From: Candidatus Helarchaeota ASGARD archaeon Hel_GB_B
GTDB taxonomy: Archaea > Asgardarchaeota > Lokiarchaeia > Helarchaeales > HEL-GB-B
Assembly: GCA_005191425.1 (NCBI GenBank)
Contig: SUPR01000033.1
Span: 1 to 32,000, forward strand
Direction of reading: 5' to 3'
Length of the DNA: 32,000 nt
The position numbers and the translations under genes were made by a program. Positions within the stretch are counted from its first letter, which is position 1; every line of letters starts with the position of its first letter. Of this stretch, positions 1 to 32,000 are shown one piece after another. The notes beneath the pieces are model-generated. The model made no database searches. It saw nothing but the letters and a program-made list of their open reading frames with translations, and had not been told where the DNA came from.

Positions 1-126
1 TAAAAAAAGCAGTCCCGAAAGCTTTTGATAAAGTGGACGGGATAGAGGCGTTTGGGGTCACGCCAGTATCTGTTCGTATTGAATAGATATAAAATTTATT
101 CTCCTATTATTAGCATAGGAAAATGA

Positions 127-309
127 ATAAACCCTGTCGCTTTAGAAATTATTTATACATTAATAGCACTAGTGCCAGGACTATCTTCGGGAGATTCAGT
201 AGCTCATGCAGCGCACCTTGGAGGTTTCATAGGAGGACTTCTATTTACCTATCTCTTTAAGATTTTCAATAAAAAACAATATATTAGAATTAAAAGTCTA
301 GAAGTCTAA
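127..309 (+). pseudogene. Rhomboid-family intramembrane protease C-terminal remnant with the upstream part disrupted
   Basis: Frame 1 reads ...GDSVAHAAHLGGFIGGLLFTYLF... and stops at TAA 307-309. AHLGGFxxG is the rhomboid catalytic-His helix signature. The same frame is closed upstream by TGA 124-126 and TAG 43-45. No upstream frame carries a clean GxSG serine motif; the closest is GHASICSY in frame 2 at 56-79. Confidence 0.35.
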
Positions 310-562
310 TGTTTTTTCAATTTTTTTATTCTTTTTATTAAATCTAAGTAAGCGCTTCTATTTAATGATAAATTCTATCAAAGATTTATTGTATTAGTTA
401 TAATTATTATCTTTATCCTCAAAACATTTTTTTTTTCACAATATTACTTAAAATCGTTTAATTTACTTCAATTTATATTTCTTATAATATCTAGATAATA
501 CTCTGATTTTAATTGACTTACTCATTATTTATACCAAAAAAAAGGTGAATTTGTTGTATAAA

Positions 563-754
563 ATGAGTGATTATGAGGCAGGATTAAATCGGGCAAAAAA
601 ATTTGCTATTAGGTCGATTAAAAGGAATGATTTGGATGCAATGGACAGGACATTTGAAGAAATAATTGAAATGTGTATTCAATTGAGAGATATTGAAAAA
701 GCATTAGAAATTAAAAAAGAACTATGTTCGTATTTAAAATCAATAAAAAATTAA
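563..754 (+). CDS. Small predicted all-helical hypothetical protein
   Basis: ATG 563 lies 14 nt after AGGTGA at 543-548. The GTG at 545 that opens the tracked ORF sits inside that SD-like site. No motif recognised. Confidence 0.4.
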   Translation: MSDYEAGLNRAKKFAIRSIKRNDLDAMDRTFEEIIEMCIQLRDIEKALEIKKELCSYLKSIKN

Positions 755-1299
755 ACACTTATATCTTTTTTAGAATAGTAATTCAATGCATAAATAAATC
801 CAATGAATAAAATTGAAAAATCAATTATCCAAACAATAAAATCTGGTAAATATATCGCTAATTGAATGCTATCTTCAAAAAATGGATATAATAAATTGAC
901 AAAATGATATGGAGAAAGTCCTAAATAAATACTTATATTGCTAATATTAATAATTGGGTGGATTATATCTAAACTCAAATGGATAAAAATTGAAAATATT
1001 AAAATAAATACTTCTTTAATTTTGCTTATAAATAAAGATACAACAAATATACCAATTGAGGCGCCAGTCCAAATTAAAAATGAATGGCTTAAAAAATAAT
1101 AATTGATATAAAATTGTCCTGCGGAAAATGCTTGTAATATGAAATTATAAATCCAAAGTGAAATCAATAATATATCCGGTAAATATAGACCTATTAAAAT
1201 AAGAAAATATTGGGTTTTTTTAAATTTGATTTTCATCAATAAGCTAATTCCAAATGGAGCAAATAACAACTTATGACCAACCTTTTTTATGTAATTCAA
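751..1299 (-). CDS. Polytopic membrane protein, possibly a DUF457/YdjM-like membrane-bound metal-dependent hydrolase
   Basis: 182 aa made of repeated hydrophobic segments. His/Asp-containing segments (VGHKLL, LPDILL, HSFLIW, HLSLDIIHP) resemble the YdjM family pattern. The only start option that keeps the N-terminal His is TTG. Confidence 0.5.
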   Translation of the reverse strand: MNYIKKVGHKLLFAPFGISLLMKIKFKKTQYFLILIGLYLPDILLISLWIYNFILQAFSAGQFYINYYFLSHSFLIWTGASIGIFVVSLFISKIKEVFILIFSIFIHLSLDIIHPIINISNISIYLGLSPYHFVNLLYPFFEDSIQLAIYLPDFIVWIIDFSILFIGFIYALNYYSKKDISV

Positions 1300-1551
1300 A
1301 TTCGAGAGAATTTATTTAAATGAAATTTCTTCCCTAATTTAAATATATTATTTTTTCTTTGTACCTATCTATAAGAATTTAAATGAACTTTAATTAAATA
1401 ATCAATTTATTTAGACCATATTTTATTGGAAAAGGTCTGTATAGACCATATTTACTTAGTAAGTATAAATACCAATAGTATCATAAACATTTTATATAAT
1501 GAAAAAAGATTAATTTTTGTATTAAAAAATTATTAATTTGAAGGACACAAA

Positions 1552-1761
1552 ATGGAAAATCTTTATGATTTAAAGGACATATTACAAAATCTAATGGAAG
1601 ATCTTGAGGAAGAGATTGCTGATTGTAAAATGTTATTAGCGAATGAATTATATGATAATATTGCAGATAAAATTGCGACGCTTACAGATTCTCTTGAAGC
1701 TGCAAAAGCTATTTCTGTGGCATTAAAAAATTATCAACATTTGTTTGGTGTAGGTGCCTAA
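1552..1761 (+). CDS. Small acidic helical hypothetical protein
   Basis: 69-aa ORF with ATG start and GAAGGA 8 nt upstream. No recognisable motif. Confidence 0.4.
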   Translation: MENLYDLKDILQNLMEDLEEEIADCKMLLANELYDNIADKIATLTDSLEAAKAISVALKNYQHLFGVGA

Positions 1762-1821
1762 TTAGATTTTAATAAATTCTTTTTTTCTTAAGTTATTTTA
1801 TGAGAAAATTAAATAAATAAT

Positions 1822-2907
1822 TTAATGATATGAATAAGACCCTAAAATCTTTAAAAATAGTGTTTTTTTCTTGATTTCATTGAGAGCATTTTGTACTATA
1901 GCGTCAGTTTCACTTCCGTTAAAATCTGTAAAGAAATAATATTCCCATGGATTTTTTCTACTTGGTCGAGATTCTAATTTTAAGAGGTTAATCTTTTTTT
2001 CTTCGAAGACTTTTAGTACATTAACTAGAGCGCCAGGTTCATGTTTTACTGAAAATATTATTGAAGTTTTTTTAGGGTTATCGGAATCAATAGATTTATT
2101 TCCGATGATTAAAAAGCGAGTATAATTATTAGGGTTGTCCTCAATTCCAGAATATAAGATTTGCATATTATACAAATCTGCAGCAGTTGATGTCCCAATT
2201 GCAACGCTATATGGGACTTCAGAAAGCATTTTAACAGCTGTTGCAGTGCTTTTAACTTCGAGTATTTTAGCTTGAGATAAATGGTCTTCAATAAATGATC
2301 TACATTGCCCAAGTGGTTGGGGATGAGATATTACATATTGGATCTCATTTAAATTATAGTTAAACTGACCAATTAAATTATGAGTTATCCGTTCAATTAT
2401 TTCACCACATACTTTCAATGGAGTTTCAATAAGAAGGTCTAATGATTGAGAAACAGGGCCTTCCATTGAATTTTCAACCGGAATTACGCCATATTCTGCG
2501 TTATTATTTTGTACTTGCCTAAATATACTAGAAATTGTTTTACATGGATAAAATTCATGGTCATTTCTTGTAAAAAATTTTTTAGTAGCATATTCCGAAA
2601 ATGTCCCTTCAGGCCCCAAATAAGCAATGATACTTTTAGGTTGTTGCAATGCCCTATTTGCGGAAATTATTTCTTTATATATACTTTTAACTGCTTCTTG
2701 TGATATATTTTCTAATTTCATTTTAGAGATTTTATTGTAAATATTTTTTTCTCTGGCTTGGTCAATTATCGGGATATTGTGTTCTTTCTTAACTATTGCA
2801 ATTTCTTTTACGATTTTTGCCCTTTGGTCCAATAATTTACAAATATCTTGGTCAATGATATCTATTTTTTTCCGTAATTCATCTAATTCTTTGCTCAAAA
2901 TAATCAC
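1822..2907 (-). CDS. pheA: Bifunctional chorismate mutase / prephenate dehydratase
   Basis: N-terminal CM helix (ELRKKIDIIDQDICKLLDQRAKIV). PDT core (IAYLGPEGTFSE, TRFLIIG). C-terminal ACT domain (TSIIFSVKHEPGALVNVLKVFEEKKINLLKLESRP). GTG start. Confidence 0.9.
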   Translation of the reverse strand: MIILSKELDELRKKIDIIDQDICKLLDQRAKIVKEIAIVKKEHNIPIIDQAREKNIYNKISKMKLENISQEAVKSIYKEIISANRALQQPKSIIAYLGPEGTFSEYATKKFFTRNDHEFYPCKTISSIFRQVQNNNAEYGVIPVENSMEGPVSQSLDLLIETPLKVCGEIIERITHNLIGQFNYNLNEIQYVISHPQPLGQCRSFIEDHLSQAKILEVKSTATAVKMLSEVPYSVAIGTSTAADLYNMQILYSGIEDNPNNYTRFLIIGNKSIDSDNPKKTSIIFSVKHEPGALVNVLKVFEEKKINLLKLESRPSRKNPWEYYFFTDFNGSETDAIVQNALNEIKKKTLFLKILGSYSYH

Positions 2908-3206
2908 TATTTAAAAATTCATAATTATTATTTATAAATATAATATGTTAAGGAAAATGCTTTAGGTTATGTAATAGGTATATTTTAAGGCTAAGATGAT
3001 AAAAATTTTTATTCATTAGAGGGATATTCATACAATTAATACGAAAAACTAATAGTTTTATTTTATTTTATTTTTAATACTGTCGGTCAGTAATGTTTTT
3101 TAAAAATTGATTTACTGGAGAATATATTTTTATAAACTAAAAATTTCAAAAAATATTTGCTAAATTCAACTTTAGTCAAAATTACTTTTTAGAGAATTTC
3201 ATTAAT

Positions 3207-3665
3207 TTATCTTATTGGTTTTTCCTTTTTCCCTATAATTAAAGCATTTAGAGATATTCCATTAACTTTAACTACTTTCCATCTTACACCAGGTAAATCT
3301 CCGATAGACCTGCCTTTTGACCCACCAATACCTTCTACTAATACTTCATCATGTTCATCTACATAATTAAGTGCACCATCACCCGGTAAGAAAGCAGTTA
3401 TTTGTTTTCCAGTAGCCACAAGTTGTATTCTTACACATTTTCTTATAGCACTATTTGGTTGCTTGGATTCAATTCCAACTTTTTCTATTACAATTCCTCG
3501 AGCTTGGGGGGCACCTCTTAATGGGTCAGTTTTAATGTCTAACCTTAAAGTCCTTCTTTTATAATTAATATCATGCCATCTGAATTTTTTTCTACGTTTT
3601 TTTAACTGGCGGCCTGCAAACTCGCCCCGTGGTGATTTTGATCTTCCGATTTTTGACACATCCAT
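3207..3665 (-). CDS. rps12: 30S ribosomal protein uS12 (S12P/S23e)
   Basis: [12 protein letters not shown]...YKRR...[31 protein letters not shown]...[15 protein letters not shown] is diagnostic for archaeal S12. Confidence 0.95.
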
Positions 3666-4200
3666 TAAATTTGTTTATATTATATTTAACTTCACATTTT
3701 AAATTGAAATTAATTAAGATAAGTTCATCATATAAAACCTTAAAAATTTTTCACTTTACAAAAAATAAAAGTTTTTGACCTATTAATTTATTGCTTGAAT
3801 CTATAGCGAGTTTTAAGTTTTTATGATAAAGCAAAATACAAGTAATTTTATTAATGAGAAAATTAGAAATGTATACTTAAATTATGGTTATTAATTCTTT
3901 ATATTTTAGAATGATATACTAAAAAAGATATGTATTGTCAATCTTTATCATAAATAAGTTTCATTAAATTTAAACAAGATTTTCTTATAAATTCTCACTA
4001 AATACATAAAGCATTTTAGTTTTTTTAATGCAGATATTTTATGAATAAATAAACCCAAAATTTTTAATCCAATTTTTAGATATTCACATTAACAAATTTT
4101 TAAAAGAAAAAAGTAAAAATAAAATGAGCCGGTTTACAACGGAACAAAATGGAATTTAGGACTCCAATTAAAAAATAAAGCAAAATTATGTGAAAAATCC

Positions 4201-5322
4201 ATGCATATAGAAAAATATATTGAGGATATATATACTTGTAATAGGTCCAGGTGTGGCTTTTGTAGAGAAGAATGCCCTACATTTGGAGAGTTTCGGTTTG
4301 AAGCATATAGTTGTAGAGGCAGAATACAAATTGCACGAGGGATAATTGAAAAAAAGGTTCAATTTAGTAAAAATTTACTAGAAGCAATAAATATATGTAC
4401 CACATGTGGGTATTGTGAATATAAATGTGCATTACATAATGTAGAAATTATTGAAGCGTTAAGAGCGGATCTTATTGAAAATGGCTTTAGAAATAGAGAC
4501 CATGAAAAAGCCAAAAATTTTATATTAAAGAGTGGGAATCCAATTAATCAACCCAGGTCCAGCAGGGCTAAATGGGCTGAAAATTTAGAATTTGATAATA
4601 ATTCATCCGAACTTTTTTTTGCAGGGTGTATTTATTCGTATATGTATCCGGAACGTCTAAAGAAGATGATTACAATTTTAAACAAGTTAGGGATTAAATT
4701 TAATTATTTAGGAGAAGAGGAGAATTGTTGTGGAGACTTATTATATACTACGGGTTATTGGAATGAATTTAATCAATTAAAAATTGAGAATGAGAAGCTA
4801 TTCAAGTCGAAAAATATTAAAAAAATAATAACGCCTTGTCCTGGATGTGCCAAAACTTTATTAAAAACATATTCAGAGCAGTCGAATAAAAAATCTGAAT
4901 TTGAAGTTGTCCATATAATCCAATATCTGGACCAATTAATACAAGAAGGAAAATTGCGATTTAAAAAGGAAACAAACCTGAAAGTGACATGGCACGACCC
5001 TTGTGACCTCTCAAGACATTTGAAAATAATTGAAGAACCGAGACGAATTTTAAATAGTATTCCAAGTCTTAAATTGATAGAAATGGAGCATAATAAATAT
5101 AATTCAAAATGTTGTGGCGCAGGTGGGGGTATGTTAAATGCTTATGCGGATATAAGCATGGACATAGCTGAAAAAAGGTTGAGAGAGGCGGAACAGACTG
5201 GTGCAGATTATATAGTTACAAGTTGTCCCACTTGTGAATCTACATTTGAAAAAATTATTCGATATGAAGATTCTGAGATGAAAATTTTAAATATTTTTGA
5301 GTTAATTGAGATGGTAATTTAA
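4201..5322 (+). CDS. Fe-S oxidoreductase with two ferredoxin-type cluster motifs and two CCG cysteine-rich domains (HdrD/GlpC/GlcF-like)
   Basis: CNRSRCGFCREECP and CTTCGYCEYKC cluster motifs, followed by two CCG motifs (EENCCGDLL, NSKCCGAGGG) and PCPGC / SCPTC. Confidence 0.75.
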   Translation: MHIEKYIEDIYTCNRSRCGFCREECPTFGEFRFEAYSCRGRIQIARGIIEKKVQFSKNLLEAINICTTCGYCEYKCALHNVEIIEALRADLIENGFRNRDHEKAKNFILKSGNPINQPRSSRAKWAENLEFDNNSSELFFAGCIYSYMYPERLKKMITILNKLGIKFNYLGEEENCCGDLLYTTGYWNEFNQLKIENEKLFKSKNIKKIITPCPGCAKTLLKTYSEQSNKKSEFEVVHIIQYLDQLIQEGKLRFKKETNLKVTWHDPCDLSRHLKIIEEPRRILNSIPSLKLIEMEHNKYNSKCCGAGGGMLNAYADISMDIAEKRLREAEQTGADYIVTSCPTCESTFEKIIRYEDSEMKILNIFELIEMVI

Positions 5323-5383
5323 TATTCTAATTTCTGATAAATTGGAAAAAAAATATAAATAAGAAATAGGAAATTTTAATTCG

Positions 5384-6376
5384 TTGAGAGTTAATATTTA
5401 TATAGATTCGGGTACTCATATCGAATTAAAGGACTATAGAATAGTTATTGATCCGACAAAAAAGTATGATGATGTTGATCTTGCAATAATATCGCATGCT
5501 CATAGTGATCATTATACTTCATCTATTTTTAAGACAGACTATCCTAAATTAATGAGTTTTGAAACTTTAGAAATTTTAAATTCAAGGATTAGAAAAGAAT
5601 CAAATAAAATAAAAAATTTCCAATTAATTAAAGAAAATGAAACGTTAAAATTTGGTAAAAATAAAGAGGTTAAAATTACAGCTTATAATTCAGGGCATTG
5701 TGTGGGAGGATTAGAATTTTTAATAGAAATTAACGATAGAAAAATAGTTTATACAGGTGACTTTTGTTTAGAAAGCCGTCTCGGGTTTAAAAGAGGTAAA
5801 TTAATTAGAGGGACCGATTTAATAATAGATTCCACCTATTTTGATGAACAATTTCAGTTTCCTCCTAGAAATCAAATATACTCAGATATTTTAAAATGGA
5901 TAAAATCACGTCTAATAGACCAAAATCAAGAGCAATTGATAATATTTGGGAGAAGATTGGGGACATGTCAAGAACTAACAAGGTTATTAAATTTTAGTAC
6001 ATTAAAAAAAGATTATAATTTGTCAATATATACACATCCTTTAGTATATTGGATAAACCAGGTCCATTCAGACTATTACGAGAATTTAGGCGATTATGAA
6101 TATTTGAAAAATCCTTTGAAAAATAAAACAGAATATGGTACAAAAGTAAATAAGGATGGCAAATCAGTTTATATTGCACCGTTCTTTCTTTCTACTAGAA
6201 AGAAAATTGAAAAGTTATTCCCAGATTATAATATCGCTAATTTTGGATTAGTAACAGGGTGGACTATAAGCAATAGATTCTATATTAAAGGTTTTCCTTT
6301 GACTTCCCATGCAGATTATAACCAAATAATGTATTATAAATCCAAAAGTGGAGCTAAGAATGTTTATTTCGTATAA
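5384..6376 (+). CDS. Metallo-beta-lactamase fold nuclease, beta-CASP-like
   Basis: HAHSDH (HxHxDH) motif, GHCVGG, YTGDF, IIDSTY and C-terminal LTSHADY (beta-CASP motif C-like). TTG is the only start that retains the HxHxDH motif. Confidence 0.7.
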   Translation: MRVNIYIDSGTHIELKDYRIVIDPTKKYDDVDLAIISHAHSDHYTSSIFKTDYPKLMSFETLEILNSRIRKESNKIKNFQLIKENETLKFGKNKEVKITAYNSGHCVGGLEFLIEINDRKIVYTGDFCLESRLGFKRGKLIRGTDLIIDSTYFDEQFQFPPRNQIYSDILKWIKSRLIDQNQEQLIIFGRRLGTCQELTRLLNFSTLKKDYNLSIYTHPLVYWINQVHSDYYENLGDYEYLKNPLKNKTEYGTKVNKDGKSVYIAPFFLSTRKKIEKLFPDYNIANFGLVTGWTISNRFYIKGFPLTSHADYNQIMYYKSKSGAKNVYFV

Positions 6377-6392
6377 ATATTAAAATCAAAAA

Positions 6393-7967
6393 TCAACTTT
6401 TAAATTTTGCTTTTTTTTCCGCTTGAAAATTATATAATTCCTTTATATCCTTAAGGGAACTTATTTCATTTACAGATTTGTCATTTCTAATATTTTTAAT
6501 TCTTGCAAACCTTAATGCATAACCGCATTTATATTTTGAACTCTTTTGAATTTCATTAAAAATTACTTCAACTACTATTTCAGGGCGGACAAATACAGTA
6601 TTTTTTATTTGTTTTATTTTTAAATTCAATAATTTATTAGTTAATTCATCAAATTCTTTATCAGTTAAGCCTTTAAAGGTTTTACCGACCATTTTAAATG
6701 ACTTTTGGTCTTTTACTGCTAGGTGATAATTACTGAGCCATTTATAACGACGCCCAGAACCCCAGTCAGCAGCAATAATAACAAGGTCTAGACTATATTC
6801 TTTTTTAAATTTTAACCACTCGTTATTTCTAGTACCTAAATAATATTTACTATTAATTTTTTTAGCAATTATTCCCTCATTGCCTGAACTTATTGATTTT
6901 TGGAAAAAATTATCGATACTATTAAGGTCTGTTTCTATTATTGAGGACGCCATTTCTAGTCCTCGTGAAATTTCGTTCAGTTTGTTTTTCCTCTCTATTA
7001 ATGGTAAATCAATTAATGGATTGCCATTAAGGTATAAAATATCAAAGAAAATGATCTTATATGCATAATTTTCGGAAGAAGATTTAAGATTTTTCTTAAT
7101 TATATCTTGGAATGAAAATGGTCGGTTTAACTTATCTACTTTAATTAATTCTCCGTCCAAAATTACAGTTTTCGCATCAATGAGATGTTGTAAGTTAGAG
7201 ATTAGATTTTTAAAACTATTAGTAATATCATTGAGTTTTCGAGTATATAGTTTGATTTTATTTCCATTTTTATGTAATTGTATTCTAATTCCATCATATT
7301 TGTATTCAAAAATCGTTTGATTAGTATGCTTTTGTAGGATTTCTTGAATACTCGTTGAGATTCTTGCAAGCATTGGTCTGACTGGTGTAAAAACTTGAAT
7401 TTGTATTTTTTTAATTGCATTTATTCCTTCATTTATTGCTTTAAACCCAATTTCTCCAATATTTCCAGAGATCATATATGAATTTCTAAGAAAGTCATAA
7501 TCAATTTTTGATGCCTTTGCAATTGCTTGTAAAATAATACCTTCTGAAGCCCCTAACCTCAAATTTCCAGTAATAATGTTAAACAAATATCTTTTTTCAA
7601 CTTCAGATAATTGCGAAAATAAGCTTAATAATAGTTTTTTCTTTTCTTTTACTGAATCTTTACCTGAAATTTCAGAAATTTGGTGTAATGAGCTGTAAAT
7701 ATCATTGATATAAATTTCTTTTTTAAAAAGGACTTTTTGGTCTTTAAATTGAGTTAATAAATTAACAATCGAATTATAACTTAAATTTAATGGCTTGTTT
7801 GTTTTGTCTATAGAGATTCTTCCATTTAATAGAAGTATAAAATTTTTAATCTCATTTTTATCAAGTTTTAAAAGAAAATTTTTAATCAATTCAACTTTTA
7901 TAGTTTGTTTTGCTTGTTGCTCTAAATCGATGCATAATTTTGTAAAGTCTAAAAATTTAGTAGGAAT
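6393..7967 (-). CDS. lig: ATP-dependent DNA ligase
   Basis: Adenylation motif I EYKYDGIR, plus DGELI, EGIIAK and NEWLKFKK. The tracked ORF starts at TTG 7889. The frame stays open for 26 more codons back to ATT 7965-7967 and encodes the expected N-terminal helix (PTKFLDFTKLCIDLEQQAKQTIKVE). Confidence 0.9.
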   Translation of the reverse strand: MPTKFLDFTKLCIDLEQQAKQTIKVELIKNFLLKLDKNEIKNFILLLNGRISIDKTNKPLNLSYNSIVNLLTQFKDQKVLFKKEIYINDIYSSLHQISEISGKDSVKEKKKLLLSLFSQLSEVEKRYLFNIITGNLRLGASEGIILQAIAKASKIDYDFLRNSYMISGNIGEIGFKAINEGINAIKKIQIQVFTPVRPMLARISTSIQEILQKHTNQTIFEYKYDGIRIQLHKNGNKIKLYTRKLNDITNSFKNLISNLQHLIDAKTVILDGELIKVDKLNRPFSFQDIIKKNLKSSSENYAYKIIFFDILYLNGNPLIDLPLIERKNKLNEISRGLEMASSIIETDLNSIDNFFQKSISSGNEGIIAKKINSKYYLGTRNNEWLKFKKEYSLDLVIIAADWGSGRRYKWLSNYHLAVKDQKSFKMVGKTFKGLTDKEFDELTNKLLNLKIKQIKNTVFVRPEIVVEVIFNEIQKSSKYKCGYALRFARIKNIRNDKSVNEISSLKDIKELYNFQAEKKAKFKS

Positions 7968-7974
7968 TTAGATT

Positions 7975-7979
7975 TCACC
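7975..7979 (-). promoter_or_regulatory. Shine-Dalgarno-like GGTGA upstream of the DNA ligase
   Basis: The minus strand reads TTGGTGAAATCTAA-ATT-CCT-ACT. GGTGA lies 7 nt before the ATT codon at 7967. The same GGTGA/AGGTGA element precedes other genes in this window at 543-548, 22402-22406 and 23368-23373. Confidence 0.5.
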
Positions 7980-8110
7980 AATTAAGAAATTTAATGATTA
8001 AAATATGATATGAACTATTCTAATTTTTTTAATTCGAATAATTACATAAGTTTATTATTTTTAGGATTAAACATCTCTTAAAAATTTATATTAATTAAAT
8101 ATTAATTTGA

Positions 8111-9082
8111 TTAAAATAACTTTAAACCCTTAGGTAAGTTCCCAAAATTCTTTTCAAATCTATCAAAGAAGTTTTCTTTATCAAATAAATGACCTTGTCC
8201 GCCTGCATTCTCCACAATATAAGATCCAACTACGGATCCAACTTTACAACAATCATAAAGATCAATGCTATCGACGATTCCGGATAATAGCCCAGACCGA
8301 TAGCCGTCTCCTGCTCCTGTTGGATCTACAATTTTATTTGGTTTGGCGACACCAATTTCAGATTTTTCACCATTGTCATATAGAATAGACCCTTTTTCGC
8401 CTAACGTAATAATTAATTTTGGAATTTGAGAAATTAATTTGCTTTTAGTATAATTTAAGCGCCTTCTTAATAACTCAAATTCATGTTCATTGACAATAAG
8501 AAAATCAATAGTTTTGACCAATTCATTTAATTTTTCTTGAGAGAATTGACCAATTTGCTGGCCTGGATCAAAAATTTCCGGGATTTTCAGACGTTTTAAT
8601 TGATAATGAAATGATTCCATAGCATTAATAGGATTAGGTGCATTTATAGATATTTTTATATTATCAAATTGAGATATCTTGCGGAATAAATTAATTTTAT
8701 AGGCGTTTTTTAAAGCTCCCGCATAAAAAATAATAATCTGATTCTTATTGGTATCAGCAGTAATATAACAACGAGCCGTAAAATCGTTTTCAGAAACATT
8801 GAACCTTAAATCAACTAATTTCGACTGCAGTATATTGGGATAGTTAGTCTGAAAAAAATCTTTACCAACGCTTGAAATACTGATCGAGTGCCTTTTCAAA
8901 AGACCGAGACTATAACAAATATTTCCAGCAGTCCCACCATATCTTATTTGATGCGAATCGACTACTAATGCCATTTGCATATTTGTTTTGTTGTCTGATA
9001 CAATTTGATTTAAAAAAAGGTCATTAAATTGCATGATATAATCAAAAGCAATAGACCCAAGAACGAGAATATTATTCCTCAA
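8111..9082 (-). CDS. PfkB-family carbohydrate/nucleoside kinase
   Basis: GGTAGNICYSLG (PfkB signature 1 region) and DPTGAGDGYRSG (signature 2). TTG start keeps the ILVLGSIAFD N-terminus. Confidence 0.8.
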   Translation of the reverse strand: MRNNILVLGSIAFDYIMQFNDLFLNQIVSDNKTNMQMALVVDSHQIRYGGTAGNICYSLGLLKRHSISISSVGKDFFQTNYPNILQSKLVDLRFNVSENDFTARCYITADTNKNQIIIFYAGALKNAYKINLFRKISQFDNIKISINAPNPINAMESFHYQLKRLKIPEIFDPGQQIGQFSQEKLNELVKTIDFLIVNEHEFELLRRRLNYTKSKLISQIPKLIITLGEKGSILYDNGEKSEIGVAKPNKIVDPTGAGDGYRSGLLSGIVDSIDLYDCCKVGSVVGSYIVENAGGQGHLFDKENFFDRFEKNFGNLPKGLKLF

Positions 9083-9142
9083 CTATGTCATATCCAAATT
9101 TTTTAAATTAAAAGGTCGAATCAGTTTTAAAATTAATATAAA

Positions 9143-9577
9143 TTATTTTATAATAACATCGGTAATATTGAAATGCCTTTTTGCAAGCATTCTAGCTTTA
9201 GCGATATTTCGACCATTTTTACCAATTGCAATTCCTCTATCTCTACTATCTACATAGATATTTGCAATTTGTTTATTGTCCCGAGAATTATTTATAATTA
9301 TATTCTTTACTCGAGCCGGCGCCAAAGTGTTTTTTAAAAATTCTTCAGCGTTCGGGGCATATTCAACTACATCAATAGTTTTCTTTAAAAATTCACGAGC
9401 TCTTCTAATATTGGCACCTTTTTTACCAATTGCAAGTGCAATATTTCCCGGATTTACTACAAAAACTATTCGGTCATCATCTTCATCGATTATACAATCT
9501 CTTACAGATGATCCTGTTATACTTTCAAAAATCGATATAAATCGAATCTCATTTCCACCAAGTTTAATGCTGGCCAA
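9143..9577 (-). CDS. nusA: Archaeal NusA-like transcription factor with two KH domains
   Basis: Two KH GxxG loops (AIGKKGANIRRA, AIGKNGRNIAKA), 144 aa, located next to L30e and rpoA. TTG start. Confidence 0.85.
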   Translation of the reverse strand: MASIKLGGNEIRFISIFESITGSSVRDCIIDEDDDRIVFVVNPGNIALAIGKKGANIRRAREFLKKTIDVVEYAPNAEEFLKNTLAPARVKNIIINNSRDNKQIANIYVDSRDRGIAIGKNGRNIAKARMLAKRHFNITDVIIK

Positions 9578-9874
9578 TGTATTTTTACTCCAATTCCTTA
9601 AATTTTTTTATAAATAAATTACCAATTTGTTTATTTTTTTTAAATAACTTAAATTTTGATATTTAAAATTCTTTATGATACACATTTCTATTTTTTATCT
9701 TTAATAGGATATATAAAAAATATTCCATATTACTTTTTTATTAGTATTCGTTTTATAAATTAACAATGATTCTGACAAATTCTTCATAAAGTTTTAGAGA
9801 TTGTTACGAATATTTTCATAATAAATTACGAAATTATATTTTTAAATTTACTCATTTTTTTTAGGACATGGAAA

Positions 9875-10204
9875 TTATTCATTTTTTTCCAATAATTTTG
9901 TTATATCTGAGTCACCTTCAGATATTATCCCTAAAACTGAAATCATATAAGGTTTACCGCATAAAAAACCTAAATCTAAGCTTGATCCTTTGAACTCATA
10001 AATATCTATTTTTGGTTCAAATTCGTTACAATATTTGTAGATATCAGATGCGATATGGTCAGGACAATTACTTGCCTTAATGACCATTCTGACATTACCT
10101 TGTTTTATTGCTTTCAATGAGCGCTTACTACCAATAATTACTTTACCAGTCTTTAAGGTGATTCTAAGTGCGTTTTCTAAGTTAATGCTAGAATTTTGAC
10201 TCAT
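9875..10204 (-). CDS. rpl30e: 50S ribosomal protein L30e
   Basis: ALRITLKTGKVIIGSKRSLKAIKQGNVRMVIKASNCP...LGFLCGKPYMISVLGI matches the L30e/L7Ae fold pattern. It occupies the classical position downstream of rpoA. ATG 10204 is preferred over the tracked GTG 10213. Confidence 0.85.
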   Translation of the reverse strand: MSQNSSINLENALRITLKTGKVIIGSKRSLKAIKQGNVRMVIKASNCPDHIASDIYKYCNEFEPKIDIYEFKGSSLDLGFLCGKPYMISVLGIISEGDSDITKLLEKNE

Positions 10205-10617
10205 AATATTCACATTTTGTTAATTTTAAATAAATGTCAATTAAATTACTTGATTTTTAAATTTTTAAATAGAATATTTTTGAATTTTATTACAAGATTA
10301 TCATTATTAAAGTTTTATTTCAATTTGATAAAATTGTAATCATTCTAAAAAATTTTTCTGAAATTATTTAGATTTTGAATTTTAGATAAATTTTAATGGT
10401 TAGTATAAATTATAAAGAACAATTTAGGTTATAATTATTTCTAATGTATGAATTAGCATAATTAAAATTTATCTATCAACCAGTTTTAAAGGATCATTAT
10501 GTTAAGTATTTTAAACGTTGATTTTAGGTCAAATATAAGTAGTATTGAAATATAAAAAGCAAAATCATTTTAAAAAATATAAGAAAAAAGTTATGAGAAA
10601 ATATTTGACCAAAAAAC

Positions 10618-13600
10618 TTATTCATTTTTAGCTGGGGGTTTAGGGGGCATTACTAATAAATCAATATTACCAGTCCCTAGTGGTATAATCTGGCCAATAA
10701 TTACATTTTCTGTGATACCATTTAATGGGTCAATATCGCCTCTTAAACTTGCGTCTAATAAATGTTTAATAGTAATTTCAAATGAAGCTCTAGCAAGTGC
10801 TGATGCTTTTTTACCACTTATCCCATGACGCCCAATTTGTCTTAGATTTCCAGTGTTTGTCATTATATCAGCAACGAGCATTATATGTCGTATATCAACA
10901 TCGAGTCCTTGTTCATCTAATACACCTAAAGCCTCGTTAATAATAGCATTTCTACATGCTTCTATACCGAGGACTTCATATATTTCTCGTAAATGGTTTG
11001 TAGTAGTCCTAGTATGGTCAACTCCCTTTACTAATAAGACTTCTTTGAGATTAGTACCTTCAGAATGAATAACATATTCATCAATATCTTTTTCTTTACG
11101 AATTATTACTCTTTTTATGCCTTCAATACCTTTTATTGGGAAATCTTGGATATTTTCTTTTTCTTTTTGAAGTTTGTCTAAATCGCCAGCTTTAGGTTTA
11201 TAAATAATTTGATTTCTTGTCTTAAGAATTTTAACCTCGCCTTTTTTCTTCCAGTCCTTGGTTTTAGCCTCGATTATATCATATGTAATTCCTTTGTCCT
11301 CCATCAATGCGGGGTCGAGCTCGATAATAATTTCCATATTTGCGATATCAATGGCGATATGATCAGCAATATTTTCAATCCTTGTCAATTCAATTTTTTG
11401 TGATATTTCTTTTGCTATATCTTTATTTTTTGCAATATTTTTCTCGAGAAATATTTTCATCATTGGAGTGCTGGGTATTCGTCTTGCATCAACAATTTCT
11501 ATTAACCTGGGTAGACCTAAAGTAACATTAAACTCTGCTGCTCCTGCATAATGGAATGTTTTAAGAGTATTATGGGTAATTAATCCTTCAGATATCGTGA
11601 AAGTTTCAAGTCCACCTACTGTAAAATCGTAGACATATTCGGTTGGTGAATCTATTAATTCAATATTTGTAATTTCGTCCCAAATAATGTCACTTTTAAT
11701 AGACTTCTGTAAAACAGAAAGTTCTTCATTTATATCAATGTTTTTCTCCCTTGAAAATACCAAAAGTTTTTCAACTAAATCATTTAATATGGATCTTTTA
11801 ATTATTTGCTTCTCTATAATTCTATTGATATTTTTTCCTAATTCTGAATCATTTGAAATTAGGAGTTTTTCCTTAATAGTTTGAAATATTGGTCCAAACC
11901 CTGTTATAACGTCAAAATCACCATAATTGGACTCAAATTTTTTAATTTTATTGATCAATTTTGAAAATTTCTTTAATTCTTTAGGATTAGATATTTTGGT
12001 ACCAATTTCATTAAGAAAAGATATTATATGCTCTTGGTGAATTAATAGGGTATATTGACCTTTTCTATTCATTTTAAATGAGGGAATACCGATTCTTGAT
12101 AATAATAAACAAAGTTTATCCCTTAATTCTTTAGAGTTAGAACTCAACTCTATTTGACATTTCTTAATATTTATTTTACCTTTAAAATCAAAATAGCTCT
12201 TCAACAAACCCTTGATAAATGTATCGTCAGAATTAATGACCCAATCGGGGATTATTTTATTATTATTCAATTCCCAGTTAATCTCGAAGATTTCAGCCAA
12301 TTTACTTGAAGTAATTATGATTTTCTTTTCTTTTTTATAATAATCTTCTAATTTATAGTTAAGTCCATGTTCTGATATAAACTTAGTAATCATATCGGAA
12401 TTGATTTTATTGTTAATTACAATAGAAATTTTATCGCCAGAATTTTTCCCGTTAGCAAGATAAGCTCCAGTAAAATAGCCAGTCATAAAGTCTAATTCCC
12501 ATTTATTTACATAGGAATTATAGCTATTGGAATCGGAAGTATTATTTAATTGAATATTATTTTTAGTAAATACTTGAGAGCTCCCAAAGTTTGTTGATAC
12601 CGATAGTAATTCTACTTGAAAATTATCTTCATTTATTATCGTTTGATTATTATCCATTATTTTTTCTGAGTTATCAATTCCTATTGATATTTGATTTGAT
12701 ACATTTTTGTTAAAATCAATTACTTTTAGAGGGTTTTGCGCGGGTAATTTTTTGACTAAAGGAATTCTATCACCAATTTTCAAATCTTTACCCTTAATAG
12801 GGATGATATTATTATTTTCTCTAATGACAAATGAATGAGATAAAGTAGAAGAAATAGTCCTACCGCTTTTTGTAGATATTTTGACAAGTTTTCCATTAGG
12901 TAGGTGTCGGCTTACTTGTAACAATAGTTGCCAATGAACATGTTCATCTTTTCCTAATGAAGGTACAAAGATTGTCATATTTTTTGGGATATCACAAATA
13001 GTTGACCCGAAGCTTGTAAAAACATTATCAGAATTGGATAGTCTTGTTATTAATTTATCGACAAATTCTCCAATAGGAGTTATAAGTGCCCTATTTTCTT
13101 GAAGAATAATTACTTTTTCATTTCCAGGAATACTCATTTGAGTGCCGGGTTCACCAATTGATTGTGCTGCCACAGTACCGACTGCTTCTCCCGGGTCTAC
13201 CAATGCTTGTTTATAATAGTTTATGGAAATATCAATTATGTTGTTAAGTATTTTTTCAGTAACTTGAATTTTTTCTAATGCACTAATTAATTTATTTATT
13301 ATAGAGTAAGGAAGCTTATTGGAATCATATTGAAATTTTAACCTAGATGCAATTTCTTCATTTGATAAGACAGGAGTTTCGTCATCTTCAATCTCACTTA
13401 ATACTTTTTCAATGACAATACCAATATTAAAAGCGATGCCATGGTCGCTTTTTGCGGGATCAATTCCATCTTCGCCATATTGAAATTGGATTATGTCTCC
13501 GGCAGCATTTCTTACGGTTCCATCGTATTCTACTTTAATATCTTGAAGCGCATTAATCAATCTTCGTTGCATATAACCGCTTGTACTTGTTCTGACTGCA

Positions 13601-16600
13601 GTATCCACAAGTCCTTCACGACCGCCCATTGCATGGAAGAAAAATTCGATTGGTGTTAAACCGCTATAATAACAATTAACGACAAAACCATGAGCTTTTG
13701 CGCTTAAATCCTCTTTTCTAAAATGAGGTAATGTCCGTTTCTTATAACCCCTCATAATTCTAGCTCCTCTAACAGATTGTTGCCCGACACAAGCAGTCAT
13801 TTGTGCTAAATTTAAAGTATTACCTCTTGCACCAGTTTTTGTCATAATCACAGCATGTTTATCAATTCCCAAATATCGGCCAGCAATATCGCCTGCTTCG
13901 TCTCTTGCTTTTGATAATGTTTCCATTATACGCATTTCAAGAGTGTCCTCTAATGTCCTACCGGGCGCACGTTGTAATTCGCCTTGTCTATATGTTTCAA
14001 TAAAATTGTTTACTTTTTTATCTGCTTCATTTAAATTGTATCTAATTCTATTTTTCGCTTCTTCTTGTATTTCAACATCATCGATCCCCATAGTGAACCC
14101 AATATTTGTGATTATTTCTATAATCATCCTAGCACATGAATCTAAAAATTGTCTGGCCCTTGTATTTCCATAATCTTTGACTATTCTATGTAATAAACTA
14201 TTTGGCTGCCCAGCTCCAAATGCTTTATTATCAATTACACCTGTAAGGAGTCTACCACGTCTAATTAATACATACGCATCATATGGGCACTCAAATTCTT
14301 GGCATACTTTACAATTTTGACATATCTTGGCCCTTAAAGATAAATTAAGATATTTTGGTAGAAGGATTGAGATTATTTGTTTTCCAGTCCAATATTGAGT
14401 TGGATATTTTATTACAGGTTCAGGAATTTCATAATGTTTTTTCTTTTTATCAGTTTGATATCCTGCAGCCATTAATAATTGACAAACAGTTTCTCTATCT
14501 AAAAGGTTGCTTTTTCTTGTTAACAAAAATGCTCCAGAGATATAATCTTGGATACCACCAATAATTGGGCCACCATATCTGGGAGATTCAATCTGTTCTT
14601 GAACTTTCATTAAAACTAAAGCTTCTGACCTTGCTTCTTCACTTTGCGGGACATGTAAGTTCATTTCATCTCCATCAAAATCTGCATTATAAGGTGGACA
14701 ATTTTTAGTTAAAAATTCTGCTGCAATGAAATTGTGATTTTCATCTGTTGTTGTAATATCATAAGCATAAGGAAGTTCAATTTCCTCGATTTTAACTATT
14801 TCGTCCCAAACAAAGCCATTATTCAGACCTTCGGTAGCCTTAATTTTCCAAGTAAAAAAATCAGGGAAATTTTTAAGTATATCAATATTTTTTGATTTAT
14901 CTTCGAATAAATAAGAAACTATACTCCACGAATCTTGACCTATCATTTCAGCAATTTCGTTATAATTAAATCCTTTATTTACTAATTCAACTACTTTTAA
15001 TGCTATCTCGTTAATTTCATTCTTTGTTCTGATTTTTGTTGTTAAATATTCAGTGATATGTCTGGCTAAAATTTCTTTTTCATTTGCGAATTCATATCCA
15101 ATATTATTGAAAAAAGCTAAAAAGTTTTCATCATCTGGTGTCAAATAGCATGAATATATAATTTTTTTAGGGTCATCTTTTTTTGAATTGATAATGACAT
15201 TTGAAATTTTTATATTAAAGATGTTAAGTAATTCTCTTATTCCATCTATGAATGGTTCAGGTGATATACCATCTATTTTTGTTATTTCAAAATATAATCG
15301 ATCGAATTCTTTGTTAGAATCAGAATTTAATTCTGGTAAAGACATTTTAGACCCGAAATATGCCCTTAAAAATGCTCTTTTTGCCATTTTTGGAGCTTGC
15401 ATAATCCATTTAGGTGTTGAATATTCTTGAACTGTTTTATCACCAACAGGCACACCTAAGATATTAAATGCTAATGCTAAAGATTTGTTTCTAATTTCAA
15501 AATAATATGTCTCATTATCTGGATTAACTGTTTTATCGTTAGTAATAAAATCAGATTTAAAGTTAAGTTTATTTATTTGAATAGGAATATCCGTTAAGTT
15601 CAAAGATTTAATAAGATCATGCATTGATTTTATATCATTTTTATTATTAGCCCTAAAAATGATTCTGGCATCATTTTCTGATATGTCTAAAGAGCCATTA
15701 CCAAATAAATGACCGACTAAGCTAGCTAATTTAATTTGCTTATCAGAACCTGCTTTAATATCAATTAAACCGAGTTGTTTTAATTCATTAAATATATAAT
15801 CGAAGTCAAAATTATCAGATAAAGCATTAGATATTTGTTGTTTTGTTAGGATATCTGGACATCCACCAATTTCTGGATATTCAATTGGATAAATAGCTAA
15901 ATAATCGCCTATTTTCAAATCACCACAATTTACTATCCCATTTTTTGAATAAAATGGATGTTCTTGTGTTGCCTCAATAATTCTATTATTTTTAGTAATG
16001 ATTCTAAAAGATTTAAGTCCGAGTTCTTTTGGTTTAATAATGTGAGATTTAGAGATTCCTGAATAGTAAGTTTTTTTATTAGTAGTCCAATTACAAGATA
16101 AGGGACTAAAATTGTTATGATTCTTAACAATTTCTGAGATTTTTACTTTACCAAGATTAGTAAAAAGATAAGTATCACCAGATAGACAGACGCAGAGAGA
16201 TAGTCTAAATGTTTTAAAAGGCATTACGACTACTTCATGTGCCATAATAGATAAACGATGTAAAGAAGGTTGCCTATTAAAAAGTACAATATCTTTATCT
16301 TTAAGATGCCGTTCTACAATGAAACCAGGTTCTAATATATCTGCAACTGCTTCTCTATTTTTTACAAATCTTAGATCAATACGATTACCGTCAGATCTTA
16401 TTACATAATTTGCGCCAGGATGTTTTTCGGGGCCTCTTATAACTATTTCTTTCATTTCTTCAATATTCCACTCAGTAACCCTCTCAGGAATAGTCAAGAC
16501 TTTAGCAATTTCCTCAGGAACTCCGACCTCATTAATACTAAGGTTAGGGTCGGGTGAAATTACAGTCCTTGCTGAGAAATCAACTCGTTTTCCTGATAGA

Positions 16601-17553
16601 TTACTCCTAAACCTTCCTTCTTTACCTTTTAATCTTTGGGATAATGTCCTCAAGGCGCGACCAGAACGGTGGCGAGCTGGAGGAATCCCAGAAACTTCAT
16701 TATCAAAATAAGTGGTAACATGGTATTGAAGTAATTCCCATAAATCTTCTACGATTAATTGAGGAGCTCCAGCATCGATATTTTCTCTTAATCTTTGGTT
16801 TATCCTAATAATATCGACTAATTTATGTGTCATATCATCTTCTGATCGAACTCCAGAGTCAAGAGTTATAGAAGGTCTAACGCAGACTGGAGGTACTGCA
16901 AGTACTGATAAAATCATCCATTCTGGACGAGCAAATTTTGGATTAATCCCGAGTAGTTTACAATCTTCATCTGGAATTCGTTCAAATCGGTCTCGAATAT
17001 CGCTGGGATTTAACCTAATAGTCCCGCTCTCGGTTTTTTCGTAATATGTTGTTGGTTTTTCAATCTTGATCTTAAGTTGTTGTTCATTACAATATGGACA
17101 TTTTTGGGTCTTAATTGCTTCTTTTAAAGCAATTTTAACAATATTTTTGTCCAATTCGCCATATTTACTTTCATAATCATTCATTTTTTGTAAAAGTTCT
17201 TCATAGAGGTCATTATTAAGCATGATTCTGCTACATTGACGACATATTGCTCGTAAAATTTTCTGAATTTTACTGGCGAACCCCACATGGATAACGGGTC
17301 GAGCTAATTCAATATGGCCAAAATGGCCCGTACATTCAGTTGTTCTATTACCACAAGTCCTGCACCTATGGCCAGGTTCAACAGTACCAAGACGTCCGTC
17401 CATTAGACCAGAGTCAATAGGAAGACCATCTTCGTCATAAGTATCGGGTGTAATTATACGGATATGACTAATTTTTCGGATATCTTCGGGCGAAAATAAT
17501 CCGAATTGGATTGATTTGATTTTTTTTAATGAATGGATAGGCATAACATTCAA
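10618..17553 (-). CDS. rpoA: DNA-directed RNA polymerase subunit A, unsplit A'/A'' fusion interrupted by two inteins
   Basis: Zn motifs (RCRTCG, CPYC), FNRQPSLHRLS, CPPYNADFDGDEMN, bridge-helix region (GREGLVDTAVRTSTSGYMQRR) and A''-type GEPGTQM..TLKTFHYAG all lie in one frame. The likely start is ATG 17544, preceded by AGGTTGA. The extein sums to about 1290 aa. Confidence 0.95.
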   Translation of the reverse strand: MNVMPIHSLKKIKSIQFGLFSPEDIRKISHIRIITPDTYDEDGLPIDSGLMDGRLGTVEPGHRCRTCGNRTTECTGHFGHIELARPVIHVGFASKIQKILRAICRQCSRIMLNNDLYEELLQKMNDYESKYGELDKNIVKIALKEAIKTQKCPYCNEQQLKIKIEKPTTYYEKTESGTIRLNPSDIRDRFERIPDEDCKLLGINPKFARPEWMILSVLAVPPVCVRPSITLDSGVRSEDDMTHKLVDIIRINQRLRENIDAGAPQLIVEDLWELLQYHVTTYFDNEVSGIPPARHRSGRALRTLSQRLKGKEGRFRSNLSGKRVDFSARTVISPDPNLSINEVGVPEEIAKVLTIPERVTEWNIEEMKEIVIRGPEKHPGANYVIRSDGNRIDLRFVKNREAVADILEPGFIVERHLKDKDIVLFNRQPSLHRLSIMAHEVVVMPFKTFRLSLCVCLSGDTYLFTNLGKVKISEIVKNHNNFSPLSCNWTTNKKTYYSGISKSHIIKPKELGLKSFRIITKNNRIIEATQEHPFYSKNGIVNCGDLKIGDYLAIYPIEYPEIGGCPDILTKQQISNALSDNFDFDYIFNELKQLGLIDIKAGSDKQIKLASLVGHLFGNGSLDISENDARIIFRANNKNDIKSMHDLIKSLNLTDIPIQINKLNFKSDFITNDKTVNPDNETYYFEIRNKSLALAFNILGVPVGDKTVQEYSTPKWIMQAPKMAKRAFLRAYFGSKMSLPELNSDSNKEFDRLYFEITKIDGISPEPFIDGIRELLNIFNIKISNVIINSKKDDPKKIIYSCYLTPDDENFLAFFNNIGYEFANEKEILARHITEYLTTKIRTKNEINEIALKVVELVNKGFNYNEIAEMIGQDSWSIVSYLFEDKSKNIDILKNFPDFFTWKIKATEGLNNGFVWDEIVKIEEIELPYAYDITTTDENHNFIAAEFLTKNCPPYNADFDGDEMNLHVPQSEEARSEALVLMKVQEQIESPRYGGPIIGGIQDYISGAFLLTRKSNLLDRETVCQLLMAAGYQTDKKKKHYEIPEPVIKYPTQYWTGKQIISILLPKYLNLSLRAKICQNCKVCQEFECPYDAYVLIRRGRLLTGVIDNKAFGAGQPNSLLHRIVKDYGNTRARQFLDSCARMIIEIITNIGFTMGIDDVEIQEEAKNRIRYNLNEADKKVNNFIETYRQGELQRAPGRTLEDTLEMRIMETLSKARDEAGDIAGRYLGIDKHAVIMTKTGARGNTLNLAQMTACVGQQSVRGARIMRGYKKRTLPHFRKEDLSAKAHGFVVNCYYSGLTPIEFFFHAMGGREGLVDTAVRTSTSGYMQRRLINALQDIKVEYDGTVRNAAGDIIQFQYGEDGIDPAKSDHGIAFNIGIVIEKVLSEIEDDETPVLSNEEIASRLKFQYDSNKLPYSIINKLISALEKIQVTEKILNNIIDISINYYKQALVDPGEAVGTVAAQSIGEPGTQMSIPGNEKVIILQENRALITPIGEFVDKLITRLSNSDNVFTSFGSTICDIPKNMTIFVPSLGKDEHVHWQLLLQVSRHLPNGKLVKISTKSGRTISSTLSHSFVIRENNNIIPIKGKDLKIGDRIPLVKKLPAQNPLKVIDFNKNVSNQISIGIDNSEKIMDNNQTIINEDNFQVELLSVSTNFGSSQVFTKNNIQLNNTSDSNSYNSYVNKWELDFMTGYFTGAYLANGKNSGDKISIVINNKINSDMITKFISEHGLNYKLEDYYKKEKKIIITSSKLAEIFEINWELNNNKIIPDWVINSDDTFIKGLLKSYFDFKGKINIKKCQIELSSNSKELRDKLCLLLSRIGIPSFKMNRKGQYTLLIHQEHIISFLNEIGTKISNPKELKKFSKLINKIKKFESNYGDFDVITGFGPIFQTIKEKLLISNDSELGKNINRIIEKQIIKRSILNDLVEKLLVFSREKNIDINEELSVLQKSIKSDIIWDEITNIELIDSPTEYVYDFTVGGLETFTISEGLITHNTLKTFHYAGAAEFNVTLGLPRLIEIVDARRIPSTPMMKIFLEKNIAKNKDIAKEISQKIELTRIENIADHIAIDIANMEIIIELDPALMEDKGITYDIIEAKTKDWKKKGEVKILKTRNQIIYKPKAGDLDKLQKEKENIQDFPIKGIEGIKRVIIRKEKDIDEYVIHSEGTNLKEVLLVKGVDHTRTTTNHLREIYEVLGIEACRNAIINEALGVLDEQGLDVDIRHIMLVADIMTNTGNLRQIGRHGISGKKASALARASFEITIKHLLDASLRGDIDPLNGITENVIIGQIIPLGTGNIDLLVMPPKPPAKNE
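11569..13134 (-). mobile_element. Intein 2 (522 aa) with a LAGLIDADG-type endonuclease domain, in the A'' part of rpoA
   Basis: Junctions are ...SIGEPGTQM|SIPGNEKVII...TISEGLITHN|TLKTFHYAG. Removing it restores GEPGTQMTLKTFHYAG. Block B is STLSHSF and block F/G is YVYDFTVGGLETFTISEGLITHN. DOD-like motifs are YFTGAYLANGKN and FIKGLLKSYFDFKGKI. Confidence 0.9.
14701..16188 (-). mobile_element. Intein 1 (496 aa) with a LAGLIDADG-type endonuclease domain, in the A' part of rpoA
   Basis: Junctions are ...FRLSLCV|CLSGDTYLF...NHNFIAAEFLTKN|CPPYNADFDGD. Removing it restores the conserved RLxLxVCPPYNADFDGD. Block B is ATQEHPF and block F is YDITTTDENHNF. DOD-like motifs are LVGHLFGNGSL and FLRAYFGSKMS. 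Confidence 0.9.
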
Positions 17554-17820
17554 CCTATAGGGTCTTAAAATTTAAAATTTTAACATTTTTTTAATAATTA
17601 ATTAAAGGGATTATAATTTATCATCCATGGTTTATCTTTTAATGAAGGAAATTGATTTATTTCATAATAAAAAGTCGTTATCTGCATTTGTGATTTTCTA
17701 AAAATTAAAAACATAATGCTTTTTAAACATTTTGGTTAAAAGACATTTTCGTTATTTTTTAAAAAAGAAAGATCGGTTCAATAAAGATAAAATTTGAAAA
17801 AGTTAATGCTCCGACCGGGA

Positions 17821-17847
17821 TTTTCGCTCCTATCAACTGAACTGAGT
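17821..17847 (-). other. 27-nt tRNA intron at T-loop position 59/60 with a canonical bulge-helix-bulge motif
   Basis: CCGGG-TTCG-[ATA]-CTC...GAG-CGAA-[AAT]-CCCGG. A 4-bp central helix TTCG/CGAA is flanked by two 3-nt bulges and by the outer helices CCGGG/CCCGG and CTC/GAG. Cleavage after the second bulge nucleotide yields the 7-nt T-loop TTCGATT. Confidence 0.65.
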
Positions 17848-17885
17848 ATCGAACCCGGGGCTATGGGGCGAGAGCCCATAATGTA

Positions 17886-17934
17886 TAGGCACCATGATTT
17901 AATCTTAAGTTATATTTTAGTTGTAAATAAAGAT
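17886..17934 (-). other. Roughly 49-nt insertion (putative intron) in the tRNA D-loop, boundaries uncertain by a few nt
   Basis: 59 nt lie between the D-stem strands GTGT and ACAT. GGCA (17940-17937) pairs with TGCC (17891-17888). An internal AATCTT/AAGATT helix is present. The proposed mature D-loop is AGAGGCAAAT. Confidence 0.45.
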
Positions 17935-17971
17935 TTTGCCTCTACACCATCGGAGCTTATATTAAAAAAAA

Positions 17972-18496
17972 TTATTTTTTACTTTTTGTTGATAACCGTT
18001 TTCCACAACTTGGGCAAGTGCCGTGAATCTTAAGATATTCAAGGAAGTGGTCTTTATGGGCAACTACACCACAAGCAGGACATTTTATCTTGACATCACC
18101 TGGTTTTATTATTCCTTTACAGACTGGACAAACTAATGGAACTTGTGATATTAAAAGTAATCTTTTTTCTGAATTAAACTTGGCACTTTCTAAATTATCT
18201 ATCCCGATGATAAATGGCTTTTGATTTTCTCTAGAATCCAAAAAAATTTCGATCCCCTTTTTTCCATCTCTACGGTCGCCTATCCATTTTACTGTACCTG
18301 AAATTTTTGAAACAGGAGAACCACTTTTAGAGATAGAGATTTCTGCTTTTAAAGGAGAATCAAAAATAAATGTCCTAAGTACTTTTGTTATTTCAAACGC
18401 TTCTTTAGTTCGTTCTGAATTTATAGCATTATTAATAGCCATTACTAATTTTTCTGGACCATTATCAATTAAGTTCTTAACATCAATTTCTACCAA
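17972..18496 (-). CDS. Hypothetical protein with a C-terminal RING-like cross-brace zinc module
   Basis: The C-terminus reads CPVC-x12-CPAC-x4-H-x2-H-x10-CPSC (residues 123-164). No motif recognised in the N-terminal 120 aa. Confidence 0.6.
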   Translation of the reverse strand: MVEIDVKNLIDNGPEKLVMAINNAINSERTKEAFEITKVLRTFIFDSPLKAEISISKSGSPVSKISGTVKWIGDRRDGKKGIEIFLDSRENQKPFIIGIDNLESAKFNSEKRLLLISQVPLVCPVCKGIIKPGDVKIKCPACGVVAHKDHFLEYLKIHGTCPSCGKRLSTKSKK

Positions 18497-18901
18497 TTCT
18501 AAATCTCCATTATTTATTTTACAATTTTGATAAACTTAATATTGATTATCATTTTAATATTTTACTTCTATTTTTTATCATTACTCATTAAAAATTATCA
18601 ATAAATTAATGAAAATATTATTAAAATACATTTTTTACCAGAAATAAAAAAATAAAAAATGTTGATATTATGATCTTTTTCAACAATGTATTAAACTTAA
18701 AAAAAATCTTATAAAAAATTAAGTTAAAATAATCATTCAAAGGTAAGAATAAATAACTATTTTTATTCCAGCACCTTTTAGTTGAGTAATTATAATATTG
18801 GTATATTGGTAATAATTTATTCTCAAAATTTAAAAAATTATAAAACAATAAGGATAATAAGTTATAAATTTAAATTAACTTGGTGTAGAGGAACATTAAA
18901 A

Positions 18902-20065
18902 TTGAATAGCTTAAATAACGAAAAAACGCGATTGCCAGCCAGTTTTTTTGAAATAACAGACGAACTTATTGATAAAATAAAAAATGGATATTTTACAGAT
19001 GTTTACTTTTTAAGAGCTTTAAACATAATAAACAGAGTAAAAAAAGAGAATAAAGACTACAGACCAAGATTTTTGATGAATATTTTTTCTAGACATAAGA
19101 AGGGAAAAGCCGTAGTTTGTGGGCTGGATTATAGCATTAGATTAATTCAATCTGTATCTTCAGGTGAAGTTGAAATCAACGCACTATATGATGGAGATAT
19201 TATTGGCCCAAATGAAACGGTTATGACATTAGCAGGTCATTTGGAAGATTTTATTACTCTTGAAACAGTTTATTTGGGGATAATAGCAAGAGCAACAAAG
19301 GTTGCTACGAGATCTTGGGAAGTAGTTGAAGCCAGCTTAGAAAAAAAAATACCGATCTTGTTTTTTCCTGCTAGATTCGATTTATTTAGTAATCAATCTC
19401 TTGATGGATATGCAGGTCATATATCGGGAGTACTTGGAGTCAGTACAGAAGCTCAATCAAAATGGTGGGGTGGTAAACCATTAGGGACTATACCCCATGC
19501 AATTATAGCATATTTTAAACCAGGAGAATTTGAAGGAAGATGGAAAGATTCAACTGTTGAAGCAACTAAGTGGTTTGCTAGGTTACATCCAAATGTAAAT
19601 TGTATAAGTTTGGTTGATTTTGAAAATAATTGCCCTGAAACTTCTTTAAAAGTTGCGACCGCTCTTGAAGATGAAGGTCTAAACTTGTGGGGCGTTAGAT
19701 TGGACACTTCTAGTTCACTTATTGATTTTTCAATTATCGAGAATGGCCAACTGGACGCTTTTGATAAAACAGGTGTCAATCCAACCTTGGTCTGTAATGT
19801 CAGAGATATTTTAGATGACCATGGATTTACAAGAGATAAGGTTAAAATAGTGGTATCAGGAGGATTTGATGCAGACAAAATTAGGTATTATGCAGAAAAT
19901 AATGTCCCTATTGATGCAATTGGTGTTGGGAGTAGTCTATTTAAGGGTAATATAGATTTTACTGCAGATATAGTAGCATATGAAAAGAACAACGAATGGA
20001 TCTCATGTGGAAAAGTGGGTCGCCCTTATCCAAAAGATCTTACAAGACTTGAGAGAGTTGTCTAA
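18902..20065 (+). CDS. pncB: Nicotinate phosphoribosyltransferase (archaeal type II PRTase)
   Basis: FTDVYFLRA, GTIPHAII, VRLDTSS and VSGGFDADKI match the NAPRT/QPRT fold pattern. TTG 18902 lies 9 nt after GAGGA (18888-18892). The tracked start at 18782 adds 40 low-complexity codons running through the spacer. Confidence 0.8.
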   Translation: MNSLNNEKTRLPASFFEITDELIDKIKNGYFTDVYFLRALNIINRVKKENKDYRPRFLMNIFSRHKKGKAVVCGLDYSIRLIQSVSSGEVEINALYDGDIIGPNETVMTLAGHLEDFITLETVYLGIIARATKVATRSWEVVEASLEKKIPILFFPARFDLFSNQSLDGYAGHISGVLGVSTEAQSKWWGGKPLGTIPHAIIAYFKPGEFEGRWKDSTVEATKWFARLHPNVNCISLVDFENNCPETSLKVATALEDEGLNLWGVRLDTSSSLIDFSIIENGQLDAFDKTGVNPTLVCNVRDILDDHGFTRDKVKIVVSGGFDADKIRYYAENNVPIDAIGVGSSLFKGNIDFTADIVAYEKNNEWISCGKVGRPYPKDLTRLERVV

Positions 20066-21700
20066 TTGTCAATATTTGAATTAATAAGAGCTAGCGGTCT
20101 TGGTAGACTTGGTAAGTTAATTACCTCAAATGGTACTGTTTATACTCCAGAGTTAATGCCTGTATTTAACCCAAATAAACCTTTAATCAGTACCAAGGAA
20201 TTAATTAAAGAATTTAAAATTAAAATTTTGATAACGAATGCGTATATTATATATAGAACACCACACCTAAAATCAGAAGCTGAAAAAGGAATTCATAATT
20301 TAATTGAATTTCCTGGGGTAATTATGCTTGATTCAGGAGCTTATCAAGCATGGATGTATAAAAAAGATTTATCAGTTTCTAATAAAGAAATTATAGAATT
20401 CCAAGATTTACTTAGACCAAATATAGCAACTATTTTAGACATTTTCACAGATACTGATGACTATGAAACTGCTAAAAAAGGAGTAATTGAAACTATTAAT
20501 CGTGCCAAGGAATGTATTAAAGTAAGAGATCAAGATAATCAAGATATATTATGGGCTGCACCAATTCAAGGAGGAAAATTTTTAGATTTAATAGAATATT
20601 CAGCAAAAAAGTTGTCAAAACTAGACTTTAAATATCATCCTTTAGGTACTCTTGCACCATCATTAATGAATTACGAATATCGTGGAGTATTAGATGCAAT
20701 TGCAACTGCGAAACTTAATATGAATAGCTCTCGTCCGCTCCATGCCTTTTCGATTGGGCATCCAATGTTTTTTTCGTTATCTGTACTATTTGGTAGTGAT
20801 TTATTTGATTCATCTTCATATGCACTATATGCTCAAAATAACAGATATATAACGACTTTTAGGACTTTTAATCTTAATGACCTGGTTGAATTTCCATGTA
20901 CATGTCCAATTTGTAGTAAATATACTCCAGAAGAATTAAAAAGAATGGACAAAGAAAATAGAATTAAAAATTTAGCAAAACATAATCTTTACGTTTGTTT
21001 AGGCGAAATGAAAATTATTAGAGAAGCAATTAGAAGGGATAAATTGTGGGAATTAGTACAATCAAGAGTTAGAGCTCATCCAAATTTAATTGATGCATAT
21101 TTTTATAACCTAATGAAATATCATAAAAAAATTGAAATTTATGACACGCTTACTAAACGCACTGCATTTTTTTACAGCGGATTAGATTCCTTATTAAGAC
21201 CTGAAGTATTAAGACATAAAAAATGGCTGATTGATCGCTATAGCCCCCCGAGTGCTTCTATTTTAATAATTTTAATAGATATTATTTTTAGAACGTTAGA
21301 ATCAAAATATTTTAAAGTATGGACTGAAAAAATTAAAGGAATTATCTATAATATAAATAATTTATCTGAAAAAGATATCCATTTTTGTATTTTATCTCCA
21401 ATTTTTGGTATAATACCGATAGAAATTGCAGAATCATATCCATTTTCTCAATATCTATATCCAAATATATTTTTTGAATCACTTTCAGACCATGTGTCAA
21501 GTATCTTTAAAGATTATATAAAAGCATTCCATACAAATTATAAGAAAATCATAATTTTTTACCCAGAATTAACTTTAAAAAAGAAAGAAATTTATAAATA
21601 TCCCGAAATTAAATTAGATACCCTTCCAGATGATATATTAAAAGAAAATAAGGTCTATATTGTTAAAAATATTGAAGATATCGAAAAATTACTGACTTGA
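20066..21700 (+). CDS. tgtA: Archaeosine tRNA-guanine transglycosylase (ArcTGT family)
   Basis: The N-terminus is SIFELIRASGLGRLGKLITSNGTVYTPELMPVFNP. Catalytic Asp contexts are MLDSGAYQ and SDLFDSSSY. The zinc motif is CTCPIC. The TTG start directly abuts the pncB stop. I could not recognise a PUA domain in the last 80 aa or so. Confidence 0.8.
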   Translation: MSIFELIRASGLGRLGKLITSNGTVYTPELMPVFNPNKPLISTKELIKEFKIKILITNAYIIYRTPHLKSEAEKGIHNLIEFPGVIMLDSGAYQAWMYKKDLSVSNKEIIEFQDLLRPNIATILDIFTDTDDYETAKKGVIETINRAKECIKVRDQDNQDILWAAPIQGGKFLDLIEYSAKKLSKLDFKYHPLGTLAPSLMNYEYRGVLDAIATAKLNMNSSRPLHAFSIGHPMFFSLSVLFGSDLFDSSSYALYAQNNRYITTFRTFNLNDLVEFPCTCPICSKYTPEELKRMDKENRIKNLAKHNLYVCLGEMKIIREAIRRDKLWELVQSRVRAHPNLIDAYFYNLMKYHKKIEIYDTLTKRTAFFYSGLDSLLRPEVLRHKKWLIDRYSPPSASILIILIDIIFRTLESKYFKVWTEKIKGIIYNINNLSEKDIHFCILSPIFGIIPIEIAESYPFSQYLYPNIFFESLSDHVSSIFKDYIKAFHTNYKKIIIFYPELTLKKKEIYKYPEIKLDTLPDDILKENKVYIVKNIEDIEKLLT

Positions 21701-21947
21701 TTTTAATCCAATTTATTCATTAAATAAGTTTTAAAAAAATTAAAAACAAAATTTTTAAAGCAAGTTTTTATTAAAACAAATACATTACACTATTAAATTT
21801 AATTTCTCATAAACAAAATAAATTTTTAATGTTTGTGTATTTACCTTTACATACTCTAATAATTATTAAAATCAATAATCAAAATAATTTGATTACTATA
21901 AATTAGAATTAATAATTTTTAATAATTACATTAACAGAGGTTATTAA

Positions 21948-22397
21948 ATGAGCGCAGAAAACAAATTTTATAGAGAGCTAGCTAATTTAATTGGTTCAAG
22001 AATTAAAGTCCAGACTAATTTAATTAATAATCAAGTTTATACGGGTACACTTGCTGCTTATGACCGTAATACAATGTCGCTGGTAATCCATAAAGCAGAA
22101 GACCAAGATGGGAATAAATACGAAAAAATTGTAATTTATGGACAATGGGTTCAATATATTATAGAAACAGAGAAACCATTCGATTTAAAAGGTTTGGCTG
22201 ATTCCCTTTCTAAATTATTTCCCCCTGGAGAGGTTGAATATATTGAATCTGCAGGGTCAATTATGATACTTAATAAAATTAAAGTAACTGAGGACGGAGT
22301 CCAAGGGGTTGGCCCACTGGCTGAAAGAGTACAAAGAGCTTTTGATGAATTTGTTGCTGAAAAGAAAGCAGAAAAAAAAACCAATAAAATAACTTAA
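21948..22397 (+). CDS. Sm-like (LSm) protein with a C-terminal extension
   Basis: Sm1-like segment IGSRIKVQTNLINNQVYTGTLAAYDRNTMSLVI and Sm2-like segment IVIYGQWVQYI, followed by about 75 extra residues. GAGGT lies 6 nt upstream of the ATG. Confidence 0.55.
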   Translation: MSAENKFYRELANLIGSRIKVQTNLINNQVYTGTLAAYDRNTMSLVIHKAEDQDGNKYEKIVIYGQWVQYIIETEKPFDLKGLADSLSKLFPPGEVEYIESAGSIMILNKIKVTEDGVQGVGPLAERVQRAFDEFVAEKKAEKKTNKIT

Positions 22398-22412
22398 TAA
22401 TAGGTGTAAAAA

Positions 22413-22763
22413 ATGTTGCAATTTGAAACAAAAGTAATTAAAATTGAACCTACAGAAACTAGCGGAGTATCATTTATTTATTTCTCAAGCAATAAAGGCG
22501 AGTTAAAACTTGAATTGCCAGATAAAATAAATTATTTTACTAAAGAAGACGAAATAAAAATACGACTTGTAGATGAGGATAAACCAGAAGATGATGACAA
22601 ACTTTTTGTCAAGGGATTTATATATTCAAACACAAAAACAGAGAATGATAAAAGAATTATATTAATAAGTATTGGAGGTCTTATTTTTAAATTAGTCATG
22701 GAAGATAATTCAGAATTAACTAATCTTAAGCCAAAACGCGATATTTATATCGGCTTCAAATAA
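22413..22763 (+). CDS. rpoG: Candidate RNA polymerase subunit Rpo8 (RpoG/Rpb8-like)
   Basis: The C-terminal pattern KGFIYS...RIILISIGGLIFKLVMEDN...RDIYIGFK parallels the Rpb8/Rpo8 signature (YVMxGxxY ... SFGGLLMxL ... VYLLxKK). It is 116 aa, and AGGTG (22402-22406) lies 6 nt upstream of the ATG. Confidence 0.5.
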   Translation: MLQFETKVIKIEPTETSGVSFIYFSSNKGELKLELPDKINYFTKEDEIKIRLVDEDKPEDDDKLFVKGFIYSNTKTENDKRIILISIGGLIFKLVMEDNSELTNLKPKRDIYIGFK

Positions 22764-23380
22764 AAATAAATGAAATTTATCTGTAACATTAATTATTGTA
22801 ATATTAATTATAATTACAATAAATTTGATAAACAGATGGATAATATATATTTAGTAAATTTTAAATTGGTTAATTTATTATGAAAATAAATTACTAATTT
22901 ATTTAATTAAAAGTAATGGTATTTCTTTTATTTTTTATTTATCTCCTATTTAAATTTAGAAATTATACCTTAAAAGGATATGTCAAGATTTTCTGGTTTA
23001 AATTAAAAAAGAAATAATTTTATTAAATAAAAAATAAAAATTTCTAATTATCACTAAATCAGATTTAGCCAAAAATAAAATATATAACTATTTTTTAAAT
23101 TTTATTTAATTTTCCATAAAATTAATAAGTATTCTATCTAATTCAACTAATTAAACACTTTAAAATTAATAAATTTGAAATAAAAATTCTTCAATTTTTT
23201 GTAAACTAAAAATAGAGGAAATAATGGTGAAAAAATTTTTATAAAGATTTTAAGTACCATGAGATTGAAATTTCAAGTTTTTAGTTATACTTTTAATTTT
23301 AGAAAATTTTACATAAAAACGAATAAATTTTGAGTAATTAACATATAATATAGTAAAAAGTAAAAATAGGTGACCTTAAA

Positions 23381-25069
23381 ATGAGTCAGATAGGATCACT
23401 TGGTGGCCAACCTGTAATAATTTTAAAAGAAGGTACGAATAGGACTAGAGGTAAAGATGCATCGAGAGTTAATATAATGGCGGCAAAAGTCATAGCTGAA
23501 GCCGTTAAAAGTACTCTTGGTCCTAAAGGTATGGACAAAATGTTAGTAGATTCATTAGGTGATGTAGTGATCACGAATGATGGCGCAACGATTCTTGATG
23601 AAATCGATGTACAACATCCAGCAGCAAAAATGCTTGTCGATGTAGCAAAAACACAAGATGATGAAGTTGGTGATGGGACTACTACAGCAACTATTCTTGC
23701 AGGAGAATTGTTAAAACTTTCTGAAGATTTGTTAGATCAAGGAATTCATCCTACTACAATAGTTAGTGGCTTGAAGAAGGGTGGAGACAAAGCTCGAGAA
23801 ATTGTTGAACAAATAGCTATTGAAGTCGATATTAACGATAAAGAAATTTTGAAAAAATGTGCAAAAACTTCAATGAATTCAAAATCTATTTCTATGGGAA
23901 AAGATTATTTCGCAGATATCGCAGTTGATGCAGTTGATCAAATAAAAGAAAAACGCGGTGATAAATGGGTAGTAGATATTGACCAAATTCAAATCCAAAA
24001 AAAGCAAGGTAAAAGCGTAATGGACACAGAATTGATTAAAGGAATAATTATTGACAAGGAAGTAGTCCATTCTGCTATGCCCAAGAAAGTTGAGAATGCA
24101 AAAATACTTCTTATTGATTCAGCGTTAGAAATTGAAAAAACAGAATTCGATGCCGAAATCAGGATAACAGACCCTGCTCAAATGCAACAATTCTTAGACG
24201 AAGAAGAACGAATGTTGAAATCAATGATTGATAAAGTAATTGAAGTAGGAGCAAATGTGGTCTTCTGTCAAAAAGGTATTGATGATGTAGCACAACATTT
24301 CTTAGCAAAAAACAAAATCTTAGCGGTAAGAAGAGTCAAAAAATCAGATATGGAAAAATTAAAGCGTGCCACCGGAGCTAATATAATCTCAAATATCGAG
24401 GATTTAACTTCAGATGATTTAGGTAGCTCAGCAAAAGTCGAAGAGAAAAAAGTCGGCTCTGATAAGATGGTCTTTATTGAAGGCTGCAAAGACCCAAAAG
24501 CGGTCAGTATTTTAATAAGAGGCGGCGTAGAACATTTAACCGATGAAGCTGAACGTTCTCTACATGATGCATTATGCGTGGTTGCAGATATTATAGAAAA
24601 TAACAAAATAGTCCCTGGGGGAGGTGCCCCAGAGATTGAAGTTGCAATGAAATTGAGAGAATTTTCAGCAAGTGTTGGAGGACGAGAACAACTGGCTATC
24701 GATCAACTAGCATCAGCATTAGAAGTAATACCAAAAACATTATCAGAAAATGCTGGGTTAGATCCTATCGATATTCTTGTAGAACTTCGAGAAAAACATA
24801 GTCAACCTTCGGGGGTAAACTATGGCGTTGATGTATTCAGTGGTAAAGCAAGTGATATGGTAGAAATGGGTATAATAGAACCATTAGTAATAAAACTACA
24901 AGCAATTAAATCGGCAATTGAAGCCGCCAGTATGATTCTCAGAATTGACGATGTTATTGCAGCAAAAGCTAGTTCAGGCCCACCAGGCGGTGGTGGTGGA
25001 ATGCCAGGTGGGATGCCAGGTGGAATGGGCGGAATGGGCGGCTATGGTGGAATGCCCCCTATGATGTAA
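23381..25069 (+). CDS. ths: Thermosome subunit (group II chaperonin)
   Basis: [26 protein letters not shown] and VPGGGAPE motifs, plus a Gly/Met-rich C-terminal tail. AGGTGA (23368-23373) lies 7 nt upstream of the ATG. Confidence 0.95.
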
Positions 25070-25075
25070 AATATT

Positions 25076-25095
25076 TATTTCTTTTTTTTATTATT
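25076..25095 (+). terminator. Oligo-T tract downstream of the thermosome gene
   Basis: A T8 run at 25082-25089 lies 13 nt after the stop codon. Archaeal RNAP terminates at oligo-dT tracts. The AT-rich background lowers specificity. Confidence 0.3.
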
Positions 25096-25600
25096 TATCT
25101 TATATTTTAGTATCAATACTGCGAAAGAACATTAATATCTTGATGGATTTTATAGCTTTTTGATAATGCTATTTATCTAAAATTCCTACTACACTATTAT
25201 TGACTATTTTTTCAGTTTTAAAAAACAAACTAAATATTCTTTAAAATGAGATATTCGTTCATCTTAAATATTTCAAATTGATTAAACCACTTCAATGACT
25301 AATTTGAACAATTGATGAGCGATTTGAAAACAAGGAAATAAATTTATCAGTTATAATTAATATAAAGAATTAAATACAAATAGATAAATCAATAAGTATA
25401 AATTTTAAAAGTTATCTGGAAGGAATTTAACATTTTACAAATTAAATATAACTTTTTAAGTCAATTAATTTTAAAAAAAATTAATTTATGAATTTAAAAA
25501 AAAGAAAATATATTATAAAATAAAAAAATTTTTGAAGAAAATTTGAATTGTTCTTTTTGATTTAAAATTATTAACATGATAAAATTAGCGGGTCAATCAA

Positions 25601-27115
25601 ATGAGTACATATGACGTTAATATTTTAGAAGTATTAAAAAATGAGAACGATTATATTACTCCAATTGAATTAGCAATGAAAGCTAATCTAAAATTAGAGC
25701 AAGTTCAAACAATATTACCAAGATTAGAATATTATAAAGCAATAGAGATAAAAGATGAGATTAGTGAATATATATTTTTAACAAAAGAAGGAAAAAAATA
25801 TTTAGACCAAGGGTTACCTGAAATTATTTTGCTCAAATATATTTCAAAATCAGAATGTATTTTAACAAAAGAATTAAAATCAAGTGACCTAGAAGATTTT
25901 GTTAAGAAAATCGGTATCAATTGGGCAAAAAAGAAAAATTATATTGAATTTAAAAAGAAAGACAAGGAATCTATAATTTGTTTAACTTCTCTGGGGAAGG
26001 ACGTAATAAATAAAGGATCGCAAGAAGAGAAATTTATAAATTTGTTCAGATCAGTACCTGAAATACTTACCAAAAATTTAGATAAGGAATATAATAAAAT
26101 TATAAACGAATTTAGAGAGAGAGGACTTATAGATTCTAGAAGTGAAAAAAATAGATTTGTTAAGATAAGAAAAGGAGTAAATATCGAAGATTTTAGAATT
26201 AAAGAAATAACCAGGTTAACTCAAGATATAATTAAAAATAAAGAATGGAAAAAAAGAAAAATAAAAGAGTTTGATATAAGTTTAAGTCCAAGAATTGTAT
26301 ATTCAGCTAAGAGGCAGCCATATCTTGAGTTTTTAGATGAAGTTAGATATTTATTAATTGGTATGGGGTTCAAGGAATATAAAGGACCTTTTGTAGAGGC
26401 AGAGTTTTATAATTTTGATTGTTTAAATCAAGCTCAAGATCATCCAGCTAGAGAAATTCATGACTCATATATATTAAAAAAACCAAAAGAAGCCGTTATA
26501 AAAGATATGGAATTAGTAGAAAGAGTAAAACAAACACATGAAAATGGTTGGAAAACAAATTCGTCCGGATGGGGTTATAAATGGAGTTTTGATTTAGCGA
26601 GGAGATTAATTTTACGATCTCAGACTACAGCAGTTTCCGTACGGACTATCTTAAAAGAGAAAAAACCACCGATTAAAATGTTTACTTTAGACCGGGTATT
26701 CAGGCCTGATGTCCTTGATGCAAAACATGCTCAAGAATTTGATCAATGTGAAGGAATTGTACTTGGGGAAAATCTGAACCTACAAAATCTTTTGGGAATT
26801 TTAAAAGAATTTGCATTTCAGTTAGGTTTTAAAGAAATTAAATTTAAACCAGGATTTTTTCCATTTACGTCTCCTAGCGTTGAAGCTTTTGTTAAACATG
26901 AAAAACTTGGGTGGATGGAAATATTAGGTTCTGGTCTTTTTAGACCAGAAGTACTTATCCCTCTTGGAATCGATTATCCAAAAGTTCAATGCTTAGCTTG
27001 GGGAGTAGGAATTGGTAGGTTAGCTATGGTAAGATTGGGATTGAACGATATTCGCGCTTTACATTCTCAAGATCTAAATTATTTAAGAAATTCGACTATT
27101 ATTATAAAAAAATAA
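25601..27115 (+). CDS. pheS: Phenylalanine--tRNA ligase alpha subunit
   Basis: Class II motif 2 VFRPDVLDAKHAQEFDQCEG and motif 3 WGVGIGRLAM. The archaeal-type long N-terminal domain is present. Confidence 0.9.
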   Translation: MSTYDVNILEVLKNENDYITPIELAMKANLKLEQVQTILPRLEYYKAIEIKDEISEYIFLTKEGKKYLDQGLPEIILLKYISKSECILTKELKSSDLEDFVKKIGINWAKKKNYIEFKKKDKESIICLTSLGKDVINKGSQEEKFINLFRSVPEILTKNLDKEYNKIINEFRERGLIDSRSEKNRFVKIRKGVNIEDFRIKEITRLTQDIIKNKEWKKRKIKEFDISLSPRIVYSAKRQPYLEFLDEVRYLLIGMGFKEYKGPFVEAEFYNFDCLNQAQDHPAREIHDSYILKKPKEAVIKDMELVERVKQTHENGWKTNSSGWGYKWSFDLARRLILRSQTTAVSVRTILKEKKPPIKMFTLDRVFRPDVLDAKHAQEFDQCEGIVLGENLNLQNLLGILKEFAFQLGFKEIKFKPGFFPFTSPSVEAFVKHEKLGWMEILGSGLFRPEVLIPLGIDYPKVQCLAWGVGIGRLAMVRLGLNDIRALHSQDLNYLRNSTIIIKK

Positions 27116-27131
27116 ATTTGAGTGATTATTA

Positions 27132-28850
27132 ATGCCAACAATAAATGTATCATGGGAAGATTTGTCCAAATTAATCTTAAAAGGACTAAATAAAAATGAG
27201 ATTTCTAAATTAGCATTCGAAGTTGATGAAGATATATTTTATAAAGATGATTTGGAAGAATTAATTTTTTTAAATAAAGGGGAAGTTGAAAGCTGGAAGG
27301 ATGACCAAATTGAAATAGAAGTTACAAGTGATAGAATAGATTTATTATCGACAGAAGGATTTTCAAGAGCAATTAGAGGTTTTTTGGGTATTGAAAAAGG
27401 ACTTCCTACTTATAAAGTTGAAAATTCAGGTATTGATTTAATAGTTGACCCTTCTGTTAATCAAGTAAGACCATTTATTGTTTCAGGAATTGTCGAAGGA
27501 GTAGAATTTTCCGATACGCAGGTAGCACAAATAATGCAAGCACAAGAAAAATTGCACGCAACTCACTCCAGGAACAGAAAACAGGCATCAATAGGACTCC
27601 ATGATTTGGATAAGATTGTACCACCCATAACATATTGTGCTAAAAAACCTGAAGAAATTAAATTTATACCCTTACATGAAACTAAAGAAATGAATGGAAA
27701 AGAGATACTTGAGAAAATCCCGAAGGGCAGAGAATATAAATACATAATAGAAAACGCACCAGTATATCCAATTTTACATGATTCAAAAGGGACCATATTA
27801 TCATTACCACCGATAATAAATTCCGTTGATACAGCAGTTACTCCAGATACAAGAAATCTGTTTTTCGATATTACTTGTTTAAATAAAGAAATTGCAAAAT
27901 ATGCACTGAACGTCTTAGTTTGTAACATTGCTGAACGAGGTGGACAAATTAAATCCGTCAACATCAAATATCCAGACCACACGGAAGTACTACCAGATTT
28001 AACGCCGAATAAAAGAGATGTCCACCTTGGTTTCGCCAATAAAGTTTTAGGTTTAAATTTGACAATTGAAGAATTAAAAGATTTAATCCTAAGAGCTAGA
28101 ATGGGCTTTAAAGAGAAAAATAAAAATACTTTAACCGTGTTAATACCTCCTTTTAGGTCAGATAACCACCATGAAATAGACATAGTTGAAAGTATTGCTA
28201 TTGCTTATGGATATAACAAATTTGAGCCAAAAATACCTAAAATTGTAACAGTTGGAGAGGAAGATTCTTTTGAGAAATTTATCAGAAAAATTACATACTT
28301 TTTAATTGGTCTAGGATTTCAAGAAGTCAACAATTATATAATGACGGGTAAGGAAATACAATTTAAAAAGATGAATATTGACGAATCTAAAACTAATTTT
28401 GTAGAAATTAGTAACCCAATTAGTTCCAGCTTTGCTATATTGAGGAACGATTTATTACCAATCAATTTAGATTTCTTATCGAAAAATACCCACGTAAATT
28501 TACCTATAAAGATTTTTGAGATAGGAGATATAGTCGAAATTGACGAATCGCTTGAAACTAAAACTAAACAGACCAGGCAGTTGGCTGTGCTATATACGGA
28601 TTATTCTGTATCATTTGAAAATATCCAAGCAGCTTTATTTGCACTTATGAAATATTTGAATATAGATTTTAAATTAGTAAAGTTGAAGAATACCACATAT
28701 ATCAATGGACGCGCCGCTAATATTGTGAACAATGGTGAAATTATAGGCGATCTCGGTGAAATTTCGTTAGAAATACTTGAGAATTTTGATTTGATCAATC
28801 CAGTCGCTGCTTTTCGGTTAAATTTAACAACATTATATAAATTAATTTGA
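27132..28850 (+). CDS. pheT: Phenylalanine--tRNA ligase beta subunit
   Basis: 572 aa, starting 16 nt after pheS. The N-terminus is MPTINVSWEDL, with B3/4- and B5-like regions (TSDRIDLLSTEGFSRAIRGFLG, IPPFRSDNHHEIDIVE). Confidence 0.9.
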   Translation: MPTINVSWEDLSKLILKGLNKNEISKLAFEVDEDIFYKDDLEELIFLNKGEVESWKDDQIEIEVTSDRIDLLSTEGFSRAIRGFLGIEKGLPTYKVENSGIDLIVDPSVNQVRPFIVSGIVEGVEFSDTQVAQIMQAQEKLHATHSRNRKQASIGLHDLDKIVPPITYCAKKPEEIKFIPLHETKEMNGKEILEKIPKGREYKYIIENAPVYPILHDSKGTILSLPPIINSVDTAVTPDTRNLFFDITCLNKEIAKYALNVLVCNIAERGGQIKSVNIKYPDHTEVLPDLTPNKRDVHLGFANKVLGLNLTIEELKDLILRARMGFKEKNKNTLTVLIPPFRSDNHHEIDIVESIAIAYGYNKFEPKIPKIVTVGEEDSFEKFIRKITYFLIGLGFQEVNNYIMTGKEIQFKKMNIDESKTNFVEISNPISSSFAILRNDLLPINLDFLSKNTHVNLPIKIFEIGDIVEIDESLETKTKQTRQLAVLYTDYSVSFENIQAALFALMKYLNIDFKLVKLKNTTYINGRAANIVNNGEIIGDLGEISLEILENFDLINPVAAFRLNLTTLYKLI

Positions 28851-28857
28851 GATTTAA

Positions 28858-29580
28858 ATGTATGCTATAAATTATACTAAATATTGCCAAGGACTCATTG
28901 AAAAAGTTAAAAATAATTACTGGAGAGTTAAAAAACTCTCAAAATTAGATTTTAATAAAGACATCTTTTATTTAGTAGAAAAAACAAAAACTACTCCCAT
29001 TATAGTTTTAAGGCAAAAACTAAAAGTTTTAGGCTATACAAATAAACAAATTAAAAGCATTATTAATTTAAATTTGAGTATGATCCCAAATAAACTTAAA
29101 GATGAAGTTCTGCTCGCAATATATAATGACCCAGTCTATTCACCAATAGGAATAAAATATTTTGATGCTTTAGGCAGAGAAGGAGAAAATATTATAAAAG
29201 AATGGCTAGAGTCTCAGAATATTACATTTAAAAGAGACCCACGTAATAGTAAAACGGGCATGCCAGATTTTGTGTTAGAAAAAAAAATTCAAATTTTTAA
29301 ACACGAGGTCAAATGGATAGAAAGTAAATGTACTTATGGAGATTTTATTGCCCAAAAAAATAATTTTAAACAATTTACACGATTTGACGACTTTTTTGGA
29401 AATTATGGATGTATTGTCTATTGGTTTGGATATGAAAAAAATAATAAATTTAAAAAAAGGTTAATATTAACATGGAATGAAATGCTAAAATTGACTCCAA
29501 ACTTTTTACATCCACGAATTAAGAAATTAATTTCTGAAATACCTGAAGAGTTTGAATATCTGCTAATTGACATTGAATAA
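28858..29580 (+). CDS. PD-(D/E)xK nuclease-fold protein resembling the TPD / CDIN1 (C15orf41) family
   Basis: GMPDFVL ... VKWIESKCTYGDF ... GCIVYWFGY matches PD...ExK geometry and my memory of the TPD family (TPDxLL ... WIESKAxFGD ... YWFGF). It starts 7 nt after pheT. Confidence 0.45.
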   Translation: MYAINYTKYCQGLIEKVKNNYWRVKKLSKLDFNKDIFYLVEKTKTTPIIVLRQKLKVLGYTNKQIKSIINLNLSMIPNKLKDEVLLAIYNDPVYSPIGIKYFDALGREGENIIKEWLESQNITFKRDPRNSKTGMPDFVLEKKIQIFKHEVKWIESKCTYGDFIAQKNNFKQFTRFDDFFGNYGCIVYWFGYEKNNKFKKRLILTWNEMLKLTPNFLHPRIKKLISEIPEEFEYLLIDIE

Positions 29581-29594
29581 TGGCTTTTTTTATC

Positions 29595-30275
29595 CTATAG
29601 GTTGAGAATAGTCTCTGATTTAATAAATTTAATACCATTTTTTGTCATGTCAGTTAATACTTTCGAGATATTTCCTTCAGGCGAATCTATTCCACGAGTT
29701 AAATCTATAATAATGTAGACATCAAAGCCCAGTTTTTTCCCGTCAATCGCTGTGAAATATACACAATAATCAAGAGCAAGCCCTGCAATAAATATCCTTT
29801 TTATATTTAATGAACTTAGGTACCCAGAGAGCCCAGTTAATGTTTTTCCATCATTTTCCACAAAACCCGAATAACTATCAATTTGAGGGTTTGTGCCTTT
29901 TCTAATAATTGCGTCAGCAAGGTCTGTATTTAAGGCTTCGTGAAATTCAGCCCCTTTTTGACCTTGAACACAATGGTCGGGCCATAATACCGGGCCAATT
30001 CCAAGTGCGCAGTATTCATCAAAAGGATTTTTTCCAGGATGTACTGATGCAAACGATTTGTGATTTTTAGGGTGCCAATCCTGTGTTAAAGCTATCTTTA
30101 ATCCGGCTTCTTTAAATTTTTGTGCAACTTTATTTACATCACTAATTATTTCGTCCCCTTTTTCTACTGGTAGTCTTCCTCCTGGAATGAAATCATTCTG
30201 AATATCGACTACAATTAATGCATCGTTCTTTAATAATTCAATATTAGTTTCAAAATTAATATCAGAATAATTCAT
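29595..30275 (-). CDS. pncA: Nicotinamidase / pyrazinamidase (isochorismatase family)
   Basis: ALIVVDIQNDFIPGG, metal-site QDWHPKNHKSF, catalytic Lys (IRKGTN) and Cys (GLALDYCV). Confidence 0.8.
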   Translation of the reverse strand: MNYSDINFETNIELLKNDALIVVDIQNDFIPGGRLPVEKGDEIISDVNKVAQKFKEAGLKIALTQDWHPKNHKSFASVHPGKNPFDEYCALGIGPVLWPDHCVQGQKGAEFHEALNTDLADAIIRKGTNPQIDSYSGFVENDGKTLTGLSGYLSSLNIKRIFIAGLALDYCVYFTAIDGKKLGFDVYIIIDLTRGIDSPEGNISKVLTDMTKNGIKFIKSETILNL

Positions 30276-30398
30276 ATTAATAATTATAATTTTTTATCAA
30301 AAATAATTTTTTCCATAATTTACAATTGTTTAAATATTTTGTTAGTACAATATTTGCAAATTATTATTGAAAAAATAAAATTTTTTTTGGAATATAAA

Positions 30399-30677
30399 AT
30401 GAGTAATTTAGACAATAATAATAAACAAATAAAAAGTAAAGAAGAGATTTTTTATCAAGATACACCAAAAGAACTAATAGAATACTATAAAAAAATAAAT
30501 AAAAAAAGAATTTGTGTGTTTTGCTACAAACATGAAGTACCTAATAATGCAATGGCAGATATTTGTAAGGAATGTTGGGAGAAATTTATTAGATCAAGTT
30601 ATAATGAAATATTAAAAAAAGATCCTAATGAAAATCAAGATAATAAAAGAAGAGAAAAAAAAGAGTTTTTTCTATGA
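30399..30677 (+). CDS. Small Lys/Asn-rich zinc-ribbon hypothetical protein
   Basis: CVFC-x16-CKEC four-Cys pattern. ATG 30399 is preferred over the tracked TTG 30339. Confidence 0.4.
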   Translation: MSNLDNNNKQIKSKEEIFYQDTPKELIEYYKKINKKRICVFCYKHEVPNNAMADICKECWEKFIRSSYNEILKKDPNENQDNKRREKKEFFL

Positions 30678-30989
30678 GGACACTACTATAAATAGATGTA
30701 AAGAATGTAAGTCAGAAAATTAATTAGGATCGTTTCAAACCAAAATTCAATAAATTCAGACCTTTTAGCCAAAAAATTAAGTTGAAACTTAGAAACATAA
30801 AAGATAATTAATATGATAATTTAGAAGATAACGTTATATTTTTTCATTTACGATTTTTATAGTTTCAAGCCAAATGTCATTATAAAATAAATTTAATAAA
30901 AAATATTGACCATCTTCTTTATATACGCTAATAAATAAATAAATTTTAAAATGACGAATCCTATAATTTTAGTAGAATGATAGGTACTT

Positions 30990-31225
30990 TCCTTCATAGA
31001 GGGCACCTTGATTAAAAGATGATAGCGTGTGCAAATGAGGGAATACACTTGACAGATACCACACTAATGTTCCGTATTGGATAGCGCCCTTACATGAGAT
31101 GGATGTGTCATCCGACGATGAATGAGGTTTAATTGTCTCACATTAAACCTGAAAATTAAGTCAACCCCTTTATGGTACAGTGTGGTATATGGGTATTGGT
31201 AATATGCCATCCACGAGAGGAACTT
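30990..31225 (+). ncRNA. Candidate structured non-coding RNA, class unassigned
   Basis: Stops occur in all three plus frames, and the only minus-strand ORF (31064-31282) is not protein-like. By hand count G+C is about 43% in 31001-31060 versus about 18% in 30841-30900. A long-range helix joins 31053-31065 with 31179-31191 (12 of 13 pairs). A crossing helix joins 30994-31003 with 31166-31175. Hairpins lie at 31101-31113, 31125-31150 and 31192-31208. G-U pairs favour the plus strand. Confidence 0.3.
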
Positions 31226-31297
31226 TAGCGATTTTGGATATTTCCGTAAATGAGCTATTGAGTTAGTGTTTGATGGCAACAACCAATTACCCTCTTT

Positions 31298-32000
31298 TCA
31301 GTATACATTAATGTCGAGACAGACATGAAAAGTATGTGGTTTATAGGACTTGATTTTTTCTAAATGTGCCAATTCGATTGTGCGATTATTTTTAACAGCA
31401 ACATTTTCAACATCAGATAATAATGTTTCAGGAGAGTTATTATCGAGTAAAATACCTTCATAATGAATAACACATGGGCCTTTTTTTAATACTTTAAAAG
31501 CAGTATCTAAGCTGGATTTAGGACTAGGTAAAATTCCCATAATGATTCTATCGGCGTGTTCGGGAATTTCTAGTGCTTTAATTCTGCAGTCGCCAAAAAT
31601 GGGTATTACTTTGTCCTTAGGAATTTTATTTAGTTTTAAATTTTCGATTAAATATTTATAAGAAGTTGGGTTTATCTCAAAAGCGTATATTCTCGATGCT
31701 TTTGAAAATTTCGCGATACCTAAAGTAAAGTACCCAATGCCAGCATAGAAATCAAAAATTATTTCTCTATTTTTTATCAATGGAATGTATCTACGTCTTT
31801 CATTTATATTTCCTTTAGCAAACATAATTTTCAATACATCGAACTTGTATTTAATGCCATTTTCAATTACAATAGTTTCTGTATCGCTACCTGCTAGCAA
31901 TTCCAATTGAGGTTCCCGGAATTCGCCATAAATAGCTCCTTTTTTTAAACATACAGTACTGCAATTTTTAACAATTTTTAAAATTGCTTCTGCAATGATT
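31298..32000 (-). CDS. Trm5/Tyw2-family SAM-dependent tRNA methyltransferase, 5' part beyond the window
   Basis: FDFYAGIGYFTLGIAKF, AFEINPTSYKYLIENLKLNK, GDCR and DRIIMGILP. The frame stays open upstream of the tracked TTG 31906 to the window edge (...IIAEAILKIVKNCSTVCLKKGAIYGEFREPQLELLAG). Confidence 0.75.
   Translation of the reverse strand, partial: IIAEAILKIVKNCSTVCLKKGAIYGEFREPQLELLAGSDTETIVIENGIKYKFDVLKIMFAKGNINERRRYIPLIKNREIIFDFYAGIGYFTLGIAKFSKASRIYAFEINPTSYKYLIENLKLNKIPKDKVIPIFGDCRIKALEIPEHADRIIMGILPSPKSSLDTAFKVLKKGPCVIHYEGILLDNNSPETLLSDVENVAVKNNRTIELAHLEKIKSYKPHTFHVCLDINVY

Follow-up and report, generated by a model that had tools for sequence, protein, structure and literature searches.

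The closest described counterpart of the intein that we analyze here is the Mja rPol A'' intein (NF011491 / PRK14898), which published work already names (PMC1635734); elsewhere, residues of the M. jannaschii polymerase are numbered on the product without the intein (PMC2776397). Mja rPol A'' lies at GEPGTQM/S...HN/T (slashes mark splice junctions), with Ser1, a terminal His-Asn, and Thr+1, and it combines the HINT splicing fold with a nested LAGLIDADG endonuclease domain. Its host is a separate A'' subunit. Another intein in an archaeal RNA polymerase subunit A is rpolA / Nph rPol A'', which surveys of Halobacteria list as an allele (PMC1635734, PMC4071816).

The subunit is not split in all archaea. 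Fused RpoA is already on record for some Asgard archaea, Thaumarchaea, and Bathyarchaea (PMC5484517), and according to the legend of Fig. 2 in the Helarchaeota paper, subunit A was scored as fused or split across Asgard genomes (PMC6478937). Among the open-access papers that our search covered, none describes inteins in Asgard RpoA, which argues only weakly that no such description exists.

The fused rpoA gene and its two inteins

The window, that is, the whole stretch of DNA that we analyzed, is 32,000 nt from the metagenome-assembled genome (MAG) Hel_GB_B of Candidatus Helarchaeota (GCA_005191425.1, SUPR01000033.1, positions 1-32,000). It encodes an rpoA gene whose reading frame is uninterrupted for 2311 codons, counted from a TTG (Table 1). 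Public gene calls begin at an ATG three codons downstream, which gives 2308 aa, and this ATG is probably the true start. (The first-pass annotation counted from the TTG, so its residue numbers are those of the database protein plus 3.) In this single ORF, the NCBIfam models for A' and A'' score 1419 and 818 bits, and the regions homologous to A' and A'' lie in one continuous reading frame. After splicing, the product would be 1290 aa, and a fused form of about this length is common to the matches from Helarchaeota, Baldrarchaeia, Bathyarchaeia, and Nitrososphaerota. The two inteins (496 + 522 aa) account for 1018 of the 2311 codons, or 44% of the gene, just as the first-pass annotation had counted.

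Table 1. Coordinates of rpoA, its inteins, and the parts of intein 2 in the window.
Feature	Position	Strand	Remarks
Fused (unsplit A'+A'') rpoA	10618..17544 (ATG) or 17553 (TTG)	minus	stop codon 10618-10620
Intein 1 (496 aa)	14701..16188	minus	TIGR01445 and TIGR01443; Cys1, terminal Lys-Asn, Cys+1
Intein 2, in the trigger loop (same allele as Mja rPol A'')	11569..13134	minus	522 aa, in-frame
N-extein end IGEPGTQM	13135..13158	minus	Met = yeast Rpb1 M1079
Ser1 of intein 2	13132-13134	minus	nucleophile, block A
HINT N-terminal splicing module	12730..13134	minus	intein residues 1-135; TIGR01445 intein_Nterm
Block B TLSH (T97-L-S-H100)	12835-12846	minus	matches TxxH
Asn/Ser-rich low-complexity linker	12517..12696	minus	intein residues 147-206; predicted disordered, pLDDT <50
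LAGLIDADG homing-endonuclease domain	11995..12504	minus	intein residues 211-380; Pfam LAGLIDADG_3; predicted catalytically dead
LAGLIDADG motif 1 GAYLANG	12448-12468	minus	N228; family consensus GAYLAEG
LAGLIDADG motif 2 YFDFKG	12178-12195	minus	K318; family consensus YFDGDG
Helical region between endonuclease and C-terminal splicing module	11695..11994	minus	intein residues 381-480; confident AlphaFold prediction
C-terminal splicing module	11569..11694	minus	intein residues 481-522; block F YVYDFTV (Asp503), block G His521-Asn522
C-extein start TLKTFHYA	11545..11568	minus	Thr+1 (11566-11568); His = yeast Rpb1 H1085

Intein 1 has the junctions ...SLCV/C...KN/ and is inserted five residues ahead of NADFDGD. 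It is absent from all of the Helarchaeota relatives examined.

The window has 27-30% GC and an unsplit, Rpb1-like gene, which prompted us to consider a giant-virus or eukaryotic origin. We rejected this because the scores against the archaeal equivalog models for A' and A'' greatly exceed the cut-offs, because the neighbors of rpoA encode L30e, NusA, the thermosome, archaeosine TGT, and PheRS, and because the proteins encoded beside rpoA match Candidatus Helarchaeota MAG entries exactly. Scanned for Rfam families and tRNAs, the window gave no matches, and the plus strand across intein 2 contains no ORF of at least 100 aa.

A trigger-loop intein of the rPol A'' allele

Residues 1474-1995 of RpoA (numbered from the TTG) correspond exactly to the intein 2 interval, and the junctions read AAQSIGEPGTQM/SIPGNE...GLITHN/TLKTFHYAGAAE. 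Aligned without gaps to yeast Rpb1 (1i3q_A, query 2-50 = chain 1058-1106), the flanking GEPGTQM and TLKTFHYAG fall on either side of M1079/T1080, with the trigger-loop His1085 five residues past the insertion point. In the A'' subunit of T. kodakarensis (4qiw_C), the equivalent insertion point is 79/80 and the histidine is His85. The first-pass annotation had claimed that a 522-aa intein lies within the RNA polymerase trigger loop and that the split sequence includes the catalytic histidine (H1085 of yeast Rpb1), and the alignment bears out both points. The Ser1, Thr+1, and HN terminus that it described can all be read in the junction sequence.

Intein 2 belongs to the canonical class-1 inteins, and a LAGLIDADG homing-endonuclease domain is nested within it. 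The profile searches that the first-pass annotation had suggested for residues 1474-1995 matched Intein_splicing (PF14890, E = 5e-19), LAGLIDADG_3 (PF14528, E = 7.6e-7), and NF011491, the NCBIfam model for intein-containing RpoA'', at levels that chance would not produce. Sequence matches in the PDB are PI-PkoII, the TFIIB intein, and the KlbA intein. The best Foldseek matches of the AlphaFold model (pLDDT 87.3, pTM 0.86) are 7qss (3e-25), 2cw7, and 1dq3, which are all endonuclease-containing inteins. Both halves of the HINT fold are predicted with pLDDT >90, and the model matches the mini-inteins 5o9i and 4e2t as well as full-length inteins.

The residues that are needed for splicing are also in place. 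Among 80 allelic inteins, position 1 is Ser in 77 and Cys in 3, while D503 of block F and the terminal H521 and N522 are invariant. T97 and H100 of block B are invariant in alignments of 58 and 80 sequences. Intein 2 has all six of these residues (with Ser at position 1), along with the Thr+1 nucleophile, which is likewise invariant in the 80. Because of these conserved residues, we predict that intein 2 is competent to splice.

Intein 2 is a further member of the long-known and widespread archaeal rPol A'' intein allele. Taken alone, it matches NF011491 at 7e-101; the other models of intein-containing proteins (Tes, PolII, IF2, DnaB, RtcB, VMA) match at 4e-14 or weaker. Every database match of intein 2 is an RpoA'' or RpoA protein, and the junction TQM/S(C)...HN/T is found in 59 of 59 protein homologs and in 78 of the 80 genome loci listed, including Methanocaldococcus. 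The first-pass annotation had named the RpoA'' inteins of Thermococcales and Methanocaldococcus as the ones to compare. The Methanocaldococcus RpoA'' intein does occupy exactly the site of intein 2, as do ~135 other inteins examined in archaeal RpoA'' or RpoA, but no RpoA intein from Thermococcales is among the matches listed.

Intein 2 and Mja rPol A'' share their site, terminal residues, and domains, but the host of intein 2 is an unsplit Asgard RpoA. Also, intein 2 is ~55 aa longer than Mja rPol A'', with a disordered Asn-rich linker, and it has lost both endonuclease acids, whereas the Methanocaldococcus copies have lost one. The intein of Methanocaldococcus sp. 28A is 37-40% identical to intein 2. 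The halobacterial rpolA / Nph rPol A'' intein is likewise found in subunit A, but there are no haloarchaeal sequences among the matches listed. Finally, TliVMA (7QSS), PI-PkoII (2CW7), PI-PfuI (1DQ3), and PI-SceI (1VDE) share the overall fold (Foldseek 3e-25 to 6e-9), and the HINT and LAGLIDADG regions of PI-PkoII can be aligned by sequence as well, but these inteins are non-allelic, are found in other host proteins, and are only 8-18% identical to intein 2.

The first-pass annotation did not recognize intein 2 as a member of the long-known allele, and it did not see the loss of both endonuclease acids or the likely ATG start. As a separate observation, the trigger-loop allele also occurs in Rpb1 of the eukaryote or giant-virus type (P0056, with P0057 as a weaker candidate).

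The endonuclease domain and the Asgard relatives

The endonuclease domain of intein 2 has a pseudo-dimeric alpha-beta core built on two LAGLIDADG helices: structures that the model resembles include I-DmoI, I-Tsp061I, and the corresponding domains of PI-PfuI and PI-PkoII. In LAGLIDADG enzymes, binding of the catalytic metals depends on an acidic residue at the end of each motif. In intein 2, Asn228 replaces Glu in motif 1 and Lys318 replaces Asp in motif 2. Since both metal-binding acids have been replaced, the endonuclease is predicted to be inactive. Asp or Glu is kept at the motif 1 position in 75 of 80 relatives and at the motif 2 position in 74 of 80; both acids are kept in 72 and both are lost in only 3. 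The endonuclease of the closest relative, a sister intein in another Helarchaeota RpoA (P0083), is also decayed (GVYLARG and YFDTYR).

Trigger-loop inteins of ~525-545 aa are found at the same site in other Asgard archaea: in Helarchaeota (Hel_GB_A, P0083, P0088, and P0092) and in Promethearchaeota, Hermod-, Heimdall-, and Lokiarchaeota. In a neighbor-joining tree, these inteins and intein 2 group in a single clade, and the host RpoA is fused, as in the window, in P0083, P0088, P0092, and P0144. Nevertheless, these inteins are only 41-45% identical to intein 2. In contrast to intein 2, the P0088 intein has an intact endonuclease (GAYLAEG and YFDGDG) and a conserved linker.

The divergence of intein 2 is uneven along its length. 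Relative to the P0083 intein, identity is 64% in HINT-N and 79% in HINT-C, but 40% in the LAGLIDADG domain, 30% in the helical region, and 12% in the linker. Across relatives, identity is 30-37% in the helical region and 9-12% in the linker, where the Asgard relatives are conserved among themselves.

Within Helarchaeota, intein 2 is a clean 1566-bp presence/absence polymorphism among syntenic loci. One such locus (L001) reads ...CAA ATG/ACC TTA... without interruption at the insertion point, and another (L002) carries the trigger-loop intein alone. At the protein level, P0084, P0085, P0087, P0089, and other Helarchaeota RpoA have GEPGTQM/TLKTFHYAG without a break. The first-pass annotation had raised the case of homologous unsplit RpoA proteins with a similar, non-intein insertion; instead, the other unsplit RpoA of Helarchaeota are either empty at this site or carry an allelic intein.

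The neighbor-joining tree is consistent with vertical inheritance of intein 2 and the P0083 intein, although both are long branches and could group artefactually. The overall identity of these two inteins is 44%, as compared to 87% for their exteins, so they could be separate acquisitions. Rates of change do not help: intein 2 and the L002 intein (59% nucleotide identity) are too saturated with changes for their rates to be analyzed, and the population variants (L083-L085) differ in intein 2 by 1 synonymous and 1-2 nonsynonymous changes, which are too few for dN/dS.

Splicing, persistence, and alternatives

We are confident that intein 2 is a class-1 trigger-loop intein with a nested LAGLIDADG domain, that it belongs to the rPol A'' allele, that it is predicted to splice, and that its endonuclease is probably dead. 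We propose that it is removed by the established chemistry of inteins. After translation, the HINT domain would fold from residues 1-135 and 481-522, and Ser1 would undergo an N-O acyl shift at the Met/Ser bond. The hydroxyl of Thr+1 would then attack the ester to give a branched intermediate. Asn522 would cyclize with the help of His521 and release the intein, and an O-N shift would leave a normal Met-Thr peptide bond and restore GEPGTQM-TLKTFHYAG. Nucleotide addition depends on the trigger loop, and a single rpoA was seen at the locus, so we infer that splicing at both inteins is obligatory for an active polymerase.

The rPol A'' allele normally spreads when its homing endonuclease cuts the empty GEPGTQM/TLKTFH site. 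In the lineage of the window, both metal-binding acids were lost and the adjoining linker decayed to a disordered Asn-rich tract. Intein 2 is most likely no longer mobile and would persist by vertical inheritance, because an imprecise deletion from the essential catalytic loop would be lethal.

The alternatives differ in which of these points they dispute. As the source is a MAG, and as the NCBI pipeline broke rpoA up into several annotations (an "A''" protein of 1330 aa and incomplete A' fragments), the two-intein fused gene might be a mis-assembly or a chimera. This is barely credible, given 2311 codons without a stop, the presence of the same 2308-aa product in several independent public assemblies (JGI, ENA, and NCBI), its recovery from three further contigs (L083, L084, and L085) that show 19-20 nt differences from the window across the whole gene, and the synteny with L001 and L002 on both sides of rpoA. 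If the gene is real, the insert could be a non-splicing, lineage-specific domain that is kept in the trigger loop of the mature polymerase. Bacterial RNA polymerases tolerate large trigger-loop insertions, and SI3 in the beta' subunit of E. coli is a permanent structural domain of this kind in the largest subunit, with no splicing motifs. Intein 2 is a large trigger-loop insertion like SI3, and its clearly changed endonuclease part could be read as co-option, but it retains the full set of splicing residues, and we predict its removal. We consider a retained domain to be extremely unlikely because none of the six splicing residues, nor Thr+1, has been lost and conservation along the insert is highest in its two HINT halves; because the insertion lies within the conserved N-terminal segment of the trigger loop (QM/TLxTFH), adjoining the catalytic histidine, and not in a variable stretch; and because close relatives are functional without any insert.

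Two other alternatives accept splicing. Intein 2 might still be mobile, with its LAGLIDADG domain cutting the intein-free rpoA of co-occurring Helarchaeota so that the intein spreads by homing. The LAGLIDADG fold is intact and confidently predicted, and a related population (L001) has an empty site with flanks that are identical at 66 of 72 nt and at all amino acids. Also, a related Helarchaeota species with the trigger-loop intein alone shares sample 3300033149 with the two-intein strain, and since 72 of the 80 allelic inteins have kept both acids, the allele in general is mobile. Against these points, both catalytic positions in intein 2 are non-acidic, a linker that is conserved in Asgard relatives with intact motifs has become a disordered, low-complexity tract, and the P0083 sister intein has likewise decayed, so we view ongoing homing as very unlikely. 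Or, one or both inteins might be a post-translational switch that responds to temperature, redox, or substrate and gates the active polymerase. Other inteins, in both archaea and bacteria, have been reported to splice conditionally; both inteins of rpoA lie in the catalytic center of an essential enzyme, so that the unspliced precursor would be inactive; and intein 2 has been retained despite no longer homing. This seems very unlikely because no sensor is evident in the sequence, because Ser1 and Thr+1 lack the cysteines of redox-controlled inteins, because close relatives without the intein imply that a regulatory role is not required, and because the lethality of imprecise deletion fully explains the intein's persistence. 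More broadly, an intein with a well-folded but dead endonuclease might be kept for an acquired host function, either as a conditional-splicing gate or, given a weak similarity to WhiA-like LAGLIDADG domains, with the freed 60-kDa intein acting as a DNA-binding factor. We view this as a long shot.

We read intein 2, then, as fixed, predicted to be splicing-competent, and no longer homing. This does not change the understanding of inteins or of RNA polymerase: the observation is real and the first-pass annotation interpreted it correctly, but it is ordinary, and its main value is practical. RpoA is a standard marker for Asgard and eukaryote phylogeny and the Helarchaeota rpoA gene is 44% intein, so inteins need to be recognized and removed before alignment. 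The occurrence of the allele in P0056, and perhaps in P0057, would be a lead on genes exchanged between archaea and large DNA viruses. Finally, a single Asgard order shows the stages that are expected of a homing cycle: an empty site, an intein with an intact endonuclease, an intein with a decayed endonuclease, and the acquisition of a second intein.

Fold, Position, and Predicted Splicing of Intein 2

The first-pass annotation proposed that a 522-aa intein (intein 2) splits the RNA polymerase trigger loop, which carries the catalytic histidine that corresponds to H1085 of yeast Rpb1, and it was right in both observation and interpretation. The insert is exactly residues 1474-1995 (junctions AAQSIGEPGTQM|SIPGNE...GLITHN|TLKTFHYAGAAE), and Pfam, PDB search, AlphaFold, and Foldseek agree that it is an intein. 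In Pfam, Intein_splicing matches residues 11-522 of the insert (E = 5e-19) and LAGLIDADG_3 matches residues 307-378 (E = 7.6e-7). PDB sequence matches are PI-PkoII, TFIIB mini-inteins, and the MJ0781 (KlbA) intein. The AlphaFold model (58-sequence alignment, mean pLDDT 87.3, pTM 0.86) is confident except for residues 147-206. Compared with the PDB by Foldseek, the model is most like inteins that contain an endonuclease, namely TliVMA (7qss, 3e-25), PI-PkoII (2cw7), PI-PfuI (1dq3), and PI-SceI; mini-inteins and stand-alone LAGLIDADG enzymes, I-DmoI among them, rank next.

An alignment of the spliced sequence with yeast Rpb1 (1i3q_A; query 2-50 to residues 1058-1106) needs no gaps; it puts the insertion at M1079/T1080 and pairs H1085 with the TLKTFH His. 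(The equivalents in T. kodakarensis A'', 4qiw_C, are 79|80 and His85.)

The class-1 splicing set is complete: Ser1, T97-x-x-H100 in block B, D503 in block F, the H521-N522 end, and Thr+1, the first residue after the intein. (Ser1, the terminal HN, and Thr+1 had already been recognized.) Across 80 allelic inteins, none of these residues varies except the first, which is Ser or Cys. By established intein chemistry, Ser1 would perform an N-O acyl shift, Thr+1 a transesterification, and Asn522 a cyclisation aided by His521; an O-N shift would then remake the Met-Thr peptide bond and leave the trigger loop whole. We infer that intein 2 is spliced out, and splicing is presumably obligatory.

The Host Gene and Its Neighborhood

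rpoA is a single unbroken ORF of 2311 codons counted from TTG. The identical protein in public gene calls (2308 aa) starts at an ATG at 17544, three codons after the TTG, so the residue numbers of the first-pass annotation are three above the database numbering. As A' equivalog models (1419 and 1393 bits) and RpoA'' models (818 and 461 bits) from NCBIfam match within one frame, the host gene is an unsplit RpoA; without both inserts, the protein has 1290 aa. The same 2308-aa gene, with differences of just 19-20 nucleotides, is present in independent JGI and ENA assemblies, which excludes mis-assembly. JGI and ENA gene calls give the full 2308 aa. In several MAGs, the NCBI pipeline breaks the gene (10618-17544, minus strand) into a 1330-aa "subunit A''", whose start follows intein 1, and partial A' pieces, and this could mislead RpoA-based marker-gene pipelines. 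Exact look-up in public collections recovered six proteins of the window: the thermosome, PheRS alpha, a TPD-domain protein, and an Fe-S protein have Candidatus Helarchaeota archaeon (an Asgard lineage) as their source, as do other members of the RpoA cluster, and the remaining two are PheRS beta and the 2308-aa RpoA.

Features of the window
Feature	Position	Strand	Description
rpoA	10618-17553	-	unsplit RpoA
Intein 2	11569-13134	-	trigger loop
Intein 1	14701-16188	-	496 aa, ...SLCV|CLSGDT...FLTKN|; Cys1, terminal Lys-Asn, Cys+1
174-aa ORF	17972-18496	-	zinc-ribbon/RING-like; upstream of rpoA, then divergently transcribed genes
149-aa ORF	21948-22397	+	adjoins TGT gene
116-aa ORF	22413-22763	+	adjoins TGT gene
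L30e, NusA, PfkB kinase, ATP-dependent DNA ligase			downstream of rpoA
Archaeosine TGT, thermosome, both PheRS subunits			elsewhere in window

Intein 1 lies five residues before NADFDGD, and together the two inteins make up 1018 codons or 44% of the gene, as first counted. In NCBIfam, intein 1 fits the RtcB intein model NF038162 best (9.5e-71) rather than an RpoA' model, and it is absent from all Helarchaeota relatives examined, even at 87% extein identity (P0083). This points to a recent acquisition of intein 1, possibly from a non-allelic source.

In the extein, the window's RpoA is closest to fused RpoA proteins from other Helarchaeota. P0084 and P0085 (84% and 83% extein identity, ~1290 aa) have no inteins; P0083 (1822 aa) has only the trigger-loop intein. 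P0088 and P0092 (~73%; 1842 and 1832 aa) and P0144 (59%; 1903 aa) also have the trigger-loop intein, and none of these six proteins has intein 1. Synteny with the window extends to both flanks at L001, the locus of P0084, and at L002, that of P0083. L001 has an empty site in its DNA (...CAA ATG|ACC TTA AAA...), which is interrupted in the window by 1566 bases; the flanks are identical at 66/72 positions. JGI sample 3300033149 contains both the two-intein strain (L083) and the related species with the trigger-loop intein only (L002), and intein-free L001 is from JGI sample 3300033156.

In the classical archaeal operon, rpoB and rpoH are upstream of rpoA. Neither is found upstream in the window (17554-18800) or in L001 or L002, which share the window's upstream arrangement. 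L001 and L002 have an asparagine synthase gene between a QRPTase-like gene and the 174-aa ORF that the window does not. The 116-aa and 149-aa ORFs match the RpbG/Rpo8 (PF16992) and Lsm_C genes of L001 in size and TGT-adjacent position.

Decay of the Endonuclease

By family consensus, the two LAGLIDADG motifs read GAYLAEG and (G/A)YFDGDG; those of the window are GAYLANG and SYFDFKG, with both metal-binding acids replaced (Asn228 and Lys318). Both acids are kept in 72/80 allelic inteins and both are lost in only three (the window, L002/P0083, and L059). The endonuclease of intein 2 is thus probably inactive, and it is unlikely that intein 2 is still an active homing element. Also, identity between the window and P0083 is 87% in the extein, 64% and 79% in the N- and C-terminal splicing modules (HINT-N and HINT-C), 40% in LAGLIDADG, 30% in the helical region, and 12% in the linker, which is the pattern expected if selection keeps splicing but no longer homing. 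Residues 147-206, between the HINT N-terminal half and the endonuclease, are Asn/Ser-rich, predicted to be disordered, and 9-12% identical to relatives; Asgard relatives have a common conserved sequence there. The intein is more AT-rich than its extein (GC of 0.27 versus 0.33-0.365), and likewise in L002. Neighbor joining pairs the window and P0083 inteins as sisters within an Asgard clade. This agrees with vertical inheritance after inactivation, tentatively because both branches are long.

Permanent retention of intein 2 as an SI3-like trigger-loop domain is very unlikely, because the splicing modules are intact and preferentially conserved and because intein-free relatives exist. Intein 2 may be regulatory via conditional splicing, but no sequence feature supports such a role.

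A Widespread Allele

By sequence, intein 2 is a member of the known rPol A'' allele. The insert alone matches NF011491 (PRK14898), NCBIfam's 860-position model of intein-containing RpoA'', at 7e-101 (model positions 76-543); other intein-containing NCBIfam models reach 4e-14 at best. A search of 5.8 billion proteins gave 59 matches, all of them RpoA'' proteins of ~800-900 aa with at most 41% identity. Named sources are Promethearchaeota, Lokiarchaeota, Ranarchaeia, Woese-, Pace- and Aenigmarchaeota, and Methanocaldococcus. All 59 protein matches covering the junctions have their insertion precisely at TQM|S(C)...HN|T, so intein 2 maps to the site of known RpoA'' inteins, including Methanocaldococcus. 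With each GTDB species represented by one genome, a scan found relatives encoded in 197 genomes, and the same site was verified in 78 of the 80 listed (Ser1 in 75, Cys1 in 3, HN and Thr+1 in 78/78). These genomes are from Asgard, DPANN, Thermoplasmatota, Archaeoglobaceae, Methanosarcinales/ANME-2, and Methanocaldococcaceae.

In Aenigmatarchaeota (DPANN; L038, L039, L052, L064, L079, P0015, P0023, P0052, P0058), the C-extein is TMRSYTLA or TMRSYIMA, versus T(L/M)xTFH(F/Y)A, with Thr or Ile for the trigger-loop His. Several Woesearchaeota have TLNVKHFA after the intein. P0056 and P0057, database matches from outside the window, have an allelic intein at the same site (TQM|S...HN|TLNTFH) and odd trigger-loop sequences (TLNTFHSAGIGG and TLNTFHHCGISE). 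The P0056 extein includes Rpb1 domain 7 (PF04990), pointing to an Rpb1 of eukaryote or giant-virus type; for P0057 the argument is less strong. The allele thus seems to exist outside Archaea.

RNA polymerase inteins (Mja rPol A', Mja rPol A'', and Nph rPol A'') have been catalogued since the 1990s-2000s (PMC1635734), an rpolA allele is on record in Halobacteria (PMC4071816), and the M. jannaschii polymerase sequence is numbered after the intein-free product (PMC2776397). At ≤45% identity to anything found, intein 2 is, judging from these comparisons, a diverged member of a well-known and very widespread allele. The searchable literature holds no account of this allele in an unsplit Helarchaeota RpoA, of its pairing with a second catalytic-center intein, or of its endonuclease decay; as far as that literature shows, this host, this pairing, and this decay are new.

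Follow-up and report, generated by a model that had tools for sequence, protein, structure and literature searches.

Inteins of archaeal RNA polymerase are a catalogued group. In 2006 the RNA polymerase inteins on record were Mja rPol A′, Mja rPol A′′ and Nph rPol A′′ (PMC1635734), and a count of inteins in archaeal RNA polymerase (COG0086) stands at 14 (PMC4760082). The present analysis concerns a window, the whole 32,000-nucleotide stretch of DNA under study, in which the gene for the largest RNA polymerase subunit is interrupted at the insertion point of the Methanocaldococcus RpolA′ inteins. The element at this point, intein 1, has the same layout of Hint, LAGLIDADG and helical modules as those inteins and their alleles. 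Like the homologous RpolA′ alleles of Archaeoglobi, ANME-1, Halobacteria, Thermoplasmata and Asgard lineages, it lacks a penultimate His. It differs from the Methanocaldococcus allele in having Lys rather than Gly before the terminal Asn, and from the Methanocaldococcus RpolA′ system in its Helarchaeota host gene, in which A′ and A′′ are fused. No other RpolA′ allele shares with the window copy the loss of both LAGLIDADG acidic residues.

The RpolA′ and RpolA′′ intein alleles known first from Methanocaldococcus extend to Asgard archaea, in a fused rpoA gene; added here are the apparent decay of the endonucleases of both inteins and the observation that the whole RpolA′ family has a residue other than His before the terminal Asn. 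We read intein 1 as a class 1 LAGLIDADG intein in RpoA′, belonging to an old allelic family, that has most likely become a fixed, vertically inherited passenger capable of splicing only (probability about 0.8). The intein type is ordinary and the host lineage new, and the main value of the locus lies in annotation and in its use as a textbook example.

Intein 1 beside the Mg-binding loop of RpoA′

An earlier note, made from the sequence alone, had placed a 496-aa intein in RNA polymerase subunit A at 14701–16188 and held that its excision recreates the conserved active-site segment of the polymerase, and our mapping bears out both statements. The features of the locus are as follows.

10618..17544, minus strand: fused rpoA′/rpoA′′ gene for the largest RNA polymerase subunit (open reading frame list, NCBIfam equivalogs, public protein match)
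14701..16188, minus strand: intein 1, 496 aa, class 1 type, running from Cys1 to Lys-Asn and followed by Cys+1 (HMMs, excision, 35 alleles)
16150..16188, minus strand: block A, CLSGDTYLFTNLG, with the Cys1 nucleophile (TIGR01445; Cys1 in 28 of 28 complete alleles)
15952..15972, minus strand: block B, ATQEHPF (TxxH), intein residues 73–79 (aligned to the T-x-x-H-P of the alleles)
15688..15720, minus strand: LAGLIDADG motif 1, LVGHLFGNGSL, residues 157–167, with Asp replaced by Asn164 (AAT) (allele alignment)
15340..15372, minus strand: LAGLIDADG motif 2, FLRAYFGSKMS, residues 273–283, with Glu/Asp replaced by Lys281 (AAA) (allele alignment)
14908..14973, minus strand: HTH-like helical segment, 3′ of the LAGLIDADG core (AF2; Pfam on allele P0002)
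14701..14766, minus strand: blocks F and G, with Asp, His, the penultimate Lys and the terminal Asn496 (TIGR01443, allele alignment)
14668..14700, minus strand: start of the C-extein, with the Cys+1 nucleophile and then the Mg-binding aspartate triad (mapping, Rpo1N alignment)
11569..13134, minus strand: intein 2, 522 aa, running from Ser1 to His-Asn and followed by Thr+1 (Pfam Intein_splicing, LAGLIDADG_3, PRK14898)

Residues 456–951 of the open reading frame, numbered from its first TTG, map exactly onto 14701–16188 as an in-frame insert lying between Val455 and Cys952, with Cys+1 four residues before the N of NADFDGD. In an intein-less rpoA the insertion point falls between TTTAGACTATCTCTCTGCGTC and TGTCCTCCTTATAATGCTGATTTTGATGGT. 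Once the insert is removed, the joined sequence aligns with no gap to solved Pyrococcus/Thermococcus Rpo1N chains (E 8.5e-57), and residues 456–951 do not align to ordinary RpoA. Intein splicing-domain profiles match both ends of the insert above their cut-offs. Pfam Intein_splicing (PF14890) scores 52.7 bits on intein 1 (E 5.5e-14; cut-off 35.8), which is far beyond chance. For TIGR01445, which models the N-terminal region of inteins, the score is 33.4 bits with the insert by itself and 50.9 with the full protein (cut-off 24.5), the match spanning residues 456–535 (intein residues 1–80), and TIGR01443, the model of the C-terminal region, scores 26.4 bits over residues 929–952 (cut-off 15.6). 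NF038162, a model of intein-containing RtcB, aligns over all 496 residues of the insert (E 9e-64). A direct sequence search of the PDB with intein 1 returned marginal matches only, to MJ0781 (KlbA intein, E 1e-3) and the VMA intein (E 3e-3). The anatomy and homology of intein 1 are direct observations, and at the level of sequence they confirm 14701–16188 as a genuine intein in RpoA′ beside the Mg-binding loop. A lineage-specific insertion other than an intein is contradicted by the HMMs and the alleles described below; a class 3 intein is ruled out by Cys1 and by a block F that carries Asp, not Cys; and an error of sequencing or assembly is ruled out by the identical sequence in at least three independent assemblies.

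Stops run all through the plus-strand translation of 14701–16188; it is the minus strand that encodes the gene. Its open reading frame (10618..17553, minus strand) comprises 2311 codons counting from the first TTG; the true start is likely the ATG at 17544, giving a 2308-aa precursor for which a residue-for-residue match exists in public protein collections. Removal of both inteins leaves an extein of about 1290 aa. The host protein matches the NCBIfam RpoA′ equivalogs at 1419 and 1393 bits and the RpoA′′ equivalog at 818 bits, and neighbouring proteins on the same contigs carry the NCBI name Candidatus Helarchaeota (Asgard archaea). The GC content of intein 1 (26.7%), although below that of the extein (35.0%), is near the window mean (28.7%) and so gives no sign of recent transfer.

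Alleles at the RpoA′ site and the residue before the terminal Asn

A degenerate DNA pattern for the RpoA′ junction, scanned over 185,579 species with one genome each, matched 45 species genomes, and 35 archaeal species among these carry an intein at the exact site. The other 10 matches are not inteins: Asn naturally precedes CPPYN in the RpoA of those Thermoplasmatota and Micrarchaeota. The 35 carriers include Archaeoglobaceae, ANME-1, Methanococci (MAG L008) and a Methanocaldococcus sp. MAG (L025), as well as many Halobacteriales, Thermoplasmata and the Asgard lineages Promethearchaeota, Borrarchaeum and Atabeyarchaeia. A family profile built from intein 1 and its nearest relatives scores 220–790 bits on 34 of the 35 alleles and 49 bits on the last (L021), a fragment of 52 residues. 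The 28 complete alleles are 446–511 aa long and score 290–790 bits, with 25–49% identity to the window copy, and the nearest of them are also Asgard (Borrarchaeum and Atabeyarchaeia, 48–49% identity). The 120 closest RpoA fragments of other archaea include 107 with an uninterrupted junction and none with an intein, which makes the empty site the norm in related lineages.

Comparison with a catalogued RpoA′ intein of Methanocaldococcus, which the earlier note had suggested, finds the same insertion point in the Methanocaldococcus sp. MAG, whose allele is 452 aa long, ends in Gly-Asn and shares 36% identity with the window copy. The MJ1042 intein, ‘Mja RpolA′’ in InBase, is presumably likewise 452 aa long with a Gly-Asn end, and our link to M. 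jannaschii MJ1042 runs through this MAG by genus, by the length of 452 aa and by the Gly-Asn end. A search of the open-access literature for where exactly Mja RpolA′ is inserted gave no record combining an intein with NADFDGD. Alignment identifies intein 1 as a new allele of the catalogued intein, in an old allelic family present in at least 35 archaeal species.

The wider clade extends to other hosts. A word-indexed protein search returned only 6 relatives and understated the family size; an exhaustive profile search recovered 340 cluster representatives at E < 1e-30, whose hosts are ribosomal protein S12, two RtcB sites, several RpoB sites and the thioredoxin CGPC motif, and whose ends are often Ser-Asn or Gly-Asn. 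Archaeal RtcB, S12, RpoB and thioredoxin inteins belong to the same intein and endonuclease clade by full-length alignment, the S12-borne relatives P0005 and P0006 sharing 27–32% identity over the whole intein. They occupy other hosts and insertion sites and hence are not allelic to intein 1.

All the splicing residues named in the earlier note (Cys1, block B ATQEHPF, block F, terminal Asn and Cys+1) are found in the window copy, which we aligned with the 28 complete alleles. Cys1 (Cys456) and Cys+1 (Cys952) are conserved in all 28 complete alleles. The Thr-x-x-His of block B assists the N-S acyl shift, and TxxH followed by Pro is present in all but one of the 29 copies aligned (the window copy and 28 alleles); the exception, a Halobacteriales allele (L028), is out of register here. 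Block F of the window copy reads YD...HNF and its C-terminal end LTKN. The window copy thus lacks none of these residues, T-x-x-H-P in block B and both Asp and His in block F included.

The penultimate residue is Lys495 rather than the His that is usual, though not obligatory, in class 1 inteins, as the earlier note had pointed out. Gly holds this position in 18 of the 35 alleles, Asn in 7, Ser in 6, Lys in 3 and Arg in 1, and His in none; the penultimate Lys is therefore a family trait and not a defect. Chen, Benner and Perler (2000) reportedly described inteins that splice while lacking a penultimate His. Ssp DnaE and Ceu ClpP, which splice in this way, likewise have a non-His residue preceding the terminal Asn, and Lys, the residue in the window intein, is mentioned less often among non-His inteins than Gly, Ala or Phe. 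Within the single allelic family at the RpoA′ site it is one of five penultimate residues. Inteins that splice without a penultimate His are on record in the title of the 2000 paper, reference 74 of PMC4031507, and PMC1635734 contains examples of Gly-Asn intein ends. The RpolA′ family accordingly appears to splice, or must splice, without a penultimate His and with five residues tolerated at this position.

The endonuclease domain of intein 1 and the second intein

An AF2 model of intein 1, based on an alignment of 7 sequences, has a mean pLDDT of 76.5. The central domain is confidently predicted (pLDDT about 85–95 over residues 150–400), and the splicing-domain ends are weak (pLDDT <50 for residues 1–47 and 479–496). 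Foldseek searches with the model returned as the top match the endonuclease-associated TliVMA intein (7QSS, E 6e-13), followed by bI3 maturase, I-AniI, I-SceI, PI-SceI and WhiA (E 1e-6 to 1e-4); the matches to WhiA, which combines LAGLIDADG and HTH parts, lie at E 1e-5 to 1e-4. The TliVMA intein and PI-SceI (1VDE, E 7e-6) are the best solved-structure matches and share the Hint and LAGLIDADG domains with intein 1, from which they differ in their V-ATPase host and in sequence (11–18% identity). Both have canonical His-Asn ends.

Pfam LAGLIDADG models gave no match to intein 1 at E <= 0.01, and the endonuclease is assigned from the aligned motifs, from the fold matches and from NCBIfam models of intein-bearing proteins that match over the full length. 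Motifs and fold matches together place two LAGLIDADG helices in an alpha-beta-beta-alpha-beta-beta-alpha core. The acidic residues of LAGLIDADG motifs bind catalytic metal ions, and an active endonuclease has such a residue closing each motif; in the window copy neither is present. Position 164 in motif 1 is Asp in 27 of the 28 complete alleles and Asn in the window copy. Position 281 in motif 2 is Glu or Asp in all 28, and in the S12-borne relatives, and Lys in the window copy. The Asn164 and Lys281 codons are each one G-to-A transition away from GAT or GAA, and both substitutions are identical across three independent assemblies and are therefore not sequencing errors. Because both acidic residues are replaced and their role in metal binding is known, the endonuclease is predicted to be inactive: it is very probably dead, and the element would no longer home.

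The earlier note had also described an HTH-like segment, and this description stands in part. The string GFNYNEIAEMIGQDSWSIVSYL, like every other string that the note quotes, is present in the open reading frame, and AF2 models residues 369–451 as one long helix and, after it, three short ones (409–415, 421–432 and 436–440). The aligned segment of a Ranarchaeia allele (P0002) passes the Pfam HTH_23 (27.0 bits, cut-off 24.6) and HTH_28 models; the segment of the window copy gives only sub-threshold matches to Pfam HTH models. The most plausible interpretation of this segment is a DNA-binding module of the endonuclease that has diverged.

A second intein in the same gene interrupts the trigger-loop motif GEPGTQM/TLKTFHYAG. 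Intein 2 matches Pfam Intein_splicing at 69 bits and LAGLIDADG_3 at 29.7 bits, and PRK14898, a model of intein-containing RpoA′′, matches at 818 bits. The trigger-loop site is filled in at least 13 other species, many of them the same genomes that carry RpoA′ alleles, including the Methanocaldococcus MAG with a 471-aa allele. The LAGLIDADG motifs of intein 2 are degenerate (YLANG and YFDFKG), whereas its alleles keep Glu/Asp and GDG. By alignment with these alleles, the endonuclease of intein 2 is in the same state of double loss or decay as that of intein 1.

Probable splicing without homing, and competing readings

RpoA is essential, the insert lies in the active-site loop and all nucleophiles are intact, and from these observations we infer that intein 1 is splicing-competent and that the polymerase needs it to splice. 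By analogy with known inteins, an N-S acyl shift at Cys1, aided by the block B Thr and His, would follow translation. The resulting thioester would be attacked by Cys+1 (trans-thioesterification), cyclization of Asn496 would free the intein, and an S-N shift would produce a normal Val-Cys peptide bond and build the aspartate-triad loop. Intein 1 probably splices still, with homing lost, and intein 2 is probably in the same fixed, splicing-only state. The Helarchaeota lineage would then represent a late stage of the homing cycle, with splicing residues kept and endonuclease active sites lost in both inteins.

Intein 1 might instead still be mobile, its endonuclease cutting intein-less rpoA and driving homing despite the odd motif residues: the domain is full length and modelled with confidence by AF2, the HTH-like module is retained, and one allele (L019) likewise has Asn in motif 1. 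We nevertheless regard continued mobility as unlikely. The two catalytic acidic positions, which hold Asp or Glu in 27 of 28 and 28 of 28 alleles, are altered together, one now being Asn and the other Lys, with its positive charge; each change is a single G-to-A transition, as expected under drift at 28.7% GC; and intein 2 has the same double loss. A dead endonuclease domain kept at full length in both inteins could alternatively reflect co-option, whether for conditional splicing (for example through a Cys-3/Cys1/Cys+1 disulfide redox gate) or for release of a WhiA-like DNA-binding factor on excision. The three cysteines at or beside the two splice junctions (LCV/C ... N/C) would suit a gate, and the Foldseek likeness to WhiA would suit a DNA-binding factor, yet inactive endonuclease domains are commonly kept, as the splicing fold often depends on the domain. 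Moreover, Cys-3 belongs to the host consensus of many lineages, intein-free and intein-bearing alike, and intein 1 has no between-strain variation to reveal selection. We consider co-option of intein 1 a good deal less probable than mobility. A shade more doubtful again is the broader proposal that two nuclease-dead inteins, at the Mg loop and the trigger loop, are retained because they are useful, as maturation gates or as a WhiA-like DNA-binding factor.

Compared with a fixed splicing-only passenger, the most far-fetched alternative is that the insert is a decayed, non-splicing remnant in an rpoA copy that is a pseudogene or is backed up elsewhere. A stop-free frame of 2311 codons at 28.7% GC is unexpected for a pseudogene, the splicing residues are all intact, the extein is highly conserved, and the sequence is kept in several assemblies. 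In favour of a remnant is the NCBI annotation of the same contigs, in which the sole product is 1330 aa long and begins at Met982, so that the half containing intein 1 is missing. This shortened product looks like a gene-calling artefact, the public annotation of rpoA in these contigs being cut short because of the inteins, and work on the phylogeny or structure of Helarchaeota RpoA needs both inserts to be excised.

Fused rpoA gene and its two inteins

Most archaea encode RpoA′ and RpoA″ in separate genes, whereas here a single ORF encodes both and leaves an extein (the RpoA protein remaining once both inteins are removed) of about 1,290 aa. RpoA fusion is a trait reported for Asgard archaea. 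Besides intein 1, the 496-aa insert just before the NADFDGD loop, this gene also houses a 522-aa intein 2 within the trigger-loop motif GEPGTQM/TLKTFHYAG (slashes mark junctions).

10618-17544, minus strand: fused RpoA′ and RpoA″ ORF
11569-13134, minus strand: intein 2, 522 aa, with Ser1, a terminal His-Asn and Thr+1
10618-14610, minus strand: 1,330-aa 'subunit A″' annotated by NCBI (P0011, P0012), starting at Met982 of the ORF

RpoA″ inteins allelic with intein 2 occur in at least 13 other species, including a Methanocaldococcus allele of 471 aa. As in intein 1, the acidic residue is replaced in both LAGLIDADG motifs of intein 2 (YLANG and YFDFKG). The 1,330-aa protein is the sole rpoA product in the NCBI records of the same contigs, and no protein is annotated there for the N-terminal 981 codons, which contain intein 1 and the NADFDGD loop. 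This truncation appears to be an artefact of gene calling that the inteins brought about.

Intein 1 alleles and relatives

A degenerate DNA-pattern scan for the intein 1 junction, covering one genome per species, revealed a second Asgard allele sub-group at this site in Promethearchaeota and related metagenome-assembled genomes (loci L010, L026, L031 and L038). YDNF replaces HNF in block F of these alleles, leaving them with neither a block F His nor a penultimate His. Some Thermoplasmatota and Micrarchaeota carry an intein-free RpoA′ with a natural Asn in place of Val before an 11-residue segment (FRLNLPN/CPPYN). None of these ten loci (L006, L013, L023, L024, L033, L034, L036, L040, L042 and L047) has an intein, and a search for intein 1 by motif alone would return them as false positives.

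Relatives in other host proteins all lie outside the window (proteins P0005, P0006, P0024 and P0026-P0033). Close relatives reside in archaeal ribosomal protein S12 (PNSAIRK/CVRVQL; 27-32% full-length identity), and members of the intein 1 clade occupy sites in RtcB (DIN/CGVRL and GYGF/CIGGV), RpoB (ETPEGPN/CGLVKN, HWGKI/CPNETPEG and SPRNTYQ/SAMGKQ) and the thioredoxin active site (FWAxW/CGPC).

Gene neighbourhood

The canonical archaeal order is rpoH-rpoB-rpoA-L30e-nusA-S12-S7. The surroundings of rpoA (17972-18496 and 8111-10213, both minus strand) depart from this order: a zinc-ribbon/RING-like ORF stands upstream in place of rpoB, and L30e and a NusA-like KH protein follow rpoA as in the canonical arrangement, with a PfkB kinase and an ATP-dependent DNA ligase beyond them.

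17972-18496, minus strand: 174-aa zinc-ribbon/RING-like ORF
9875-10213, minus strand: L30e
9143-9577, minus strand: NusA-like KH protein
6393-7889: ATP-dependent DNA ligase
22413-22763, plus strand: 116-aa protein with Pfam RNA_pol_RpbG

The last of these, an Rpb8-like, eukaryote-type polymerase subunit, lies elsewhere in the window and adjoins an Lsm_C protein and a thermosome subunit.

Follow-up and report, generated by a model that had tools for sequence, protein, structure and literature searches.

Does the minus strand at positions 17807..17956 of a 32,000-nt stretch of Helarchaeota DNA (the window) carry a working tRNA gene, and if so, how is a tRNA made from a body that is twice interrupted? 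A reading made from the sequence only had proposed a tRNA-Glu(CUC) gene at this position, with introns in the D loop and the T loop and none at 37/38. All elements listed in that sequence-only reading are present on the minus strand, and the orthologues described below agree with it. We conclude that the segment is very probably a functional Helarchaeota tRNA-Glu(CUC) gene with a 150-nt precursor and two endonuclease-type (BHB) introns, neither of them at 37/38.

Anatomy of the gene

Read on the minus strand from 17956 to 17807, the gene has the layout GCTCCGA-TG-GTGT-[59 nt]-ACAT-T-ATGGG-CTCTCGC-CCCAT-AGCC-CCGGG-[34 nt]-CCCGG-TCGGAGC-A. The body of the precursor is 150 nt long, and CCA is not encoded. 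The acceptor stem GCTCCGA/TCGGAGC forms a perfect 7-bp helix that is followed by the discriminator A, and the 4-bp D stem GTGT/ACAT encloses 59 nt. The anticodon arm, ATGGG CTCTCGC CCCAT, has a 7-nt loop with no insert and thus no 37/38 intron, and its anticodon CTC is located at 17872..17870. The variable region AGCC has the 4 nt that are usual for tRNA-Glu. The T stem CCGGG/CCCGG (5 bp, G+C-rich) encloses the remaining 34 nt. The GC content of the window is approximately 28%; the inserts are rich in A+T, the exons in G+C.

Exon 1 (17936..17956, minus strand) comprises the 5' strand of the acceptor stem (GCTCCGA), U8 and G9, the 5' strand of the D stem (GTGT) and the D loop AGAGGCAA. Exon 2 (17848..17884, minus strand) begins with ACAT and T26, continues through the anticodon arm, the variable region AGCC and the 5' strand of the T stem (CCGGG), and ends with the T-loop bases TTCGAT. 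Exon 3 (17807..17820, minus strand) is composed of T60, the 3' strand of the T stem (CCCGG), the 3' strand of the acceptor stem (TCGGAGC) and the discriminator A, and it is invariant across all orthologues. A T5 run at 17797..17801 on the same strand, 6 nt downstream of the discriminator, is likely to act as the transcription stop; T-rich stretches are also found downstream of most orthologues.

Removal of both inserts in silico, with 51 nt taken from the D arm, gives GCTCCGA-TG-GTGT-AGAGGCAA-ACAT-T-ATGGG-CTCTCGC-CCCAT-AGCC-CCGGG-TTCGATT-CCCGG-TCGGAGC-A, a predicted product of 72 nt that reads ...GGCAAACATTATGGG... and ...TTCGATTCCCGG... at its junctions. All stems of the resulting cloverleaf are fully paired, and U33 is present in the anticodon loop. 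The spliced sequence also has the bases required for the tertiary interactions of a tRNA, namely U8, A14, G18G19, A21, the G15-C48 pair, T54-T55-C56 and A58, with A21 obtained only in the 51-nt register.

Genomic context

The neighbouring genes are archaeal and encode a thermosome, an archaeosine TGT, PheRS alpha and beta, an ATP-dependent DNA ligase and an RpoA with inteins. The N-terminus of RpoA is 80% identical to a protein of a Promethearchaeota MAG and 77% identical to one from Helarchaeales. Directly upstream of the tRNA lies a gene for a RING/zinc-ribbon protein (17972..18496, minus strand), whose stop codon is situated 15 nt before the tRNA 5' end and whose Pfam matches are weak (Prok-RING_1, Zn_ribbon_6 and zf-RING_2). 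With a protein from 'Candidatus Helarchaeota archaeon' MAGs, the RING protein shares 100% identity, and it has homologues in Helarchaeota and Lokiarchaeota MAGs. The identical 150-nt gene is found in eight independent assemblies of the same Helarchaeota population.

Detection by tRNA finders and chance controls

ARAGORN calls no tRNA in either the window or the isolated precursor under any of the settings -i, -i200, -ps and -ps90. After in-silico splicing, the same program reports a tRNA-Glu(ctc) of 72 nt with a score of 124.3. An Rfam search over the whole window finds no tRNA, either at the gathering score or at E<=5. When 17700..18100 is searched alone, the Rfam tRNA model (RF00005) gives a partial match of 17 bits to the middle of the gene, below the gathering score of 29, so the unspliced gene is not recognized by the curated model; this is the outcome expected from the two long inserts. 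The earlier statement that standard scanners often miss such genes thus holds for both programs, and ARAGORN, which had been proposed as a check, fails to find the gene even with -i.

A composite pattern that joins the tRNA-Glu 5' end to the 3' strands of the T stem and the acceptor stem occurs once in the window and in 0 of 100 shuffles. In a custom acceptor-plus-T-arm scan of the 32 kb, other convincing candidates were not found. The exact pattern of anticodon arm and T stem gives no match in a scan of genome contigs, and a relaxed pattern gives 10 matches in a scan of metagenome contigs, all of them chance matches in GC-rich bacterial contigs.

BHB motifs themselves are frequent by chance. 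With 3+4+3 bp and G-U pairs allowed, there are about 200 per strand in this 28% GC window, and since such motifs arise so readily in A+T-rich DNA, a BHB alone is weak evidence. For the same reason we dropped the count of perfect BHB motifs as a significance test. The weight of the T-loop motif described below comes from its exact position in the T loop and from its conservation in the orthologues.

The T-loop intron

The insert in the T loop forms a strict hBHBh' motif, CCGGG-TTCG-[ATA]-CTC ... GAG-CGAA-[AAT]-CCCGG, both in the MFE fold and in a dedicated BHB scan, where it is the sole 10/10 motif of the gene. The T stem serves as the outer helix and CTC/GAG as the inner one; between them, T-loop bases 54-57 (TTCG) form the central 4-bp helix with CGAA at the intron's 3' end. 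If each bulge is cut after its second base, 27 nt (17847..17821, minus strand) are removed and the T loop becomes TTCGATT, which has 7 nt and includes A58. Since a canonical loop is restored in this way, the position of the intron is 59/60. We checked the cut rule on the canonical 37/38 intron of a fetched tRNA-Glu gene (L017) by our own reading of its sequence. The fold, the scan and the orthologues thus bear out the length, coordinates, position and strict motif that the sequence-only reading had given for this intron.

The register of the motif, TTCG/CGAA with 3-nt bulges ATA or ACA and AAT or ACT, is kept in 6/6 orthologues with the window gene counted. The intron varies from 26 to 35 nt among them, and its inner helix covaries (CTC/GAG, TCTT/AAGG, CG/CG) and is displaced only in L148. 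A search by eye for C/D-box-like signals in the introns revealed nothing conserved.

Syntenic orthologues

Orthologous loci were found via homologues of the RING protein with 68-73% identity: L144, L145/L146, L147, L148 and L149/L150. The set thus has five loci besides the window, four of them distinct sequences. In all of them the tRNA directly follows the RING gene, 0-22 nt past its stop codon, and in two of them stop codon and tRNA adjoin. Wherever the orthologue contig extends far enough, rpoA is found a few hundred bases downstream of the tRNA. A plain tRNA search detects none of these genes. The RING-protein homologue P0133 (55% identity; L151/L152) has no tRNA downstream, and in the relatives identified through RpoA (L003, L134 and L135) there is either no tRNA upstream or the contig ends too early.

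In all orthologues, the acceptor, D and T stems, the anticodon loop and the variable region are those of the window gene. After in-silico splicing, each yields a 72-nt tRNA-Glu(ctc) with an ARAGORN score of 122-125, and 68-72 of the 72 exon positions are identical to the window gene (94-100%). CCA is encoded in L144, L145 and L148, in contrast to the window gene. The anticodon stems read ATGGG/CCCAT, ACAGG/CCTGT, GGAGG/CCTCC and ATAGG/CCTGT, and every change preserves pairing. Three pairs show double (compensatory) changes, compared with none in slid controls, and 100% of the stem cells are paired, compared with 32-51% when the partners are slid; with four distinct sequences, these figures are statistically modest but consistent. 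The exons of the relatives therefore show both purifying selection and compensatory stem changes, as is the case for a tRNA.

The inserts, on the other hand, differ in sequence and length among the orthologues, from 26 to 35 nt in the T loop and from 19 to 55 nt in the D arm. This pattern of conserved exons, covarying stems and diverged inserts is that of a functional gene with spliced introns and argues against a pseudogene.

The D-arm intron

For the D loop, the sequence-only reading had suggested GGCA/TGCC pairing, a relaxed BHB and an intron of about 49 nt. The pairing is real and the motif is indeed relaxed; an intron of 51 nt at 21/22, cut from an AGGC/GCCT helix, agrees better with the orthologues. 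A strict BHB scan of the D-arm insert yields no motif that would leave a normal D arm, and the insert therefore has no strict hBHBh' structure. In the MFE fold it contains an AGGCA/UGCCU helix and extends the D stem as a near-continuous helix.

The most informative comparison is with L144 and L145, which share with the window gene the 5' flank GTGTAGAGGCAAA and the 3' flank GCCTA(T/A)ACAT, separated by 49-55 unrelated bases; the D-arm inserts of this set are 49, 51 and 55 nt long. GTGTAGAGGCAAA is invariant in all three genes, and divergence begins immediately after it. Since L144 and L145 have no GG downstream, G18 and G19 must come from exon 1. The 5' strand of the predicted helix H, AGGC (17938..17941, minus strand), is followed by AAA with a predicted cut AA|A, and the 3' strand, GCCT (17887..17890, minus strand), is followed by ATA with a predicted cut AT|A. 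This helix is invariant in 3/3 genes. Cuts 2 nt 3' of its strands (AA|A and A(T/A)|A) yield the same D arm, GTGT-AGAGGCAA-ACAT, in the window gene, L144 and L145, and it differs from the mature D arm of L147-149 at position 16 only. The flanking A's permit a shift of the 51-nt intron by 1 nt, which leaves the product unchanged.

With a conserved 4-bp helix, cuts 2 nt 3' of both strands and a normal tRNA as the product, the D-arm intron corresponds to a relaxed, HBh'-like motif. Opposite the 3' cut site stands TAG, so that the two strands form a 3x3 internal loop; the motif is thus relaxed and not a strict BHB, and in the MFE fold this region is almost fully helical. In the 51-nt register, the inner helix h' has 3 bp in the window gene and is absent or 1 bp long in L144 and L145. 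It should be noted that, whichever register holds, an internal loop and not a bulge contains the 3' cut site, and the inner helix is weak. We therefore infer the cut sites from the comparison of orthologues and the rules of tRNA architecture, not from a clean motif.

On this basis, the D-arm intron is most likely 51 nt long (17935..17885, minus strand) and situated at position 21/22, at the junction of D loop and D stem. The 51-nt register is favoured because the sole variable flanking base falls inside the intron, because A21 is kept and because GGCAAACAT is uninterrupted in orthologues L147-149. It is also favoured by a D loop that begins AGAGG and resembles the bacterial form, as in E. coli tRNA-Glu.

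A 49-nt intron (17934..17886, minus strand), cut at GGCAAA|...TGCCTA|T with H = GGCA/TGCC, would lead to a 74-nt tRNA with the 10-nt D loop AGAGGCAAAT, and we regard it as the rather unlikely alternative. Its mature junction would read ...GGCAAATACAT... in place of the ...GGCAAACAT... of the 51-nt register. GGCA pairs with TGCC in the window gene and in L144, helix H begins at G18 in the 21/22 introns of Freya- and Jordarchaeia as well, and the ARAGORN score of the product is equal (124.3). L144 even fits the shorter intron slightly better, with a 5-bp AGGCA/UGCCU helix and an 8-bp inner helix. In L145, however, the A:T pair next to AGGC/GCCT is lost and the fourth pair would be A-A (GGCA/AGCC), whereas AGGC/GCCT is invariant. 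Furthermore, the only variable base (T/A/T) would land at position 21 of the mature D loop, which is normally A in tRNAs, and the D loop would be 2 nt longer than in L147-149, where GGCAAACAT is contiguous. The spliced length of 74 nt given by the sequence-only reading would hold for the 49-nt register; the preferred 51-nt register gives 72 nt.

We also considered reading the window gene with an intron of the 15/16 type, GTGT[AG|A]GGCA...TGCC(T)ATAC[AT|T]. It was rejected because it deletes the 3' half of the D arm, and also because L144 and L145 have no downstream GG to supply G18G19.

A different D-arm site in a sister lineage

In L147-149, nothing is inserted after A21; instead, an intron of about 20 nt follows G15 (15/16). 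The motif is clean, GTGT-[AG|N]-CAGG ... CCTG-GCAN-[NN|Y]-GGCAAACAT, and its central helix uses the 5' strand of the D stem. We rejected a reading of these genes with two micro-introns and a D stem GTGT/ATAC: ATAC, GATT and TAAC are neither conserved nor complementary, whereas ACAT is both.

The T-loop intron is thus common to all orthologues, whereas the D-arm intron is at 21/22 in the window gene, L144 and L145 and at 15/16 in L147-149. The difference may stem from a recent loss and gain, or a relocation, of an endonuclease-type intron within one gene between sister Helarchaeales lineages, a scenario whose chances we judge to be evenly balanced. If true, it would offer a case of intron turnover that can be dated, in the archaea most closely related to eukaryotes, and a natural substrate that shows how much deviation from the BHB is tolerated by Asgard EndA.

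Alternative explanations

Since the gene is called by no tRNA finder (ARAGORN, Rfam) and its D insert lacks a strict BHB, the locus could be taken for a decaying tRNA pseudogene that has accumulated insertions in its loops and is not spliced to a working tRNA. This is highly improbable in view of exons that are under clear purifying selection across lineages in which the neighbouring protein is only 68-73% identical. The substitutions in the anticodon stem are all compensatory, the inserts change freely while the helices of the splice motifs are kept, and the locus is syntenic and present as a single copy in every contig seen. Even less probable is removal of the T-loop intron alone, with the D-arm insert left in the mature RNA, whose D arm would then be expanded. 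The long, near-continuous helix that the insert forms with the D stem, without canonical bulges, would suit such an arm; its length and sequence are not conserved, however (49, 51 and 55 nt), and the sister lineage has no insert there and a clean BHB intron at 15/16 instead. In tRNA architecture, G18 and G19 must reach the T loop, and a 59-nt D loop would bury them.

That the region encodes a protein and not an RNA has next to no likelihood. There is an open frame for 79 aa (17794..18033, plus strand), but it starts with TTG, extends into the 3' end of the RING gene, which is encoded on the opposite strand, and runs exactly antisense to the conserved tRNA, and the frame is broken in orthologue L144. 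Stems that covary next to inserts that are free to change are, moreover, the conservation pattern of an RNA. The sequence-only reading had already called this ORF spurious, and we agree.

Proposed maturation and significance

The maturation of the functional tRNA-Glu(CUC) gene proposed here would begin with its transcription, possibly jointly with the RING gene that ends 15 nt upstream; co-transcription is possible because the stop codon abuts the tRNA in two orthologues. The ends would be trimmed by RNase P and tRNase Z. EndA would cut the T-loop intron at TTCGAT|A...AA|T within the strict hBHBh' motif and the D-arm intron at GGCAA|A...AT|ACAT, two bases 3' of each AGGC/GCCT strand. The relaxed D-arm motif would be of the kind that is handled by a broad-specificity (alpha-beta)2 EndA. 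An RtcB-type ligase would then join the three exons to the 72-nt tRNA, and CCA would be added.

With a tRNA-Glu(CUC) that is missed by ARAGORN and Rfam, tRNAs would be under-counted in standard annotations, and a spurious ORF appears in the open-frame listing. Our assignment would add Helarchaeota to the Asgard lineages whose tRNA genes bear several non-canonical introns. Because the positions of the introns change while the exons stay fixed, the gene bears on how endonuclease-type introns move. Its value thus lies in the correction of annotation and in a probable case of intron-position turnover between close Asgard relatives.

Comparison with known systems

Multi-intron, non-canonical tRNA genes are already documented in Thermoproteales and Asgard archaea, and the arrangement described here is not unusual for Asgard archaea. 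It represents neither a new mechanism nor a new class of element and will not surprise a specialist. Kaneta et al. (2018, PMC5829648) report that Asgard archaea encode an (alpha-beta)2 EndA with an L1 loop linked to broad specificity, and that the incomplete tRNA sets of Asgard genomes suggest that disrupted genes have gone undetected. In Atabey- and Freyarchaeia, introns are found in 92-95% of tRNA genes and are often non-canonical, and over half of the genes carry several (PMC11291895).

To place the gene among its counterparts, we scanned for tRNA-Glu genes carrying 25-85 additional bases, with each species represented by one genome, and obtained at least 120 loci. Among the matches listed, at least 84 have an insert in the D region, at least 28 have one in the T loop and at least eight have both; those with both come, among the same matches, from Freya-, Jord- and Sifarchaeia genomes and one unclassified archaeon. 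The loci that we read in detail (L018, L023, L097, L115, L119, L025 and L104) have a D-arm intron at 21/22 in which G18G19NN pairs with the 3' end of the intron, and L018, L023, L097 and L115 also have a T-loop intron at 59/60 with TTCG/CGAA. L115 is a locus of CP147778.1, the complete genome of a Freyarchaeia member published by Valentin-Alvarado et al. (2024, PMC11291895).

These four Asgard genes (L115 of CP147778.1, L018, L023 and L097) come closest to the window gene, with which they share the superphylum, the non-canonical nature of the introns and the two positions, 21/22 in the D arm and 59/60 in the T loop. They differ from it by a third intron in the anticodon loop, whereas the window gene has none at 37/38, and their D-arm introns are only 15-22 nt long, compared with 51 nt. 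The window gene also belongs to a different lineage (Helarchaeota/Helarchaeales) and has a short, bacterial-like D loop (AGAGGCAA).

In the review by Yoshihisa (PMC4090602), 22/23 and 59/60 are among the known non-canonical positions, and relaxed HBh' and hBH motifs and intron transposition are described for Thermoproteales. According to the account given in that review of work by Sugahara et al. (2007, 2008), Thermoproteales tRNA genes contain up to three BHB introns; as the review cites Fujishima et al. (2010), intron positions shift between close relatives, which amounts to intron transposition. Thermoproteales thus resemble the present case in having introns at 22/23, 59/60 and other positions, a mixture of strict hBHBh' and relaxed HBh'/hBH motifs and a broad-specificity (alpha-beta)2 EndA. 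They are, however, GC-rich hyperthermophiles of another phylum, in contrast to the 28% GC genome studied here. Nucleomorphs and Cyanidioschyzon merolae also have tRNA genes with D- and T-arm introns, in some cases two or three in one gene (PMC4090602), but these are eukaryotic genomes in another evolutionary context, and many of their introns measure only 3-24 nt (PMC4090602).

The 15/16 architecture of L147-149 is shared, among the matches listed, by the tRNA-Glu(UUC) of Helarchaeota LW55_61 (L068) and by dozens of Nitrososphaeraceae genomes. All of these genes belong to the same tRNA family as the window gene, have the same 5' sequence GCTCCGRTGGTGTAG and are interrupted in the D arm, and the syntenic orthologues L147-149 have the T-loop intron in common with it as well. 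In the 15/16 genes, the intron follows G15, H is formed by the D-stem 5' strand GTGT with GCAN of the intron, and the downstream exon supplies G18 and G19. In the window gene these two bases belong to exon 1, and the D-arm intron most likely follows A21.

Genomic context of the tRNA gene

The predicted tRNA-Glu(CUC) gene follows a gene for a 174-aa protein (17972..18496, minus strand) with a C-terminal RING/double-zinc-ribbon region, assigned on weak Pfam matches below the gathering score. The protein is kept across MAGs of Helarchaeota and Lokiarchaeota, and one source labels a homolog as an E3 ubiquitin-protein ligase. In six of six orthologues (window 17957..17974 and syntenic loci L144–L149), only 0–22 nt separate its stop codon from the tRNA start, and in two of these relatives (L147 and L149) the tRNA immediately abuts the TAA. 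A conserved TATA-like element did not stand out. Either the tRNA is co-transcribed with the RING gene, or its promoter lies within the RING coding sequence.

The 3' end of the tRNA gene varies. Three orthologues (L144, L145 and L148) encode CCA after the discriminator; CCA is absent from the window gene, where TTA follows (17804..17806), and from L147 (TTC) and L149 (CTA).

Downstream of the tRNA lies rpoA (10618..17553, minus strand), a single ORF of 2311 aa that spans Rpb1 domains 1–5, and A' and A'' are thus unsplit in the window. It contains two intein-like inserts, one of which carries a LAGLIDADG domain. The L144 orthologue has 1822 aa and that of L145 has 1290 aa, compared with 2311 aa here, so intein content differs among the relatives.

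Introns in other archaeal tRNA-Glu genes

With a search for 3+4+3 bp, G-U pairs permitted and introns of 12–60 nt, BHB-like motifs occur by chance about 200 times per strand in the 28% GC window (whole window, both strands). A "textbook BHB" identified by eye in such DNA therefore requires positional or comparative support.

Another tRNA-Glu(CTC) gene, at locus L001 of Promethearchaeota MAG GCA_048938205.1 (7986..8103, plus strand; acceptor GCCGCGT/ACGCGGC), is undetected by ARAGORN in its unspliced form and scores 120 once spliced in silico. It has a canonical 37/38 intron (13 nt) and a T-loop intron at 59/60, and its D arm is uninterrupted.

In two further Promethearchaeota, H2M.176 (L046) and H2M.186 (L088), our by-eye reading places one apparent tRNA-Glu intron within the anticodon itself, at about 34/35, and a second at the T-stem/T-loop junction, at about 53/54.

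A D-loop intron at 15/16 is very widespread in tRNA-Glu of Nitrososphaeraceae among the matches listed (L004–L123; for example, L004, L013 and L026) and is also present in Helarchaeota LW55_61 (L068). Its central helix is formed by the 5' strand of the D-stem, GTGT, which pairs with GCAC or GCAN in the intron. Position 15/16 is absent from the non-canonical intron sites given in a 2014 review (PMC4090602).

Follow-up and report, generated by a model that had tools for sequence, protein, structure and literature searches.

A probable Asgard homologue of the HgcG/Pab40 box H/ACA sRNAs in a G+C-rich island of a Helarchaeota genome

The 32,000-nt stretch of Candidatus Helarchaeota archaeon Hel_GB_B that we analysed here (hereafter the window; contig C111 of a 3.5-Mb assembly) is A+T-rich, and one of its spacers contains a short island of markedly higher G+C content. 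From the sequence alone, an original prediction had proposed that positions 30990-31225 encode a novel structured RNA, with a pseudoknotted long-range fold and several motifs reminiscent of RNase P, while leaving its class open. Does this island indeed encode an RNA, how far does it extend, and to which class does it belong? The results described below lead us to consider it very probable that the element is the gene of a box H/ACA guide sRNA with three motifs and a length of about 320 nt, a divergent and enlarged Asgard homologue of HgcG/Pab40/Pf7/Afu4 (RF00064).

Conservation and extent of the RNA gene

The compositional contrast that had drawn attention to this locus is real, with a G+C fraction of 0.36-0.43 across positions ~30950-31300, compared to 0.12-0.23 in the upstream spacer. 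The conserved unit, however, is larger than the predicted 236 nt. A homologue from the same genus (G001) shares 75% identity with the window across 30974-31286 in BLAST, with both flanks diverged, and a covariance model built from these two sequences (R1) matches the window at 30965-31296; we place the unit at ~30972-31296, corresponding to a length of ~315-325 nt. Its plus strand folds with -95.5 kcal/mol, compared to -76.8 +/- 4.9 kcal/mol for shuffled sequences (z = -3.8). A second copy or repeat of the gene was sought in the same genome and not found, so that it is single-copy there.

As BLAST and a 25-nt pattern search across the class returned matches in the same genus only, more distant relatives had to be retrieved with the covariance model. 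Among 151 Lokiarchaeia genomes, 39 gave a full-length match to R1, always a single one per genome, with E-values down to 1e-24; in some families of the class, such as f5 (0 of 13), R1 had no match. In a phylum-wide sample it matched 18 of 151 genomes, a count that takes in the window's own genome and nine Lokiarchaeia genomes and includes small genomes of other Asgard classes. The pair of window and G001 alone yields 11 compensatory pairs out of 75 in RNAalifold. For the main covariation counts, we used an alignment of 30 members fitted to the model, with the pairing partners slid by 1-3 columns as controls. In this alignment, 92.7% of the cells form pairs (35-46% when slid), 58 of the 75 pairs have changed on both sides (16-23 when slid), and the covariation score is 0.383, compared to no more than 0.066 for slid partners. 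RNAalifold also recovered the main stems from an independent MAFFT alignment, which comprised 28 members and was not fitted to the model, with 20 of 35 pairs being compensatory. The G+C island is real and harbours a conserved plus-strand gene for a structured non-coding RNA, and in this respect the original prediction stands.

The strand is given by the K-turn and ANA motifs described below, which are legible on the plus strand only, and by several conserved G-U pairs, which would become A-C on the opposite strand. The sRNA would be transcribed on its own from this strand, with a candidate TATA box upstream and a likely terminator downstream (Table 1). An element resembling TTTTTATAA or CTTTATAA is found at a similar distance upstream of the 5' end in most members from other genomes, and in most relatives an oligo-U follows the 3' helix. 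The neighbours of the RNA in other genomes include a roadblock/LAMTOR3-like gene, an ABC transporter and an acyl-CoA dehydrogenase; they vary among lineages, making genome context uninformative.

Three H/ACA-like motifs and discarded identities

Members of the family share three hairpin domains, each consisting of a stem, an internal loop of invariant sequence, an upper stem and, at the apex, a K-turn or K-loop signature in which tandem G-A, A-G adjoins a 3-nt bulge or a loop; this signature can be read in all three motifs (Table 1). The trinucleotide directly 3' of each lower stem is exclusively ACA, AUA or AAA across the family, at all three boxes. It is by this set of features that archaeal box H/ACA motifs are defined. 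Each motif is thereby predicted to present an L7Ae binding site in the K-turn or K-loop that caps its hairpin, and a binding site for the PUA domain of Cbf5 in the ANA box at its 3' side. The window's own genome encodes Nop10 (61.9 bits), Gar1 (32.6 bits) and a Cbf5-type TruB_N domain (86.1 bits, in a 333-aa frame).

Table 1. Predicted features of the RNA gene in the window
Feature	Position	Strand	Evidence or remark
Candidate TATA box TTTTAAAA	30944..30951	+	putative promoter; ~25-30 nt 5' of the conserved block
Whole RNA gene, three-motif box H/ACA sRNA	30972..31296, ends approximate	+	conservation, covariance model R1, strand-specific motifs, T-tract
Box C-like element AAUGAUAGG	30976..30984	+	degenerate in the window genome
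H/ACA motif 1	30989..31043	+	covarying stems, invariant guide elements
Motif 1 lower stem, 7 bp	30989-30995 with 31037-31043	+	covariation
Motif 1 5' guide	30996-31002	+	
Motif 1 upper stem, ~6-7 bp	~31003-31007 with ~31026-31032	+	covariation
Motif 1 K-loop (UGA, loop, GAUGA)	31008-31023	+	
Motif 1 3' guide GCAA	31031-34	+	
ANA box 1 (ACA)	31045..31047	+	ACA/AUA/AAA across the family
Box D-like UUGA after ANA box 1	31049-31052	+	
H/ACA-like motif 2	31056..31188	+	compensatory changes in stems
Motif 2 outer helix	31056-31064 with 31180-31188	+	compensatory changes in G001 and the family
Motif 2 inner stem	31072-31076 with 31171-31175	+	compensatory changes
Motif 2 loops	31077-31092 and 31163-31170	+	
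Motif 2 K-turn	CAU-GA 31093-97, C-stem hairpin 31098-31116	+	geometry read from sequence; stems with compensatory changes
Motif 2 K-turn, other strand	bulge GAU 31117-19, GA 31120-21, AUG 31122-24	+	
Motif 2 extra hairpin, specific to the genus	31125-31150	+	three compensatory changes in G001
ANA box 2 (ACA)	31177..31179	+	between inner stem and 3' strand of outer helix; ACA/AUA/AAA in relatives
H/ACA-like motif 3	31195..31287	+	covariation in lower, upper and outer stems
Motif 3 outer helix	31195-31200 with 31282-31287	+	covariation
Motif 3 lower stem	31206-31211 with 31272-31277, plus CAC 31212-14 with GUG 31266-68	+	covariation
Motif 3 conserved loops	GAGAGG 31215-20, GUUA 31262-65	+	
Motif 3 upper stem	31221-29 with 31254-61	+	covariation
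Motif 3 K-turn	GA 31230-31, GA 31252-53, around hairpin 31232-31251	+	
ANA box 3 (ACA)	31279..31281	+	ACA/AAA/AUA in relatives
T-rich tract CTCTTTTC, likely terminator	31292..31299	+	adjoins the stop codon of a convergent TRM5/TYW2-type methyltransferase gene

According to the rules published for archaeal H/ACA motifs (Muller et al. 2008, PMC2377435), the lower stem has 7 bp or more, each loop measures 5-11 nt, the upper stem has 5-6 bp and is associated with a K-turn or K-loop, and 14-15 nt separate the ANA box from the target position; these rules derive from hyperthermophiles and need not apply to Asgard archaea. Motif 1 agrees with them in its lower stem (7 bp), its loops (~6-7 nt) and its ANA spacing, with box 1 located 14 nt 3' of G31031, the first base of the 3' guide, as in most of the 42 members; the distance between its pocket and the K-loop is ~6-7 bp, compared to the published 5-6 bp. 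In motifs 2 and 3, the stem leading from the pocket to the K-turn comprises ~8-11 layers, as opposed to 5-6 bp in Pyrococcus, the ANA distance is 16-18 nt with bulged bases counted, and the lower stems are short or interrupted.

Two kinds of elements go beyond the RF00064 consensus. Motifs 2 and 3 are closed by outer helices that the consensus does not contain, and ANA boxes 2 and 3 therefore come to lie in internal loops. In Lokiarchaeales, moreover, a pairing termed P1, which is not evident in the window genome, joins UUGGGA at the 5' end to the spacer that separates motif 2 from motif 3. A box C-like AUGAUGG on the 5' side of motif 1 there also combines with NUGA on its 3' side into a C/D-type K-turn, which we call Kt1; in 26 of 35 sequences the C-stem of Kt1 contains 4 or more contiguous pairs, and 7 distinct pair combinations occur. 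Both the window and G001 have box C-like and box D-like sequences, but lack the Kt1 C-stem, so that the feature is degenerate there. Compared to the Pyrococcus RNA, the Asgard additions would thus be the helices around ANA boxes 2 and 3 and, in Lokiarchaeales, P1 together with the C/D-type K-turn that encloses motif 1. We have discarded a box C/D sRNA as an identity for the window RNA, given that the box-like elements flank an H/ACA hairpin rather than ~12-nt guide spacers, and that the window has no K-turn C-stem.

Much of what the original prediction had seen finds its place in this architecture, albeit partly under a different name. The long-range helix proposed between 31053-31065 and 31179-31191 was located exactly, and its core, now the outer helix of motif 2, is kept through compensatory changes both in G001 and in the family. 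The two hairpins exist as well, the one at 31101-31113 being the tip of the C-stem in the motif 2 K-turn, and the one at 31125-31150 an insertion in which G001 shows three compensatory changes. The second proposed helix, between 30994-31003 and 31166-31175, did not hold up: it was not chosen by RNAalifold and, on inspection of the alignment, is not kept in G001. It is displaced by the covarying pairings 30989-30995/31037-31043 and 31072-31076/31171-31175, and the pseudoknot, which had been likened to the P2/P4 topology of RNase P, is lost with it. The short motifs resembling RNase P elements likewise turned out to be something else. GAGGGAAUAC (31037-31046), compared to CR-I, forms the 3' side of the lower stem in motif 1 up to the ACA box; ACAG (31177-31180), compared to J2/4, contains ANA box 2; and GAUGAAUGA (31117-31125), compared to J18/2, represents the bulged strand, with its G-A step, of the K-turn in motif 2.

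These results bear on two alternative identities, to both of which we assign next to no probability. In favour of a new catalytic RNA with a pseudoknot, whether RNase P/MRP-like or of another type, speak the one long-range helix that proved real and the multi-helix architecture of ~320 nt. The prediction itself had doubted an RNase P assignment, rightly so, as the genome encodes a canonical RNase P RNA elsewhere (G000:C182:47690-48069, 164 bits), and the window region has no match to RNase P, MRP, SRP or any other Rfam family, neither at the gathering threshold nor at E <= 10; the second pseudoknot helix is not conserved, and every RNase P-like motif is accounted for by a K-turn, an ANA box or a lower stem, so that this identity is refuted to the extent that sequence analysis allows. 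Rfam searches at gathering on the loci of 12 relatives were equally without a match, and ARAGORN found neither a tRNA nor an intron-bearing tRNA in the region. An SRP RNA is present on contig C170 of the same genome (99.5 bits), and we have rejected an RNase P or SRP identity in view of these canonical genes on other contigs; U3-like, MRP-like and telomerase-like RNAs were weighed and set aside, no defining motif being present. The other alternative, the remains of a protein-coding gene or an element in the 3' UTR of the convergent TRM5/TYW2 gene, could draw on a 72-aa minus-strand ORF that overlaps the element and on the adjoining methyltransferase stop codon. Yet the island is free of conserved ORFs, as had been predicted: the minus-strand ORFs that overlap the element in the window and in G001 are without a Pfam match and have only a stretch of 20 aa in common, and substitutions in the stems are compensatory, which together exclude a coding remnant. 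A UTR element is excluded because the RNA is found beside different genes in other genomes, and the restriction of the legible motifs to the plus strand speaks against both versions. With RNase P and SRP RNAs encoded elsewhere, the pseudoknot helix unsupported by conservation, and the RNase P-like features being H/ACA features, the class of this RNA is neither open nor new; it very probably belongs with the HgcG/Pab40 box H/ACA sRNAs.

The predicted target of motif 1 and possible roles of motifs 2 and 3

The guide elements of motif 1, CGAGG on the 5' side and GCA on the 3' side, are invariant in 28 Lokiarchaeales members. The rRNA of the window's own genome was sought and is absent from the assembly; we read the 23S target from two relatives with assembled rRNA, G005 of the same order and G032 of the same class. 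In the 23S rRNA of these two genomes, the motif 1 pocket is complementary to UUGC-UU-CCUCGAUG, with 4+8 pairs flanking an unpaired UU, and obtains a score of 31, compared to 19.7 +/- 2.4 for shuffled guides, none of 200 scoring as high. Across 42 members with varying stems, the 5' guide retains 5-8 contiguous pairs, and in 38 of them the 3' guide is GCAA. In the window RNA, a single A-G mismatch to the target leaves the 5' guide with 7 of 8 pairs. We take CCUCGAUGUCGG to be the universally conserved peptidyl-transferase segment at E. coli C2498-G2509, a placement from which the target uridine would correspond to E. coli 2496.

In yeast, the homologous uridine is Psi2865, which is guided by snR46 and is followed five bases downstream, in the same motif, by m5C2870 (PMC5699541). 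In P. abyssi, Pab40 motif 1 guides Psi2588, which is listed together with 2549 and 2603 as conserved in eukaryotes. The spacings agree, with 2603-2588 = 15 = yeast 2880-2865 and 2588-2549 = 39 = yeast 2865-2826. We thus predict that the target uridine of motif 1 is E. coli 2496, equivalent to P. abyssi Psi2588 and yeast 25S Psi2865. The pocket would pair with 23S rRNA on both sides of this one uridine in the peptidyl-transferase region, and Cbf5-Nop10-Gar1-L7Ae would isomerise it to pseudouridine.

For motif 3, the assignment of a target relies mainly on homology. Its loop sequences CACGAGAG and GUUAGUG are invariant, Infernal aligns the motif 3 domain of the relatives to motif 3 of RF00064, and Pab40 motif 3 is active in vitro on helix 69 (P. 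abyssi 2016). In the Asgard genomes considered here, helix 69 reads GAGUAACUAUAACUCUCUU; GUUA of the 3' strand can pair with its UAAC and GAGAG of the 5' strand with its CUCUC, giving 4+5 bp and leaving U1915-A-U1917-A-A unpaired. This site ranks 2-3 among ~750 uridines, with a score within the shuffled-guide null, and no rRNA target of motif 3 reached statistical significance in the two 23S rRNAs (G005 and G032) or in those pieces of 16S rRNA that were available. Like Pab40 motif 3, motif 3 of the window RNA would most likely serve helix 69, an assignment that we regard as likely, though, with its weak complementarity, on a nearly even balance.

Motif 2, in which the loop AAUGGGCUC is invariant, had no significant rRNA target in the same sequences under several pocket definitions. 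A GGGUUU site (E. coli 2584-2586) was considered and rejected, its complementarity being one-sided and top-ranked in G032 only, with no more than a four-base ACCC core widely shared. The target of motif 2 also varies among the characterised HgcG/Pab40 relatives. Other rRNA hits for motifs 2 and 3 were discarded as genome-specific, one-sided or within the shuffled-guide null, and one of them lies in a variable region.

Considering these results, one can ask whether motif 1 is the only pseudouridylation guide in this RNA, with motifs 2 and 3 serving a non-guide role in the same RNP, either as a chaperone of rRNA folding or processing, akin to snR30/U17 or snR10 of eukaryotes, or as a scaffold for three Cbf5 units. 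The absence of a significant target for either motif in 23S rRNA and the available parts of 16S rRNA points in this direction, as do a geometry outside the functional range found for Pyrococcus, the invariance of the loops (CACGAGAG/GUUAGUG and AAUGGGCUC), and the extra helices and C/D-type K-turn that are absent from the RF00064 consensus. In an extended form of this idea, the three-motif H/ACA sRNA of an ancestor would have been rebuilt in Asgard archaea into a larger particle. The C/D-type K-turn and the closing helices would clamp this particle by locking its ANA boxes, and motifs 2 and 3 would act in rRNA folding or processing or recruit a mixed set of C/D and H/ACA proteins, as in scaRNAs. 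Several points weigh against a non-guide role: the motif 3 of the relatives is aligned by Infernal to an experimentally active helix 69 guide, the target scans were confined to rRNA, and within 16S to positions outside ~828-1190, the geometry rules stem from hyperthermophiles and may not hold in Asgard archaea, and invariant loops are also expected of a guide to a universally conserved target. We therefore consider a non-guide role of motifs 2 and 3 unlikely, and its extended form no less so, but among the rivals it is the only one worth keeping. The reading that we prefer remains that of a three-motif box H/ACA guide sRNA.

Relation to HgcG/Pab40 and other guide RNAs

The connection to HgcG is an indirect one. 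RF00064 has no match in the window itself, even at E <= 10, whereas it aligns to relatives from the R1 family over its full length and in the same motif order, with 14.3-43.2 bits, all below the gathering threshold of 77 (L066, 43.2 bits, E 2.8e-9; L065, 43.0 bits, E 3.1e-9; L050, 30.1 bits, E 9.3e-6; L069, 29.2 bits, E 5.5e-5; L071, 21 bits, E 0.018; L068, 18.4 bits, E 0.11; L051, 14.3 bits, E 0.65). With no match in the window and all members below gathering, homology can be argued only transitively, from the window to the R1 family and from there to RF00064; in this form it is supported by the common motif order and the common predicted target of motif 1.

The gene adds an unannotated, phylum-wide RNA to the annotation of Asgard genomes, whose branch RF00064 misses; the seed of that family could be extended by ~45 sequences. 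As the predicted target of motif 1 is a pseudouridine common to Pyrococcus (Psi2588) and eukaryotes (yeast Psi2865), this guide-target pair is probably older than the divergence of Asgard archaea and eukaryotes. The Asgard additions, namely the K-turn clamp, the closing helices and the enlarged motif 2, are modest, but could bear on the evolution of archaeal sRNAs into eukaryotic snoRNAs. Otherwise, the RNA is an ordinary one, of a known kind and with a known job.

With the HgcG/Pab40/Pf7/Pho40/Afu4 RNAs of Thermococcales, Methanocaldococcus and Archaeoglobus, the window RNA shares three H/ACA motifs per transcript in the same order, a K-loop, the CGAGG...GCA guide core and the same predicted 23S uridine in motif 1, and the GUUA 3' guide core in motif 3. 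HgcG, too, lies in a G+C-rich island of an A+T-rich genome, which is how it was discovered. The window RNA differs in its size, ~320 nt compared to the ~220 nt of structured RNA in the RF00064 model, in its enlarged motif 2 with an extra hairpin in the genus, in its longer upper stems and in the helices closing around ANA boxes 2 and 3; its Lokiarchaeales relatives differ further in the box C/D-type K-turn and the 5' pairing P1 that enclose motif 1. A combination of H/ACA and box C/D motifs in one archaeal transcript is known from Pab21/Pf1, a composite that joins one of each (PMC2377435). In Lokiarchaeales, by contrast, the C/D-type K-turn encloses the H/ACA hairpin and has no 12-nt guide spacers, so that a methylation guide function is not indicated.

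Another multi-motif archaeal H/ACA sRNA is Haloferax volcanii sR-h45, which has two stem-loops guiding Psi1940, Psi1942 and Psi2605, with one pocket serving two uridines of helix 69 (PMC7075261). Motif 3 of the window RNA, if correctly assigned, would similarly leave both helix 69 uridines unpaired between arms of 4 and 5 bp, while the number of motifs and the other targets differ between the two RNAs. At a larger evolutionary distance, yeast snR46 is a eukaryotic H/ACA snoRNA with two hairpins and without K-turns, for which we claim no sequence homology to the window RNA; what the two would have in common is the position they serve, as snR46 guides, in the peptidyl-transferase region, the homologue of the uridine predicted as the target of motif 1.

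Reference RNAs and rRNA genes

Canonical RNase P RNA and SRP RNA are both encoded in the window's own genome assembly, G000. At 380 nt, the match to RNase P RNA is longer than the model, which has 288 positions, and so contains sizeable insertions. The SRP RNA lies barely above its threshold (99.5 versus 96.5 bits). Neither 16S nor 23S rRNA was found in this assembly, which is 93.7% complete, and rRNA targets were therefore taken from relatives.

In two of these, G005 (same order) and G032 (same class), the 16S match breaks off after model position 828, with the 3' part resuming at about position 1190 on a different contig. Since the break is identical in two assemblies, it suggests an insertion (intron or expansion) or a repeat within that stretch of the Lokiarchaeia 16S gene. 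In G100, a 'single-contig' relative, only the 3' tip of the 16S is present, right behind a run of 100 Ns beside protein-coding sequence. The arrangement has the look of a scaffolding artefact, and the genome is accordingly not truly closed.

Features in the window and in other loci
Feature	Location	Strand
RNase P RNA (L001)	G000:C182:47690-48069
SRP RNA	G000:C170:4364-4685
Inserted perfect hairpin, motif 2, 9-10 bp	window 31125-31150
112-aa ORF	window 30339-30677	+
16S match (L048)	G005:C12:50-897
16S match (L047)	G032:C2:450044-450885
16S 3' tip (L060)	G100:C1:1040662-1040677
~160-aa convergent gene	L017:1014-1493; L018:1822-2301; L032:1831-2310; equivalents

Motif 2 hairpin and protein-coding neighbours

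The hairpin inserted in motif 2 of the box H/ACA sRNA is limited to the window's genus and is preserved in the same-genus relative G001 through three compensatory changes. The 112-aa ORF carries two CxxC pairs, spaced much as in a zinc ribbon, and its tail is very rich in lysine; no Pfam match was found for it. The usual neighbour of the RNA gene in Lokiarchaeales is a convergent gene of about 160 codons, whose product matches MAPKK1_Int (LAMTOR3/roadblock-type fold) at up to 29 bits. This protein is probably unrelated to the RNA, and is a eukaryote-like signature protein.
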